Below, piece by piece: positions 1-64,000 of a stretch of DNA of 64,000 nt. The stretch spans positions 130,856 through 194,855 of the forward strand of contig MCFE01000059.1 of assembly GCA_002104905.1 (NCBI GenBank). The letters run 5' to 3'. The notes beneath the pieces were generated by a model, which searched no databases, was not told where the DNA came from, and worked only from the letters and a program-made list of their open reading frames with translations. Every line of letters begins with the position of its first letter. Positions within the stretch are counted from its first letter, which is position 1. The stretch is from Basidiobolus meristosporus CBS 931.73 (taxonomy: Eukaryota; Fungi; Basidiobolomycota). Position numbers and translations under genes: made by a program.

Positions 1-370
1 TCACTGCGAACAAGAAGACCTCGGCGTTGACCATGACGGTTGCAGGGAACGTGAAGCAAGTGTTGTCGATTGTGTTGGCCGTGACCATATTCAACCTTGA
101 CATCTCGGCGATGAATGGACTAGGGATCTTCTTGACACTGTTTGGAGGCTGTTGGTACACGTAAGTAGCCATGATGTGGATAGCTGGGTGTGAGAGGGCT
201 CGAGCAGGAGAGCACCGGACCAGATGAGTGAAACGCGAAGGCTAACTGTAATCCTGATATTTCTAGATATATCGAATACAAGGAGAAAGAACAGAAGGCA
301 TCAAATACTAACAAGATTGTCGCAAGTGAACCTCAACGTTTTTCATCAATCCGCACTGAAAAAGTTTAGG
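1..370 (+). CDS. Triose-phosphate/nucleotide-sugar transporter (TPT family), 3' end only
   Basis: Frame 3 reads TANKKTSALTMTVAGNVKQVLSIVLAVTIFNLDISAMNGLGIFLTLFGGCWY, the typical TPT C-terminal helices. GTAAGT intron 161-266; last exon ends at TAG 368-370. Confidence 0.8.
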
Positions 371-1410
371 TGTATCTTTAGCGATAGTAACCCTTTTGGT
401 GAAGGCTGTCTTCTAAATGATGTACGCGATGCTGGGGAATAGCGGTATTACTGCGTTCCATCATGTGTTGATTCATTAGATTTTCGCATTTTCACTGAAT
501 ACTGTATTTCTCAAGTATTCCATCAAATTCCACCGCTGACTTTGTTCTAAACATTTTCCGAATGTTTTCCGAATGTTTTGTTACCCCAAAGTCCTTTATT
601 GATTAATATTGTACTATAGCCGCCAATACTACAACCTGCTCTACCCAGTCATACCATACCATTAATTAAATCAGGCTACTTGTTAACCTTTAATTCATCG
701 AATTATATCCATGATATTTGTTCAGTAAGGGAGTTGAACTATTGGAATCTGTAAACAAACATGCGGACGGTTGAGTAAGATTGATGTGTAGGCACAGTAC
801 AGTTTCTCGGTAATGTATGCTTTGTATTCAGACTATTTTGACTTGTTCTATTCCGGCTGTATTGTTGTAAAAACCAGGACTTTTTTCATTTCTTAAATCC
901 TTTGCAATGCTGCCCCCGTCACCTCTGGTGGATTGTGCTAGCCAAGTCAGGGCAAACAATCCCTGTAAATCTATGGATTTTTGTATCGAATGGGCTCTTT
1001 AGGAATATGGTTCTTAAGATGGAGATTTGAAAGTACCAGCTACCCTGCTTCTAGCGTATACCACAAGGTAAACATATTTATACAGAAGCCCTGCTTAAAC
1101 AGGATGGACTTAAATCGGTGGATTAAGGAGTTTTACTCCTGTAGCTGAGATACTTGAACTCATTGAAATATTTTGTCCCCTGGAATAACGGCAAGTTGGT
1201 TACTGCGTCAGTGCTCAGCTCTGAGTTAACCATTGTTACAGCAGCGCACGTAGTGCGAGATTGTCAACAAAGCTATGCTTAAACCATTACCATAGTAAAT
1301 CATGTAATCCATTGCTAAGTATGTGGTTGATTCTATTCTGGATATATACTAAGAACATTTGGTGCGTGCTTTATTCATAAATCGATTGCTTATCTACTGA
1401 ATTCACCATC

Positions 1411-3006
1411 CTATAGATCCATATAACGCCCATGGAACCCAAAAGGCACTACATGTTGTTGAGTGAAAGTGGCGCGAGCTATTTCGGTCAATTCCTTAGC
1501 ATCTAATACCACCAAGAAACTTTTCCCTTTGTTGCCATCAAGGATGACACTTAGCAATACTCCATCATCCTCTGCTGTTGCATTGGGACTGGGAATGAAG
1601 ATGGGTTCCGAAGGAGTACACCCAGGGTGCTGCCAAACCCAGAATCTTCCTTCGGGGCCATCCACTCCTTCCCGATTGTCCAAGTCGATCTTTAAGATCC
1701 GGTCAAACAGAGGGGTCTTGGTGTCTCTTGAATTGGATACGCCGTAGATGTACCGGTATGGCTTCGTTATCAGATGGGGACTAAATGTTGGTAATTCGAT
1801 GTCCAGAGAATCTGGTGCTTTGAAGAGCAACTTGGCGGGGACTTTTTCCTCTGGATTCTGGGTGGAGGGCGAGTTCAGCTCAATTCGATACACAGACGGC
1901 AAGTATTTTGTTGATCCTGGACGGTAGTTTCGAAGTTTATCAATGTACAGCGTAGAGATTATTCCATTATCCTTGTATGCAGAAAAGTCCATTACGATAT
2001 TGCCTTCAGCATCTTCCCATGAATTGAGCGAATGGAAGCAAAACACAGGCTGGAAGGTGTACGTAGCAACATGCTCTTTCTTATTGCGGTCCACAACGTA
2101 TATATGTGTCTTCGAGTTGGGATCCCAATGGTTGAAGGAGGCAACTACATTCCGTTTCAGGAGAATGTTCAAGCCATTCATGCTATAGTAGCATGGCCAT
2201 ATGGCTAGGATGACATAGTTCTTGGTGACAAAAAAGCTATGAATGTAGGCGGGTGGCGCGTTGAGGGAGGCGAAGACCGTCACTTCAGGTTCAGAATCCA
2301 CATCGGCAGCAGGTTTGATGCTAAAAAGATGGTAGGTCGCTTGTTTGCCAAACTCCAGGGTGAATCCAAATGTCTCGTGTGTATTGGGATCAAACTTTGT
2401 ATGGGCTGGCGCTAGAGACCCACGTAGTTTCGCGTTGAGGGTGGTGTAATTGAAGATACTCACTGGCTCCAGGGTGACAGGGTCTAGTGATTGCAGAGCA
2501 TTGGCGTCTGTCTTCACGACAAGATTCTGTACCGGCCCATCATTCACATTGCTGACGCCTGGAAAGTTCAATGATACAGTGACACCAATGTTGGCCTCAT
2601 CGGGCCTGCGATCTTTCGGCTGAAGCCCTGTTACCTCCTTGAAAATGGTGAAGTACTTATCGAAGATTGTCTGACAGGGATCTTGTCCAAAGGTGATCTC
2701 ATCCATTCCAAGGCCTTGTCGAAACTTCTCCTCTTTGCCTTTGGCGGTGTTCCGATTTCTGTATGCTACGTGTGAATCTCGGATTTCAAAGCGGTGGATC
2801 TGGGAGAGACCATCGAACCAGTGCTGAATGGAATACGGCTTGTCCGCCCCTGCAACAGGGATCTCATAAGTCCCGGGGCCAGCGCGATAGAGCACACCGT
2901 TCAACCAAGTGGGGATCTTGCCGGTGACCTCAAGTTCAATGGGTTCGAGGACCTCGGGGCAATTCTGAAGTCCTTGCTGATAAATGAAATCGGGCTCTGG
3001 TGCCAT
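1411..3006 (-). CDS. Carotenoid cleavage oxygenase (RPE65/CCO family)
   Basis: Intronless ORF with motifs GKIPTWLNGVLYRAGPG, HWFDGLSQIHRF and PSEPIFIP. Four Fe-ligand His are present (AHTKFD, YIHSF, CFHSLN, PFGFHG). First ATG is at 3006 (MAPEPDF); the track's extension to 3168 starts at a non-ATG codon. Confidence 0.92.
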   Translation of the reverse strand: MAPEPDFIYQQGLQNCPEVLEPIELEVTGKIPTWLNGVLYRAGPGTYEIPVAGADKPYSIQHWFDGLSQIHRFEIRDSHVAYRNRNTAKGKEEKFRQGLGMDEITFGQDPCQTIFDKYFTIFKEVTGLQPKDRRPDEANIGVTVSLNFPGVSNVNDGPVQNLVVKTDANALQSLDPVTLEPVSIFNYTTLNAKLRGSLAPAHTKFDPNTHETFGFTLEFGKQATYHLFSIKPAADVDSEPEVTVFASLNAPPAYIHSFFVTKNYVILAIWPCYYSMNGLNILLKRNVVASFNHWDPNSKTHIYVVDRNKKEHVATYTFQPVFCFHSLNSWEDAEGNIVMDFSAYKDNGIISTLYIDKLRNYRPGSTKYLPSVYRIELNSPSTQNPEEKVPAKLLFKAPDSLDIELPTFSPHLITKPYRYIYGVSNSRDTKTPLFDRILKIDLDNREGVDGPEGRFWVWQHPGCTPSEPIFIPSPNATAEDDGVLLSVILDGNKGKSFLVVLDAKELTEIARATFTQQHVVPFGFHGRYMDL

Positions 3007-3521
3007 GTCACAACCGAAGATTAAGGAGGGATTGGTATGTGGATGGATTGTGGCTAACACCAACCTAGGTGGATTGTATATATACACAGAATTCGGCTGT
3101 ATAGGAGACGCTTGGTAATCTACATTACTCAGATGAAACATATCAACTCTGTAGTTGTCTTTGGCCAATCAGGTTGTGGTACATACAAGGCTAAGGTGGC
3201 TTCACAGCAGTTCACCTTTCCTGTAGGTTCATCAACTTGACAGCCATTGGCTTACGAAAATCCCATACCTAGTGGCCGTTTTTACAATAAGGCTTAATGT
3301 ATGTCTCAACCTGCTCACGAACTCCACTTAAAAATGCCTGGAATGCATTACAGGAGCACAATGAAAGTTGGAATGATGTATGGTGATCCTGCATTAGAGT
3401 CCACATTGACTACAATAAACACAATGGACAGGAGGATTGGAGTTGTGGTGCTCATCCGGTCTTGAGTTTGTATAAAGCCCATGTTCAGGTCAGCGTGTGG
3501 TACGTGATACCTCCTTTGCCA

Positions 3522-4055
3522 ATGCGAACTCCCTTAATTTTATTAAGTTGTATATTTATTCTCCACTCCACACAGCTTGTGGATGGTCTTCCGCAGTACC
3601 TAGACATCAAACCTGATGAGCACCCATCTCAGGACCATGACTCACTGCGTGATTCATACAAATCTGTGGTGGATCTTAATCAGCATCATCGCTTCGAGAG
3701 CGAGCACGAATTGGTTGATCACAAGAAATACGACCTTGATGATGAGCTGTGGTTAGACGAGCTACAAAGGAATGGCACAGGTCACTCTTGGAACCCGCAT
3801 CAAAACCCTCAAGGCTACGACAATCGTTCAGCAGCAGGTGAATCACAATTTAGCGAGGTGTCTGGCCAACCCGAGGAATCCTTAGGTTCTCATGCATTTA
3901 TCAAGCCTGACGAAGACTCTACAGATGCAGCTACGGAGGCGGCAATCCACTACGAGGATGCTTCATGTCAAGAAATGGAAAGTTTAGTGTCCGCGAGCGA
4001 AGCAGAGCTTTGTGTTTCAACCCACCCGCCTATTGAGGAGATTCTCGAGGTTTAG
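3522..4055 (+). CDS. Small acidic secreted protein, unknown function
   Basis: ATG 3522 gives MRTPLILLSCIFILHSTQLVDG (signal-peptide-like) followed by a D/E/S/H-rich low-complexity body. No recognisable domain. Confidence 0.55.
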   Translation: MRTPLILLSCIFILHSTQLVDGLPQYLDIKPDEHPSQDHDSLRDSYKSVVDLNQHHRFESEHELVDHKKYDLDDELWLDELQRNGTGHSWNPHQNPQGYDNRSAAGESQFSEVSGQPEESLGSHAFIKPDEDSTDAATEAAIHYEDASCQEMESLVSASEAELCVSTHPPIEEILEV

Positions 4056-4639
4056 GGTCTTACTTTTCCTTCATCGTAATAACCGACATCATCTCCTACA
4101 CTCTTGAATGATATGTATGTTTTGCACTGAAGCTGGCCTCAGGCTTAGTTAGGAATTCAAGTTTGTCTAGTTATTTGCTACACTCCATCTATGGAACATC
4201 TCTATTCTTTCCAAACCTCCAGGGTATCTCTGGCACTCATTGGGTGTGTGCCTCCAACCACCGGTGAGACCTCTCTCGATCTGATATTTGATGCTTTGCC
4301 AAGCATAATATGTATTAATTAAGACCTCAGCTGCATCCCATTTCGTAGCCACGGGATGAGTTTGATCCAGAACCTGCGTTTGCTCAGCGTATTCAAGGCT
4401 TCTCGTATTCATTCAGAAATCGAGCGAAATAAATTCTTGGGGCTCCATAGTGATTCTGGCCCATACGAATTCAATATTGAGGCACTAAGATTAGAATCAG
4501 GAATTAGAGCTAAGCCACAAGCGCATCCTTGGAGTGCGTGATGTTGTGATTTTAGCCAATATTTATTAGGTTAAATAAATAAATATCAGGAGGCATTATA
4601 TCTAGCTGAATAAATATCTATGCAATCGTATGTGACATC

Positions 4640-6355
4640 CTAGCCACATTCATCCTCCTGTTCAGAATACCCATCAGATTGATCATCCGAGTCGTATTCA
4701 TCATCTGTGTAGTCAGAATCGTCCTCGCATTCGTCCTCTTCCTCATCGTCTTCATCCCAATCCTCTTCACAGTCCGAACAGAACAGATTCCCTTTCGAGT
4801 CGTATGGATAATCTGTAGATCCCCTACGTTGTTGTTGCCATGTGCCACCAACCCTACTCTCCTCTGAGGGTCGCAAATATGAGCCGAGGTATTTCATGTG
4901 CTGCGAAGCAAATGCCTCTTTCCAACCGTCTCGCAAGTAGAAGCCCTTTGAATAGTCGGGGTACTTTCTGTGTTGTTTCTGAAACGCAATGGGATGCATT
5001 CTTGACGGGGCTTCAGAATAATCTGGCGGCGAGTAGTGGATGGATTTCGGGGCGAAGCTGGAGGATCTTGGTGGCCTTAGCCCGGCTATCTTCCTAGCAT
5101 TCCAGTTGTTGATCGGGCGATGGTACCGAATCTCACTGTTGAATCTCAGCCTTCGGTTTCTCCTTTTAGGCGCTAACCGTTGAGTCTTCGACGGTCTTAA
5201 TTTGGGCCCCGATTGGTGCCACTTTCTCTGCTTGCTACTCTCCGGCAGTGGTGGATCCAGGAACTTGCAAGAGGGTTGCTTCGGATTTCTAGGATTTTGA
5301 ATCCCTCGAATAGCACTCTTACAGTACTCCGAATCTGATGTCACGACACATCCTGTACGGGGGTCACAATCGGCGTTTATTGGCCGCTCCCAGATCCTAT
5401 CGTCAATATTCCCTAGTCCGTCTTTCTCATAACAAAAATCGCCTTCCTTGGTTCCATGACTAATGGTCTCTAGAGGGTCGCCATCATTTGGCATGCATTT
5501 TGCAACGCTCGCTCTACCTTTACGACTACACTTTAGCTCGGGGTTTCCACCTGTAATTGAAAGCAATGAACAAGAGTAGTAAACTCTTGTTTCGGAAGCT
5601 GAGAGAGCAACCCATTGTAGCACATATCTACCATAGGAGAGTGGTCAGTCCCAACGAAGAATGAGAACGCGGACCAACTCGAAACATACCTTCCATCCTT
5701 AAGGTTTGTCGGAATAGTGATCGTAGTATCATATCGCTCAGTGTCATTTCTGTTTGACTGGTACTCACATCCTGGCCGAGCGTTGCAGGGGTGATCGCAA
5801 TCGCCATACTGGAATTTGTTAGGACGCTCATCATGCCCATAACACGTGAATTTCAAAACGTGACTGTAGAATGCAAGCTTAGGGACTGGCTATCTGGATT
5901 TGGCCCGAATGCTTATTACCTCTTGTATGCCTCTTCGTCATCAATCTGGGACTCGGGAACTAAAGCTAGGCGAACAAAGCCTCCGCCATGATTGTTACTT
6001 GGCTACATGTATGTCCATATGTGGATTAGTGGTTGTACTTGTGATTTGTCATCGGTCGCGATCACTCACCCATCCAACCTTGAGCCGTTCTCCTGCCTGG
6101 ATAGGAGTTACTGGTCTCTTGCTACCCCTTACGGTTTCTTGGTTGTTGAAGAATAAGAGTTAATGCTTGTGTATCATTTCAAAAGGATCCAGACAAAAGT
6201 GGTATCATATACATACCACAAGGGCCGTCATCATAATACCCTCGCTCCGGATTGGGATCAAAGGAGCGCGGACAAGATAGCCAACTATGGGCATAAGTAT
6301 ACTGAAAGCAATGAAAAACCAGAAAAGCGCCAAGAGTGAAGATAATATGTCTCAT
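4640..6355 (-). CDS. Secreted LPMO-like copper-binding protein (histidine brace) with Cys-rich module and charged tail; 5 exons
   Basis: Signal MRHIIFTLGAFLVFHCFQYTYA is followed by mature His1 (HSWLSCP). Splicing four GT-AG introns gives ...LKVGWPSNNHGGGFVRLAL...DTTITIPTNLKDGRYVLQWVALSASETRVYYSCSLLSITGG, matching the LPMO fold pattern. Confidence 0.72.
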
Positions 6356-7082
6356 CTGGCAAAGGAGAGGCTCGAAGCACAACTTGGAAAGCTTCCTGCG
6401 GATCTTTGATTGCTATGCCTTACCCGATACGATAGAAGTGGTAATGTGGGAATTCGATGCCAAGCAATTGGTTCTTCAACAATAGCGCCTGGTTTATTAC
6501 AGAAAGTGGGAAAATGTTGGTCCATGGCGGCTACTTATACAATAGACACCTCGTACTCGGAGATATCCATTGCAAAACCATCTCTTTCAAACGGATAAGA
6601 GGAATTAGGTTTCAAAAAGCCTTCACTAAATTCCTACGATTTCTTTCGGTTTTGGAGATGGCTCCCTGTGATAGCAGGGGAATTGGAGCAGCAAGAAAGT
6701 TCCGAGCCATGGCAACGTTTCGAGGACAGACCACTCCAGGGATTTTTCAGCGACAGTGATAGTATCCGGATAACCAATAGGAAAGTTGGCATGACAATGG
6801 GTCGTTAGATTGATCATCTTGTGCTCCGCGATTTCCGATACGTGGGCAAGCATACCTTGCATCCAACATGCTGAATGATGGGCCTAGCAAGCGCCACTAC
6901 GTGAATGCCGGATCTCTGACAATTTCCTGGCTTTTATTGGTGGGGGTGTAGTATTAAGATTGATATATGACGCTAGATAAGTTTTAGGTTGCATCTAGTA
7001 GACAAGATAACGTATACAAAACTGTTGCCAGTGCGAATATAATGCGGACAGCTTAGTCTGCATTTGGTAATGGGTTGGCGTG

Positions 7083-8733
7083 TTATAAGGTGAAGCGGAA
7101 GGTGGGATTCTCGGCGATTTCGTCGACGATGATCCCGTGTGACTGATCTCTATCAAATTTGTGATTCTCGCGCTTGAACAGAGTTCGTATGATCAGCGCC
7201 AAAATCACCGCCATGGTCAGAAAGCTAACGTTAATCATATGGCTACGCAAGTATTGGGGCGCCTCATCGCCTCTATAGAACTGACCCGATATGGCCCCTT
7301 CGAATTCATCTTGGTAAGTATTGGCCACTGCGAATGGATGAAACAAGTATACAGACCTCCACAGTTCCCGAATGCTATGACCATTCCTGAGGCCGTAGCT
7401 GACTTGGTGGAGCCAACTGAATTGTTGGTGACCCACGATAACAGCACCGGTACACATGCAAACGTACCCATTACGGTGATACATGCAGCAATGTACCTCC
7501 CTTTAAGATCGTCCAGGATGGCCAGGAGAACAAACCCCAAAATCCCCATACAGCCTGAACACACAAGGTGCACACAGCGCTCTTTAGTATGATCAGAGTG
7601 GATGGCGTATCCGATTGAGAAAATAAAAGCGAGAATATATGGCGGCGCTGTTAGCAGTTGTGCAATTAAATGCGTGAACCCAAGCCCTCGTATAATGGTG
7701 GGTAGCAGAAGCGCTAGCGAATAGACCGGCGTATTGATCCCAATATACATGAACATGTATAGCCATGTCTTGGCATTGAGGACCGTCGCTAAAAATTGGC
7801 CTCGGTCAAAGCCATGGTCCGATTCAACTGTAACGGCGCTGTCGTAGCGGAGCCTTGACTCCGCCAGCTCTTTTTCAGACTCAGACAACCAACTTGAGGA
7901 TTCTGGGTCATCAGGAAGATAGAACCAGACGACAATACCAATTATGACTGTTGGAATACCTTCAAGAATAAAGATCCACTGCCACCCTCTCAACCCTCCT
8001 GTTCCCGATATTTGACTTATAAAGAAGGCCAACACTCCGCCAAAGGCGCCGGCCAATGAAGCTGACGCAAAGAATAATGCTACACGCGTGCATTGCTCGT
8101 CGCGGGTATACCAAAATGTCAGATAGAACACAATCCCTGGAAATAAACTACCTTTTCTATTACTTCCTGAGAGGCCGATTGTAAGTGATATCTTGCTAAA
8201 GCCTACCCAGCTTCCGCCACACCTAGAAAGAATCTAGTGGCCAGTAGGCCGGCGTAGCTTTTGACGCCGGCCATTGCAATGGTAACGCCTCCCCAGGTTA
8301 CCATGATACGAGCTATCCACCGCGATGCTTTCCACTTTTTGAGCATTAAATTTGACGGCACCTCAAATATAACGTAACCTAGATTGTATGTTGTCAGTTG
8401 AAGGAATTCCCTCCAATTTTGCATTGGACATACCAAAAAAGAATATAGAGAGTGCCCAGGAATATTGCGAGCCGTCTATGTTTAGGTCCTCTTCTATGTT
8501 ATCTAGCCGTGCATTGCCTAGATTTTATTATGTTTAATGGCGATCATAGAGTGGTGTGAAAGTTCATTTTACTTACCGATATTAGTACGGTCAATAAAAG
8601 CACATAGATACAACAGGCTCACAAAGGGGATAATCCGTAGATCAAATTTGCGACGGAGCTTCCTCTCTAGCTCCCTTCTATTCTCAGAGACGGACTCAAC
8701 ACGTATACTAGTTCTTTTCGTTACTGTGTCCAT
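7083..8733 (-). CDS. MFS transporter, anion:cation symporter (Dal5/Tna1-like) family; multi-exon
   Basis: Spliced reading gives KLRRKFDLRIIPFVSLLYLCAFIDRTNIGNARL...GYVIFEVPSNLM...RFFLGVAEAG...WQWIFILEGIPT...APPY. ATG at 8733. Confidence 0.9.
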
Positions 8734-10363
8734 CGTTTACGGAATCCCAGAAAAATGGGGGTGTCCTAGATTTAGAGTGGCCAGAATTCTTGGGAACTGG
8801 AATGGTTTTATACCTGGATACACTCCAGCTCTCCTTACCTTATCGATCATTGGATTGGCCTCTTTATTTAAGCGGTATGGCCAGTTTGCTATTTAAACGG
8901 TGCGGCAGATCCAATGCTGTTGCTCTGAAATACTATAGCCTATGGTGTGATTGCATTGACTGCCCCTTCATTTCGGCCTGGCATTACATTAGTCTATGCC
9001 CTGCAACCACCGAATCAGAGACTGGATGGCAGAAACTACATGTACTCATAGATGCAAACATAGATATTGATTTAGCATTCTCCCTGCACGAATACTTGTT
9101 TGGAGAATCAACCTTAGGATTTATGCACCTCGGCAGGCTTGATTAGTCCTATACATGAACTGCAGTTCAAGAACGCCCTACGTCATTACTCTGTTTATGT
9201 TCGACCAACACCATGTGACGATGTTTGTGAAGAGCGATCCACAATACGATATAGGCTCGTTTATTAATATAAACTTGAGGTCAACTTTGATGGTTGGGAA
9301 TACCGTGCGAAAGCCTCGTCATCCACCCCATTTACTGGAGATCTGCATATCGCAGATACTAGGGTTCATTGATGTTTATCATCTCTCCTTTTCTTACAGC
9401 AACGGTACCAAGTGTTGCATACGGCTTGTTTGCGAATAGGCGATCCGTGTTTGTTTTTTGACGCTGTTATTGGGGCATGGCCCATGAAATGATCATGTCT
9501 ATGTGATTCTAGGACAACATCATACGTGTATGGTTTGGGAGTACGGCAACCGATTAAGATGGATATTCCGGTATTCGTGGCTAATAGATACTGTCCATCT
9601 TTGAACATGCGCTCGAAAATCATTTTAGATTATGTAAGCGTTTTCTCCCAAATGTTAGTTGAATCTTCTCACTGGACAGGGAAGCGTGGGCAGGATTTTC
9701 AAGAGGAGCATTAACTTGGCACGTGGGTTCAGATTTAGTAAACGAACCGATCTTATCAGGATACAAGGCGGTTCTACGTAGAGTTGAACCTTCAGCCGTA
9801 GATAAGGTTACTTCGAACATTCACCACCACCCTGCAATCACACCCAATTCAGCCGTTGATGCGCAGTTATTACCCACAATTAACACAGCGTACTTCAATG
9901 TAATGATAGTAACTTCGACGATAGATACTTGTTGGTAAATGATGTATATACTTTTACAATCAAATACACCACCATAACTTCGTAGCTACATTGCTAATGT
10001 ATATCGAAATGATCTCGGACCTAACCATGCCAAATTACATTCATGCTGCTATGGCTTAGTAACCGGGTGGAAGTGCTGTTTGACTCCCCTTGGTTAATCT
10101 TTAATTATTTGAACTGCGTTGCTCAGCTCCAGGTAGAGCAGTCACGCAGGTCAATAGTATGCTTGACATGGTCTAGAAATTAGTCCCAAAAGATCCGTGT
10201 ACATTAATGGAAAATTGTGGCACAAATCCGCTTCGGACCACAGATGATGTTGAAATCCAATAGCATCGAATAGATGATTCGGAGCATCAATAATCATAAA
10301 AAACTTTTACTGTGAATGTAGATATTAGCTTTCTCTTGTGAGAACGGGCAAACGTTGATTATC

Positions 10364-10807
10364 ATGTCTGCCAAAAAACCTGCTGCCACCGCATTTTTGA
10401 GAATCCTGGTCCCAGCTGGTAAGGCGTCCCCCTCACCTCCAGTTGGTCCCGCTTTGGGCCAGCGTGGTATCAAATCCATGGATTTTTGTAAGCAATTCAA
10501 CGACCGTACGAAAGATATTGAGCCAGGCACCCCCATCCCCACGGTTATCACAGTTAAGCCAGACCGCACTTTCAGCTTTGTTACCAAGAGCCCGCCCACC
10601 TCTTGGCTACTCAAACGTGCAGCTGGTGTCGAGAAGGGAAGCTCTCAGCCCGGCAATCAAATCATAGGCAAGATCTCTCTAAAGCACGTCTATGAGATTG
10701 CTCTACGCAAGCAAAACGACGCCAACCTGGCTCATCAAGAATTGAAGAATATCTGTGGTTCGATTGTCGGCACCGCCAGATCCGTTGGTATCGAAGTCGT
10801 CCCCTAA
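10364..10807 (+). CDS. MRPL11: Mitochondrial ribosomal protein uL11m
   Basis: AGKASPSPPVGPALGQRGIKSMDFCKQFNDRT, FSFVTKSPPTSWLLKRAAG, GSIVGTARSVGIEVV. Confidence 0.95.
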   Translation: MSAKKPAATAFLRILVPAGKASPSPPVGPALGQRGIKSMDFCKQFNDRTKDIEPGTPIPTVITVKPDRTFSFVTKSPPTSWLLKRAAGVEKGSSQPGNQIIGKISLKHVYEIALRKQNDANLAHQELKNICGSIVGTARSVGIEVVP

Positions 10808-12071
10808 ACTGCATTCGTATTCTTTAATAAACCTCATGTACTTAGTTAATATTTGACTGTAACGCTAGCTATATAGCGCGCAGTCAATCTATCAAATAGA
10901 CTGAATAATTATTTGTCTGTTCGCTTGGCTCGATAGATGCTGTTCGACAGCAAGTATATTGTTATTCTGCGGCTGCACACCCTCGTGAGGGGGTGGATAG
11001 TTTGCGGTGCCACATAAGCATATGAATGGATAAACCACACCAAGTATTCCCGTACTAAGCTCACTCCCAAAGTTCGAGAAGCTTCCGAACACATGTGATG
11101 TGACAAGTATACGGTTTGGCCTCCAAAGCCCGAAAGCCATCTCCTATGCTGATGACAGCAATTTCTCGTCAGCCATGCAATATAAACAAACGATCACCGC
11201 AAAAAGATATGTCGGTCCATTGTGAATAGACCAGTATCCGATTAGTAGGAGCGTGCTTGCAACCTCGTGATCGTGTACGGTGGATATAATCAGGTGAATG
11301 GCTAGTGTCTTCGAATCGTCTCTGCGCACTAGGTCGAGTACATGCTAGGGGGATTGTTAGGAGTGCGCAATTTTAACTGGGCAGATTCAAAATCTAGACC
11401 AGTTTGGTAATCACGGTCTTGGTGGTTTCAAAAATGGAGGTTTATCAATAAAACTCCGCGAAATTAAAGTTTTACCACTAGTCACTTGAAAAGCTCAATC
11501 AGTATTTCATGGAATGAGCAAACGGGAGTGATTGGTTTCAAGGACATGTTGGTGTATCTACCTGTACTATACACATCACAAGAAGTTGCAGAACGTGAAG
11601 GAAACCATGTGATTTACATATCCAAGGCCAAAGTCTGCACCTAGCAGGTTTCGTGATTTGAGTATTTCAGGTTTTCCGATATTTTCAACCGCTTTCAAGG
11701 CTCGGCATCATTGCACTATTGGTTGCTGGAGATTCGATCGAGAAGAGACACGCATTCAGTAGCTTGCCAAAGATGATGGCTTCTGCGTTGTTTTTCCCGG
11801 GAGAACGCTCTCAGATATGGAGTATAGGCATTCTGGGGAAATGTTAAGATCTGTGGTCTGTATAATTGGGTAGCTAAATTCAGTAATTCGCCATTAATGC
11901 TCGACTTTACATATTGTACACGTTTTATCAGGAAAATATGGGAATTTCGAGATGTGGCAAGTCCTTGAGTGATCGTATTAATGAGCAAGTACTCCATTTA
12001 AGGCAACCATTAAATCATGTTCACACCACCATATATAAGGTCATCTTGGAGCTGCTTCGAGCGTATACCAA

Positions 12072-13484
12072 ATGAAACCCTCTTCCAGTCCGAGGCACAT
12101 TGATGAAAGCTTTGCTGGAAAAAACAAGATACTGCTACGAGGCACAATTGTTACTGGTAGAGACTTTTGGGCTTTAGGGGTGACCCTACTCTTGATTCAT
12201 ACTCCAGTGATTCTGTTCAGTGTATTTGTGTAAGTGGCATCCCTTTTAATCGTTTTGACAAAGTTTGAGATGGTGCCTGGCTTGTCCCCTCTTTAACATC
12301 GCTTTACCTTCTATATTTCAGTTGTCCTTTTGTATATATTAATATCAGCCCAGCCGTCGTATTTGTTTTTGTATACCTTTACCTTCTATGCGTGTTCTCT
12401 TTGTTCAAAACATCTTGGACCGACCCAGGGGTAAGCCATAGCAATAGACGCGACAGTTCTTCAGCCAACAAGTCACTTCTGTCTAACCTTGTTCTTTTTA
12501 AAGATCATTCCTCGAAATTTGGACCCAATCCAGCCCATGGCCACTTTAGGGGAGCCCTCAAGCTCCTCAGATTTAGTAGACCCGTCGTATTACCCTGTAT
12601 CGACATATCCAGGAATGAAAGACGTCCTGATTAATGGAGTCTCACTGAAACTCAAGTATTGCGACACGTGTCAACTCTATCGACCTCCTAGATGTAGCCA
12701 CTGTCGACAGTGCGACAATTGCGTCGGTTAGTAAGCTGCTGAAATAGTCAGACACTCGTTTCGCTGAACTAAACAGTTTTCAGAAAATGAGGACCATCAC
12801 TGCATCTGGGTTAACAACTGCGTCGGTCGACGGAACTATCGTTACTTCTTCACCTTCATATTTTCAACGTCGTTGCTGAGCTTGTACGTGCTTGGCTTCA
12901 GCCTTGGCCAACTTATACTTTATTGGAAGATGAAGAGAGAGGAGAGTCCGACCGGGATGTACTCTTTCCAGAAAGCCCTGGGTGAAAAGCCTGTCGGATA
13001 TCCTTTTCTTGAAAGAGCTGCATTCCTCGAACCATGGTTTTCTCCATCGTCCTTGACTAACAAACTCTAGTGTTGACAATCTACACGTTTGTATTTGGCT
13101 TTGTGCTGACAGCACTGACAGTGTATCACCTGTATCTGATATCCAAGAATATGACTACACACGAACAGGTAGAGTTTCTCAGCTATGCCTAGCGTACACC
13201 TATCCTAAAGCAACTCCGTTGTAGATACGCTCCTCGGTTAATATTCGGCGTGCTCCACACCCATTCAACTTGGGGAATTTTGCAAAGAACCTCATGCAGT
13301 TTATAGCACGACCCAAGCCGCCAAGGTACTCCATAAATATCCGTTCACAGCACATCGGTTAACCAAGACCTTTCTATCCAGTTATATAGAATGGAGAAAG
13401 ATACATGAGCACTCCTCTCGAATGACCTCATTGCCTCGTTTCAAGCCTGCATTCCATCAAGAACAAGAACCAACCAACTTATAA
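12072..13484 (+). CDS. DHHC palmitoyltransferase (Erf2/ZDHHC9-like); multi-exon
   Basis: [44 protein letters not shown] after splicing. SWTDPG, TTHEQ (TTxE) and NPFNLG motifs present. Confidence 0.92.
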
Positions 13485-13637
13485 ACCATAATCGAGTGTG
13501 CCATATTTATTAATCTATCTATGATTTCTTTGGAATAAACGGACATTCATGTTGCCCAGATTATGTCTGTTGGTTGCACTCCGATGTTATTTCCTGATGG
13601 ATCGATATATGCTAGCCATGCTCCAGTAAGCGTATGT

Positions 13638-15420
13638 TTATTCGGCATTTTCTACTTCCTCGGGTTTTGCCTTTTTGGTTAAAGCATCCTCGCCTTCTAC
13701 CTGCTTCCTCTTGATGTTTGCGAATACGATTTCTGGGGTGAGACGGAAAGAGGCACAATACATATCCTTGTTGGGGGCCACCGATCGGACGTGATGAATG
13801 ATGGAGGTCTCGGCGTCCACTTTATATCCCATTATTTGGTGAATTCTCTGCGTTCAAATGTTAATAAGTGTGCTCATGGATAAGAATAACGTTCTCGTCA
13901 TCTAACCTCCAAAATATCGGTCTTAGGATCTTCGCTTCGGGAGAAGCAATGGCAATGGACCATAGGGAGTTGGATAGAACGCTCCGCAAGCAAAGACTCT
14001 TTGCCGTGGAAAAGCCCAACAAATGCATCCAGAAACTCGATTGCGGTAGCCGGAAGGTTCATGACGTAGTGATTGAAGAATCGGAATGAGGAGCCATCTT
14101 TACAACTCTGGTTCAAAGTCTCAGTAGAGTTGCGGATGAAATCCCGACCGTCCATATTGAATGGAACACAAGTTTTGATTTTGTTCAGCTTAATGTTCTC
14201 GCAAAGCCATTTGTATGACTCAGGATTCAAATCGTTGGCGTATACGGTGCACCCTTTCTTAGCGGCTGGCACGGCAAATGGACCAACACCGGCCATAACG
14301 TCGCCTAGAAAAGATGAGTTGCCTTAGTATGGATGTGATTTGAGACGAGATGGGCTTGGAGAACCCTACATATATTCTCCTCCTTCTTGAACATCTGAAC
14401 CAAGCGATCATGCTCTGTGTGAAGACGGGAGTTCCAATAAACCTTAGAGAAGTCGAACTTGAATTGACATCCGCTTTCGCGCTGAGATGACATTTGGTGA
14501 GTCTCGGATTGTGTGAATGCTATACATAAAGCTTGGCTACCATTTCGGCAATCATGTCGTTTTCGCCAGCAAGAACTTCCATCTTGAAGAAACGGAAGGT
14601 GGTATCAATAGAATCCAACTTGTTCACTACAGTTCGGATGTGCTTGGTTTTCTAGGGAGGGATTAGGATGCAACCAGATCATCGAATCTATAAATAGCGA
14701 CATACGTCCAAAATGACTTCGCCAATAATCTTTTTGTACGGCAAATACTCCTCACGCAAATTCATATGAGCTAAATCGCCTTGTTAGCTACCACAACCAA
14801 ACACCTTCACTAGCTTAGATCACTAACCAATATGGCCAATGGTTTCATAAGAGGACTGAACAGGAAGCTCCTCAGGAAGGATAGCTCTCAAGATTTCCTC
14901 TTTAGAACTGTTAGCTTGGTGTATGTAAGAGAGGACTGGCAGACCTATTTACCCGTGTTCCAGTAGTCATACTTGACCGTGATTTGGTGCTCAACCAAAT
15001 CCAACCCGTCAGCCTTGATCAAGCTTTTAACTTCCTCAGAAACGTTTTCAAGCTCTAAAATAGGCAACAAAACCCGGGATTAATTTCGAGACGCATGCAA
15101 AAACCTTCATTCCTATATGGTCACCTTTTGTCTGAGTATCCAGCTTCAACAACATTAATTTGGTGGTAGTAGAATCGTTATCCTCAACAATGTTGCGCAT
15201 CCGGGGTTGATTCAAAAGCTCTCTATGACGCGCACTTCAGTTATATTGTAGAGATAGAAAAACGAGGCAGGCGATGTTTTCATTTTTCTTACTTCGATAA
15301 AAGCTTCATGTACTTTCCAATGCTTTGGGTTGGAACTCTAATCGCGATCAACTTCAGGGTATTCTGGAAAACATCGCGGTTCAGCACGGTCATGGACCTT
15401 TGAAGTGGTGGGGCAATCAT
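13638..15420 (-). CDS. TRM5: tRNA (guanine37-N1)-methyltransferase; multi-exon
   Basis: FKFDFSKVYWNSRLHTEHDRLV, MAGVGPFAVPAAKKGCTVYANDLNPESY, HYVMNLPATAIEFLDAF, HHVRSVAPNKDMYCASF. ATG at 15420 has an in-frame stop upstream. Confidence 0.95.
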
Positions 15421-15854
15421 GTCTACACAGCGAAACCTCTAGAAAGGTAAACTGCAAACGAATGGATGCCATCACTCATATCTTCATCCGTCGATTTTTT
15501 TTGGACAAATATTCTTTTTGCGCTCTACTTGAATGATTTGCTTTTCCCAACCAATAACACTCGGGCAGATTATGGCGATACCTTGAGTGGACTGGTAAAA
15601 TTCGAGGTCCACGTGATATGCTGGCATACATGTAAATCAGACCAAGCCTAATTTATTTGCAACAAGTAAAATATACGATTCCCTGAGTATTGGAGGAATA
15701 TTTGTAGAGAATAGGTACAGTGAAAATAAGGATGTACTGGCTACCTTGACGAAATCATATATAACAACTGGAAATGAAATCACAAATATAGAATTCGTTG
15801 CAGAGCGATCGACTGTACCATCGTTATACCAGTTGAATACCAAGCATCATTCCA

Positions 15855-17336
15855 TCAGAAGCTATTGCTACGAGACCAGCGTATTGCTTTGTTTTTAAGC
15901 TTTTGATCGAATGACTTGGTAAACCTGGCCATTTGAGCTTTGCACTCAGACTTGAAATCCTTGTCATCCATCTCAATGTAGCTCTGGGGTACGCAATGAG
16001 CCTTACGAACGCTCTGGGCAAAGAAACTCCTGTATCCTCCGTCAAGCACATAGAGCTCTGGATAACTCAAATGAGGATAGTTGACAGCATTCAATTCTCG
16101 ATCAAGGCTACGTAGATGATGAGCCCTAGAAATCATTCATAAGCGAGAGTTTCCAAGTTGAATTGATGAGGTCTTACATTCTTGGGGCTCGATGCGACGA
16201 ATATTCACAATGAAATACAACTATCGTACGAGAATTCAATGTGGCTCGAGAATTTCCGAAGAAATGGCTCTCAAGCGACTCTTTGGTATTGAGATTGACA
16301 GCGTTCTGGATATGCCCTCCCTCATATTCGTACGGGAATCTACAGTCCACGACAATAAGCTTGTCGTAAGATCCTTCGTACTTCCCACTCAACACATCAC
16401 AAAGCTGGGGAAAAGATGTTATTTGGTGCGCTGCAAGGTGAATGTAGTCAAGTACCTACAGTATTGGGAGAAATTCTTCGAAGAGCGTCTTTCTTGGTGG
16501 TAAAGCAAGGAAGTATGTATGACTCTCCATGGTTGTCGTCCATTTGACTTTTTGGTGAGTCCCCATATATAAACTCCTCTTGAATTTCACACATACTATG
16601 CATCTTTCGTAGTTTCGGTGGGGGTGGAGCTGCCTTACGACACAACGCCAATCTGCTTGGCTGGCGAATAGGAGATAAAATGTCTTCATCAACCATAGCA
16701 AATGATATAGATTTCCTCAACTTGAAATCAAGAGGCATTCCAGATACCATCTGCGGACATCTGTATTGTTCGCGTTAGAAACATGGCCACAACCATACAC
16801 ACCATCGTGCTTACTTGTCCAATGGGCTCTCTAAGAAGTTGAGCATTTTGGGAGGGGGTGATACCATGAGAGAGCTTTTGTGCTGAATACCAGATGGTGA
16901 CTTGGTCTTGAATACATCATCATCCTCCAAAGCCACGTTGCATTCCATAGCTACTGGAGTATCACTTGACCTGAGTGAATCCAACAGACAACGTCTTGGT
17001 GTCTTCGAAATTGGACTACGCGCGAGAGATGGTTTTAGAATTCGAGAGAACTAATCGAGCAACAAGATAGGAAAAGTCCTAGATATACACCTTGGTTGGA
17101 TGATAAGGTTCTGGTTCAAGTCAACCGCTAAAGAAGCCGGTGAAGGTACAGTAAAACTTCTCATAAATGAGGTACGGCGACAGGCCGAATCCGGGGATAA
17201 AAAACGTTTGCGTGGCAAATTGCATGGGGAGATGATATGACCAGCAGAACTCGTAATACTGACAGCTATGGCAGGGAAGGGCTTTAGTCAACACTGTGCA
17301 GCGAATTACTCATCCGAAACATTGTATACCAGACAT
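15855..17336 (-). CDS. cdc25: Cdc25/Mih1 M-phase inducer phosphatase; multi-exon
   Basis: Rhodanese domain: IVVDCRFPYEYEGGHI, catalytic HCEYSSHR, YPELYVLDGGYRSFF. Ser/Pro-rich N-terminus. The start exon is less certain. Confidence 0.9.
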
Positions 17337-18834
17337 CTTAATACGGATTGACTTTAATACCGCTTGTTTTCACAGTAACGCTAGAGGGGGAAGAGAGAAC
17401 GAGTCGGAAAGTTAGTAGGATGTGCTGAACAATTAGAGTTGGGTCAACCTCCTACTATATATGCCTTGATTTTTTTACGACTCGGTAACAGTACCAAGAA
17501 TCGCGGGTCAGGTCAGATAGTTTGAATTGATCTCACTGTGTAATCGTAATCTGTGATATGAACTAATAATTGAGTACACTTGACGCGCATCTTCTTCGGA
17601 CCTACCCAGTTGATCCTTAATATGGCCATTTTGCTGGTGATTCGACGGGTCCACGCCAGAGAAAACCACACATCCTATTAGTGTATCTAATATTACACCA
17701 AACTTGGCTCAACCAGAACTTTACTGATTCACCTACCGAGTCTCTTCTATGAGCTAAAAGTTGCACCTCCCAGCGTGTGGTAATGACGACAACGAGGGAT
17801 CATCAAGCGCCCAGTGTCGTCTTGACTTTCGTTATTGCCTGTACGCGTTTTAATGGCACTCAAAATGTCTATGTAATTCAGAGCTTCCCATTGGCTTAGT
17901 TTGTTTATATTTTCGATGATACCAAAAGTGATTGGTTGGTCAGTCAGGAATAATTAATATTAACATTCTATAGGGCAGTATAATTAATTCAACCCCAATG
18001 AGCTTCAATAGAATGTTTACCAAACAGGAGCAGTCCACTTGGAGCCGTCAGTGGTATATTATATCGATCATTCTATTACTAACCTGTGAATAATTGCCTC
18101 ACTACTGAGATCAGATGGAGATACATTACGAAATTAGGTTTGACCAAGAAGCTTGCATTCCTGATGGCTTCAGGCGCAATGTCACTTTTTTGAGCCGCCA
18201 AGTGCTGATAATATCACCATGTTTGCTTGTCTTGCGGTGGCGACGCTTTGACAACAAGAGCACGGTGAAATGGCTGCAGTTTGACTATAGTCACTGTCTT
18301 CAGTGCAGTCGATCTACAAAGATTAACTAATTTTCTCAGATGAGTGTGATCTAAAACAAGTGCGGATTATTGTTTCGAGCATCGAGCAGTGCTATCATTT
18401 GCTACTCCCACCAAATAAGGGAAAAATTAATCACAGTGAATCGACGGAGGGTGATCGACTCTTTTTTGTCTGTCCTATCTCTATACGATCACCATTGTGA
18501 AGTAGGGCCAGGATTCCTTATTTTCGGTACGCGAAGGGTGGTCTTCCTTTTGAGTGCGTGGCCATGTCATAATCATTCTACATATCGTATATGTCGCCGT
18601 GGTTCAATTGTTCAGCATCCGTCTAAAGGTCTCGGACGTCGAACTCACTTCAGCCTCACAAATCTCGATCGTCACCTCCAGAGTCAATCCGTCATCGAAA
18701 GGATCAATCACTCTTTCAAGATTGGCCAATGGCCAGGGGGGAGAAGAATGTTCCGCAGTTTTCATCATTATTGGTTCATTGCTTGTATATAACCAAGCAC
18801 AACGGCAGCTACTCTTTCAATCCTCATCTGTAGC

Positions 18835-19515
18835 ATGGCCAAACGTGCAAATTCGGAGACTACATTATCACCACGATCCCAAAGAGCGAAAGTCTCAGAT
18901 GAGAAAGCAGTAGAGCCTAAAGCTGTGATTGAGGAAGATGGAGTTGTCGAATACTACCCTCAATTGCTCGCCAAAGAGTTAAGCCGTAAGTTGTACTCGG
19001 ACCTTGTTGGCCTAGAGTACTGGAATCGCCCCGAACTTAAGGTCTATGGGCGAGTGAAGCCTCAATCCAGGCTGACTTGTGCCTTCGGCGATGATCCCAA
19101 TGTGGTGTACAATTATTCAGGTACAACTGCCCTGGTGGCTTCGGAATATCCAGCTGGTGTGATCGAAATCAAGACAAGGGTGGAGAAGTTGGTTGGGGTT
19201 CAATTCAATTTCTGTCTATTGAATTACTACAGTGATGGGAATGAGTACATTGGCGCCCACTCGGACAATCAGGCTGGCCTTGTGCCTGGTGCCCCAATTG
19301 CCGCAGTTAGCTTGGGGACAGAGAGATTTCTGGACTTCAAGCATAAGAAAAAGAACCTCAAGGTGAGAGTGACAATGGAAGACGGATCACTACTTGTAAT
19401 GGGTGGGGACACTCAGACCTTTTGGAAACATATGATTCCTAAGCAGAAGAAAGTCAACAGCGGAAGAATCAGTCTAACATTTCGTGTGGTGAAGCCCACA
19501 AATCGCCAAGAATGA
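18835..19515 (+). CDS. AlkB-family 2OG-Fe(II) dioxygenase (ALKBH2/3-like)
   Basis: FNFCLLNYYSDGNEYIGAHSD (HxD), WKHMIPK (distal His), RISLTFR. Intronless. Confidence 0.92.
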   Translation: MAKRANSETTLSPRSQRAKVSDEKAVEPKAVIEEDGVVEYYPQLLAKELSRKLYSDLVGLEYWNRPELKVYGRVKPQSRLTCAFGDDPNVVYNYSGTTALVASEYPAGVIEIKTRVEKLVGVQFNFCLLNYYSDGNEYIGAHSDNQAGLVPGAPIAAVSLGTERFLDFKHKKKNLKVRVTMEDGSLLVMGGDTQTFWKHMIPKQKKVNSGRISLTFRVVKPTNRQE

Positions 19516-20482
19516 GGTATACATGCTGGGGAGCAGTGCGATGCTGTAAATAATAAAATGGTTGCAACACCTGGATAGTCCGATGCATAATTCGTATGAC
19601 TGTATTCTATATCCGCAGTATTGGTTACTGCTAATACAATACTAGCTCTTTTTCGGTTTATAATCAGGGCTATGTGAATTGGCAGTCATATACCATATGC
19701 AGCTTAGCCAACCATTGGATCTGGTTTCTTGAGCACGGAATCCAGCCGATATTGCAACATACTTCGTAATTTGACCATGATATCATTTGAGCCTTCAACA
19801 TGCAGAGTTCCTGCTGACGAGTAGCTCACTTTCCATATTATGTAATAGCCTGAGGCGCAGCACAAGAGATCAGCGAAGTGCTTATTAAAACATGCTTACA
19901 GATGTCAGATGCCCACGGTTGCCACTTTTTTGTCTTCACGGCATTTGTGGTCAAGTGCCAGTAGACATGGGAAATTTGTTTGTGCTGTCTGGACGTGCAT
20001 ATGCGAATTAGACGGCTCTATTCAATATATCTCTGCTCGACAAAGTAAGCCTGATTAAACCAGATGGATCCGGTTCGTCAACACATGTGATTTCTTTACG
20101 AGCACTGAGAGGAATCTAGATCCAACCTTCTTGCAGATGCCTTGAGAAAGGCCATCGAATAACCTTATTTTAGCATCTAGTCTAGAATATTGCTTGCCTT
20201 CTATCCGGAGTGAGGCCTCAACAACTCGTAAGTGTGCGTTCCACTTTGTGCTACCTCTTCCAATGAACAACAAATCACGACGACGCCAATATGGCTATTT
20301 TTTAATTCGTTTCAAAGCACGCTGACAACAGATGCCAAGCATGTTTAGCAAAGAGTTCAGGGCCTAATCATAATAGTACAAGGATGTTTACTTGGAAACG
20401 AGGCTAATCCAATTTGATGCTTGAGGTGCTCTTGACTGATGATTTGCAGTAATTAGTATTAAATATCATGGCAAAAAGAGGG

Positions 20483-22054
20483 CTATTCTTCGTCGCTGTC
20501 AAGGCCTAAGTCTGGCTCACGAAGGTCCTTTGAATACATTTTTCTATTCGCCATCTCAAGAATGGCCACTGCGTCAGCATTTGTATCCATGGCGGATCTC
20601 TTTGGGGGCAATAGATTAGGATCCCTCTCGATTTCTCTTACACAGAATACTAGATAGGCAATGGGTTAGTCACTTGATACTTCGTGTATTCCATGTATAG
20701 AATAGGGACCTTCAACTTCGTCTATGTCAAAATACTCCGAGTGCGATAGTTGAGGGCTGTTGTAGGTGGAGCAGAATGGGCCGGCTCTAGAGTGGCCCGT
20801 CTCGAAATCTGAGTTGATCCATAATCCGAAATATTCATATTGGCCGCCCATGCCAAACCCTAATAACTGCGATTAGTACAGACCTCTTGACTGGGATCAG
20901 TGTCCAACTTACCATTTGGCAATGTCTTGGTTCCAACGTTGAAGTATTGGAAGTTCTCATTGTATCTGCTTGTGGAGTAAACTCTTAAGTTTGGGTTGAT
21001 AGTAAACAAGAAATTGTCAGAGCATCCATAGAATCTTGGTTTGACCTCCAAAGGCTCGTACACAAAGCCTCCGAATATGTTATTGCCTGCGCCCTTCTCC
21101 TTGATGATGATGAGTAACGATCCCATGCCCTCGATTCTGCTTTGGAAGGTGCTCCAGCTTTTCCCATCCGTTTTGCTCGAGAACAATAGATCCCAGCGCT
21201 GTCGACAATCTATAGGAATGTTCTGGTTTAAAAACCACATATCACCTGGTTTCAAGAGGTGGCTTTTGGATGAGAGTTCAGGAATTACAAGGTTTTTGCC
21301 TCTAGTCTGTGCAATCAGGTCAGGAGAGCTACTAATGGATGAGTCGTGGATAAATATGGTTGATAGTGCTAAGTCCAGGAGCATCTGGAAAATGCCATTC
21401 TTCTTGAACCAAGAGCACAAAGATTCATATCCCAGAGAGCTGTCGGAGGATGTTAGCCAAGCAGTTTGCTCGGCGCTGTCCTCAGGTTCCCCGGTTTTAA
21501 GAAACGGGTACAGCAAAATATAATTGATAAAATGCTCAGGGGCCAGGCTGTCGGGGTTAGAGGCAAGAGATTTCTTTTGACTCCAGAAGTGTAAGGCTGT
21601 AACAGCAATTGACTGCACGAACGATCTGAGAGAAAGCTGCGAGCTGGATAGAATACTCTGTATGGCCTTGCATTTGTCATCAGTTGGCGAACGCAAAAGT
21701 TGATGAACGCCATTGATTAAACTAAATTGCGTGATAGTCCCCTTTTCTTTTTCCTTCAAATGAGAGTCGGTTTTGAAATACTCCGATAAGTATTCTTTAA
21801 GGGGGCTAGGGAGCAGTATGTTGGCATTCTAGTATGTTGGGTAAGATGGTAAATATGACTCCCAGCTCGTTTTTAGACTTTTCTCTACTCGAAAAGGCTG
21901 AGGATTTTGTACTTACGTGATTATCTTGTAGGGATTGTCCTTGAGGGTCAACAATCTTCTCATAAATTGAGCTGAGTCGTTCACGCTCAGCAGCAGAAAA
22001 CCCGGAGAGTTTCTCATGAAGCAATGCACTTTTCTTGCTGTTTTGGTTTCCCAT
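20483..22054 (-). CDS. TLDc-domain protein (MEAK7/Rtc5-like) with N-myristoylation motif
   Basis: Starts MGNQNSKK. TLDc motifs WDLLFSSKTDGKSW, NIFGGF, GMGGQYEYFGLWI, YNSPQLS. Spliced last exon ends ...AVAILEMANRKMYSKDLREPD... Confidence 0.88.
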
Positions 22055-24218
22055 AATTGAGAGCAATTCAAGGCAGTAAGAGTTACTAGGCAATGAGCGA
22101 CAACTATATTATATTTCTAGAGTGGCAGTCAATGAGCCTTCGGTTTATATTTTACCTAAAATGACTCAATTGCATCCAATTTTAATTTGTTGATGTCAAA
22201 CCAAGATTTGAGATTCAGAAACCACATGAATGATGATGATGATGATACTGGTGATGAGGTGATGAGTGGTTGGTTTCTTGGGACCTTTGTGGCGAAATCG
22301 GCATATGGATAACCGTTATACCATTATACCATGAGAGCCATGACTTGTACTCTAACGCTGCCGATTTTTTTGGAGCTGCTGTTCTTATCTTTCCATCTTA
22401 TCCTCGAAAGTTGTCTTGTACGCCTTTTACTAGTATAGTCAGCATACATGCATCTAGCCGCAGATGCTGCCTTCAAGGCCGGCAGAGAATTTTCCATATT
22501 TTTAGGGAGATAATATATGGCAATATTGATATTCATGTTGAGCGAGAAAATGAAAGGAACTTCGATTTCAGCCATGAAGGATAAATTGAGAGCCCATGAA
22601 TTATGCAGAATCAGCATGCGCAACTTTATCGTCCATTCATTGATATTTATTCAGCTATATTTTTTGTTGGGCGTGCTTCAGATTCAGGGGAGTTTTATTA
22701 CATTTATCCGTCATGCATGCGTGAAGAGTCGCTGACCAGACCATCCAAGAAACTTGAGAGTTGTTGAATCGTGCACCTATACACTTCAAATGGGATATCG
22801 CTGGAGTTGCACGTCTTAGCGATTTACCACAGATCGACTTGTTGCTGTGGTCGCTCGTCGAGTTGAGGTTGCCTACGTGCTTGATTAGCATTGAGGCTAT
22901 ACATCAAGGCTATTTACCCATCTCCTCACGCTGCAGCTGCTCCCCAGTGTCCTCCACATCTCAGGGTGTAAACATTCATGCGATGTAAGCAACAAGCAGT
23001 CTCCAAGTGCTGATAATCGACTTCTGTTGCATTGTGCGAGTGTAGTGGTCTTTCCTGATTTATGATGGAGTAGATGGCTCAGAAATATATACCATGTTGG
23101 CCTGCGCCGATATTATTAATTGCACGTAGACCGCATATGAGGTCCCAGAAATCACCATCAGAAGATCAAGTTATTGGGCATGCAATCCACTTGTTGCATG
23201 ATTGATATTAAGATGGCAATAGTTAATACTCTGCTGGATGTTCCTTTTGGTAACTGTATCAGTACACCAACGCGGAATCACGCTAAAGTTTATTGCGATT
23301 TCCTTATAAGAGTATCAGTTTAATGAATCAACCCGCTAGCCGAGGAGGCACCGTGGAAACCCGGTACCATAGTACATAGTAAGAAATTTGTATCCGCATC
23401 CCCCTTATCCAGATATACATAGGGATAGTAGACATGAGCCCACCGCTTAAAATATTGCTCTGAGCTGACTAGCTTGATCATGCTTGGCGCTCCTTTTGTG
23501 CTAGTGTGGCGAGGCACTTCAGAAACCTCGGATCTGGACTTTTTCATCGCGTGTTTTCCAACTTGGATATTGTCTTACTAATTGCCCTCATCATGAGAAT
23601 ACGAACGATTTCTTTTATCATACAAGAGGGGGTTTATGACACCTCGATTGGTGGATGTTGGGTTACAACATTATTCTGGTTTGTCTTACGCTTCCTACCA
23701 AAATGGGTCCTTCAATGGCGAAGTGCCATTTTGGGATCCCTTGGTTTAGTCGAGCCACCCCACTTGGCCCATTTTTTCGAGCGAGTGAGTGCCCAAGCTC
23801 ATTGGAGTTCGTGCACTTCTATGCTTTTGGTTCAGATCACGATGTGTCTTGTGCCACTCCGAACATTCAATCGGAAATGATATGCTGCAAAGGCACCGGC
23901 CGAGCTAATCCTATACTTGTGAATGTGCCAGTTATTATGTTGACCCTCCTAGGTGGTACAGTTCATTTTTCGAAGAAGCATTGGATCGGCGAGTTTGTTT
24001 GATATGTCATTTATTTCTTTTTCAAATCCAACCACACTGTCCCAATTTGGGCTGATCCATCAAGTGGGACAGCTCTGGTGGGAATTTTTCATGAACCACT
24101 CTGATTGGTGGCTTTAGGGAGGACCGGGCGAGCTGTGACCTGGGCCGAATGCAAGTATAAAGGTCACCCGCTTGACAATCACGAGCAGTCATTTTCAGTA
24201 CTTATGTTTCGCTAGATA

Positions 24219-25490
24219 ATGGAGGCTATTTGGATAACCTTGATAGCTTTCTGCGTGTGGTTTCTAATCACTATAGTCTCTCTCTACTTCTTCATTCAGT
24301 ATCGCCATGAGCCGACAATCCAGCATCGCTCCGTCAGCCTGACATGCGTGTTTGCATTGTTCAACACGATACTAATCGGCTATCTTCTGTACAAACTTGC
24401 CAAACCCATCACATCGTGCGTGGCTCGGCTGTGGGTCCCCTCTGTCGTCTTTCCGGCTCTTGGTCTCACCGTACTAGCTAAACTGATTCGCCTGACGTTT
24501 CTCGGCAAATATCACAAATCGATATACTTGGAAGCAAAGCTGGGTTCTGTAATGAAGGAGGACGAAATTGGCTATGAAATGGAGCTTTCGGAGGAATCCT
24601 TTGTCAGCACAAAGAATTACGGAAACCTCAGGGAAGCTTGGTACTATAAATATCGCCACCTGTTCACCACATCGTACATTCTCCGCACACTGGCAGCTTT
24701 CATGCTTATGCATATCGGCGTAACGGCCATTGTGAATGCGATCTCTCCCATGACATCGGTACCAGGCCAAGAATGCCCACTTAGTTGGGAGTTCTATCCT
24801 TTTATCGGCTTCTTGGTCGTGTACATGTTTCTGGGGGTTCCGGTGCTGCTTTACTGGTTCTGGAGAATCGAAGACGTGTATGGAATTCGGAAAGAGCTAA
24901 TATCGGTGGCTATCATTGCCATGGTGGGCTTCTTGCTCTATCTAATATTTTTATTCCTTCCGTCCTTGCGTACCCTTGAGAAATCTTTTGCTGCCTACGT
25001 ATGGGGAGTGATTGTACTAATTTTAACTCACACTCTTTTCGTCGTTTACCCCATCTACGAACTAAGAAAATCTCGACTGGTTCGAGCGAACTCTAACAAT
25101 ACCCATGTCTTTGATCAGATCTTGACCGACCCTACTCTCTTCGAGGATTTCAAAGCTTACACCATCAAGGATTTCAGCGTAGAAAACCCGCTATTCTATG
25201 AGCGCTGTAGGAAGCTGCGGGATACACAATCTCGGCTTCGCATCCCCGGAAAAGAATCCATCAACGCCAAGACCCGTAACGAGCTCCTCTCGATGTATGA
25301 GACTTTCATAAACCCAAAATCCGAATTTCAGGTGAACCTTTCCTCTGCAACTATCCTGGAGCTAACAAGACAGTTCGAGTCGGGTGAATTATCACTGAAT
25401 ATGTTTTCGCGAGCGGAGCGTGAAATTCATCTACTAATGTATCAAAACACATTCCCTCGGTACATCAGGTACACCAACATGAAGATTTAG
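24219..25490 (+). CDS. Seven-transmembrane protein fused to a C-terminal RGS domain
   Basis: Seven hydrophobic segments by eye, then RGS-like LFEDFKAYTIKDFSVENPLFYERC...YETFINPKSEFQVNLS...FSRAEREIHLLMYQNTFPRY. Intronless. Confidence 0.85.
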   Translation: MEAIWITLIAFCVWFLITIVSLYFFIQYRHEPTIQHRSVSLTCVFALFNTILIGYLLYKLAKPITSCVARLWVPSVVFPALGLTVLAKLIRLTFLGKYHKSIYLEAKLGSVMKEDEIGYEMELSEESFVSTKNYGNLREAWYYKYRHLFTTSYILRTLAAFMLMHIGVTAIVNAISPMTSVPGQECPLSWEFYPFIGFLVVYMFLGVPVLLYWFWRIEDVYGIRKELISVAIIAMVGFLLYLIFLFLPSLRTLEKSFAAYVWGVIVLILTHTLFVVYPIYELRKSRLVRANSNNTHVFDQILTDPTLFEDFKAYTIKDFSVENPLFYERCRKLRDTQSRLRIPGKESINAKTRNELLSMYETFINPKSEFQVNLSSATILELTRQFESGELSLNMFSRAEREIHLLMYQNTFPRYIRYTNMKI

Positions 25491-26304
25491 TGCCGCTGAA
25501 AGCATACCGTGTATTGTAACTTAAGATGGTCTTATGAGGTAGTAATATTCAGCCCTACTCCCCTCATCGCTGTATCTTGCAACCCATTTGGCATCAACCT
25601 TTCGTCATCCGTTTGTATAAATGTAAAGCATAGCTGGAATTATGATTGGCCTACCCACCTCCTTCTCGTATCAGACAATAGTTAAGAAGTATTCGTCCCA
25701 CTCCCCTATCTCAGGCATGAGTGATAATAGATTGAAAATACATTCCAAACTCGTGGAAAGGCGAAATACCCTGAATACGATTATATTTTTATCACGGAGA
25801 GCACAAGTCTCCGTGTCCTGATTGTAGTGACCTTCATTATGGTAGTTTCATCGTTCACAGGGTTTGTGTGAAGAGGAACAGGTAAATTCTCGTCTGCGGT
25901 CACCTGTTTCGAAAGGATTACTTGTCATCCAACACATCCTGGCCCGATTTGTAAGCATAGCTGAAAACCAGAGCTGTTCATCAAAGCTACCATTTTGACT
26001 ACCAAAACAACCCATCTTGACATCCACTATACACCACTCTTTGGCGCCATAAGTAAATACATATATATGGTAGTACTCAAGCTGCTGCGAGCTGTAGCTC
26101 TCCTTGGACCGAACCATTTCAAATATTGCGTGACCCCATATGGGTTAGTCAAGCATCAAAATTGATTAAACCAGATTGACTGATTTATACCCACTTGGAC
26201 TTACCATCGTTAAAGAACAATTCATAGATCACTCAATAAATATTACATTAATCAGCAATTCGAAGTTTTCTAACCCGTCCTTGAACACACCCACTCACTA
26301 CCCA

Positions 26305-28348
26305 ATGAAGCCCCTGGAGTTGGCTCAGCAGTTCAAAAGAAGAGGCGCTTTTGACGAAATACGGAAGTGTTTACTGAACGACTTCAAGAATCACGTAACC
26401 CAGCCTTTTGTTTGCCTTTCATTGTTTCCCGTGCTGACTTGTTCTTGGATTTCCACCAAACCGTCTACCCCCTAGGAGCGTGGAAAGAAGTTTCAAGAAT
26501 CCGTGGTGAGAATGCTTACCGAGATCACCACCAGGGATCCTTCTTTATTTAAAAAGGATAGATTCGCCTTCCAAAACCTCATGATGAAGGAGATGGAAAA
26601 GTAAGCGTCGACGCCATCGTGTTTCTATCTTCCTCACAGACCACTCAAGAAACCTTCGTGTTAGAAAAATCTCGCTAGCTGAGGTCGAGCTGGAAACCAA
26701 AAGATTACTCGAGGAAGCCGGCACCTATACTTCTAAGATGGAGAGCGAGCTTCGCGCAATTCTCCAGGCTTCAACCAATCTTCCCAAAGGTACGAAGTCC
26801 CTTGCCATAACTAACGTCCCAAGTGATTTTCTCCTATACTAACGCCCCAGTTCTTTCTGAACACGAACATACGTAGACCATCAACAAGAGACGTCGCAGC
26901 TCAAAAAGCGAGTCAGCGAGGTGCAGAAAAGCAGCCTAGAGGATCCGTTGTCCTTGCTCGATTCGATACTCAGCTTCTCGAATACGGCCACCAACTCTGT
27001 CGATCGGATGAAAAAGAAATCTCTGGAGATTCAAGGAGACCTCACCCGAAAACCCTCTAGTGGCGTGGAGCTGTCACGCCATGATAATTCCTCGCCCCGG
27101 AGAAGTGAATTTCCCAAAAACTCCACTCCACACGGATACTCACCACCACATGCGAGAAAGCAATCCAAAGACGGAAGCACGCCGCGGGCTATCTTGGGTA
27201 GTGCCTCGGAGGACCAGTTCGGCGAAAGCGACAGTAAGTTAGACCTTGACCTCAACTAGATTTCCAGTGCTAAACCAATTGTGTATGGCAGGGTTCGTCG
27301 TCAGACGAAGGAGTTCAACCAAAGATGGTGAGCGATTAAGCTCAAGTGAAAAGGTAAAGCGGACTGGGCCAGCCTCCTGATATCTAGCCCTCCACAGAGG
27401 AGCTTACTGATGCCTGTACATCTAGTTGCGTTTCCAGATTGATCAACGAGTTGCTGCATTCGTGCCGATCGATGGTGATGAACTTCAAGAGAAATGTTAT
27501 ATTGTGGTGGTTCGCAAATATGACCCCGCAACCGAGAAGTATGTCCTCTCGCATAGGTTTTGTCAATGTGGATATGGAGGCTTACATGATTCGGTTGCAT
27601 CTAGGTATGTCGTTAGAGACCCGGAGGCGATTGCTGGAGAGAAAGATACCTGGAAAGTTCCAGAGGACAAAATTTACGATTATAAGCGAAATAAAAAACT
27701 TGTAGAGCGAGGTGAAAACCCGTTTTCGGTCGGCGACAGAGTTTATTCCTTATACAAAGATCGCGAAACGGATGAGACCAGTACAGAATTTTATGAAGCG
27801 GTGATCGAGAAGATTGGAAAGGTAGGTTTATCGAAGACGGCGTCGGTGGTCATTCATGCATGCATACTGAACGATCCACACTTTCGTTGAAGAGCACTGT
27901 CCTGGTGAAATTTCTAGATGATAGCGGTGATACCTCGCGACTGTATTATGACGAGCTCTTCAAAGTGAATAAGGTTCGTCTTTGGCAATCCGATCGAATC
28001 TGAAATGGGATTGCTAAATTTGTAGGGCGTTTGTAGAAGAACATGTTGGCCTTCACTGGACAATCCAAGTACCCAAAAATCAAACTGAAAATCAAGAAAG
28101 AATCACCCAACAACAACATTTCTCGGGATCGAAACAATGTCACCAAAAAATTGACGAACGGGCCAAGCGAAGGGAATGAGCGCAGTGAATCTCCGATAGA
28201 AAATACACAAGATTCGAACGGGTCGTTCAGGAAACAAAAGAGGCGGCGGCTAGTTGCCCTCGTTGACGATGATGATGATGATGATGATGACGACAACGAT
28301 GCTAATGATTCGGCAACGCACAATGAACAAGTCACCACCAATTGGTAG
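26305..28348 (+). CDS. Shg1/BOD1-like N-terminal domain fused to Sgf29-like tandem Tudor domain, acidic tail; about 9 exons
   Basis: The N-terminus reads LAQQFKRRGAFDEIRKCLLNDF...RDPSLFKKDRFAFQNLMMKEM. In-frame introns 27234-27291 and 27354-27425 join it to FQIDQRVAAFVP...KYVVRDPE...FSVGDRVYSLYKDRETDETSTEFYEAVI...VLVKFLDD. Confidence 0.72.
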
Positions 28349-30792
28349 AGCTATGAGATTCGGGTTTATGAAAGAGTCGGCACAATAGAGGTCCATCACT
28401 GCTGCTATTTTCAGTTTGCTTATCCCGACATCCCAAATCAAGATATTGATTGCTGAATATCTTTTTGTAAAGTATCAAGTTTTTCCGTAAAGCATGCTTT
28501 GACTCGACTGCAAAGTAATAAACTGATTTAGAGATAACCAGTGCATCTCCACTTCCTTCACTCTTCATTTCATGAAGATATGGGCTTCGCCATAGACCAC
28601 TGTTGGGGCAGATTTTGATATAATTGACGGGACGACTTTGAAATGATTACTTTCCCAAGTCTGACAGAATAATAGCTATGTTACTGCAGTTTTTCCTGCC
28701 ATTTCCCGATTCCGTCAGGCGCAGAAGCACAAGCCTGGAGAAATCCCAGCTCAAGAAAGGGATGGTGCATTGAAAGTGGTATGGTGAAGTAACACCACGA
28801 TTCTGATTGAGCCTACTTTTTGGAAACCAATTACTTGGTAACTAATTGCTAGAAACCCAAGTGGGCGGAGGTGGGGTATGAAAGGTATTTTCTAATTAAA
28901 CATGTTTCAAATTCTAGGAGACAAATCTACCGACCGAACCCCCATTAGCCCATAACGGCAGAAGAGCCCAGCAAAGGGAGAACACCTATATCTTACTTTA
29001 TTTGTGATATTATAGGAGAAGTCTATTTGGCCAAACTCGATAGATTGAACGGAGCGGGGATAGGCTAGAGGTAATGGAGTAAGGAGTTGTGCATAGATTG
29101 ATTGAAGCCGAAAGTACTGTAGGAGTCAGCTTAAGGAGTGTATGTAAGTGGTTTATGGTATCAAGACATTTAAAGCCCAAGTTCTGCCAAAGTTTTTAAA
29201 CATCCGGACCCATCGTTCAGCTTTCATACACAACGCTCATACACTCCTATAAAGCACCGCTCTTTAGGTGTCGTGGTAGGGAGAATAAGGCTTGAGAGGA
29301 CTGGTAAATGCAGGTCTAGGCTTCGTTACAACACCCAGCGTTACCAAGGTAAGAATACCATGTATACCGGATCGTATACGGTGGCATTCTTATCGAATGG
29401 ATTTATTTGGAGATGGTTGTTAGCCAAACGACCGCTTTGTAATTTTGGATCGCTATCGTTAATCATATGGTTCAGTAACCCCTTAGCCCTCCAATTCATG
29501 GTGTTAGAACGGTTCTGTGTAGCTTGCGCTCCGTGGATCCTAGTACACCGTATGACATCTCGCTCAATTCTTCTGAACATGATTACACCGAGCACTCCTC
29601 AAACGGTCATCCCAAGATGAATCCCAATCAGTGCAACAAGTGAAATAATTTGTTATTATCCCTAGACATCCCCTATTTGTTCCTTTTCCCCGGTTTTTGA
29701 TGCATAGAATGATACCATATATGTAGCCTACAAAATCCACCGAATTACTTTATCCCTTATCGTGACGTGGAACTAGGAAATTAGCTTCTGCAACAAGCTA
29801 TATATGTTTATCGTAGTCACTGCTGTGATCAATCACACAGGGAAGTGTTTCATTGAAGTCCATGCTCCCAGTACTAGTAACCTTGGTAGCCAGTCTAGTC
29901 GGGAGTTTATGGTGCCTGCAATCAAAGGACAAATAAGGAAGTTGGGGCTTTCACAAACCGATTGCGTCACCGTAAGAGAATCACTGGTAGAAATGGAGTC
30001 GGAGTGGTTGCTGTAGTGGATCTTGCCAAATATATGGGAATCTGAAAATTCCAGTCCACACAATCAACAATACGATCACGCACGATCGGTGACCGCTAAT
30101 CATCACCTATCAAACTAAGCGTATTGATCAGGCTAGACCTCGAACTGTATGAGCCCGCATCAACAGCTCAACCTCAGACTGACCAAACTGCTGCTCACCT
30201 GACATTCATCAGTGTTCTCCTTGTTCTGTGAGTTAGAGAAACCACGGTGACACCTAACGATGGGATATGCCAGGAAAATACGACTTTTGTGCTGATCTGC
30301 ACAGCCTGGAATACAGTCATCATGGGTAGAAGTTAATTCGAGTATACGGAGTTCCGGATGATGCCATATTATGGAGTTCAGCTAGGCCCAAGATTTTGTG
30401 GCTTTGCTGAAATTACTGCATTCCAACATTAGTATTACGATTCGATCGATATGCTACAGGTTGATCTGATGGTGTATGGATTTCATACACATCCTTTGGA
30501 ACTGGTAGTGCTCAGGCTCTAGGTATCCAGAAAGATCAAAGGTTTGTTATTTATTGCTATACAGCATCCGCTATGGAGGTGGACAGAGGATCATAGTAAG
30601 GAGCTGGGGAACATCCAATCCCCCAAAAATATATACATGTGGTAAATCATTAAGCATTTCATAGCAAGGTTGAGCGCGTGGAAGAGAATCCAAAGGCTGA
30701 TGTTTGCATGAAGTGATAACCACCTTGATGGAGTAAATACAACCTGATCTAAGGCTTTCTTGGTGCCCAAGTTGGGTGGAATTTCAAGGGAT

Positions 30793-31722
30793 TCAAGATG
30801 CTTTTTTATAGATTTCCCGGCACTTTTCCTCTACTTTGTAGTGTCGGTTTAGAGCGTCCGATCTTGGGAAGCTTTTGTAACATGCAATACATTCATAAGG
30901 ACGGTTGCCTGTGTGCAAACGAGTGTGGCGCTGAAGGTCGTGCTTTCTAGCAAATGAGCGAGAACAGAACCCGCAGGAATGCGGGCGGAGATTGGAGTGG
31001 CTACGCATATGTGAAGTGAGATTGTACTGGCGACTAAACGATTTGGGGCAGCCTGGAAATGTGCATTTGAAGCTGTGTGTGGCGCTCAGCTCGCTACAAC
31101 AGGTATTTTTGGAAGGTTTCTCCGGTAGAAAATCTTGGGCACATGCCTTCTTCGAGTGCAATGGAACAGATGTGGGTGCCATCTTAGGCCCTTTGGTGGA
31201 AGGTTCGTAAACTATGAACTTGATCTGCTCCAGGGCCTTGTGGGGCGGAACCATCTCAACATGGCTGTCAATTGTGTTCTCATTGAAATTCAGCGCTTTG
31301 AATACCAAGTTCTCCCAGTCATCGTTTGAGTGTGGAGATGGGTGATTGCTCATCATCTGTGTGATGTCACAGTCTAAAAATAACCGACTCTCCCTAGTTG
31401 GGGTAATAGGTAAGGGGGTTAGCGATTCGCATTCCGAAATCTCGCTTCCAAAATGGTTGAACTCCAGGTCGAGCCCTATCTGCAATGGAGTTGTCAGCAT
31501 GCCCTCCTCAGACGCAAAAGCCCCGTTACAAAACGAAGCGTCAGTGGAATATTTCAACTCCGAGAAAGGGTTGAACTCACACTCTAAGGAATCCGAAAAG
31601 CTGTATGAAATAGCATCCTCGATAAGGGGAGGCGTGTTTATGGCGGGTTGTAGTTGGCCAGGAAAGTAGCTAGAACTTAATATATAGTCACTCACAGAGT
31701 ATTCATTATCAGGGATTGACAT
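30793..31722 (-). CDS. C2H2 zinc-finger transcription factor (three fingers, Crz1/EGR-like)
   Basis: CTFPGCPKSFSRQYNLTSHMRSH, CGFCSRSFARKHDLQRHTRLH-TGNRPYE-CIACYKSFPRSDALNRH. Acidic S/P-rich N-terminus. Confidence 0.9.
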   Translation of the reverse strand: MSIPDNEYSVSDYILSSSYFPGQLQPAINTPPLIEDAISYSFSDSLECEFNPFSELKYSTDASFCNGAFASEEGMLTTPLQIGLDLEFNHFGSEISECESLTPLPITPTRESRLFLDCDITQMMSNHPSPHSNDDWENLVFKALNFNENTIDSHVEMVPPHKALEQIKFIVYEPSTKGPKMAPTSVPLHSKKACAQDFLPEKPSKNTCCSELSATHSFKCTFPGCPKSFSRQYNLTSHMRSHSNLRPHSCGFCSRSFARKHDLQRHTRLHTGNRPYECIACYKSFPRSDALNRHYKVEEKCREIYKKAS

Positions 31723-34700
31723 TTTGGTACTTTCAGAGCGCTTGGTGTATAGCTTGCCAGTACACTATCGATGGCTGTGATGGTTTTGTATAGGTAGCTG
31801 GGGATGTTGTTTATATATCCGTGCCCGCACACACTAGTTTCCGGATGCTACGATGAAAAGCGACGTATGCTGGGAGATCTCGGGAAACGTGATTAGGATG
31901 AGCTAGGTAAGACAGGAGATGGTCATGGACGATAAACAAATCATATATTTTACAATAGCCTCGAAAACATATCATCTCTCCACTGACACTTGAACTCAAA
32001 AATCTTAAGGAAAAGTAATTCAATTTTATGTGCAAGTCATGGAGTGTTCAATAACCGGTATTATGAGCATCTCGTATGTGGGCCAAGAACAGGGCTATTC
32101 CCGACCTTTTCGGAGCAGTTGTTATTTTATTGTATTGATACCTACTGGAAATGGCTGATCCACCGCATGCATGATCATATAAAGCGGAGCGGTGGGCGAA
32201 TAAGGAAAATCCCCTAGCAGGTTTTGTGGCGTGAATGGGTACTCTTTTGAATCAGCGTACGCATTTAGAAATAAGGTTAAGGCTTTGGTATGGACTACCA
32301 TATCTGCGCGAGGTGGGTATGGGCTCCACCCTATACCACAATATTTGAATTGGGCAAACGAAACTCTTCCACAGCTAGGCGCCACAAGGGCTTGGGAACA
32401 CCCCATCAAAAAAGGGAATAATTATCTGCGTTCAGATATGGGGATTGTGTTGTATTTGGATGAATCGAGTTCTACAGGCGAATCGCTCTGGCAAGTACAA
32501 TTGTGCACACTGTAAGGTACTGAATGAATCTGTAAACTATCCATCGTGAGGGTTTCCATTATGAATGGAGTATATTATCAATATCAGGGTCTGATATCCC
32601 TATGGGTTGACATTTCTACGTGGTTTCTAGCATGCTCTACCGGGTAGCCCGATTCTTACCCCATGGAGGGGATGTAGAATTACCAGGTTTCACTGAACAC
32701 ACAGCATTGGGTCTACCAGGTGAGATTCTTCATCTAAGCATATACAGCCTAATTCGCGGCCGATACGTGTAATCGACAGTGCAGCATGCACGGTGTATTT
32801 GAGCGAGAAAACCGATATCTCTGGACCTTGCAACAGTGTTCCCCACCCCCTAAACTATTTGGAAAGGTCAGATGGATGTGTTGAGTAAACCCATCGCTAC
32901 TGATGCATTGGGCCTGAAAAGTAGCTCACTCAACAGCCAACCGGCCTGGTTGGCCAACGTAAGATTACTCAGTCCTTGATTCATATCCAAAAATTCAAAG
33001 CTCGGTAGATTCAATCAATTATAACAGCATGTTTTAGACTCGATTTAGGATGGATGGCTTCGACATTATCTCCTCTTTTGAGCATGGTGGCAACACTTCT
33101 TGACATCCAGGTTTCAATTCAGCTGAATGACATACTTGAGTCATCGAATGGTCCGACAAGAAAGCACCCTCAAGCTCCTTTAACTGCGTGAACAAATCCA
33201 TTGGTATCATATGAAAGGCCCTTTCGAGAGTACCATGGATCAACTAGTGGTTTGCGGTAATTCCATTGACGGATTGTGTTGCATTTGGGGCGTATTGTTG
33301 ATTGTACGTCGTTACTTCATGACGGTGACATGTATCGACTCGCTATTCTGGGCAGCTACACTCAAAGATTGTCGATTCTGATAGGAAGCAGCAATGAGGT
33401 TCGCTCCATCTATCCCACCAACCATTCTACTCACGGCGGTCCGAATGGGTATTTAATTGATCATTGGCATACCACGGCTCTATTGAACGTGGCTTGGGAC
33501 AGCACTACGATATGCTGCGAAACTCCTCCATAACCCCGTATTACTCTTGGGCTTGCCTCCCACTCTTTGATTGGAAATGATGATCCATTATACTGAAGGG
33601 ATTTTCCTAATATGTCCTTCCAACCTCGCCAATATATCCCGAATAAAGAGCCACTTGGTAAGAACTATTGCTGGGAACCCGGATCCGAACAACAGGTAAT
33701 GTCTCAAGCTCACTCTTTACTTGCTTGTGTGATGATGACTGATGTTCCGTTTTGTGTAAATTCTGGGCAGTATCATAAAAGTAGTTTTGATTTCAGCCAT
33801 ACCTGGTGGCTTGTTGGACTTGCCAAGTTTGAAGACCTTACAAAGTGGTCTCATTTACGGAAGTGGAATAGGGTTCTGGAGTTTCAAATCCAAACTCTTC
33901 CTAAATTCCGATCTACCAGTGACCCAAACATATGATTGCCAACTCAGTGAAACTTCTATCGCACTGCACCAAGCATGTGGTCTGGAACCATTCCTGACTA
34001 TGCACAAAGCCACATCTTGTGGCTAAGCTCAGTTATCTGGGTAATTCGTCAATTCACATTATGGGTACTGTTGGAATGCGCCTTGTCTGTGGTACCGATC
34101 CTTTCACCTTGTAATTATCAATTGATATCACGAAGATAGCAGGACTTTCCGTATCACTGGCTCTTAAAATTGAACTGATCTGTGAGACACAATCACAAAT
34201 CGGTATAAGCTGCTCGGAGAAATGATCCACTTGGGACGATAGACAAGCACAGTCCAAATTACCAAACACATCCGGTAATGAGATAGAGTCTTGGATAGCC
34301 CGAGGTCCTAGACCCTGTCCAAAGATATTATCTTTGGCACACGCCTCTTAGTTACCAGCGCTGAAAAGAATGCCGAGGATTGTGCATCGTAATATATGAA
34401 ATGATGTACCCGGCTGAGCCTGGCTTTGACTTCTTTTTGAGAAATAACCTGGCAATAGTTTTCTTTACAAATCAATACGATATCTAGACAAGCGAACATG
34501 AAAATCACATTCGGAATTTATTCCAAGAGAAACACGTGCTAAAGCTTCAGTGAAAATAGGGTAAGTCCGACTCTAGGAGAATCCACGAGACCAGTTTATG
34601 CCATCTCTTCAAACTGAGATGCCGGCATGGGCAAAAACATTTCCCAGAGTATATTAAATCATTAGAACCTTGCAGCCAGACTGGCTGCTAGACATTGTCT

Positions 34701-36712
34701 AGATTACTCAGTCTCTGAAGCTCTTCACGAATCATGAATATGAGTGTTGGGCGAACGAACCTACAATGCATAATGGTCTCACCGTGAATGATTGATCTAT
34801 CGTGTGACACGAACAGATTTCAGTCTCTAATAAGCTCTAATCGATTCCACTCCGGTGATATGAGTTAAAACTACCCCAAGAGAGCCGTCATGCAAACATG
34901 CAGTCGGGTGGATGTGCTCTTACCCAAATGCTGCGTTAGTCATCAGTGAAAAATAATGCACACTGCAAACAAAATCAATTGGCTCTATGTCCAGGTATTC
35001 TCCCAGCCTGCATAGCAATAGTTCGAGAGTATGCGATGGGCTCAACCAATATTTATGAGCACCCTTGTAGTCTGATTTCTACTACCACACTCGGCACAGA
35101 ACGTCAAAGGTGATGGTGGCTCAAAGTCTTCAATAGAATGAATATGGTCTCTGAATCGCGATCACAGGTGGAGGCTATACGCTATTATTGACCATGAAAA
35201 TGATGAGCGTTATTGCGCTAATTGAAAGCCATGCGTCATGCCTTAAGTTTTAATGGCCTGACGTACACTCTGTCGGTATCATTTATAGGGTTACGTATCT
35301 CCGACAGATCATCTATACAAAAATTATGCTTTGAGCAAACGGACAGTATGTAGAAGGGATAGATGACCAAGTTTCATTAGCGATCGATGGAGGGCTGACG
35401 GACTTGGATGGTCTTCAGTATATTTAAGATTTCCCCGAAAATGACCACAAACTATACCATTCCAGCTAGGCATCACGATGCTGGCCCTGAAGATTATCCA
35501 AGTTACTGACGGGCCTAGTCAAGCATAGTCATGCAATCAGCATGACTAGTATCAATCTAGCTTTGGTGAAATCGTAAAAGTCCGTTACTGCTACAGCTGC
35601 TTTGAGCTGCCCTTAACGACAATGTGTGGGTGCCATTAATTGAGGGTAGGTGCCCTTTAGTAAGCATGAGCGCTTGATGACCTCATGTGAAACAGTAACA
35701 CTTGCAACACTTCCCATTTCGATATTTCCACTGCGCCTTCTGTAAGAGATTCCATTTTTTGAACATCCAATCAAGAAAGGGAATTGGTGTACTTGGTGCC
35801 TTATTGGGAATGACTAAGAATAGATTTGCCACCAGGTCAAATTCATCAAGTGAAAATGGGAATTCCTAGATGATTGATTGCGGCGAAGGCGGGCCTATTT
35901 CTCCATTCTCTAAGTACTGTATTATTTGATCAGATTATGTTGGGCAGGGATTGAACAGTACGTGCTTAGGCTTTGTAGACTTACACTGTTACCAAAGAGC
36001 CAGCACCGCATCTGGCGCCCAAGTAGCTATCCCAAACTTACCAAAGCTAGATATTATTTGCGATCACGATGAAGCTGGGAGAGGTGGTCGTTTTGGGATG
36101 GTGGGGAAGCCCATTCAAGCATCTGAAGTTGGATTAACCTTGTTCTGTGTCGGTTTATTTTGGAATACGCGATAATGGATCATACTCTCAGCCACTGTGC
36201 ATTTGGAAAAGATCTTAATTAAAGTCAGTCAAGGGATATTTTTATTCACGTCAAAAGCCGAAGCCCCCTATCAGAATCAATACGCTCATATCTCAAGTAA
36301 GACATCGCGCGTATGGGCTTGACTAATAGCAAGTTATTTTTGAATACTTGTCAATGTTGCGCCAAATGTTCATTTATCGCTGTTCCATATAGAAGTCGAA
36401 TTTAAGTAGAGATGAATATAATTGCATTGGGCACACTTCTGATTGATTGGTGGGCTTGGCCAATATAGGGTTACACTGTTTTTTTGTAAGTGTACCGAGT
36501 ACTCCCCCACATCGTGCCTATGAATCATCTTTTCAATTTAAAAGCAGATGGGTTGATCCTTCCAAACCCATCTACGGCTGATTCGGTCCTCAACCCTGAA
36601 TTAGCAGGAATTCTGCGTATTGTTGATATATATATATTGCCTGGTTAGAGCCTCTTTCCCCCTTACATTCCCTTCTACCCCATCGACCTGCTAGACAGTG
36701 TATTGTACCATT

Positions 36713-38351
36713 ATGAAGTCCTTACTTAACCGCCTCGCTGTTATCGCCACCACACTAGCAGCAGTTCAAGCCCAGATTGACAAAGAGGGTCAATGGGATT
36801 TAATCGGACACTCGGGCGTCTCGGCGATGCATATGGCTCTGACCCACACCAACCATGTAATTATTCTCGACAGAGTGCAAAAAGCCTCCAAATTGTATCT
36901 TCCTAGCGGTGACTTCGCTTGGGGATCAGAGTACGACCTGGAAACAAACACAGTCCGTCCTTTGGACTTGAAGAGTAATACCTTTTGCTCAGCCGGTGGA
37001 TTTTTATCGGATGGGGTATGTGGTAATCAAAACGCACCTTCTGCAACCGATACTAACCGTATTGCCTTTACAGACATTGATCAACGTATCCGGTTCTCAG
37101 GGTAGAAGAAAGATCAAGGAAGGGTTTAATGGTATCCGCTCGTTCAAGCCTTGTACAAATAAACTATGCGACTTCAACCAAGATTTCAACATTACACTCG
37201 AAAGCAAAAGATGGTATCCAACTGTTGAAGGACTTGCTGACGGAAGGCTGATTATCATCGGCGGTTCAACAACCACATGTGCCGTCAATACCGAAGAGAT
37301 CAACGTTCCTACATTCGAGCTTTACCCCCAACTACCTGACGACCCGTTCAAAGGACAAAAAGAGCTCAATTTATTGAAAGAAACGCTTCCTAACAATTTA
37401 TACCCTGCTGCACACTTACTGCCCAACGGCAATCTATTCATTTTTGCAAGCACCAAATCTGTGATTTTGAACACAAAGACATGGGAAGTAGAAAGAGAGC
37501 TTCCAGAAATCCCCGGCGGCGTTCGTACTTATCCACTTACTGGTGCCTCTATCCTGTTACCACTTTCCTCCGAAAACAAATATCAGGCTGAGGTGCTGAT
37601 ATGTGGCGGTAGTACAAAATACAACAGAAATAGCCCCGGTATAACTTCCTGCGGTCGTATAAACCTAGATGATGAAAACCCACAATGGGAGATGGAAGAA
37701 ATGCCAATCCCTCGAGTTATGCCCGACATGATGGCCCTCCCTGATGGAAAGCTGATTATCTTGAATGGTGTACAAGTTGGCACCGCAGGATTTAATCGTG
37801 CCAGCAGCCCCGCCTTCTCACCAGTCATATATGATCCCAAAGCACCCAAGGGAGAGCGCTTTACCACCTTAAGGCCTTCAACAATCCCTAGAGTTTATCA
37901 TTCCACCGCCATCCTAATCCCCGATGGGCGTATATTTGTCGCTGGAAGCAATCCAAACACTGATGCCACCTTTGAGAAGGTCGATTATCCTACGGAGTAT
38001 CGTATTGAGGCGTTTTCCCCACCATATTTGTTTGGCGAAACGCCACGACCTGTCATCAATAAGGTTCCAGAGAAAATCACTTATGGCGAAAGCTTTGAAT
38101 TAGATATCGGTTACTTCACAGAAAATCCAGAGATTAAGGTAGTGTTAATTCATACGGGCTTCGCCACACATAGCACACATATGAGTCATCGTCATGTTAC
38201 TCTGGAACAGGTGAAGATCGAGGGAAACAAAATCACAGTGAGAGCACCACTTAACGCCAACATTGCCCCACCCAAGCATTATATGGTGTTTGTACTAGAA
38301 AACAACATACCATCTATTGCCAAGTGGGTACAGGTGGTGAATAAGATCTAA
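36713..38351 (+). CDS. Secreted copper radical oxidase (glyoxal oxidase, AA5_1-like); one intron
   Basis: Signal peptide present. Cofactor motifs TFCSAG (Cys), RWYPT (Tyr), RVYHST (Tyr-His) and GFATHS (His). One intron starting near 37016. Confidence 0.92.
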
Positions 38352-39091
38352 ATTAAGGCAATCTTCTATTTTGAGACGAAAGCCCTTTTTGACCTACCAT
38401 CGCTAGATACCCTCTCATTGTCTTTTTTAAATAAACACCGATAATATATTTCTAGATATCGCATTCATTCCATCTTATTATCACGCCTGCTTTCTCATTT
38501 GTACAACAATCTCCCTTCTAGTTGCTCTAAGGCTGGTGTCCCACAGTTGCAGTTATGCTTGGGCGTAATAAACTACCTATTCTATAAACGGGTTTCCTGA
38601 CCCAGGAATCTATGTTGTGCCGTTGTGTCAATAGTGATAAGACCAGGGTTCATATAGCAATATCTCGTGTGACTCTAGAAATCAAGAAGCTCTATTAATC
38701 AGGAAATGCTGTGGCATATAGACTTTCATGAGTAGTCTGGAGTAATACACCGTGCCGCGGTTCCCAACAGGCTTGGGAGACATTGGATATATATCCCTTA
38801 ACTACTGGTGGCACAGTACCTATTGCCGCCCTTTTGCGTCGGACCTTTTTATCAATCAGTACCTGGAATTACCTTTACCTGATCTTCCAGTGTGCTTGTA
38901 GTTATGGGCGGCTAAGTTGCAAACGATTGCTTGGACTTCCAATAGCTCCTTGCTATTTCCTACAGTACTGAAAACACTTCTATTTAGCAAGCTACATGAT
39001 TGCTCAAAGCAGAAGATTCGAAGACGGGCCCCATTGAACAAATTTATTTTAGTTATCCCAAGGAGATAGAAATCAAGGTGCACGGATTTCA

Positions 39092-40072
39092 TTATTCGGC
39101 CTTTTTGAATTCAGGTTTGGCTGGGATTGTGAAAGGAATGAACCTTGGTACTGCCTTTTTGTAGATCTTGTAAAGTGGATACTTTTTCTGTGTCAACATT
39201 TCAGTCACCAGAGTGGAGGCTTGGAATAAGGCGGTCAGTGACAGCGTACCAATGCCTGTCCAATGGAACCAAGTTGCACCTTCCATACTTGAAATGCCAA
39301 ACAAATAGATTCCCCACCAAAAGGCCATCTCTCCAACGTAATTGGGATGTCTTGAAATCCCGAAGAGACCACTTGATAAGAATCCTCGCTTATAATCGTC
39401 TTCAAGAACAGCATTGGTCCGGATTAAATGGTGCTTACGCTCTTGGAAATTCCACTGTTGTTGATCGGCAACGATTTCTAATAGGATAGAAGCTAGACAA
39501 ATTCCAGCCGCTGCGGTGTCGAGCCAATTATATGCCACCTTGTTTCCAACTCGAAGCACCACATAGCCCGGGAAAACCAAAGCTAGCAGAAGAAGATTCT
39601 GCCAGATGGCGATGAAAACCACATTCAAGATCTGAAACAACACCGGATGGAGGAAAGATCGAATGACGGGCCAACGGTAATCTTCTCCTGCCCAAGTATA
39701 TCCTCCTTTGCGATGGAAGTTATATGTAAGTCTGGCCCCCCATATCGTGGTTAGATAAAGAACCAAGCGTACTCGAGTGATTTGTAGCATCTCTTGAATA
39801 TCCCCCAATCCGAAGCACCATACCCACAGATAATACACCGGGAGTATTGACCATAGTTTGTCAACTTGCGAATAGTTCCCACTGATAACAGAGAGCAACC
39901 AAGTCACAAACGTAGCAAAGCCGCATATTACCAACGCATAGACAAATGGATCCGAGGCAGACAGGGCGACTATGTTCGGGTGCAAGTTGTCCAATCCCCA
40001 ACCATTGTTACCTACTTGAAACCAAATAGATTCAAGGAATGAATATGTTGCGTTCCATGTAGTGTAATCCAT
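39092..40072 (-). CDS. DUF1295 / steroid 5-alpha-reductase-like membrane protein
   Basis: NYSQVDKLWSILP, WGARLTYNFHRKGGY, GEDYRW, ADQQQWNFQ, SGLFGISRHPNYVGEM. Confidence 0.88.
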   Translation of the reverse strand: MDYTTWNATYSFLESIWFQVGNNGWGLDNLHPNIVALSASDPFVYALVICGFATFVTWLLSVISGNYSQVDKLWSILPVYYLWVWCFGLGDIQEMLQITRVRLVLYLTTIWGARLTYNFHRKGGYTWAGEDYRWPVIRSFLHPVLFQILNVVFIAIWQNLLLLALVFPGYVVLRVGNKVAYNWLDTAAAGICLASILLEIVADQQQWNFQERKHHLIRTNAVLEDDYKRGFLSSGLFGISRHPNYVGEMAFWWGIYLFGISSMEGATWFHWTGIGTLSLTALFQASTLVTEMLTQKKYPLYKIYKKAVPRFIPFTIPAKPEFKKAE

Positions 40073-40442
40073 GCTTTAGTATCGGTGGTGAAAGTAGCAA
40101 ACTTGAGACTTGTCTAAGCCACAAGTGAATACTCACGTTTCGAAGAATGAATAACGATAGCAAAAAGATTTGCTTTTTGGTGACTTTCTGGGACCCTAAT
40201 CCTGGCCCCCAAAGCTGCATTGCGCAATCATCAATTTCCAGCACAAGCTACAATTATAATCGAGCATTTCACTGATGCGAATATAATTTGGTATTTATTT
40301 CTAGCATGCGTGGTTGCACAGATACACTCAAATTTAACTTGGATTTGGAATTGGTGTTCACGTAATGGAGGCATCGCGCCAAATCAATAAATAAATACAT
40401 CCTCCTCTGGGTAGACAAGCGCTCCATTCTTTAAAACTACTG

Positions 40443-41855
40443 CTATTTGTTCACAAAGGATTTTTTTAGTTGGGCGCTCGGGCACCATTGTGAAACTGGG
40501 CATTCTGAACATTTGGGCTTCACCCCCTTGCACATGATCTGTCCAAAGCCAACAAGCAAGGGGTTGATCCCCCTCCAGTATTCCTGAGGCAGCCAGTCTT
40601 CTAAAGCCTAATTAATATACACGTATGAGGGATATGGGGATATTCTCCAAGAGAAAATGCCACAGCTTTACCACTCTGGTGTCTTCTGGAGCCGTAGTTT
40701 TCACCCATCCTAGTCGGTTGGTAATACGATGGACATGAATATCAACACCAATGCCAGTATTTCTAAGGGATTTCGGATCAGCACCAGTAGGAAAACAAGA
40801 CAATATGGAAAAGCTCACTTGAACCAAGCACATTGCATCGTCAGATAAGCCTAAGGGCGTATATCAGACTCCTAGTTCAAGAATACAAAGTACCAAAGCT
40901 CAATACCATCTTGGGGCCCACACCAGGGAGTTTGATCAAATCCTCTACATTATCTGGAATGTCGCCATCATATTGCTCGACGCATATTTTGGCGGAGCGT
41001 TGTATAAAGCTAGGTATGCGACGTCAATACAAAGGGACGCCAAATACACATGCATTGTTGAAAAAGCCTACCCTCTCTTGGACTGATGAAAGCCAACTTT
41101 ACTGATGCATTGACCCAGCAATTCACCATCCATCTCGAGAACTGACTTGGCGGAAATTTCCCCGAGTTGATTCAGCTTCTTGATAGCATCTGCCGTCACT
41201 TCGTCTTTGGTTCTTGAAGAAAGCATCAGCGCCAGAAGAGTTTGAAATCTAAAATTCTGCCTGGATTGTTGATATACTATACACTTCCGATATCAAATCA
41301 ATTGGATCAAGTGCTCACCTTTGGGTTTGCTGCTGCATCACCCAACCTCTCACATCCCATTGTATCGACAGCTGCAGTATGTGTTCGTCTATATTCAGCA
41401 ATTTTGTCATACACCATCTTCCAATTTTCTGGCTCCTCGTTGAGTTCTCTTTTGTTCGCCTTGGAGCGGGTGAATACTTTGGGTAGCGTATCTAGATTTT
41501 TCTCTTTTTTCAAAGTGATCTTCTTTGTTGGCGTATCGAGAGGAAAGTATTTAAGCGAGGAGGAATCTGTGAGCGTATTCTCTTCTTTCTTGATTGGTTG
41601 AAAATCGACCTTCGAGGCGGCGGGATCACCGCTGGTCTTGGATGTTTTCGTGTATTTCCTGGGAACTTTCTGGCCCCCCAGGCGCGCCGCCTTCGAAATG
41701 GACTCTGGAGTGGTGTTTTCTTGCTTTACCAGGTTTTCACCTTCCGAAGAATTGGTGTCGGAGAAATCGCTGGGAACTGGGGTCAAACTCGAGTCCGAGC
41801 TGAAATCCACTTCTTTTTTGACTTTTGTGCTTCTGGAATTAGACCTTAGTTTCAT
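40443..41855 (-). CDS. NTH1: Endonuclease III-like DNA glycosylase; multi-exon
   Basis: [11 protein letters not shown], HhH motif [26 protein letters not shown], and 4Fe-4S motif [17 protein letters not shown] (C-X6-C-X2-C-X5-C). Confidence 0.95.
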
Positions 41856-42228
41856 GCTCGACAGGTGGACTACCTGGGACAGTGGAGCTGCGTAAAAGGG
41901 AATTGGGTGAGGAATTAAATTGGTAATGTTAATGTATGCTTTAAAAAAATTGCTCCGAAGATTCACCATCAATGGTCAGGAAATCTGGTCGCACCCATCA
42001 ATTCAGGATTATATAGTGTGGGTTGACTGAGGTAATCAGATCGGTCGTCAATGTTCCTTCATTTGACTTCACCTACAAATACATCTGTTTACTTCATAAA
42101 ATCAAAGCCACCAATCATCGAGGCGTGGCATCAACTATGAGTAGACACTGACCTATGATTACGATCTAGGTGATGATTTTGTAATCGTGTTTAGCACAGT
42201 GACCTGTCTTACCCAAGACGCTTTCATT

Positions 42229-43619
42229 ATGTTTAAAACAGTTGCTCGATTACAGTTACATAATAATACGCGCTTCACGCGTTTGGCTCTCAGGAGTGGT
42301 CTCATACCCTCGAAACGATACTTCAGTGATGTTCCAGAGTTCACTGTCGATCATCTAGTCATTGGCGGGGGAGTGGTTGGCTTAGCAGTAGCCGAGAGAC
42401 TGTCGAGGCATTCAGGAAGTTCTACCATTGTAGTTGAAAAGAACTCAAGAATCGGTGAGGAGACCAGGTTTGTTAAAAGATCCATTATCTTGGCCAGTCG
42501 TGTTTGACCAGTCTCAACAGAAGTGGTCTAATAGCTGATTCTACTTTGTAGTTCTCGTAACAGTGAAGTTATTCATGCCGGCCTTTACTACCCGGAGGAC
42601 TCTTTAAAGACCAGCCTGTGTATTCGCGGAAAAAACATGTTATATGATTTTTGTAACAAGCATGCTGTTCCTCATTCGCAAATCGGCAAGTGGGTTGTAG
42701 CCAAAAATGAGGAGCAAACAGACTATTTGTTACGATTGGAAGAGAAGGCGAAGCGCTTGAACATCCCAGCAGAGTTTATATCTTTGAAAGAGAGAGAGAG
42801 ACTAGAGCCAGCAGTCAGAGCCAAAGAAGCTTTAGTAAGTCCAACTACGGGAATCGTTGACTCCCACGCATTGATGGAACGCCTAGAATACATCATCACC
42901 GAGAACGGGGCTGATGTTGCATGTATGACCTCAGTAGAGGGAATAGTGAAGGCCGAGGGTGGTCAAGGATATATGGTGAAGGTGAACACCGATGGCGATG
43001 TAAGTTTCATCTTAGCCAAGACTGTTATCAATTGTGCTGGATTATGGGCAGATCGTATCGCAGGCATGGTGATGGACCAGAACAGTCAAAGCTGGAAAGA
43101 TTTGAAAATTCACTATGTGAAAGGACATTACTATGGCTACCGTGGCTTACCAAAGGTGTCTCGGCTGATATATCCTTGCCCCGAGAGAAACCTCGCTGGT
43201 CTAGGAACTCATTTAACTTTAGATCTGGCTGGCAAAATGAAGTTTGGCCCAGATGTTAAATATATCAAGGACCCCAGCGATTACCATATCGAAGAAGGTG
43301 AAAGGCTAGACGACTTTCTGAATGCCATTAGAGAGTACCTGCCAGAAGTCAGGCAGGAGGGCCTGTATGCGGACTACACCGGAATCAGGTAATTGAACAA
43401 ACAATTTCACACCACTGTGCATTCCATTGATTCCGATTTCATGCAAGACCGAAGCTTCAAGCACCTGGTGACCCATTTAGGGATTTTGTTATCCGAGAAG
43501 AAATCGACAATAATCTGCCTGGCTTCGTCAACTGCGTAGGCATCGAAAGTCCCGGTTTGACCGCGTCGTTGGCCATCGGGGAGATGGTAGAGAGGATCCT
43601 TTATGGGAAGTCGCTTTAA
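42229..43619 (+). CDS. L2HGDH: L-2-hydroxyglutarate dehydrogenase, mitochondrial; two introns
   Basis: Arg-rich presequence, IGGGVVGLA (FAD binding), SSRNSEVIHAG, GLGTHLTLD, FGPD, GIESPGLTASLAIGE. Confidence 0.92.
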
Positions 43620-43911
43620 ATGAAGTAAAATGCTCGCGATTTTTATTGTATTCTGAATTTCAAGATACCGAGGGTTCACTCGCATTGTCTGGTGTTGCAT
43701 CAATAAAGTTACCTCTGATACCCATAAACTGCAGATATAGGGAGCATAAACTTGTTTCAAGGTTTCCAGCTTAAAACGTATTATGTGGAAGAGAGCGATG
43801 CGAAAAAGATGCTCTAAACTGGAAAGGGGAGGCGTATCATTAGGCTTGTGGTACTCTGGGTAAAGACTGAATCAAAATGCTTGGTGATGGGAATGTCTAT
43901 TTGGAGCAGAA

Positions 43912-46799
43912 TCAATAGGAATTTTTTAAACGATGGTTTTCCTCCCGTAATTGCTCCAGTTCTTCTTCCATTTTCTGGGTTTGGCTTGCTTGGCTTTCAA
44001 GCCAGTCTTCACGCATTTCCTCCTGATTAAACTGGTTAGATATCCAAGAGCTCCGCCGAGAAAGTCTTTCGCACAATAATGCAAGATTCTTACCTGCTGA
44101 ATAAACATTTGCCGGACCATTTCCAATTGCATGGCTCTAATTTCTTCTCGAATTGAGGCTTGAACCTCACTAACATAATCTCTGAGGCACTCTTGCACCA
44201 CTTGCTGAACCACCTGGACCTGAGTTTCTGAGAAATGCCCTGCCATATCTCCAGCATCCCGATGCAGCATATGGTCATTGATTCTGGATGATATTCCTAA
44301 CGAATCGGCTCCTGGTGTACTAGCTTGGGCCAGTAAGCCCCGTCCGTTCGGTTTGGGGGTTCCATTAGAAGTAATGCGAGAATGGGTCGTATGATGCCGG
44401 ATAGCGCCACTTGGGGTCTGAATGAAGAATCGTTAGTATCGGAAGTCTGTGAAAATCACTAAGGTGGCGACGAAATCATACCTCTCCCGAGTACAATTTA
44501 GTAGGCGAATACGGGCTTTTCAGGTTGCTTGAAGCAACGCTACCTAGAGTTCTTGGGGAATTCGTCAAGCCAATGGGGGTGCTGTACAACACATCTGTAT
44601 GTCGTGAAGTATTTGTGGGCGTAATAGGCCCACCGGTGACGGACAAACTTCGTTGGCGAACCTCCTCTCTATCCTGGCTAGGTATCTCCGGATTTACACT
44701 GCTACCAGTCACAATCATTGATTTTGGTCGAGTAGCATGACGGCTACCAATGCTACGCGTAGAAGGAGTGTTCGTGTTAGGAGATATAAGTGACTCTAGT
44801 ACACAGGCGTTAGACTTGAAAAGGGATGTCTGACTATCGTTTGTAGCAAAAGGAATACCTAGTTGCTGTTTACCTCGGATAGGGGAGTATCCGATGGTGC
44901 TATCTAAAGTGAATCGTCGCGTATCAGGGGAAATTGATTCGTCCGCTGAACAATATATCAATAAACGGATCTGATCACACGGACTTGGACAAGGATATAC
45001 ATACCCAACCGATAGGTTGGCTTTGTTTGGAACTTGGACTCCTCTATCGATGAATCAAGATCCTCAGCGCCAGGCAAAGTTGGGCCGGTTCGATGATGCG
45101 CTATATAGAAGCATTAACCTCAAACCAAACAGAGATCTTGCTATCATACAAATGAGACGTCTGTATCTTACGTTCATGAAGCAGTGATGGCGAGCTAAAA
45201 TCTACGCTTGGCGAGCTAAATAGCGGGCTATTGGGCGAATTTACCCCAGGCATACTGAATCGCGCTGTGTTGCCAGCGATCCGAGCAATACCAGGGTTTC
45301 GTTTGGCACGAGGAGTTTTCACCGGAGCGCCGGTCTAGCAGTGAGGTTAATACATAAATAAGGGCATTTCAAATGGCTGATTACCGTACGTACTTGATAT
45401 AGAACGGTCCGAACTCGCTCCCCTTCGATTTGTGTTGTTTTAATAGGCTCCTTTAAATCCAATTTGTAGGCAAATATTACACCTGAGGGAACGATGCGGG
45501 AAAAAACGCTTAATCTCAAGCTTCGAGTTGACCTCTGATAAGGAGTTACCTTGATTCGTCCCCACAATGAATATTGGGGATTCTGCCGTGCAAGCCAAAG
45601 CGGTTAGAGGGGCCGAAGCGGTCCATGTACGAACAGCCCTTTTTCGCGCGTTACAAAGAGTAATTAGGCCTTTGCCGAATGCTTTGACAATGTCGAATCC
45701 CAATGTGATAATTACCTTTTGCGATCCACGTCAAAAACGAAGATCTTTCTATCTAAACCAACTGAGCACAGCATCATATGATTGAAGGGAGAAAACTGCA
45801 ATCCAGTAATAGGCGCATGATGTGCGTTCCGCTCAACATGGACTGTACGCGGAAGCTCTTGAGTGTTCCAGAAGTAGATGTGTCCGTCATCGCCGGCAGC
45901 CACCAAGTGGGAACGTTTGGTCGAAAACTCAAGATGAACAAGCCGCTAAATATGGCTCAGTTAGCTTGGTCCACAGCTCGTGGCATATTAATACACTTTA
46001 CTTCTGAGGCGTCATGAATCAATTTAGTAGCAGTGTTCTTCATAAGATTGTGTAGATAGAGAACATTGTCAGCATCTAATGAAGCTAGGAAGCTATCATC
46101 GCTATTAATAGCAATAGCTGCAATTGGCCCATTATGCTCTTGCTAAAAAACCATTAGATTTCCTTCTGGGTGAAAAGGGAAGCTGCGTAAATACCTCCAC
46201 TCGATCGACAAATTCTCGAGTATTGCAATCCAAGCATCGAAGGACGCCGGCGCTTCCACCTATCCAGAGTCGACCAGAACGTGGAGCAAATCGAATTGCT
46301 TGTACATTTTCTTGCAACTGGACTTAAAGGTGAGTGCTAGAGATAAAGTACCAAGAATGTCATTTCACGTACACGTTGTTTGTCCCATAGATCCCATAAA
46401 ACATATCCATCATTATCTTGATGGTACAGAGAGATAGAATGCTGCACATCCAAAATAGCAAGCATAGAGTCTGTTAAATTGAAGGGTTGAGGAAAACATT
46501 CAATCGAAGTGCAGTGCATGTCAACTATATATCATCATGGGCGGCAACTCAAAAAAGATACTCTCAGGATTCCAGCAAACCATAACTGCCTCTGCTTGCA
46601 ACGGTACAGAGTTGGTTAGGTCCATCTCAGACGCTCTGTTCCACCAAGTGATATCGGTCTTGGAACCCGTTTCAGGAATAGCCAAGCTGTAAGTGATCAG
46701 AGATTTCGAACCGACAAGCAAGGTTCCGCGAGTTAGGGAACTTGTACCATTAGCAACACCCATACTGGGAGTATTGGTGTTGGAGGGAATTCTAGACAT
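43912..46799 (-). CDS. NEDD1/GCP-WD-like WD40 protein (gamma-tubulin ring complex targeting factor); multi-exon
   Basis: WD repeats (AHHAPITGLQFSPFNHMMLCSVGLDRKIFVFDV), an S/T/P-rich linker, and a C-terminal helix QVQVVQQVVQECLRDYVSEVQASIREEIRAMQLEMVRQMFIQQ resembling the NEDD1 gamma-tubulin-binding tail. Confidence 0.75.
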
Positions 46800-48992
46800 A
46801 TTCCTAGTACTGTTATTGGAAAAGCGCTTTGACAATCAATCGAGGTAATGTTTCCACAAAATTGCTTTAGTAGGCGGTAATATTTAAAGGATTCTATGTC
46901 TACACGGGTAGATATATGAAAATTGAAGTAGCACCCAAGTAAAATGCAAGAATAAATAAGTTGGATTGTCAAGGAAACGCAACAAAAGCCAAGTGAATAC
47001 TATTCAAAATACAACCAATATGTTTGTATTGCCCAACCTCTGACCTGATATTCATCAAATGCTTGGATTCCTATTTACTTGGATTTCCCAAGCAGATTTC
47101 TCGTTTGTATTCTCCAATAATACATCCTATTTAGTGCCTAAACGTATTCTATTTTTTTCTCGTTTGTTTTGATAATAAAATTCTTTGCCTTATAGTTAAA
47201 TTGCCTAGATCTAATTAATGAAAGGTTACCTAAACTATGCGAGTGTCACGTGCGCCTGAACTCATCAAGGGTAACCCTACCCATCATGTTAATGCTCTTA
47301 TTTATTGCTAAAATTTCCAACAACAGCGTATGGTGCACTTTTTGCGAACTGGGCGTATTCGTGAACTCAGCTTCAATATAGGTCTGGAAGGGTTGTGAAA
47401 AAGTTTGAGATTCAGCGAGGTCTTTTCATTAATATACTAATGCACACCTCCATGACCTGGTCAGCTTGTTGTGTATTATTGACTCAAGGAGTGCATTGGT
47501 TTGGAAAGCAAGGTGCGCGATATTCAGTCGAAATGGCTGGCTAGAGAATATACAAAATTACATCTTCTTGAGCAAGGTTTCGGCATTCTTGTTTGCATAT
47601 CGATAGGCTATCGATGGAAAGACGAATTGGCAGGCGAACTTGACATCATGCAGCCGGATAACTTTTCTTTTGGAGCCTGTTATCAGGCTATACGTCTCTA
47701 AATACAGCCCTTTAGAATTGAAAAATCGTCATGCAAATAAGGAGAATAGAAACCATTCATTATTTTCCAGAGCAAGTCGTCGCACATACATTCCAGGATA
47801 CACATGGCAGGCGTAGATATCTCAATCCGTTTATGAAAACTGTTTAAAACTCTATTGAGAGTATTCAATGACCCTATTCAACTAATAACCAAACTAGCTA
47901 CTTATTTACGTAAAGATATGAGGATGGAAGTATATTTCCTCCCCATTTTCCTTATTTTTCCATAACATATGGTGGATAAGCTTGTCGTATAATGGTTCAT
48001 ATCCCCCTTCCTCGATAGCCTTGTAAGAGTTGAGGGTAGAGCTCCTGTAACATTTGTTGAGTTCAAGGTGCGGGAAATACAACTATTGTAGGTAAATACC
48101 CGGTTTGATATACATTTGAGAAGCATCTGTCTGGGCTAAAACGTGCCATACTTCATGTCAGTGTTTGCAAGGGCTTGAACGGATAATGTAACAAGTATTT
48201 AAGCCGGAGGGGGTGTTGAATCATCACGTTCTCTATGAAACACATCTCACTAAGCAATAGCTAATCAACTTTACCATCATTGTCGAAGCTGCATCCCCAT
48301 GATATGAGGGATTGGGGCCACAAATCAACTGCGACACTCATTACGTGTGAGAAGCCCAGGATTAACTCATATTCCAGTGATGATTGTGATTGTGGAAAGA
48401 CGCCATACAACCTTCCCCTCGCTGAGTACGCAAATGTGACCAAAACCCCACAGACCAGAATGAGTTGGATAGTATCATTCTGTCCACCTCTGATGCGTAT
48501 TCTCACGCTGAATCATTGAATATATCCAAGTTCAGCTACCGATGACATTAATGACTGTGGTGGAGGGAACACTCATCAGCAGCACCTGGATGCTACTTTG
48601 TATACGCAGAAGTGAAGCTACGAGCATGACAATGCCCCCAAATCAGATGATCCAATGTACCATTTTATAGAGGATACGTCAGCCTCCTCACTTAAATTAA
48701 CATTGACATGTATTGTGGATTTTATACAGGCCTCTATTACAAATCGATGGACATGGTCGATATCCTGGCGAGTTTGCCTTCATGGATGATACGGCCTGGC
48801 CTTACCAATATCACAATCTATTATTCTCCAACAATAACTGGGGTTAAAAATAAGTCATACATCAGTGGTTGTGATTAATGAATGTTCATCATTGTAATCA
48901 ATCAATCCAACGTGTCAGATATCGCTCATTCTAGTATATAAAACAGTCCACTGTTGGGGTTTGCTCATCAGCATTCCACATTCCAAATCATT

Positions 48993-49516
48993 ATGAAGGC
49001 CCAAAGCGTATACTTGTGTGTACTACTGTTGTGCATTTCCAATACTTGCCTGGTTCAAGGTATGTTCTTAGTATCTGATTTTTTGTGCAGGAACGAAACG
49101 GTTAACCCCGTAGCTAAGCTCAATCAAGCACCTCGCAGCCTCCAGCCGAATCTCCGAGCAACAACAAAGAAATCACTAAAGTAATTGAAAGCACATCCAT
49201 ACAATCATCGCAAGGTGCGCAACAAACTCAAGGGAGCATGAACCAAGGAGGCCCTCAGAATCCACGGAATACAGGGAGTGGAGCCACCCCGACTGGCACG
49301 GGAGCAGGCCAAAATCAAACTATAACAAGTACCCAGTCATCCAACAACTCGGCGACAGCAACAACACGACCACCCATTGATTATCCTACACCATCAACAC
49401 ATGCAACTGCCTATTTCCCAAATGTGTACAAAAACCCTAACCAGGGAAATACTCTATATAGTGCAGAATTAACGGCGATTTCTCTTATAATAGGGGTATT
49501 TCATTTTATGTGCTGA
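48993..49516 (+). CDS. Small Ser/Thr/Gln-rich secreted, probably GPI-anchored protein; one intron
   Basis: Signal MKAQSVYLCVLLLCISNTCLVQ. A GTATGT intron joins in frame to AQSSTSQPPAESPS...; hydrophobic C-terminus TAISLIIGVFHFMC. Confidence 0.65.
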
Positions 49517-52385
49517 ATCCTAAATCACCATGCGGACATACAATCATTATAGCATATCCTACACAATACAACGCTGCATGTACCTAAACCGCCATTGTCA
49601 AATTGGCTAGATAATTGATTGACTAAGCAATCAATAAATCGAGGTTAGCCCTTTAATCAGTGAATACACGGTCAATAATGAATCAACTGGAATTTTCCAA
49701 GGCTTGGCTGGTGGCACCCATCATGGTACGCTTGTGCATAATGGACATAACAATGAGCACGAACATATACCAGCATATGAGAAAACATATTTCTAGAAGA
49801 GTAGTACCAAGTATTTATTACCATTAGTATTATCCCAAACTCACAGCTTATTTCTGCTATATCTCTGCGACACTGCTGTAGCATTCCTCTGAGAGTTTAC
49901 AGGTGTTTTAGGAGGCACTAAGTCCGCCATAGCTTTGAAGGGTTGAATTGTATCCTGTTAGCTCTAGCCTACCTGGACACTATTTTCCTTTTATGTATAT
50001 CCTCCGACCTCCAATGAAAGTGCATACACACTAATGATTTAATCAATCAGATAACCCAGCAAAAGTCAAGGTACTGCTACTCAGATATAATACCGTAATT
50101 AGCTTGACTTGTAGAATTTTTCACACAGTATGGTAGCATCTGAAAACCTCAGACAAATGGTATATGCGCAGGGCTCAGTGCAAAAGTGTTACTCTGATTG
50201 AGAATAGGAAGTGCTCCAAGTCTAATTGATGATGAGGCCTACCTATGATACTATGTGGTGAAGGGTTAGCTGTGCATTTATCTATGCAGACCATCTCTAC
50301 GATATAGCTGGGATATAATTAAGCACATCTTTATATATCATAGACCTATTTTGTGGAGAGTTTGTGGTATATACTACTGATTCATATCCTATCTGTCACA
50401 TGGAGTCTTATCATTCATCTTGTGTACCAGAGCGAAAAATCCCCGCATCATTTTGCTTACCATTGATATGATATGATCCAAGATTACTTCGCATTTCGGT
50501 AGTGAGGAACTGCCACAAGCCGAGCCAGAATATTCAATACTTTTCTATACGACCATTTTCGTCAAAATGCCTATTCTTGCTGGAGTGAATGTCTGGAATC
50601 CCAATGAGATCAACATGGATCACTGATATCCGGTCATATTTCGGCACTCCTGGAATGCTGAAAACCACTTCGGTGTAGCCGCCAATCTGATAAAACCTAT
50701 TATAACGATACAGTTGGAATTGTAAATATCGATTTCTCACAATGTTACATCATGTGTCCTTTTGGAATTTCCAATAGAATTAAACTTCTCCTTTATAATC
50801 AGTTGATCATTTCATCATGGTTGTGCGTGATCACATCTTTTTCCAACGAGCACAATCTATTAGTTGGTTTAACATTTTATATTAGTTGACTTTGAATAGC
50901 GTAGTAGCACCCAATTACATCGGGAAAAATATAGCGTCTTGGAAACCATCCTGACTGGAAACCCTGGATAGGGAAATCTTTTCTGATTATGCTTTACAAA
51001 AATACCTTCCAGCCCAATCGTTTTTTTCTGTGGCAACCTTCTAATTCATTAACACTATTGATCCCTCATTCATTAGTCTCGACTTCGTTGTTCTTTTTAT
51101 AAATAGATCAGATTGAGTAAAAGAATCAAGTTTTTCACATATCAGATCTTTCCCGAATGTTATTACAAGGGATCCATATTTATATTATTCTTTGATATAT
51201 TTCTATAGAATCAACCCCGCGTAATTCCTCCATGGAAAATTCACACCGTCAATTTATCCTAACCAACAGCTGACCAAGAATCTTGACACCAGGAAGCCTA
51301 CTTCAATCAATGAAAGTTTTACAGTATATCAGTTGGGTATTGTCCATGGGCTTAGAACGATCTATGAGTTGTGACTACAGGTATTTTTATTGACGGCTTA
51401 CTATATCAATCATGAATTCATACCTTTATATCACTTCTCAGTTATCAGATCTCAAATCACCCCATATATTAGACTCTAGAAGAAATACCCAGAGGAGATA
51501 AAAGCCTTGTATTACGGTGAACACCATTAGTTAATGCAAAGGTATACGAAAATATTTTCAGGTCTATTTATGGTAATTACAATGTCAAAAGTTCGCACAG
51601 ATTGTAACTAATGGTGATATGGTTTATAAAGAGCTATTTTGCATTTCATGCTTCGCTAATGAAAAGTAAACTAGATGAGGCGGAGCCCTAAACCATACAA
51701 TATTGAAGGCTTCTAGATCGCTTTTTTGTAATTATATCGTGAAGTCCTACAACATCAAATTTGATTGCAGTACTTATCAGATTGGATGTAAGAAAGAATA
51801 TATCTGATTGGCGAGTTACTATATAACATTCAGTTACTACAATCAGATAACATCCACCTCACCATGCTATCTGATTCACATTCAGCAAAGATCTGATTAA
51901 TGGAAATATTTTTATTGGATGAACATTCCGTGAATGAAGCTTGTAAAACATATTCAACGAATTATAACCTTTAGAATTTATCAGATGAACCGTGTTAGGA
52001 ATTTCTCGTGTTGATGGATACAAGTAGGTTTAATCAATTTTAGTACAGAAAGTGAGACCATACATTTCTTAAGATTTCAATTTTTCCTGTATAAGCGGAG
52101 AAGCAACACACGTTTTCAACGGATTCCTATTGTAGTACAGATTCCCTTTAATATCAATTGACTCATATTACTTGCAAATCAACCCAGTTGGAGCATCTCA
52201 ATAGCAAAAAATACATATTTTTGAGTAATTCGCATTTTTGGCGCCAATAGGCTCCTTCTAGTTTGGGAGAGAAAAAGTATTTAAAGATGATGAGTTGCGA
52301 CAAATGTACTTTCATTTGATAAAGCATCTCTGATCTAATCCGAATAACCGCCCATTAACAATCAAAACCAAACTCATAATAAATC

Positions 52386-55331
52386 ATGGCTCCGAAAGAG
52401 GTTGAAGGACTGGTAAACACTTATGAAGATCCTGCTCAATGCCCCGCATTTCAAAACGGCTGTCCTTATGCAGGCCTCTCCGTTGAGCTAGCTAATGTCA
52501 AGGCAACTGAACAATGGTAAGTAAAGCTGACTACACTTTCTATTTACGATGCTTACTAAAAGCACCGTTCCATTCTTTTGTTGATTCACATAGCCCCGCT
52601 TTCAAAGATGGTAAGGAAAATTAGCACCTCACATGAATGTCACACAAATTAACACGAAGTTAGGCTGCCCCTTCACCAACAAAAGTCCTGAAGAGATCAA
52701 AGAATTGTTGGAATCAATCCCTAAATCCCACAAACAGTGCCCTGCTTTTACTTCTGAAGGTATTGATTATGCGACAGCCTTGAGCTAACCTCAATCATTA
52801 ATGCTTTTTAAATATTAATTAGGTCAAGTGAAGCTTAACGTATGCACCGAGGGAAGCTCGTTGTTTGAGGCTTTGAGAGAGTTGAGAACTGATCTCTTCT
52901 TACAAGAAGGTTAGTCATCATGAAGGGCTAGCGGGAATACATTTGTAAGCTTGTTAACACATAAATCTACATTAATAGATGCAGTGATCTTGGCAGAGGA
53001 ATTGAAGAAGGGTACCCACTCTGTCCACAGACTCGCCGAGCGTTCGGCTTTCATCAAGTATGCATGGCCCGAATGCTTATTTTGTCTTGGCCTGGTACTA
53101 ACGCTATAAATAGGCGCTATATGAAAGCCGAGATTGACAGAGAAACCTACAAGAAGTTCTTGGTATCCCTATACTTTGTCTATTCGTAGGTGTTACCATG
53201 CCAGGAGATGAACATAGAGTGTCAATTAACATCATTTAATATAGCGCATTGGAGGAAGCGCTTCAGAATTGCGCCGGAAACCCATGCGTATCATTGGTTC
53301 ATTTCCCAAAGGAATTGGAGAGAAAGGGCTCCTTGATAGCAGGTAATTTCTAATCCTAAATCGTATTGAAAGATAGTATTAATACGGGGATCTCTAGATC
53401 TGAAATATTTTGGTGTTGAGTCATTGCAAGATCTCAAACCATCACCTGCTGTCCAAAAGTATTGTTCCGCCATCAGTGACGCAGCACAGAGCAACCCCGC
53501 TCTATTAATTGCCCACAGCTACACCAGATATCTTGGTGATCTCTCAGGTGGCCAGATCCTATCCAAAAGAATTCAGAAGTCCTTGGCCTTGCCTGGGAAC
53601 GAGGGAACTAAATTCTATAGCTTCGAACATATCAAGGATCATAAAGAGTTCAAAGAACTCTATCGTAGCAGATTGAATCAAGTTCATGCTGATAAGACTT
53701 TGAAAGGTGAGTGAGCCCCACAGAAATACGTGACCACGCTTATGCTGATCCCCTGCAATTTAGATCAAATCGTTCAAGAGGCAATTCGTTCTTTTGAATT
53801 GAACATCAATATGTTTGCTGAATTCGATCATGTGGTGACTAACCCTGTCGTAAATGGTATTCACATTTCTAATGAGCATATCGAGTTAAAATGGGCCCTA
53901 ATTTGTTTCACTATAGATCAGGTTTCTCTTGCGAAGTTGATGCGAGAGGGTACACACAAGGTCCATCGCCTTGCTGAGAGCTCTCCTTTCATCAAGCAAT
54001 ACATGCGTGGCCATGTAACTGCCGAAGTCTACGGCCGGTTTTTGGTTTCACTGTATCATGTTTATCAGGCTTTGGAAGAGGAGCTTACACGACATGCATC
54101 TGTCGAACCGGTTGCATTAATTCATTTCCCCAACGAGTTGAATAGAACTGAGGCACTCATCAAAGATTTGCAATTCTACAACGGCTCTGATTGGGCATCC
54201 AAATTGGATGTCACTCCCGCGACCCGCCGCTATGTTGAAGGGATTCGTGATGCATCTGAGCGTAATCCCGCTCTACTTATCGCTCATAGTTATACTCGTT
54301 ACTTGGGGGATTTGTCAGGTGGTCAAATCCTGGGCAAGAAGACTCAAAAATCCCTTAATTTGCCACTTGATAACACCGGTATCCAATTCTATACATTCAG
54401 TAATATTGAAGACCTGAACGCTTTCAAGAACATGTATCGCGAAAGACTGGATATGGTTGAGTCGGACGAGAGCTTAAGAAATGCCATCATTGCAGAGTGC
54501 ATTCGCTCGTTTGAATACAACATTGGAATATTTTCGGAGTTCGATCATACCGTCAAGGAAGAGTCTGAGGAGGAAAAAGGTCTCGCCACTGCTTTGAAAC
54601 AGGGTACAATGGCTGTTCACAGATTGGCCGAGAACTGTGATTTCATAAAGCGTTACATGAAGGGTGAAGTTGATACGGAATCTTATGGGAAATTCCTTTT
54701 CTCCCTATACCATGTATATAAGACATTGGAAGAAGAACTACGTAAGAACGCGCTCAACGAACACATTTCCTTGATCCATTTCCCTGAGGAGCTTGAAAGA
54801 ACTCCTGCCATCATTCAGGACTTGGAGCATTTCCATGGACCAAACTGGAAAGCAAATAGCATCCCAAGCCCAGCAACTCAGGCCTATATGGATGCTATAA
54901 AAAAGCTTAGTGCTACAGACCCCGTTTTGTTGGTTGCACATAGCTATACGCGCTATCTTGGAGATCTTTCAGGTGGCCAAATACTCCTCAAGAAGATCCA
55001 AAAAAGCCTGAATTTGCCAGATGACGCTGGCACCCGATTCTATAGATTCCCAAGAGTTAACAATATGAACGACTTCAAGAATTTCTACCGAGAGAGATTG
55101 AATGCCATATCCGTAGACCAAAGAACAAAGAATGCTTTGGTTTCTGAGGCTGGCCGGGCATTTGAGTTGAATATTGGAATCTTTTCTGAGCTTGACCAAG
55201 TTCAAGAGTCAAAGAGCAAATCGAGGATGGAATTAGGAAACGTTGTTCTTGTTCTTGCCTGGATTGTCCTTATTATATCGTATCTGTACAAATTTGGTTA
55301 CTTGAGCAATTTGACATCGTCTGCCTTTTAG
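52386..55331 (+). CDS. Heme oxygenase with three tandem catalytic domains, N-terminal Cys-Pro repeats and a C-terminal membrane anchor
   Basis: Three copies each of VHRLAE (proximal His) and AHSYTRYLGDLSGGQ. N-terminus has QCPAFQNGCPY / QCPAFKDGCPF / QCPAF. C-terminal hydrophobic stretch VVLVLAWIVLIISYLY. Confidence 0.9.
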
Positions 55332-57229
55332 AACAACAATAGGCAATTCCAGTCACAACCATTTTGTTTGTAAATGACCCCAGATAACACTTCCTCATGC
55401 AATTAAGAATATCATGTATTTAAACAAGTATAATCTGAAGTCTTTCCGATTATCAAATACCCCAACTCACCAACCCCTCCAATATATTCCGTAGTGATTG
55501 AAGTTTCTAGCCATAAATTCGCGTTTTCTTGAAGATTACCGGCATGCGCCAGAATGTGTTTAGAGATCTTACAAAGTCTTGGATTGAGAAGTAGCTGGAT
55601 CGCCATGACTAAAAAAAGAGAATGTTTCGAGTTCGAAAGTGGAGATAGCTGATTTGTTAAATGACTCGTTGCTTCTTAAGTAGCAACGTCTTCTTTTATT
55701 GATGGCTTATAAAATTGTGCTCAACAACGCCAAACTTCGCAAATACGGAACCAGAGAACTGTTGTTACTCGTTGCGTTATGGATCAAGCATCCTTCAATC
55801 CTTTCTCACCCTTCTGCTCTAGAACCCATGGCGTGTGTGTTGGTTGCTAATCGATAATATATTTACATTATTCAAATACCAACCAAATGTTGAAGTATCG
55901 GATGCTATTAGGTAAGCATAGAGGCCAAAATAGATGGAAGGCATTGCTGATCAATGAAACGTTACGTATGTGATTAGGTAAGCTTGGTAAGTTGAGCAGA
56001 TTTGTCATTTAATGAAGATTGGGTAAGAACGAATGATTAATGAATCATTGATATGAATCATAACAACATCGCAACTCCGTCTTTACTAAATGCGCGATGC
56101 ATGGGGGTACTACTTTGCAGTGCGATGTTTCAAGTCTCTGAGAGTTTCCAACAAGTATTTGTTCCCCTCTCCTGCCTCAAGAACATCCTTTCATCACCTA
56201 ATAACCCCCAGAGATTGCTATAATATTACATTACCAAGTATCATCAATATATTAAACCATGTTTAGGGCATCTGATCTCCCCCTGGGCCAAGGTTATATA
56301 GCCCACGAATTGACAGTAGTTTCAGTTGGGTAGTCGATGTCTTATCGATCAAAAATCATGAACAGTAATAGGACGAATCAGAGGCTATCAATTCAACTAT
56401 ATTGTGAATAGTGCACAGTACGATATTGTACCCCGCAGTGTCTATTGGCCTGACCATTTACTGAATCGAGGGTATGTCTACTGTATGACTTTGATAATGT
56501 CTTTCTAATCCAAACCTCGCATGGACATCAATCTTCAACTCTCTATTGAAATTCCGATGAGCACAGGCATGGATCGAAGGCTGATAAGCTATACAAGTAT
56601 AGTTAGTCAAGCCCCCGCCATACTTGCATTGATTGGGCGTGATTTATAATCACGCATTGTTGATGAGGCTACATGAGCGCAAAGACTAATATATATCACC
56701 GGTTCATTGAACATACCATTACAAAGGTAATGTCTCAAGTAACACATATCGGCAGGGTAATCTCATCCAGAATTGCCACAGTTTCCTTAAGCGGCTACTG
56801 CCTATAGGTACTAGAACAATTATTGGGGCGTTTGAATCAGTCAGGGATTCAAGAAAGAGAGAGAATACTCAGGCATGCCTCAGTTTCGTGGAACGTCGGA
56901 CCAAACTGATCGATATTTCTAGACTTCAAAGCATATACCAAGCAGGTGACATCGAGTCAATAGATGAAAACCATCAGTGACTCCTCACTCATGGCAAGTC
57001 TCCTCTGATGTATAGTTGGTTTGGGCGGTATTGGATTAGTCTCAGGGATATGGCAACTGTTGCACGAGGCTAGTTTGCAATATTTTTTGGTTCCCGATTT
57101 GGTTTTCACTTGTAATAGCTGGATCGAATAAATGTGCCAGTTTTCGCCGCTACAGCTCTGATTTGAGTATCTTTTGTCATATATCATTCTTTAACCTTTC
57201 TCGGATAGACAGATCAAGTCAACAAAGGA

Positions 57230-58915
57230 ATGAAACCGCTAAGGTGTAAGGCGCCGATACCATCGAATGAAGGTGATAGAATACGTGAGTTGGTGAAGTA
57301 CAAAATACTCCAGACAGGTCCGGAGAAAGTGTTTGATGATATTACTGCGCTTGCTGCCCAGATATGCGACACGCCGGCAGCACTAATTAGCTTTCTCGCT
57401 GAGGAGCGCTGCTTTTTTAAATCACGCTTTAACACAGACGGCGAGCCCGCAGAGCGAGACGTAGCGTTTTGCGCTTATGTTGTAGCATCAAATACCACAC
57501 TAATCGTAAAAGACACCACTTGCGACTCGCGATTTGTAGAGAACCCTGGTGTCCAATCTGGCGATGTCAAGTTTTATGCTGGCGCGCCGCTCACGACAGC
57601 CTCTGGCCATGTACTAGGATCGTTATGCGTCATTGATGCAAAGCCGAATGAACTCTGTCCAAAACAGAAAGAAGGGCTTGAAGCCCTTGCTCAACATGTC
57701 ATCCATTGTATGGATTTAAGACTTAAGTCTCTCACACTGGATGAGGTAAATACTGAGATCAAAACCTTTCTCCTTGAGGCCGAAGCAGATAGACAGATTT
57801 CATCGATGAAGTCACAATTCCTGGCAAACATGAGCCACGAGATCCGAACTCCTATTCATGGCATTGTGGGATGCATTGAGCTTTTGCGAGTCTCTTCTCT
57901 TACAGAAGAGCAGCGACAACTTTTGGCGTACATACAAGAAAGTGCTGAAGGCATATCTCGGTTAACAAATGATATCCTGGATCTAGCCAAAATCGAGACG
58001 GAACAGCTTACATTGGAGCGCGTCGCATTCCAGCCAATTAAAGTCCTCAAGTCCATTCGAAAAAGGTTCCAACTTTCGGCCTCTCGGAAAAATCTGAAGC
58101 TCAACTTTACGGTTCCGCCCAATATGACGCAGAAAGTTGTAGGAGATGCAGTCCGTTTCGAAGAAATCATCCGAAACATAGTGGATAATGCCGTGAAGTT
58201 TACTGACCACGGTGCTGTATCTATAACCGTTGAGAATCAGGCAAGCAGCAACAATGAATTGCTATTATTCATTCAAATAGCGGACACAGGCAGCGGGATT
58301 CCTCTTGATAAGATGGAAAAGATCTTTAAACCCTTTGGCCAGGTGGATGAATCTCATAAGCGAAGACACGGTGGATCCGGGTTAAGTTTATCCTTGACTA
58401 AGTTTCTAGTCGAGAAAATGGGAGGCAGCATTGGAGTTAAGAGTAGAGTTGGAAAGGGAACCAACTTTTGGATCGTCATGGGCTTCGAGGTACAGCAAAA
58501 AGTAGTGGAGAAAGGCACGAATTATGAGAATCTGACGGCTCTGATTGTAGAGGACAATGCCATCAATCAGACGGTATTACACAAGCAGATTACAAACTAC
58601 TTTGCTAGCATCAAGTGCGTTGATGATGGTTTACAGGCTGTCGAAGCTTGTAAGCAAAGCAAGTTCTCGGTAATCTTTATGGATTGCCAAATGCCAATAA
58701 TGGATGGTTACGAAGCCACTTCGGAAATTAGAAAGTTCGACCAACAAACTCCAATTATTGCTATATCCGCCAACACAATCAAAACTGACATTGAACGATG
58801 CTTTGAAGTGGGAATGAATGCCTATCTATCAAAACCAGTGAAGCGGATTGATATCATGGAATGTGTCAATACCTGTCTAAGGGATATGAGTGTTGAAATC
58901 GGCATGGAAGCTTAG
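57230..58915 (+). CDS. Hybrid histidine kinase GAF-HisKA-HATPase-REC, intronless
   Basis: GAF PIPSNEGDRI...FYAGAPL...GSLCVID; H box FLANMSHEIRTP; N box DNAVKFT; G1 DTGSGI; G2 GGSGLSL; receiver FMDCQMPIMDG and KP. Confidence 0.95.
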   Translation: MKPLRCKAPIPSNEGDRIRELVKYKILQTGPEKVFDDITALAAQICDTPAALISFLAEERCFFKSRFNTDGEPAERDVAFCAYVVASNTTLIVKDTTCDSRFVENPGVQSGDVKFYAGAPLTTASGHVLGSLCVIDAKPNELCPKQKEGLEALAQHVIHCMDLRLKSLTLDEVNTEIKTFLLEAEADRQISSMKSQFLANMSHEIRTPIHGIVGCIELLRVSSLTEEQRQLLAYIQESAEGISRLTNDILDLAKIETEQLTLERVAFQPIKVLKSIRKRFQLSASRKNLKLNFTVPPNMTQKVVGDAVRFEEIIRNIVDNAVKFTDHGAVSITVENQASSNNELLLFIQIADTGSGIPLDKMEKIFKPFGQVDESHKRRHGGSGLSLSLTKFLVEKMGGSIGVKSRVGKGTNFWIVMGFEVQQKVVEKGTNYENLTALIVEDNAINQTVLHKQITNYFASIKCVDDGLQAVEACKQSKFSVIFMDCQMPIMDGYEATSEIRKFDQQTPIIAISANTIKTDIERCFEVGMNAYLSKPVKRIDIMECVNTCLRDMSVEIGMEA

Positions 58916-59533
58916 CCTTGATATTACCAAATCACACAAATGTTCATGTTTTTGCTATTGTATTGTATATAATCATAATATTTGACTTCTGACCCCTCGA
59001 ACATGTTCTTAATAAATAAGTTTCAAAAAGAACAAAGGTTGGATCTTGCTACAGTATAAGACTACGTATTCATTTAATGATGCATTACGTAAAGTCCATT
59101 AACTTGTAGTTCTTCCAATCGTAGCCAATATGCCCAAAACTCTCATAAAATATTATGGACCCCATGCTATCACTCTCCAAAATGGCTACTGCTGCTAATG
59201 GTAGAACTTTTCTTGCTCCCAAAATAGTCTGAAAACTCTAACAACCAGGGTTGTAAGGTAAAATTTCACATGCCACTTCAGGAAAGAGGCCTTTGGGATA
59301 CTGCTATCAAAGTGAAACACCAGTTGAGGAGGCAGCAAAGGAAACTCCAGAAATTTGCGGGAATTCAAAAAACATTTGTGATGATTGCAAGAACTAGAAG
59401 ATTGTATTCTCTTAACTCTATACTTTTAAGTGCCACAGTAGTACTTTACCAAGACTTATATTTTGAACTGCATACAGCAATAGCATGCAGAGGTGTACTG
59501 TCAACATTAAACACTGTTTTTAATTTTGGCAAG

Positions 59534-59732
59534 GAGGGAGACAGTCACCAACAGGCAAAATCTTTATTTCAGTTAAATCAAAGAAGCCAGCACTACTGTT
59601 GTAGCTGAGGGGAATTGGAAGGTAAGTTAATACGGAGAGATGATAGTTCATTGGTGCTCAAGACACTGTTCAATGGGAAGGGGGGTAGCAAGAGGGGTAG
59701 GAATGATATGTGAGCAACACTGATAAGGGGAA
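59534..59732 (-). mobile_element. Short 3'-terminal fragment of a telomere-associated retroelement
   Basis: Carries the shared terminal motif (cagtcaccaacaggcaaaatctttattt...aaagaagccagcactactgttgtagct) and duplicates parts of 59733-59876. Confidence 0.55.
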
Positions 59733-60830
59733 GGTTAGGGGGGAGTCAGTCACCAACAGGGGAAATCTTTATCTCAGTTGAAACAAAGAAGCCAGCACTA
59801 CTGTTGTAGCTTTGATACAAGAGTGTGTAGCTGAGGGGAATATGTAGGTAAGTTAATAAGGAGAGATGATAGTTGATGTATCCAAGAGAAAAGTGTAATA
59901 ACACTCTTGAATGGTTTAGCTGAACCAAAGGGACAATTAAGTGTACAATCTTAGAATTGTCAAAGAATGACAGAAATAATAGCAGAGAGATTCTGGTCCA
60001 ATATGTAGTAAGAGTTTTGGAGATATTGGAAGTGGTTGGGAGAACAAGTAGATTATGTGGTTTTCACTTAATGATTCATTGAAAGTAAAAGTAGAATTAA
60101 TACTTTTACCTGGTCTTGGCATTACAAACATGTAGAATGGGTTAAGGAAGGTCCCAAGAACATGTGTGCAAAGTTTGGGCTGTTTGGACAACTTTGAGAA
60201 TTTTCATGTTCTGGGTACCTGGTATTTTGGTGAAAATATTCTAAGTAAATCCCAACAAGGAATTTGGTCAGTATTCTCTAGGGTTTGAAGGTAATGATCT
60301 AAGTAACCAAGTTAGGTGAATATTCAGGTGGAATTGCAAATTTTTACAACACAATATTGGTGTTGTATATAGCTGGGTTTGGCTATAAAGGCAACAGAGT
60401 TGGTTTGCTATGCAGGCTAGGCATTGCATTCTTAGGAGTGCTTAGATATGCTAGGCCTGGGTGGAAGCTAGAATGGAAGTGTTGAATGCTTAATTTTGTT
60501 GAGACACACACTAAACCAAAAGGTTCAGTAAGCTTTATTTATACTTCTCTGATCAAGTTGAAATAGTGAGTGCCAAGAAACTGGACTAATTGAAATTAGT
60601 TTGGATGTTGATAGGCACATAAGACAAATGAAAATTGCATCATTAATCAGCTGATGTCCTGGAAACTGCTATGTGGTTGGGTGGATCTCAGATGACTTAT
60701 CACCTGGAAAGGTTTAGCAGATCAGTTGAGGACATAATGACCACATGAAAATTGATAGGTGTGATGGCTAAAAATAGACTCTAAGTAGTGAAAAAATAAG
60801 CCATAACTGGGATTAGGTACATTTGGGTTA
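59733..60830 (-). mobile_element. Decayed, 5'-truncated non-LTR retrotransposon fragment (ORF2 C-terminal remnant)
   Basis: Begins on + with ggttaggg plus the shared terminal motif. The minus strand gives interrupted readings reminiscent of post-RT regions (HYVLN*SAKPFQVISHL; EPFGLVCVSTKL). Ends at a telomere-like junction tttgggttagg near 60822-60832. Confidence 0.45.
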
Positions 60831-60840
60831 GGAAAAAATA

Positions 60841-61111
60841 GTTAGGGTACTAGAATATTTAACAGAATAAAATTGGCTAAATTTTAAATGCTGATCCACA
60901 ACATCACTTCCTCCCAGAAGAGGAGTTTTCTGATACCTTCTGGGTTCCCCTTTAGTTTCAATACTGATCAATGATGGCAACTGTTGTATCCAAGAGAAAG
61001 GTGTAATAAAACTCTTCAATGAGTTAACTGAACCTAAGTGATAACTAAGCACAGAATCTTAGAATTGTCAAGGGTGACAGAAATATTAGCAGAGAAGTTC
61101 TGGTCTAATAT
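60841..61111 (-). mobile_element. Diverged partial copy of the 59878-60003 segment
   Basis: gtatccaagagaaa-gtgtaataa-actctt, aatcttagaattgtcaa and cagaaata-tagcagaga-ttctggtc-aatat occur at both 59878-60003 and about 60986-61111. Starts with gttaggg. Confidence 0.55.
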
Positions 61112-61171
61112 TTAGGGTTAGGGGAAGGAAAGTCACCAAGGTAGGTGAAATCTTTATTTTATTGCAGACAA
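61112..61171 (-). mobile_element. Solo ~60-bp 3' terminus of the element family with a (TTAGGG)2 junction
   Basis: ttagggttaggggaaggaaagtcaccaaggtaggtgaaatctttattttattgcagacaag is almost identical to 62490-62548. Confidence 0.7.
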
Positions 61172-61989
61172 GGGTTAGTGGAGGGAAAGTCACCAAGTTG
61201 GTGAAATCTTTATTTGAGTTAAGAACTAATCTAAGTACAAATAAAGAAGCCAATTAAGAGGTCTAGAACCTCTTTAATAAGTAATCTAATTTATGTTTTG
61301 TTTCATCTCTAATGTTTGTTTCAATAAAGTAAAGCTCATCAGGGGTAAATATAAAATTCAGGGGTTTTGGGGAAGTACAAATTGTAGATGTTTCTGATCA
61401 ATATAATCCAAGACTGGAACCCAGCCTGGGATTAGTTGTAGTAGGAAAGGTGTGTGGACTTGTAAGTAGCACTGCCACATAGATCTTAGATGGTCCTGAG
61501 CCAGTAGTCTTGGTTTCTCAGCTTTTTGAAGTTTTGAAGCAAGCTCTGTTACTACAGCAGAGCCAACCAGGGTGTGCCAGCAAGAAGATTTCAGGGAGGA
61601 GTTAGTTTGAAGCCATTGTTTGATGGAGGGGTTATGTGATATCTGAAGTTTGACCAGGAAGGAAGCACAGAGATAGATCATTCAGATTTGGTATGGGTAG
61701 AACCCAAAGGCTCCATTAGTTGCATGGATATAGGGAGATACTGGAAGATAAGGTACCAAGGATCTGATACACTGATGGAGAAATTTATCCAGGCAGTGAA
61801 GCGCTCTGGAGATTAGGGGTATAATGTGGAGACCAAATTCAAGTACCGGCAGTACATACTGCTTCAGAAGTATAGGGATCTTTTGAATTGGAGTGTCTGG
61901 AGTGACTACTACCAGAAGCTTTTTGAGAGCCTGTTGGGCAAGACGGATCCTATTATTCAGGTGGAGCTTTGAGTCAATCCCATGTTGAC
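61172..61989 (-). mobile_element. 5'-truncated LINE-like element: ORF2 post-RT (thumb/C-terminal) fragment plus 3' UTR
   Basis: The minus frame reads GIDSKLHLNNRIRLAQQALKKLL...KIPILLKQYVLPVLEFGL...LDKFLHQCIRSL...GAFGFYPYQI*MIYLCASFLVKL, with one in-frame TGA at 61682-61684. The catalytic RT core is not in the window. Confidence 0.7.
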
Positions 61990-62490
61990 TTAGGGTTAGG
62001 GGGGGAGGAAAGTCACCAAGTGGTGAAATCTTTATTTACTTATGACAAGTATCTAAAGAAGCCAAGTAAATCTGAAGTAATTCCTAGAAAGCTAGGTCTG
62101 AGAGATATCTTCCTGGTAAGCCAGGTCTGAGTGTTGAGAGGATGAGTGGTACTATATTTCCTAGTTAGCTAGGTCTGAGAGAGGTTTCCTGGAAAGCCAG
62201 GCCTGAGAAGTGAGAATCTGAGTATATCTGAGCTAACTTATACTGGTTTGCGGTAGCTGAATTGTGGCCGGAATGGCCAGTAGACTGGGGGAACTGAGAG
62301 GAATTTCTGGGCAATCACTGGCCAAATTTACTAGGCAAATCTGGCCAATTAGCATTTCAAGGATTTCAGCCAATCAGAGCCTTTACTTTGCCCGATGGTT
62401 GATTAAGCCATCTCCCAATGAGCACACATCAATTTATTAATTAAATTTTGCTGGATCTAGGATTTGAACCCACAACCATGGGTATGGAAG
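61990..62490 (-). mobile_element. SINE-like unit: tRNA-derived head, internal duplication, LINE-shared 3' tail ending in CCCTAACCCTAA
   Basis: Minus strand 62490-62449 maps onto tRNA positions 32-73 (CTTCCAT ACCCA TGGTT GTGGG TTCAAAT CCTAG ATCCAGC A). Non-coding body. Same terminal stem-loop as the neighbouring units. Confidence 0.6.
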
Positions 62491-62621
62491 GGTTAGGGGA
62501 GGGAAAGTCACCAAGGTAGGTGAAATCTTTATTTGATTGCAGACAAGTCTAACTACAAATAAAGAAGCCAGCTGGGAATAGAAGATTCCCAAAGTAAACA
62601 CTAAGTTGAATATGAATAAAT

Positions 62622-63350
62622 CTAAGCTAGAGTTAAGGCAGTATCCCAGAGTACACTGGAATTCAGGTTCATGGGGGAGTGAAGTAGATAAGCTTGAGAG
62701 ATATAATAATCTTTGAGGAAGTGGGTAACAGCAGGTGAAGGGGAGTTTTTGATAAGTGAAGTGAATCTTGAGAGCAGAGATTCCTCTAAAGAGAAGGTCT
62801 TGTAAACTGGAGAATCAGGAAACTCTTTAAAGGCATGGTCAGTAGGTTCCCAGTAAAGCTGGTCAGAGACATTTTGAGAGAACTCTTTAGCTATACTTTT
62901 GTCAAGTACTACCTCCAGAGTGTGATTGTTGATAAATCTCATGTTAACAATCTTGGATAAATTGTAACCTTGTTGTTTGAGATACATCCTATGCTCAGAT
63001 ATAGGAATGAACTCCACATTGGCAAAGTAGCAGACAGCCCAGTCAGTAGCAGGAGGCAAATCAGAAGTAGCAGGAAACTTTCTTTTAGTCTTGGGAGGAG
63101 CAGCAGGATGTCTTGAGGAAGCAGTAACAGGCTTTTTGACAGCTTCACAGTAGGAAGAGTGAGCAGGAGCAGATGATTCTTGGGGAGTCTTGTTGACAGG
63201 AACAGCTGGCAGAGAGACAATAGATTCTTGCAGATCAGAGAAGGCAGAAAACAGCTTTTGAACTTGTTTCTTGAGTAAAGCATTTTCAGCTTCAACAAGT
63301 GCAAGCCTTTCCTCAAGGAAGGAAACCTGAAGGGAATGGAGTGAAGGCAT
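62622..63350 (-). CDS. Non-LTR retrotransposon ORF1-like protein (coiled coil + putative RRM-like domain), 242 aa
   Basis: MPSLHSLQVSFLEERLALVEAENALLKKQVQKLFSAFSDLQES (heptads), SYCEAVKKP, then WAVCYFANVEFIPISEHRMYLKQQGYNLSKIVNMRFINNHTLEVVL. No CCHC knuckle seen. Confidence 0.6.
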   Translation of the reverse strand: MPSLHSLQVSFLEERLALVEAENALLKKQVQKLFSAFSDLQESIVSLPAVPVNKTPQESSAPAHSSYCEAVKKPVTASSRHPAAPPKTKRKFPATSDLPPATDWAVCYFANVEFIPISEHRMYLKQQGYNLSKIVNMRFINNHTLEVVLDKSIAKEFSQNVSDQLYWEPTDHAFKEFPDSPVYKTFSLEESLLSRFTSLIKNSPSPAVTHFLKDYYISQAYLLHSPMNLNSSVLWDTALTLA

Positions 63351-63390
63351 AAGAAATAAGAAGAAGAGGGTAAGATGGGGTGGGTGGGTG

Positions 63391-63801
63391 GGAAAATTAG
63401 CAGGGAGAAGAGAAGGAAGGAGCAAAAATTCCAGAAGTCAGAATTTATAGATGGATGGACAAGGGTAGATGGATGGATTATTCCTGGGTTAGGAAAATTA
63501 GCAGGGAGAAGAGAAGGAAGGAGCAAAAATTCCAGAAGTCAGAATTTATAGATGGATGGACAAGGGTAGATGGATGGATTATTCCTGGGTTAGGAAAATT
63601 AGCAGGGAGAAGAGAAGGAAGGAGCAAAAATTCCAGAAGTCAGAATTTATAGATGGATGGACAAGGGTAGATGGATGGATTATTCCTGGGTTAGGAAAAT
63701 TAGCAGGGAGAAGAGAAGGAAGGAGCAAAAATTCCAGAAGTCAGAATTTATAGATGGATGGACAAGGGTAGATGGATGGATTATTCCTGGGTTAGGAAAA
63801 T
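63391..63801. repeat. Subtelomeric tandem repeat, four apparently identical 101-bp units plus a few bases of a fifth
   Basis: Units start at 63391, 63492, 63593 and 63694, with a partial at 63795. The identical track ORFs 63455 and 63556 are offset by 101. A GGGTTAGG seed spans each unit boundary. Confidence 0.97.
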
Positions 63802-64000
63802 TTAGGGTTAGGGTTAGGGTTAGGGTTAGGGTTAGGGTTAGGGTTAGGGTTAGGGTTAGGGTTAGGGTTAGGGTTAGGGTTAGGGTTAGGGTTAGGGTTA
63901 GGGTTAGGGTTAGGGTTAGGGTTAGGGTTAGGGTTAGGGTTAGGGTTAGGGTTAGGGTTAGGGTTAGGGTTAGGGTTAGGGTTAGGGTTAGGGTTAGGGG
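63802..64000 (+). repeat. Telomeric repeat (TTAGGG)33
   Basis: Uninterrupted TTAGGG from 63802 to 63999, G-rich strand pointing to the window end. Confidence 0.99.

Follow-up and report, generated by a model that had tools for sequence, protein, structure and literature searches.

Shg1 docks on Set1 in the COMPASS complex of yeast, and its metazoan relatives BOD1 and BOD1L are present in the human SET1B/SET1A complexes. Metazoan BOD1 acts outside COMPASS, with PP2A-B56. In yeast and fission yeast Shg1 is a small stand-alone protein that lacks a reader domain, and to our knowledge it is the least understood of the COMPASS subunits. The subunit of COMPASS that reads H3K4me2/3 is Spp1/CFP1. Canonical Sgf29 is anchored in the SAGA/ADA acetyltransferase module by an N-terminal coiled coil.

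Here we describe a gene of Basidiobolus meristosporus CBS 931.73 in which a Shg1 domain is joined to an SGF29-type tandem Tudor. Like yeast Shg1 (Cps15) and metazoan BOD1/BOD1L (PF05205), the protein has the Shg1 domain at its N-terminus, with a profile match well above the cut-off, but in B. meristosporus this domain continues into a long linker and a tandem Tudor. The fold and C-terminal placement of the Tudor are shared with SGF29 (SAGA/ATAC subunit; PF07039; 3ME9, 3MET and 3MP1), whereas the N-terminal position is taken by the Shg1 domain in place of the SAGA-anchoring coiled coil. The logic of the protein would be that of the Spp1/CFP1 PHD finger in COMPASS, where a writer complex recognises its own product, although the reader is a PHD zinc finger there and a tandem Tudor here, and the carrier subunit also differs. 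The Shg1–Tudor architecture marks out a small family that is conserved in Basidiobolus and Chytridiomycota.

Gene structure and domain order

The analysed DNA (the window, 64,000 nucleotides) contains, at 26305-28348 on the + strand, nine exons derived from the sequence that make up one gene. With its predicted splicing, we identify this as a single gene, the public K493DRAFT_346855 (P0022, 493 aa). The eight introns, each bounded by GT..AG, measure 58-87 nt, and the stop codon is TAG at 28346-28348. The whole-codon translations of all nine exons were found in P0022, ordered and gap-free, and the split codons at the exon joints are bridged by single residues of that protein. After this exon-by-exon match, P0022 was adopted as the full-length proxy for the domain scans. 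The features are as follows.

Exon 1, 26305-26394, + strand: translates as residues 1-30 of P0022; start codon, with the best-conserved portion of the Shg1/BOD1 domain (K11, G14, F16, D17, R20)
Exon 2, 26476-26600, + strand: residues 31-72; middle of the Shg1 domain; located in P0022
Exon 3, 26665-26789, + strand: residues 72-114; end of the Shg1 domain at about residue 105 (about 26764), then a helical stretch
Exon 4, 26877-27233, + strand: residues 114-233; linker rich in serine, proline and lysine
Intron 4, 27234-27291, + strand: 58 nt, GTAAGT..CAG; the 5' one of the two introns joining the halves
Exon 5, 27292-27353, + strand: residues 233-253; short basic, serine-rich bridge from the linker to the Tudor; located in P0022
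Intron 5, 27354-27425, + strand: 72 nt, GTAAAG..TAG; the other joining intron, with an in-frame stop at 27378 on retention
Exon 6, 27426-27538, + strand: residues 254-291; opening strands of Tudor 1; VAAF and C277 are invariant in the family
Intron 6, 27539-27604, + strand: 66 nt, in frame and stop-free; retention would insert 22 residues in Tudor 1
Exon 7, 27605-27821, + strand: residues 291-363; remainder of Tudor 1 and first half of Tudor 2
Putative H3A1 pocket in exon 7, + strand, from column conservation: D296 at 27618-27620, E298 at 27624-27626
Putative cage aromatics in exon 7, + strand, from column conservation: Y341 at 27753-27755, Y354 at 27792-27794
Exon 8, 27893-27973, + strand: residues 364-390; last strands of Tudor 2
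Putative cage residues in exon 8, + strand, from column conservation: F370 at 27911-27913, D372 at 27917-27919
Exon 9, 28037-28348, + strand: residues 391-493; lysine-rich tail with a KQKRRRLVAL motif, then an aspartate run

From N- to C-terminus the product thus has a Shg1/BOD1 domain (residues 5-105), some 150 residues of low-complexity linker, a tandem Tudor (residues ~252-393) and a basic-then-acidic tail; in the ESM Atlas the whole-protein model has a mean pLDDT of 0.54. Exon 4 matched no Pfam family, and the linker that it encodes is probably disordered.

An earlier sequence-only reading had proposed that one gene joins Shg1 in frame to the Tudor through the introns at 27234-27291 and 27354-27425. 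Both introns are exactly as it described, canonical GT..AG, and the single gene agrees with the recovery of every exon in P0022 and with conservation in Basidiobolus ranarum. Its prediction that retention of intron 4 leads to a stop at 27257-27259 likewise follows from the sequence. Its statement that the Tudor half has no ATG of its own holds for the Tudor exons but not for intron 4, where an ATG at 27285, 7 nt 5' of exon 5, is in frame with that exon; in principle, a product with the Tudor alone could begin there. Retention of the introns generally gives an early in-frame stop, the exceptions being the stop-free intron 6 and also intron 7, in which the frame stays open to 27888, near its end. 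The 154-aa read-through ORF at 27426-27887 had no match in a Pfam scan because the intron-derived insert hides the domain.

The Shg1/BOD1 and tandem Tudor domains

The N-terminal domain is a genuine Shg1/BOD1 domain. For COMPASS-Shg1 (PF05205), the score of P0022 over residues 5-105 is 49.6 bits, against a Pfam cut-off of 24; residues 1-110 scanned alone reach 55.1 bits, and exon 1 on its own, at 27.5 bits, still exceeds the cut-off. K11, G14, F16, D17 and R20 are invariant in the family alignment (A4), giving a K-R-x-G-x-F-D-x-x-R core, and AlphaFold models residues 1-115 as entirely helical (pLDDT 79.7). COMPASS-Shg1 was matched by all eight family N-termini and EnY2 by none of them (Pfam).

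No Shg1/BOD1 chain was returned when the PDB was searched by sequence and by profile with the Shg1 region and the Shg1 family alignment. Residues 1-112, used to look for stand-alone proteins of 60-196 aa in an insensitive word index, matched none, and there is no second Shg1 copy within the 64,000-nt window. The Shg1-domain model has a Sus1/ENY2-like fold at Z 5.5-6.2, below the quoted noise level for helical models, and is kept as a lead only; no family member matched the Pfam EnY2 model.

The match of the C-terminal half to SGF29_Tudor (PF07039) is modest, with 30.1 bits for P0022 over residues 271-378 (cut-off 23.8), 34.4 bits for residues 240-400 scanned alone and 16.4 bits for exon 7 alone. 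In the B. ranarum protein (P0014, 487 aa) and in P0001 the whole-protein Pfam scan misses SGF29_Tudor, and the domain alone gives 33.1 bits. Both domain assignments of the sequence-only reading are therefore above their Pfam cut-offs in P0022.

Because PDB sequence and profile searches with the Tudor alignments did not reach SGF29, a comparison of folds was needed. The AlphaFold model of residues 248-395 has a pLDDT of 88.3. The top eight Foldseek matches are human SGF29 (TM 0.61-0.72), and the top ten in VIA-align are human and yeast SGF29 (Z 12.8-13.9, rmsd 2.3-3.5 Å over 113-129 residues), followed by SETDB1 and BAHCC1 as the next families at Z 9.4. The Atlas clusters nearest to the Tudor model are SGF29_Tudor (TM 0.72-0.76). 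Sequence identity to the SGF29 structures is 15-22%. As modelled, the C-terminus is an SGF29-type tandem Tudor in which the putative ligand-contacting positions are kept.

In human SGF29 the cage consists of Y238, Y245, F264 and D266 and is accompanied by an H3A1 pocket (PMC4589357), and D194A, D196A, Y245A and F264A are H3K4me3-binding mutants (PMC10630320). Mapping by motif and strand register places the equivalents of D194 and D196 at D296 and E298, and those of the four cage residues at Y341, Y354, F370 and D372. Pocket and cage positions are kept in the Shg1–Tudor family: D296 is invariant, position 298 is D or E, 341 is Y, F or H, 354 is Y or F, 370 is F or Y, and D372 occurs in nine of ten members. 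The SLY, TSTEFY and VKFLDD motifs, in which cage-like residues had been recognised from the sequence, all occur here and are conserved family-wide. The two cage aromatics are separated by an acidic loop of 12-13 residues, compared with 6 in human SGF29; such a longer acidic loop could change ligand specificity.

A phmmer search with the Tudor region against 1.84 billion representatives (E<=0.001) returned only Shg1-linked relatives and zero canonical SGF29. Since both this search and those of the PDB miss canonical SGF29, the Tudor looks like a divergent subfamily apart from it, and with a Shg1 domain as the N-terminus we file the protein as SGF29-like, not as Sgf29. Orthology with canonical SGF29 would call for close sequence kinship and an N-terminal coiled coil, where we find distant kinship and the Shg1 domain. 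These results also bear on the idea that the protein is the lineage's own Sgf29, a SAGA/ADA H3K4me reader with a Shg1-like N-terminus that resides in SAGA, or in SAGA and COMPASS as a bridge. Such an identity would fit the fold, which is closest to human and yeast SGF29, as well as the UniRef name ('SGF29 C-terminal domain-containing protein') and the fact that a separate canonical Basidiobolus SGF29 is not among the proteins matched here. We nevertheless consider it unlikely, given the restriction of the phmmer relatives to Shg1-linked proteins, the failure of PDB profile searches to reach SGF29 and a clear N-terminal Shg1 domain (55 bits alone) where Sgf29 would have its anchoring coiled coil.

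A word-index search with the Tudor region found three proteins, and one with the whole of P0014 found two; the index is insensitive, and the poor result for P0014 probably arose because low-complexity words swamped the candidates. In a collection restricted to prokaryotic contigs the single match, L001, is a bacterial efflux-pump locus with a short DYKRNKKL-like word in common, and was set aside as a chance match. Nothing usable came from the ESM Atlas feature search.

Proposed activity of the fusion protein

We judge it likely that the locus is one Shg1–Tudor gene of a conserved family whose product would act as a COMPASS-docked, product-tethering reader of H3K4 methylation. From the known domain families, the protein is probably a COMPASS-docked reader of H3K4me2/3. 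The Shg1 domain would dock it on Set1 in COMPASS, as for yeast Shg1 and human BOD1/BOD1L. Tudor 1 would bind the free H3 N-terminus in its acidic pocket (D296, E298), and Tudor 2 would bind K4me2/3 in its cage (Y341, Y354, F370, D372). The methyltransferase complex could in this way be tethered to its own product, so that H3K4 methylation would be retained or locally reinforced. The read–write loop and the COMPASS–SAGA bridge put forward by the sequence-only reading can only be inferred, and the bridge to SAGA appears to be the weaker half of that proposal, the Tudor probably being a divergent subfamily.

A different possibility is that the fusion is real and one or both activities are misassigned, with the Tudor reading another methyl mark or a non-histone ligand, or Shg1 working outside COMPASS as BOD1 does with PP2A-B56. 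The acidic 12-13-residue loop beside the cage is specific to the family, readers of H3K9me or H4K20me occur among the related tandem Tudor and Agenet folds, fusions of SGF29-type Tudors to other modules exist as well, and the Shg1-domain model weakly resembles Sus1/ENY2. Yet family members retain the acidic pocket for the H3 N-terminus as well as the four cage positions, the fold is nearer to SGF29 than to readers of H3K9 or H4K20 methylation by a Z gap of ~4, and all eight family N-termini match COMPASS-Shg1 and none EnY2, which makes misassignment improbable in our view.

A COMPASS-docked reader of H3K4 methylation predicts that, in these fungi, a COMPASS accessory subunit recognises H3K4me2/3 through a Tudor otherwise known from SAGA. 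It would be a concrete, testable case of writer–reader coupling, would show how COMPASS accessory subunits differ outside model fungi and, if true, would give Shg1 a role. We regard it as an extension of known principles and not as a new kind of system, because Spp1/CFP1 already reads, both domain families are well known and the protein was deposited with both domains. More tentatively, and with considerable doubt, COMPASS Shg1 of early-diverging fungi may carry its own SGF29-type H3K4me2/3 reader, besides or replacing the Spp1 PHD; yeast Shg1 would then be a reduced form, or simply different if the fusion arose within these lineages.

Conservation in Basidiobolus and chytrids

The B. ranarum locus (L002) is syntenic, lying likewise between an upstream RGS receptor and a downstream C2H2 gene, and its gene is identical in intron positions, that of intron 4 included, and in domain architecture. 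Between the two species the domain exons have 70-79% DNA identity and are nearly gap-free (3 gap columns in exon 6), compared with 33-50% for the introns. Exon 2 is 79% identical with zero gaps between flanking introns of 34-35%, and exon 7 is 78% identical and gap-free, with 66 of 72 residues the same. The linker exon 4 has 56% identity and 27 gap columns, and the ortholog is in frame throughout. The exon 5 peptide is recognisable (VRRRSSTKDGE versus VKRPSSSHKDGE), and the KQKRRRLVAL motif and acidic run of exon 9 are kept in P0014. Per-site non-synonymous change amounts to 0.10 for the Shg1 half and 0.04 for the Tudor half, and synonymous sites are saturated; by this sequence comparison both halves are under purifying selection.

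Three B. ranarum isoforms are annotated, and because they share one locus tag we infer that they rest on transcripts. The Shg1-only isoform that had been suggested to arise by retention of intron 4 is not the one annotated: the short isoform (P0013, 316 aa) instead retains the orthologue of intron 6 and ends 8 codons later, inside Tudor 1.

The same N-to-C arrangement occurs in six chytrid genera, in two of them through unannotated upstream Shg1 exons. Pfam finds both domains in the proteins of Batrachochytrium salamandrivorans and Rhizophlyctis rosea. For the protein of Chytridiales sp. JEL0842 and an environmental protein (P0003) it gives COMPASS-Shg1 only, and the C-terminal region is matched by the Tudor query. 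The Borealophlyctis protein aligns with the family Shg1 profile in hhalign at 96.6% (E 5.5e-10). Upstream of the Tudor-only models of Cladochytrium and Polychytrium there are unannotated ORFs on the same strand that match COMPASS-Shg1 at 35 bits. In an environmental contig (L005), a single uninterrupted ORF of 467 codons covers the two domains.

A prediction that merged two neighbouring genes, one for Shg1 only with its stop at 27257-27259 and one for the Tudor with its start at the ATG at 27285, could call on the stop reached when intron 4 is retained, on that in-frame ATG and on public models of some chytrids that consist of the Tudor half alone, but is very improbable, as just 25 nt would lie between stop and ATG in an intron of only 58 nt, the ATG start is not conserved in B. 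ranarum (where its counterpart meets a stop after three codons), the exon 5 peptide is conserved, the same domain order was annotated independently in several chytrids, the Tudor-only models just miss same-strand upstream Shg1 exons, and L005 holds both domains in a single ORF. From the sequences compared, the single-gene fusion appears to be real and not an annotation accident. As the fusion is conserved in Basidiobolus and Chytridiomycota, it is evidence for a coupling of the two functions.

K493DRAFT_346855 was deposited with both Pfam domains flagged, so that the fusion is already in public annotation; it seems to be uncharacterised. In line with the earlier remark that the fusion was not known from model fungi, a literature search found no paper linking Shg1 and SGF29-type Tudor domains, and no large Atlas cluster combines PF05205 with PF07039.

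As a separate observation, the public gene models of Cladochytrium and Polychytrium are 5'-truncated and lack their Shg1 exons.

Atlas clusters contain fusions of SGF29-type Tudors to other modules, with ING in Chlorophyta (green algae) and with SAP30_Sin3_bdg in Basidiomycota. In these, too, the same reader is paired with a domain for docking on a chromatin-modifying complex, although the partner domains and complexes are unlike Shg1 and COMPASS.

Gene structure and comparison with Basidiobolus ranarum

Direct reading of the sequence identified fungal-type coding DNA with short introns across the gene region. Exons were derived by this reading combined with a scripted frame check, and they are listed below with the two neighbours that are syntenic with B. 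ranarum JASJQH010007033.1.

Exons of the gene (sequence and frame check) and its syntenic neighbours
24219-25490, + strand, upstream neighbour: 423-aa seven-transmembrane RGS-domain protein
26305-26394, + strand, exon 1
26476-26600, + strand, exon 2
26665-26789, + strand, exon 3
26877-27233, + strand, exon 4
27292-27353, + strand, exon 5
27426-27538, + strand, exon 6
27605-27821, + strand, exon 7
27893-27973, + strand, exon 8
28037-28348, + strand, exon 9
30793-31722, - strand, downstream neighbour: C2H2 zinc-finger protein

The nine exons give a coding sequence of 1482 nt (493 codons plus stop). Each of the eight introns has GT..AG ends and a length between 58 and 87 nt, and six of them bring in an early in-frame stop when retained. 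Intron 7, if retained, leaves the frame open until a stop at 27888, near the intron end. Intron 6 (27539-27604, 66 nt) keeps the frame and contains no stop; its retention adds 22 residues within Tudor 1. All nine exon pieces were found in order in the public 493-aa hypothetical protein K493DRAFT_346855 of Basidiobolus meristosporus CBS 931.73 (P0022, used here for residue numbering), with gaps only at single split-codon residues. P0022 is therefore the product of this gene.

The sequence-only reading had joined a Shg1/BOD1 domain to an SGF29-type tandem Tudor through introns 27234-27291 and 27354-27425, and both introns match the derived model exactly. Pfam scans of P0022 place the two domains in one protein, as proposed, with COMPASS-Shg1 at 49.6 bits (residues 5-105; cut-off 24) and SGF29_Tudor at 30.1 bits (residues 271-378; cut-off 23.8). 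When scanned exon by exon, the 30 residues of exon 1 by themselves score 27.5 bits for COMPASS-Shg1, above the cut-off, and exon 7 by itself scores 16.4 bits for SGF29_Tudor, below it. Within one polypeptide, the Shg1 domain is thus connected by a long low-complexity linker to the SGF29-type tandem Tudor, after which comes a basic/acidic tail. The tail (28037-28348) consists of a lysine-rich stretch, the motif KQKRRRLVAL and ten consecutive aspartates. B. ranarum keeps the motif as well as an acidic run. The tail may serve as a nuclear localisation signal and a histone-binding acidic patch. The ESM Atlas model of the whole protein has a pLDDT of 0.54.

Could the two halves be separate genes? 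Only 58 nt lie between them, so there is no space for a terminator and a promoter. An ATG at 27285-27287 lies within intron 4, 7 nt 5' of the acceptor, and shares the frame of exon 5; in principle, translation from it could yield the Tudor half alone (~262 aa). This ATG is not conserved: reading from its counterpart in B. ranarum hits a stop after three codons. Synteny extends to the B. ranarum locus (L002), where an RGS-type receptor gene precedes the ortholog and a C2H2 zinc-finger gene follows it on the opposite strand; the 487-aa product of the ortholog, P0014, has the same architecture. Together with the exon match to P0022, this argues for the single fused gene. In global DNA alignments with B. 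ranarum the domain exons are 70-79% identical and nearly gap-free (three gap columns in exon 6), the introns are 33-50% identical, and the linker exons 4, 5 and 9 are 49-56% identical with indels. The annotated ortholog keeps frame across these linker exons, and the peptide of the bridging exon 5 is kept. Synonymous sites are saturated (pS 0.8-1.0), and non-synonymous change per site amounts to 0.10 for the Shg1 exons and 0.04 for the Tudor exons; thus, both halves are under purifying selection.

Three B. ranarum products are deposited under one locus tag: the full-length 487-aa form, a 445-aa form that starts at a methionine in exon 2 and lacks the Shg1 core, and a 316-aa form (P0013) that retains the intron 6 orthologue and ends within Tudor 1. 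This suggests that the annotation is transcript-informed, and that forms without an intact Tudor pair or without the Shg1 core may exist; we found no published account of how the B. ranarum assembly was annotated. Retention of intron 4 does meet a stop at 27257-27259, exactly as predicted. The Shg1-only isoform suggested on that basis found no support.

Fold and pocket of the Tudor pair, and the Shg1 domain

Searching the PDB by sequence or by profile with the Tudor domain does not reach SGF29, and structure comparison was therefore used. An AlphaFold2 model of residues 248-395, run with a 10-member family alignment (pLDDT 88.3, pTM 0.81), forms two successive five-stranded barrels. The best eight Foldseek matches in the PDB are human SGF29 (TM 0.61-0.72, E down to 1e-6), followed by yeast Sgf29 (0.58-0.64), with SETDB1 Tudors at only 0.44. 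The first ten VIA-align rows are all SGF29 (Z 12.8-13.9, rmsd 2.3-3.5 A over 113-129 residues), with model positions 5-146 superposed on human SGF29 152-291; the rows that follow, SETDB1 and BAHCC1, reach Z 9.4. In the ESM Atlas, every one of the nearest clusters is SGF29_Tudor (TM 0.72-0.76).

The human SGF29 cage comprises Y238, Y245, F264 and D266, plus an H3A1 pocket (PMC4589357), and the mutants D194A, D196A, Y245A and F264A are defective in H3K4me3 binding (PMC10630320). Equivalents were assigned by motif and strand register rather than by residue-level alignment.

Putative SGF29 pocket/cage equivalents in P0022 and their states over ten family members
D296: invariant
E298: D or E
Y341: Y, F or H
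Y354: Y, F once
F370: F or Y
D372: D in 9 of 10

Specific to this family is an acidic loop of 12-13 residues that separates the two cage aromatics, compared with 6 residues in human SGF29; its last residues form a nearly invariant TEFY.

In Pfam, each of the eight N-termini in the family hits COMPASS-Shg1, and none has a convincing match to any other Pfam family. K11, G14, F16, D17 and R20 are invariant in the Shg1 alignment. No solved structure for this domain was reached by sequence. The AlphaFold model of residues 1-115 (26305-26789) is all-helical (pLDDT 79.7), and Foldseek returned nothing significant, the top row being Sus1 of the SAGA deubiquitinase module. Sus1/ENY2 is a helical-hairpin protein of that module and of TREX-2. 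In an exhaustive VIA-align search, only five Sus1/ENY2 representatives combine an rmsd of 4.0-5.7 A with near full-chain coverage, at Z 5.5-6.2, which is lower than the stated noise level of helical models. No family N-terminus matches Pfam EnY2, and we found no paper linking the Shg1 domain with Sus1/ENY2. The modelled likeness is weak, a lead and not a finding.

Occurrence of the fusion in other fungi

A phmmer search with the ORF 27426-27887 against 1.84 billion representatives retrieved 12 proteins at E<=0.001, the top one being B. ranarum P0001 (E 1e-48). Canonical SGF29 was not among these detectable Tudor relatives, nor did this single-sequence search, of limited reach, return family members outside Basidiobolomycota and chytrids. 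A bacterial membrane-fusion/RND efflux locus (L001), the sole match in a contig collection containing no fungi, has only a short word in common with exon 7 and was rejected as a chance match. P0022 was retrieved by a word search with P0014 and already carries precomputed PF07039 and PF05205; both the gene and its domain labels are already in the public record. Whole-protein hmmscan of P0001 and P0014 missed SGF29_Tudor, which scores 33 bits in the excised domain. Detection of the divergent Tudor depends on low-complexity context, so automated annotation may be under-calling the family.

The architecture check covered the phmmer matches with the exception of a 306-aa Polyrhizophydium entry. Among them, the proteins of Batrachochytrium salamandrivorans (783 aa) and Rhizophlyctis rosea (854 aa) have Pfam matches to both domains. 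For Chytridiales sp. JEL0842 (851 aa) and the environmental protein P0003 (467 aa) the Pfam match is COMPASS-Shg1 only; the C-terminal regions of these two are matched by the Tudor query and align with the family Tudor domain. The N-terminus of a Borealophlyctis protein (1129 aa) matches the family Shg1 profile (hhalign 96.6%, E 5.5e-10). Public models from Cladochytrium replicatum (KAI8801853.1) and Polychytrium aggregatum (XP_052964931.1) contain the Tudor half only. Unannotated same-strand ORFs with an ATG lie 0.6-1.1 kb upstream (L004:5059-5316 and L003:4843-5076 on the respective contigs) and pass Pfam COMPASS-Shg1 at 35.1 and 35.4 bits; both models are 5'-truncated and start too late. 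P0003 is encoded at L005:106-1509 (environmental contig, ENA ERZ27313155, k141_104913, GC 44%) by a single uninterrupted, intron-less ORF of 467 codons that includes both domains, and the fusion there is therefore independent of any splicing model. Judged from these sequences, the Shg1-Tudor family is conserved in Basidiobolomycota and several chytrid genera.

Proposed mechanism and kinship

By profile match the protein is a member of the Shg1/BOD1 family. Its profile, fold and pocket residues also make it SGF29-like, but it is not a canonical Sgf29; its Tudor domain appears to form a divergent subfamily. We found no paper joining Shg1/BOD1 with SGF29 or a Tudor domain in one protein. The fusion is real, conserved and uncharacterised, with domain order and putative ligand-contacting positions maintained across the family, and we infer all of its function. 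From family knowledge, the Shg1 domain would dock onto Set1 in COMPASS and the Tudor pair would bind the H3 N-terminus bearing K4me2/3, by which the H3K4 writer would be tethered to its own product. The principle behind this read-write loop is not new, because the PHD finger of Spp1/CFP1 already tethers COMPASS to its product; the reader module and the subunit carrying it are new here. A bridge between COMPASS and SAGA, also suggested from sequence, is less likely, since the Tudor is divergent and the SAGA-anchoring part of Sgf29 is replaced by the Shg1 domain.

SGF29-type Tudors are also found fused to ING in green algae (86% of one ESM Atlas cluster) and to SAP30_Sin3_bdg in Basidiomycota (25% of a cluster). 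This module has thus been recombined repeatedly, apparently becoming linked to several chromatin complexes.
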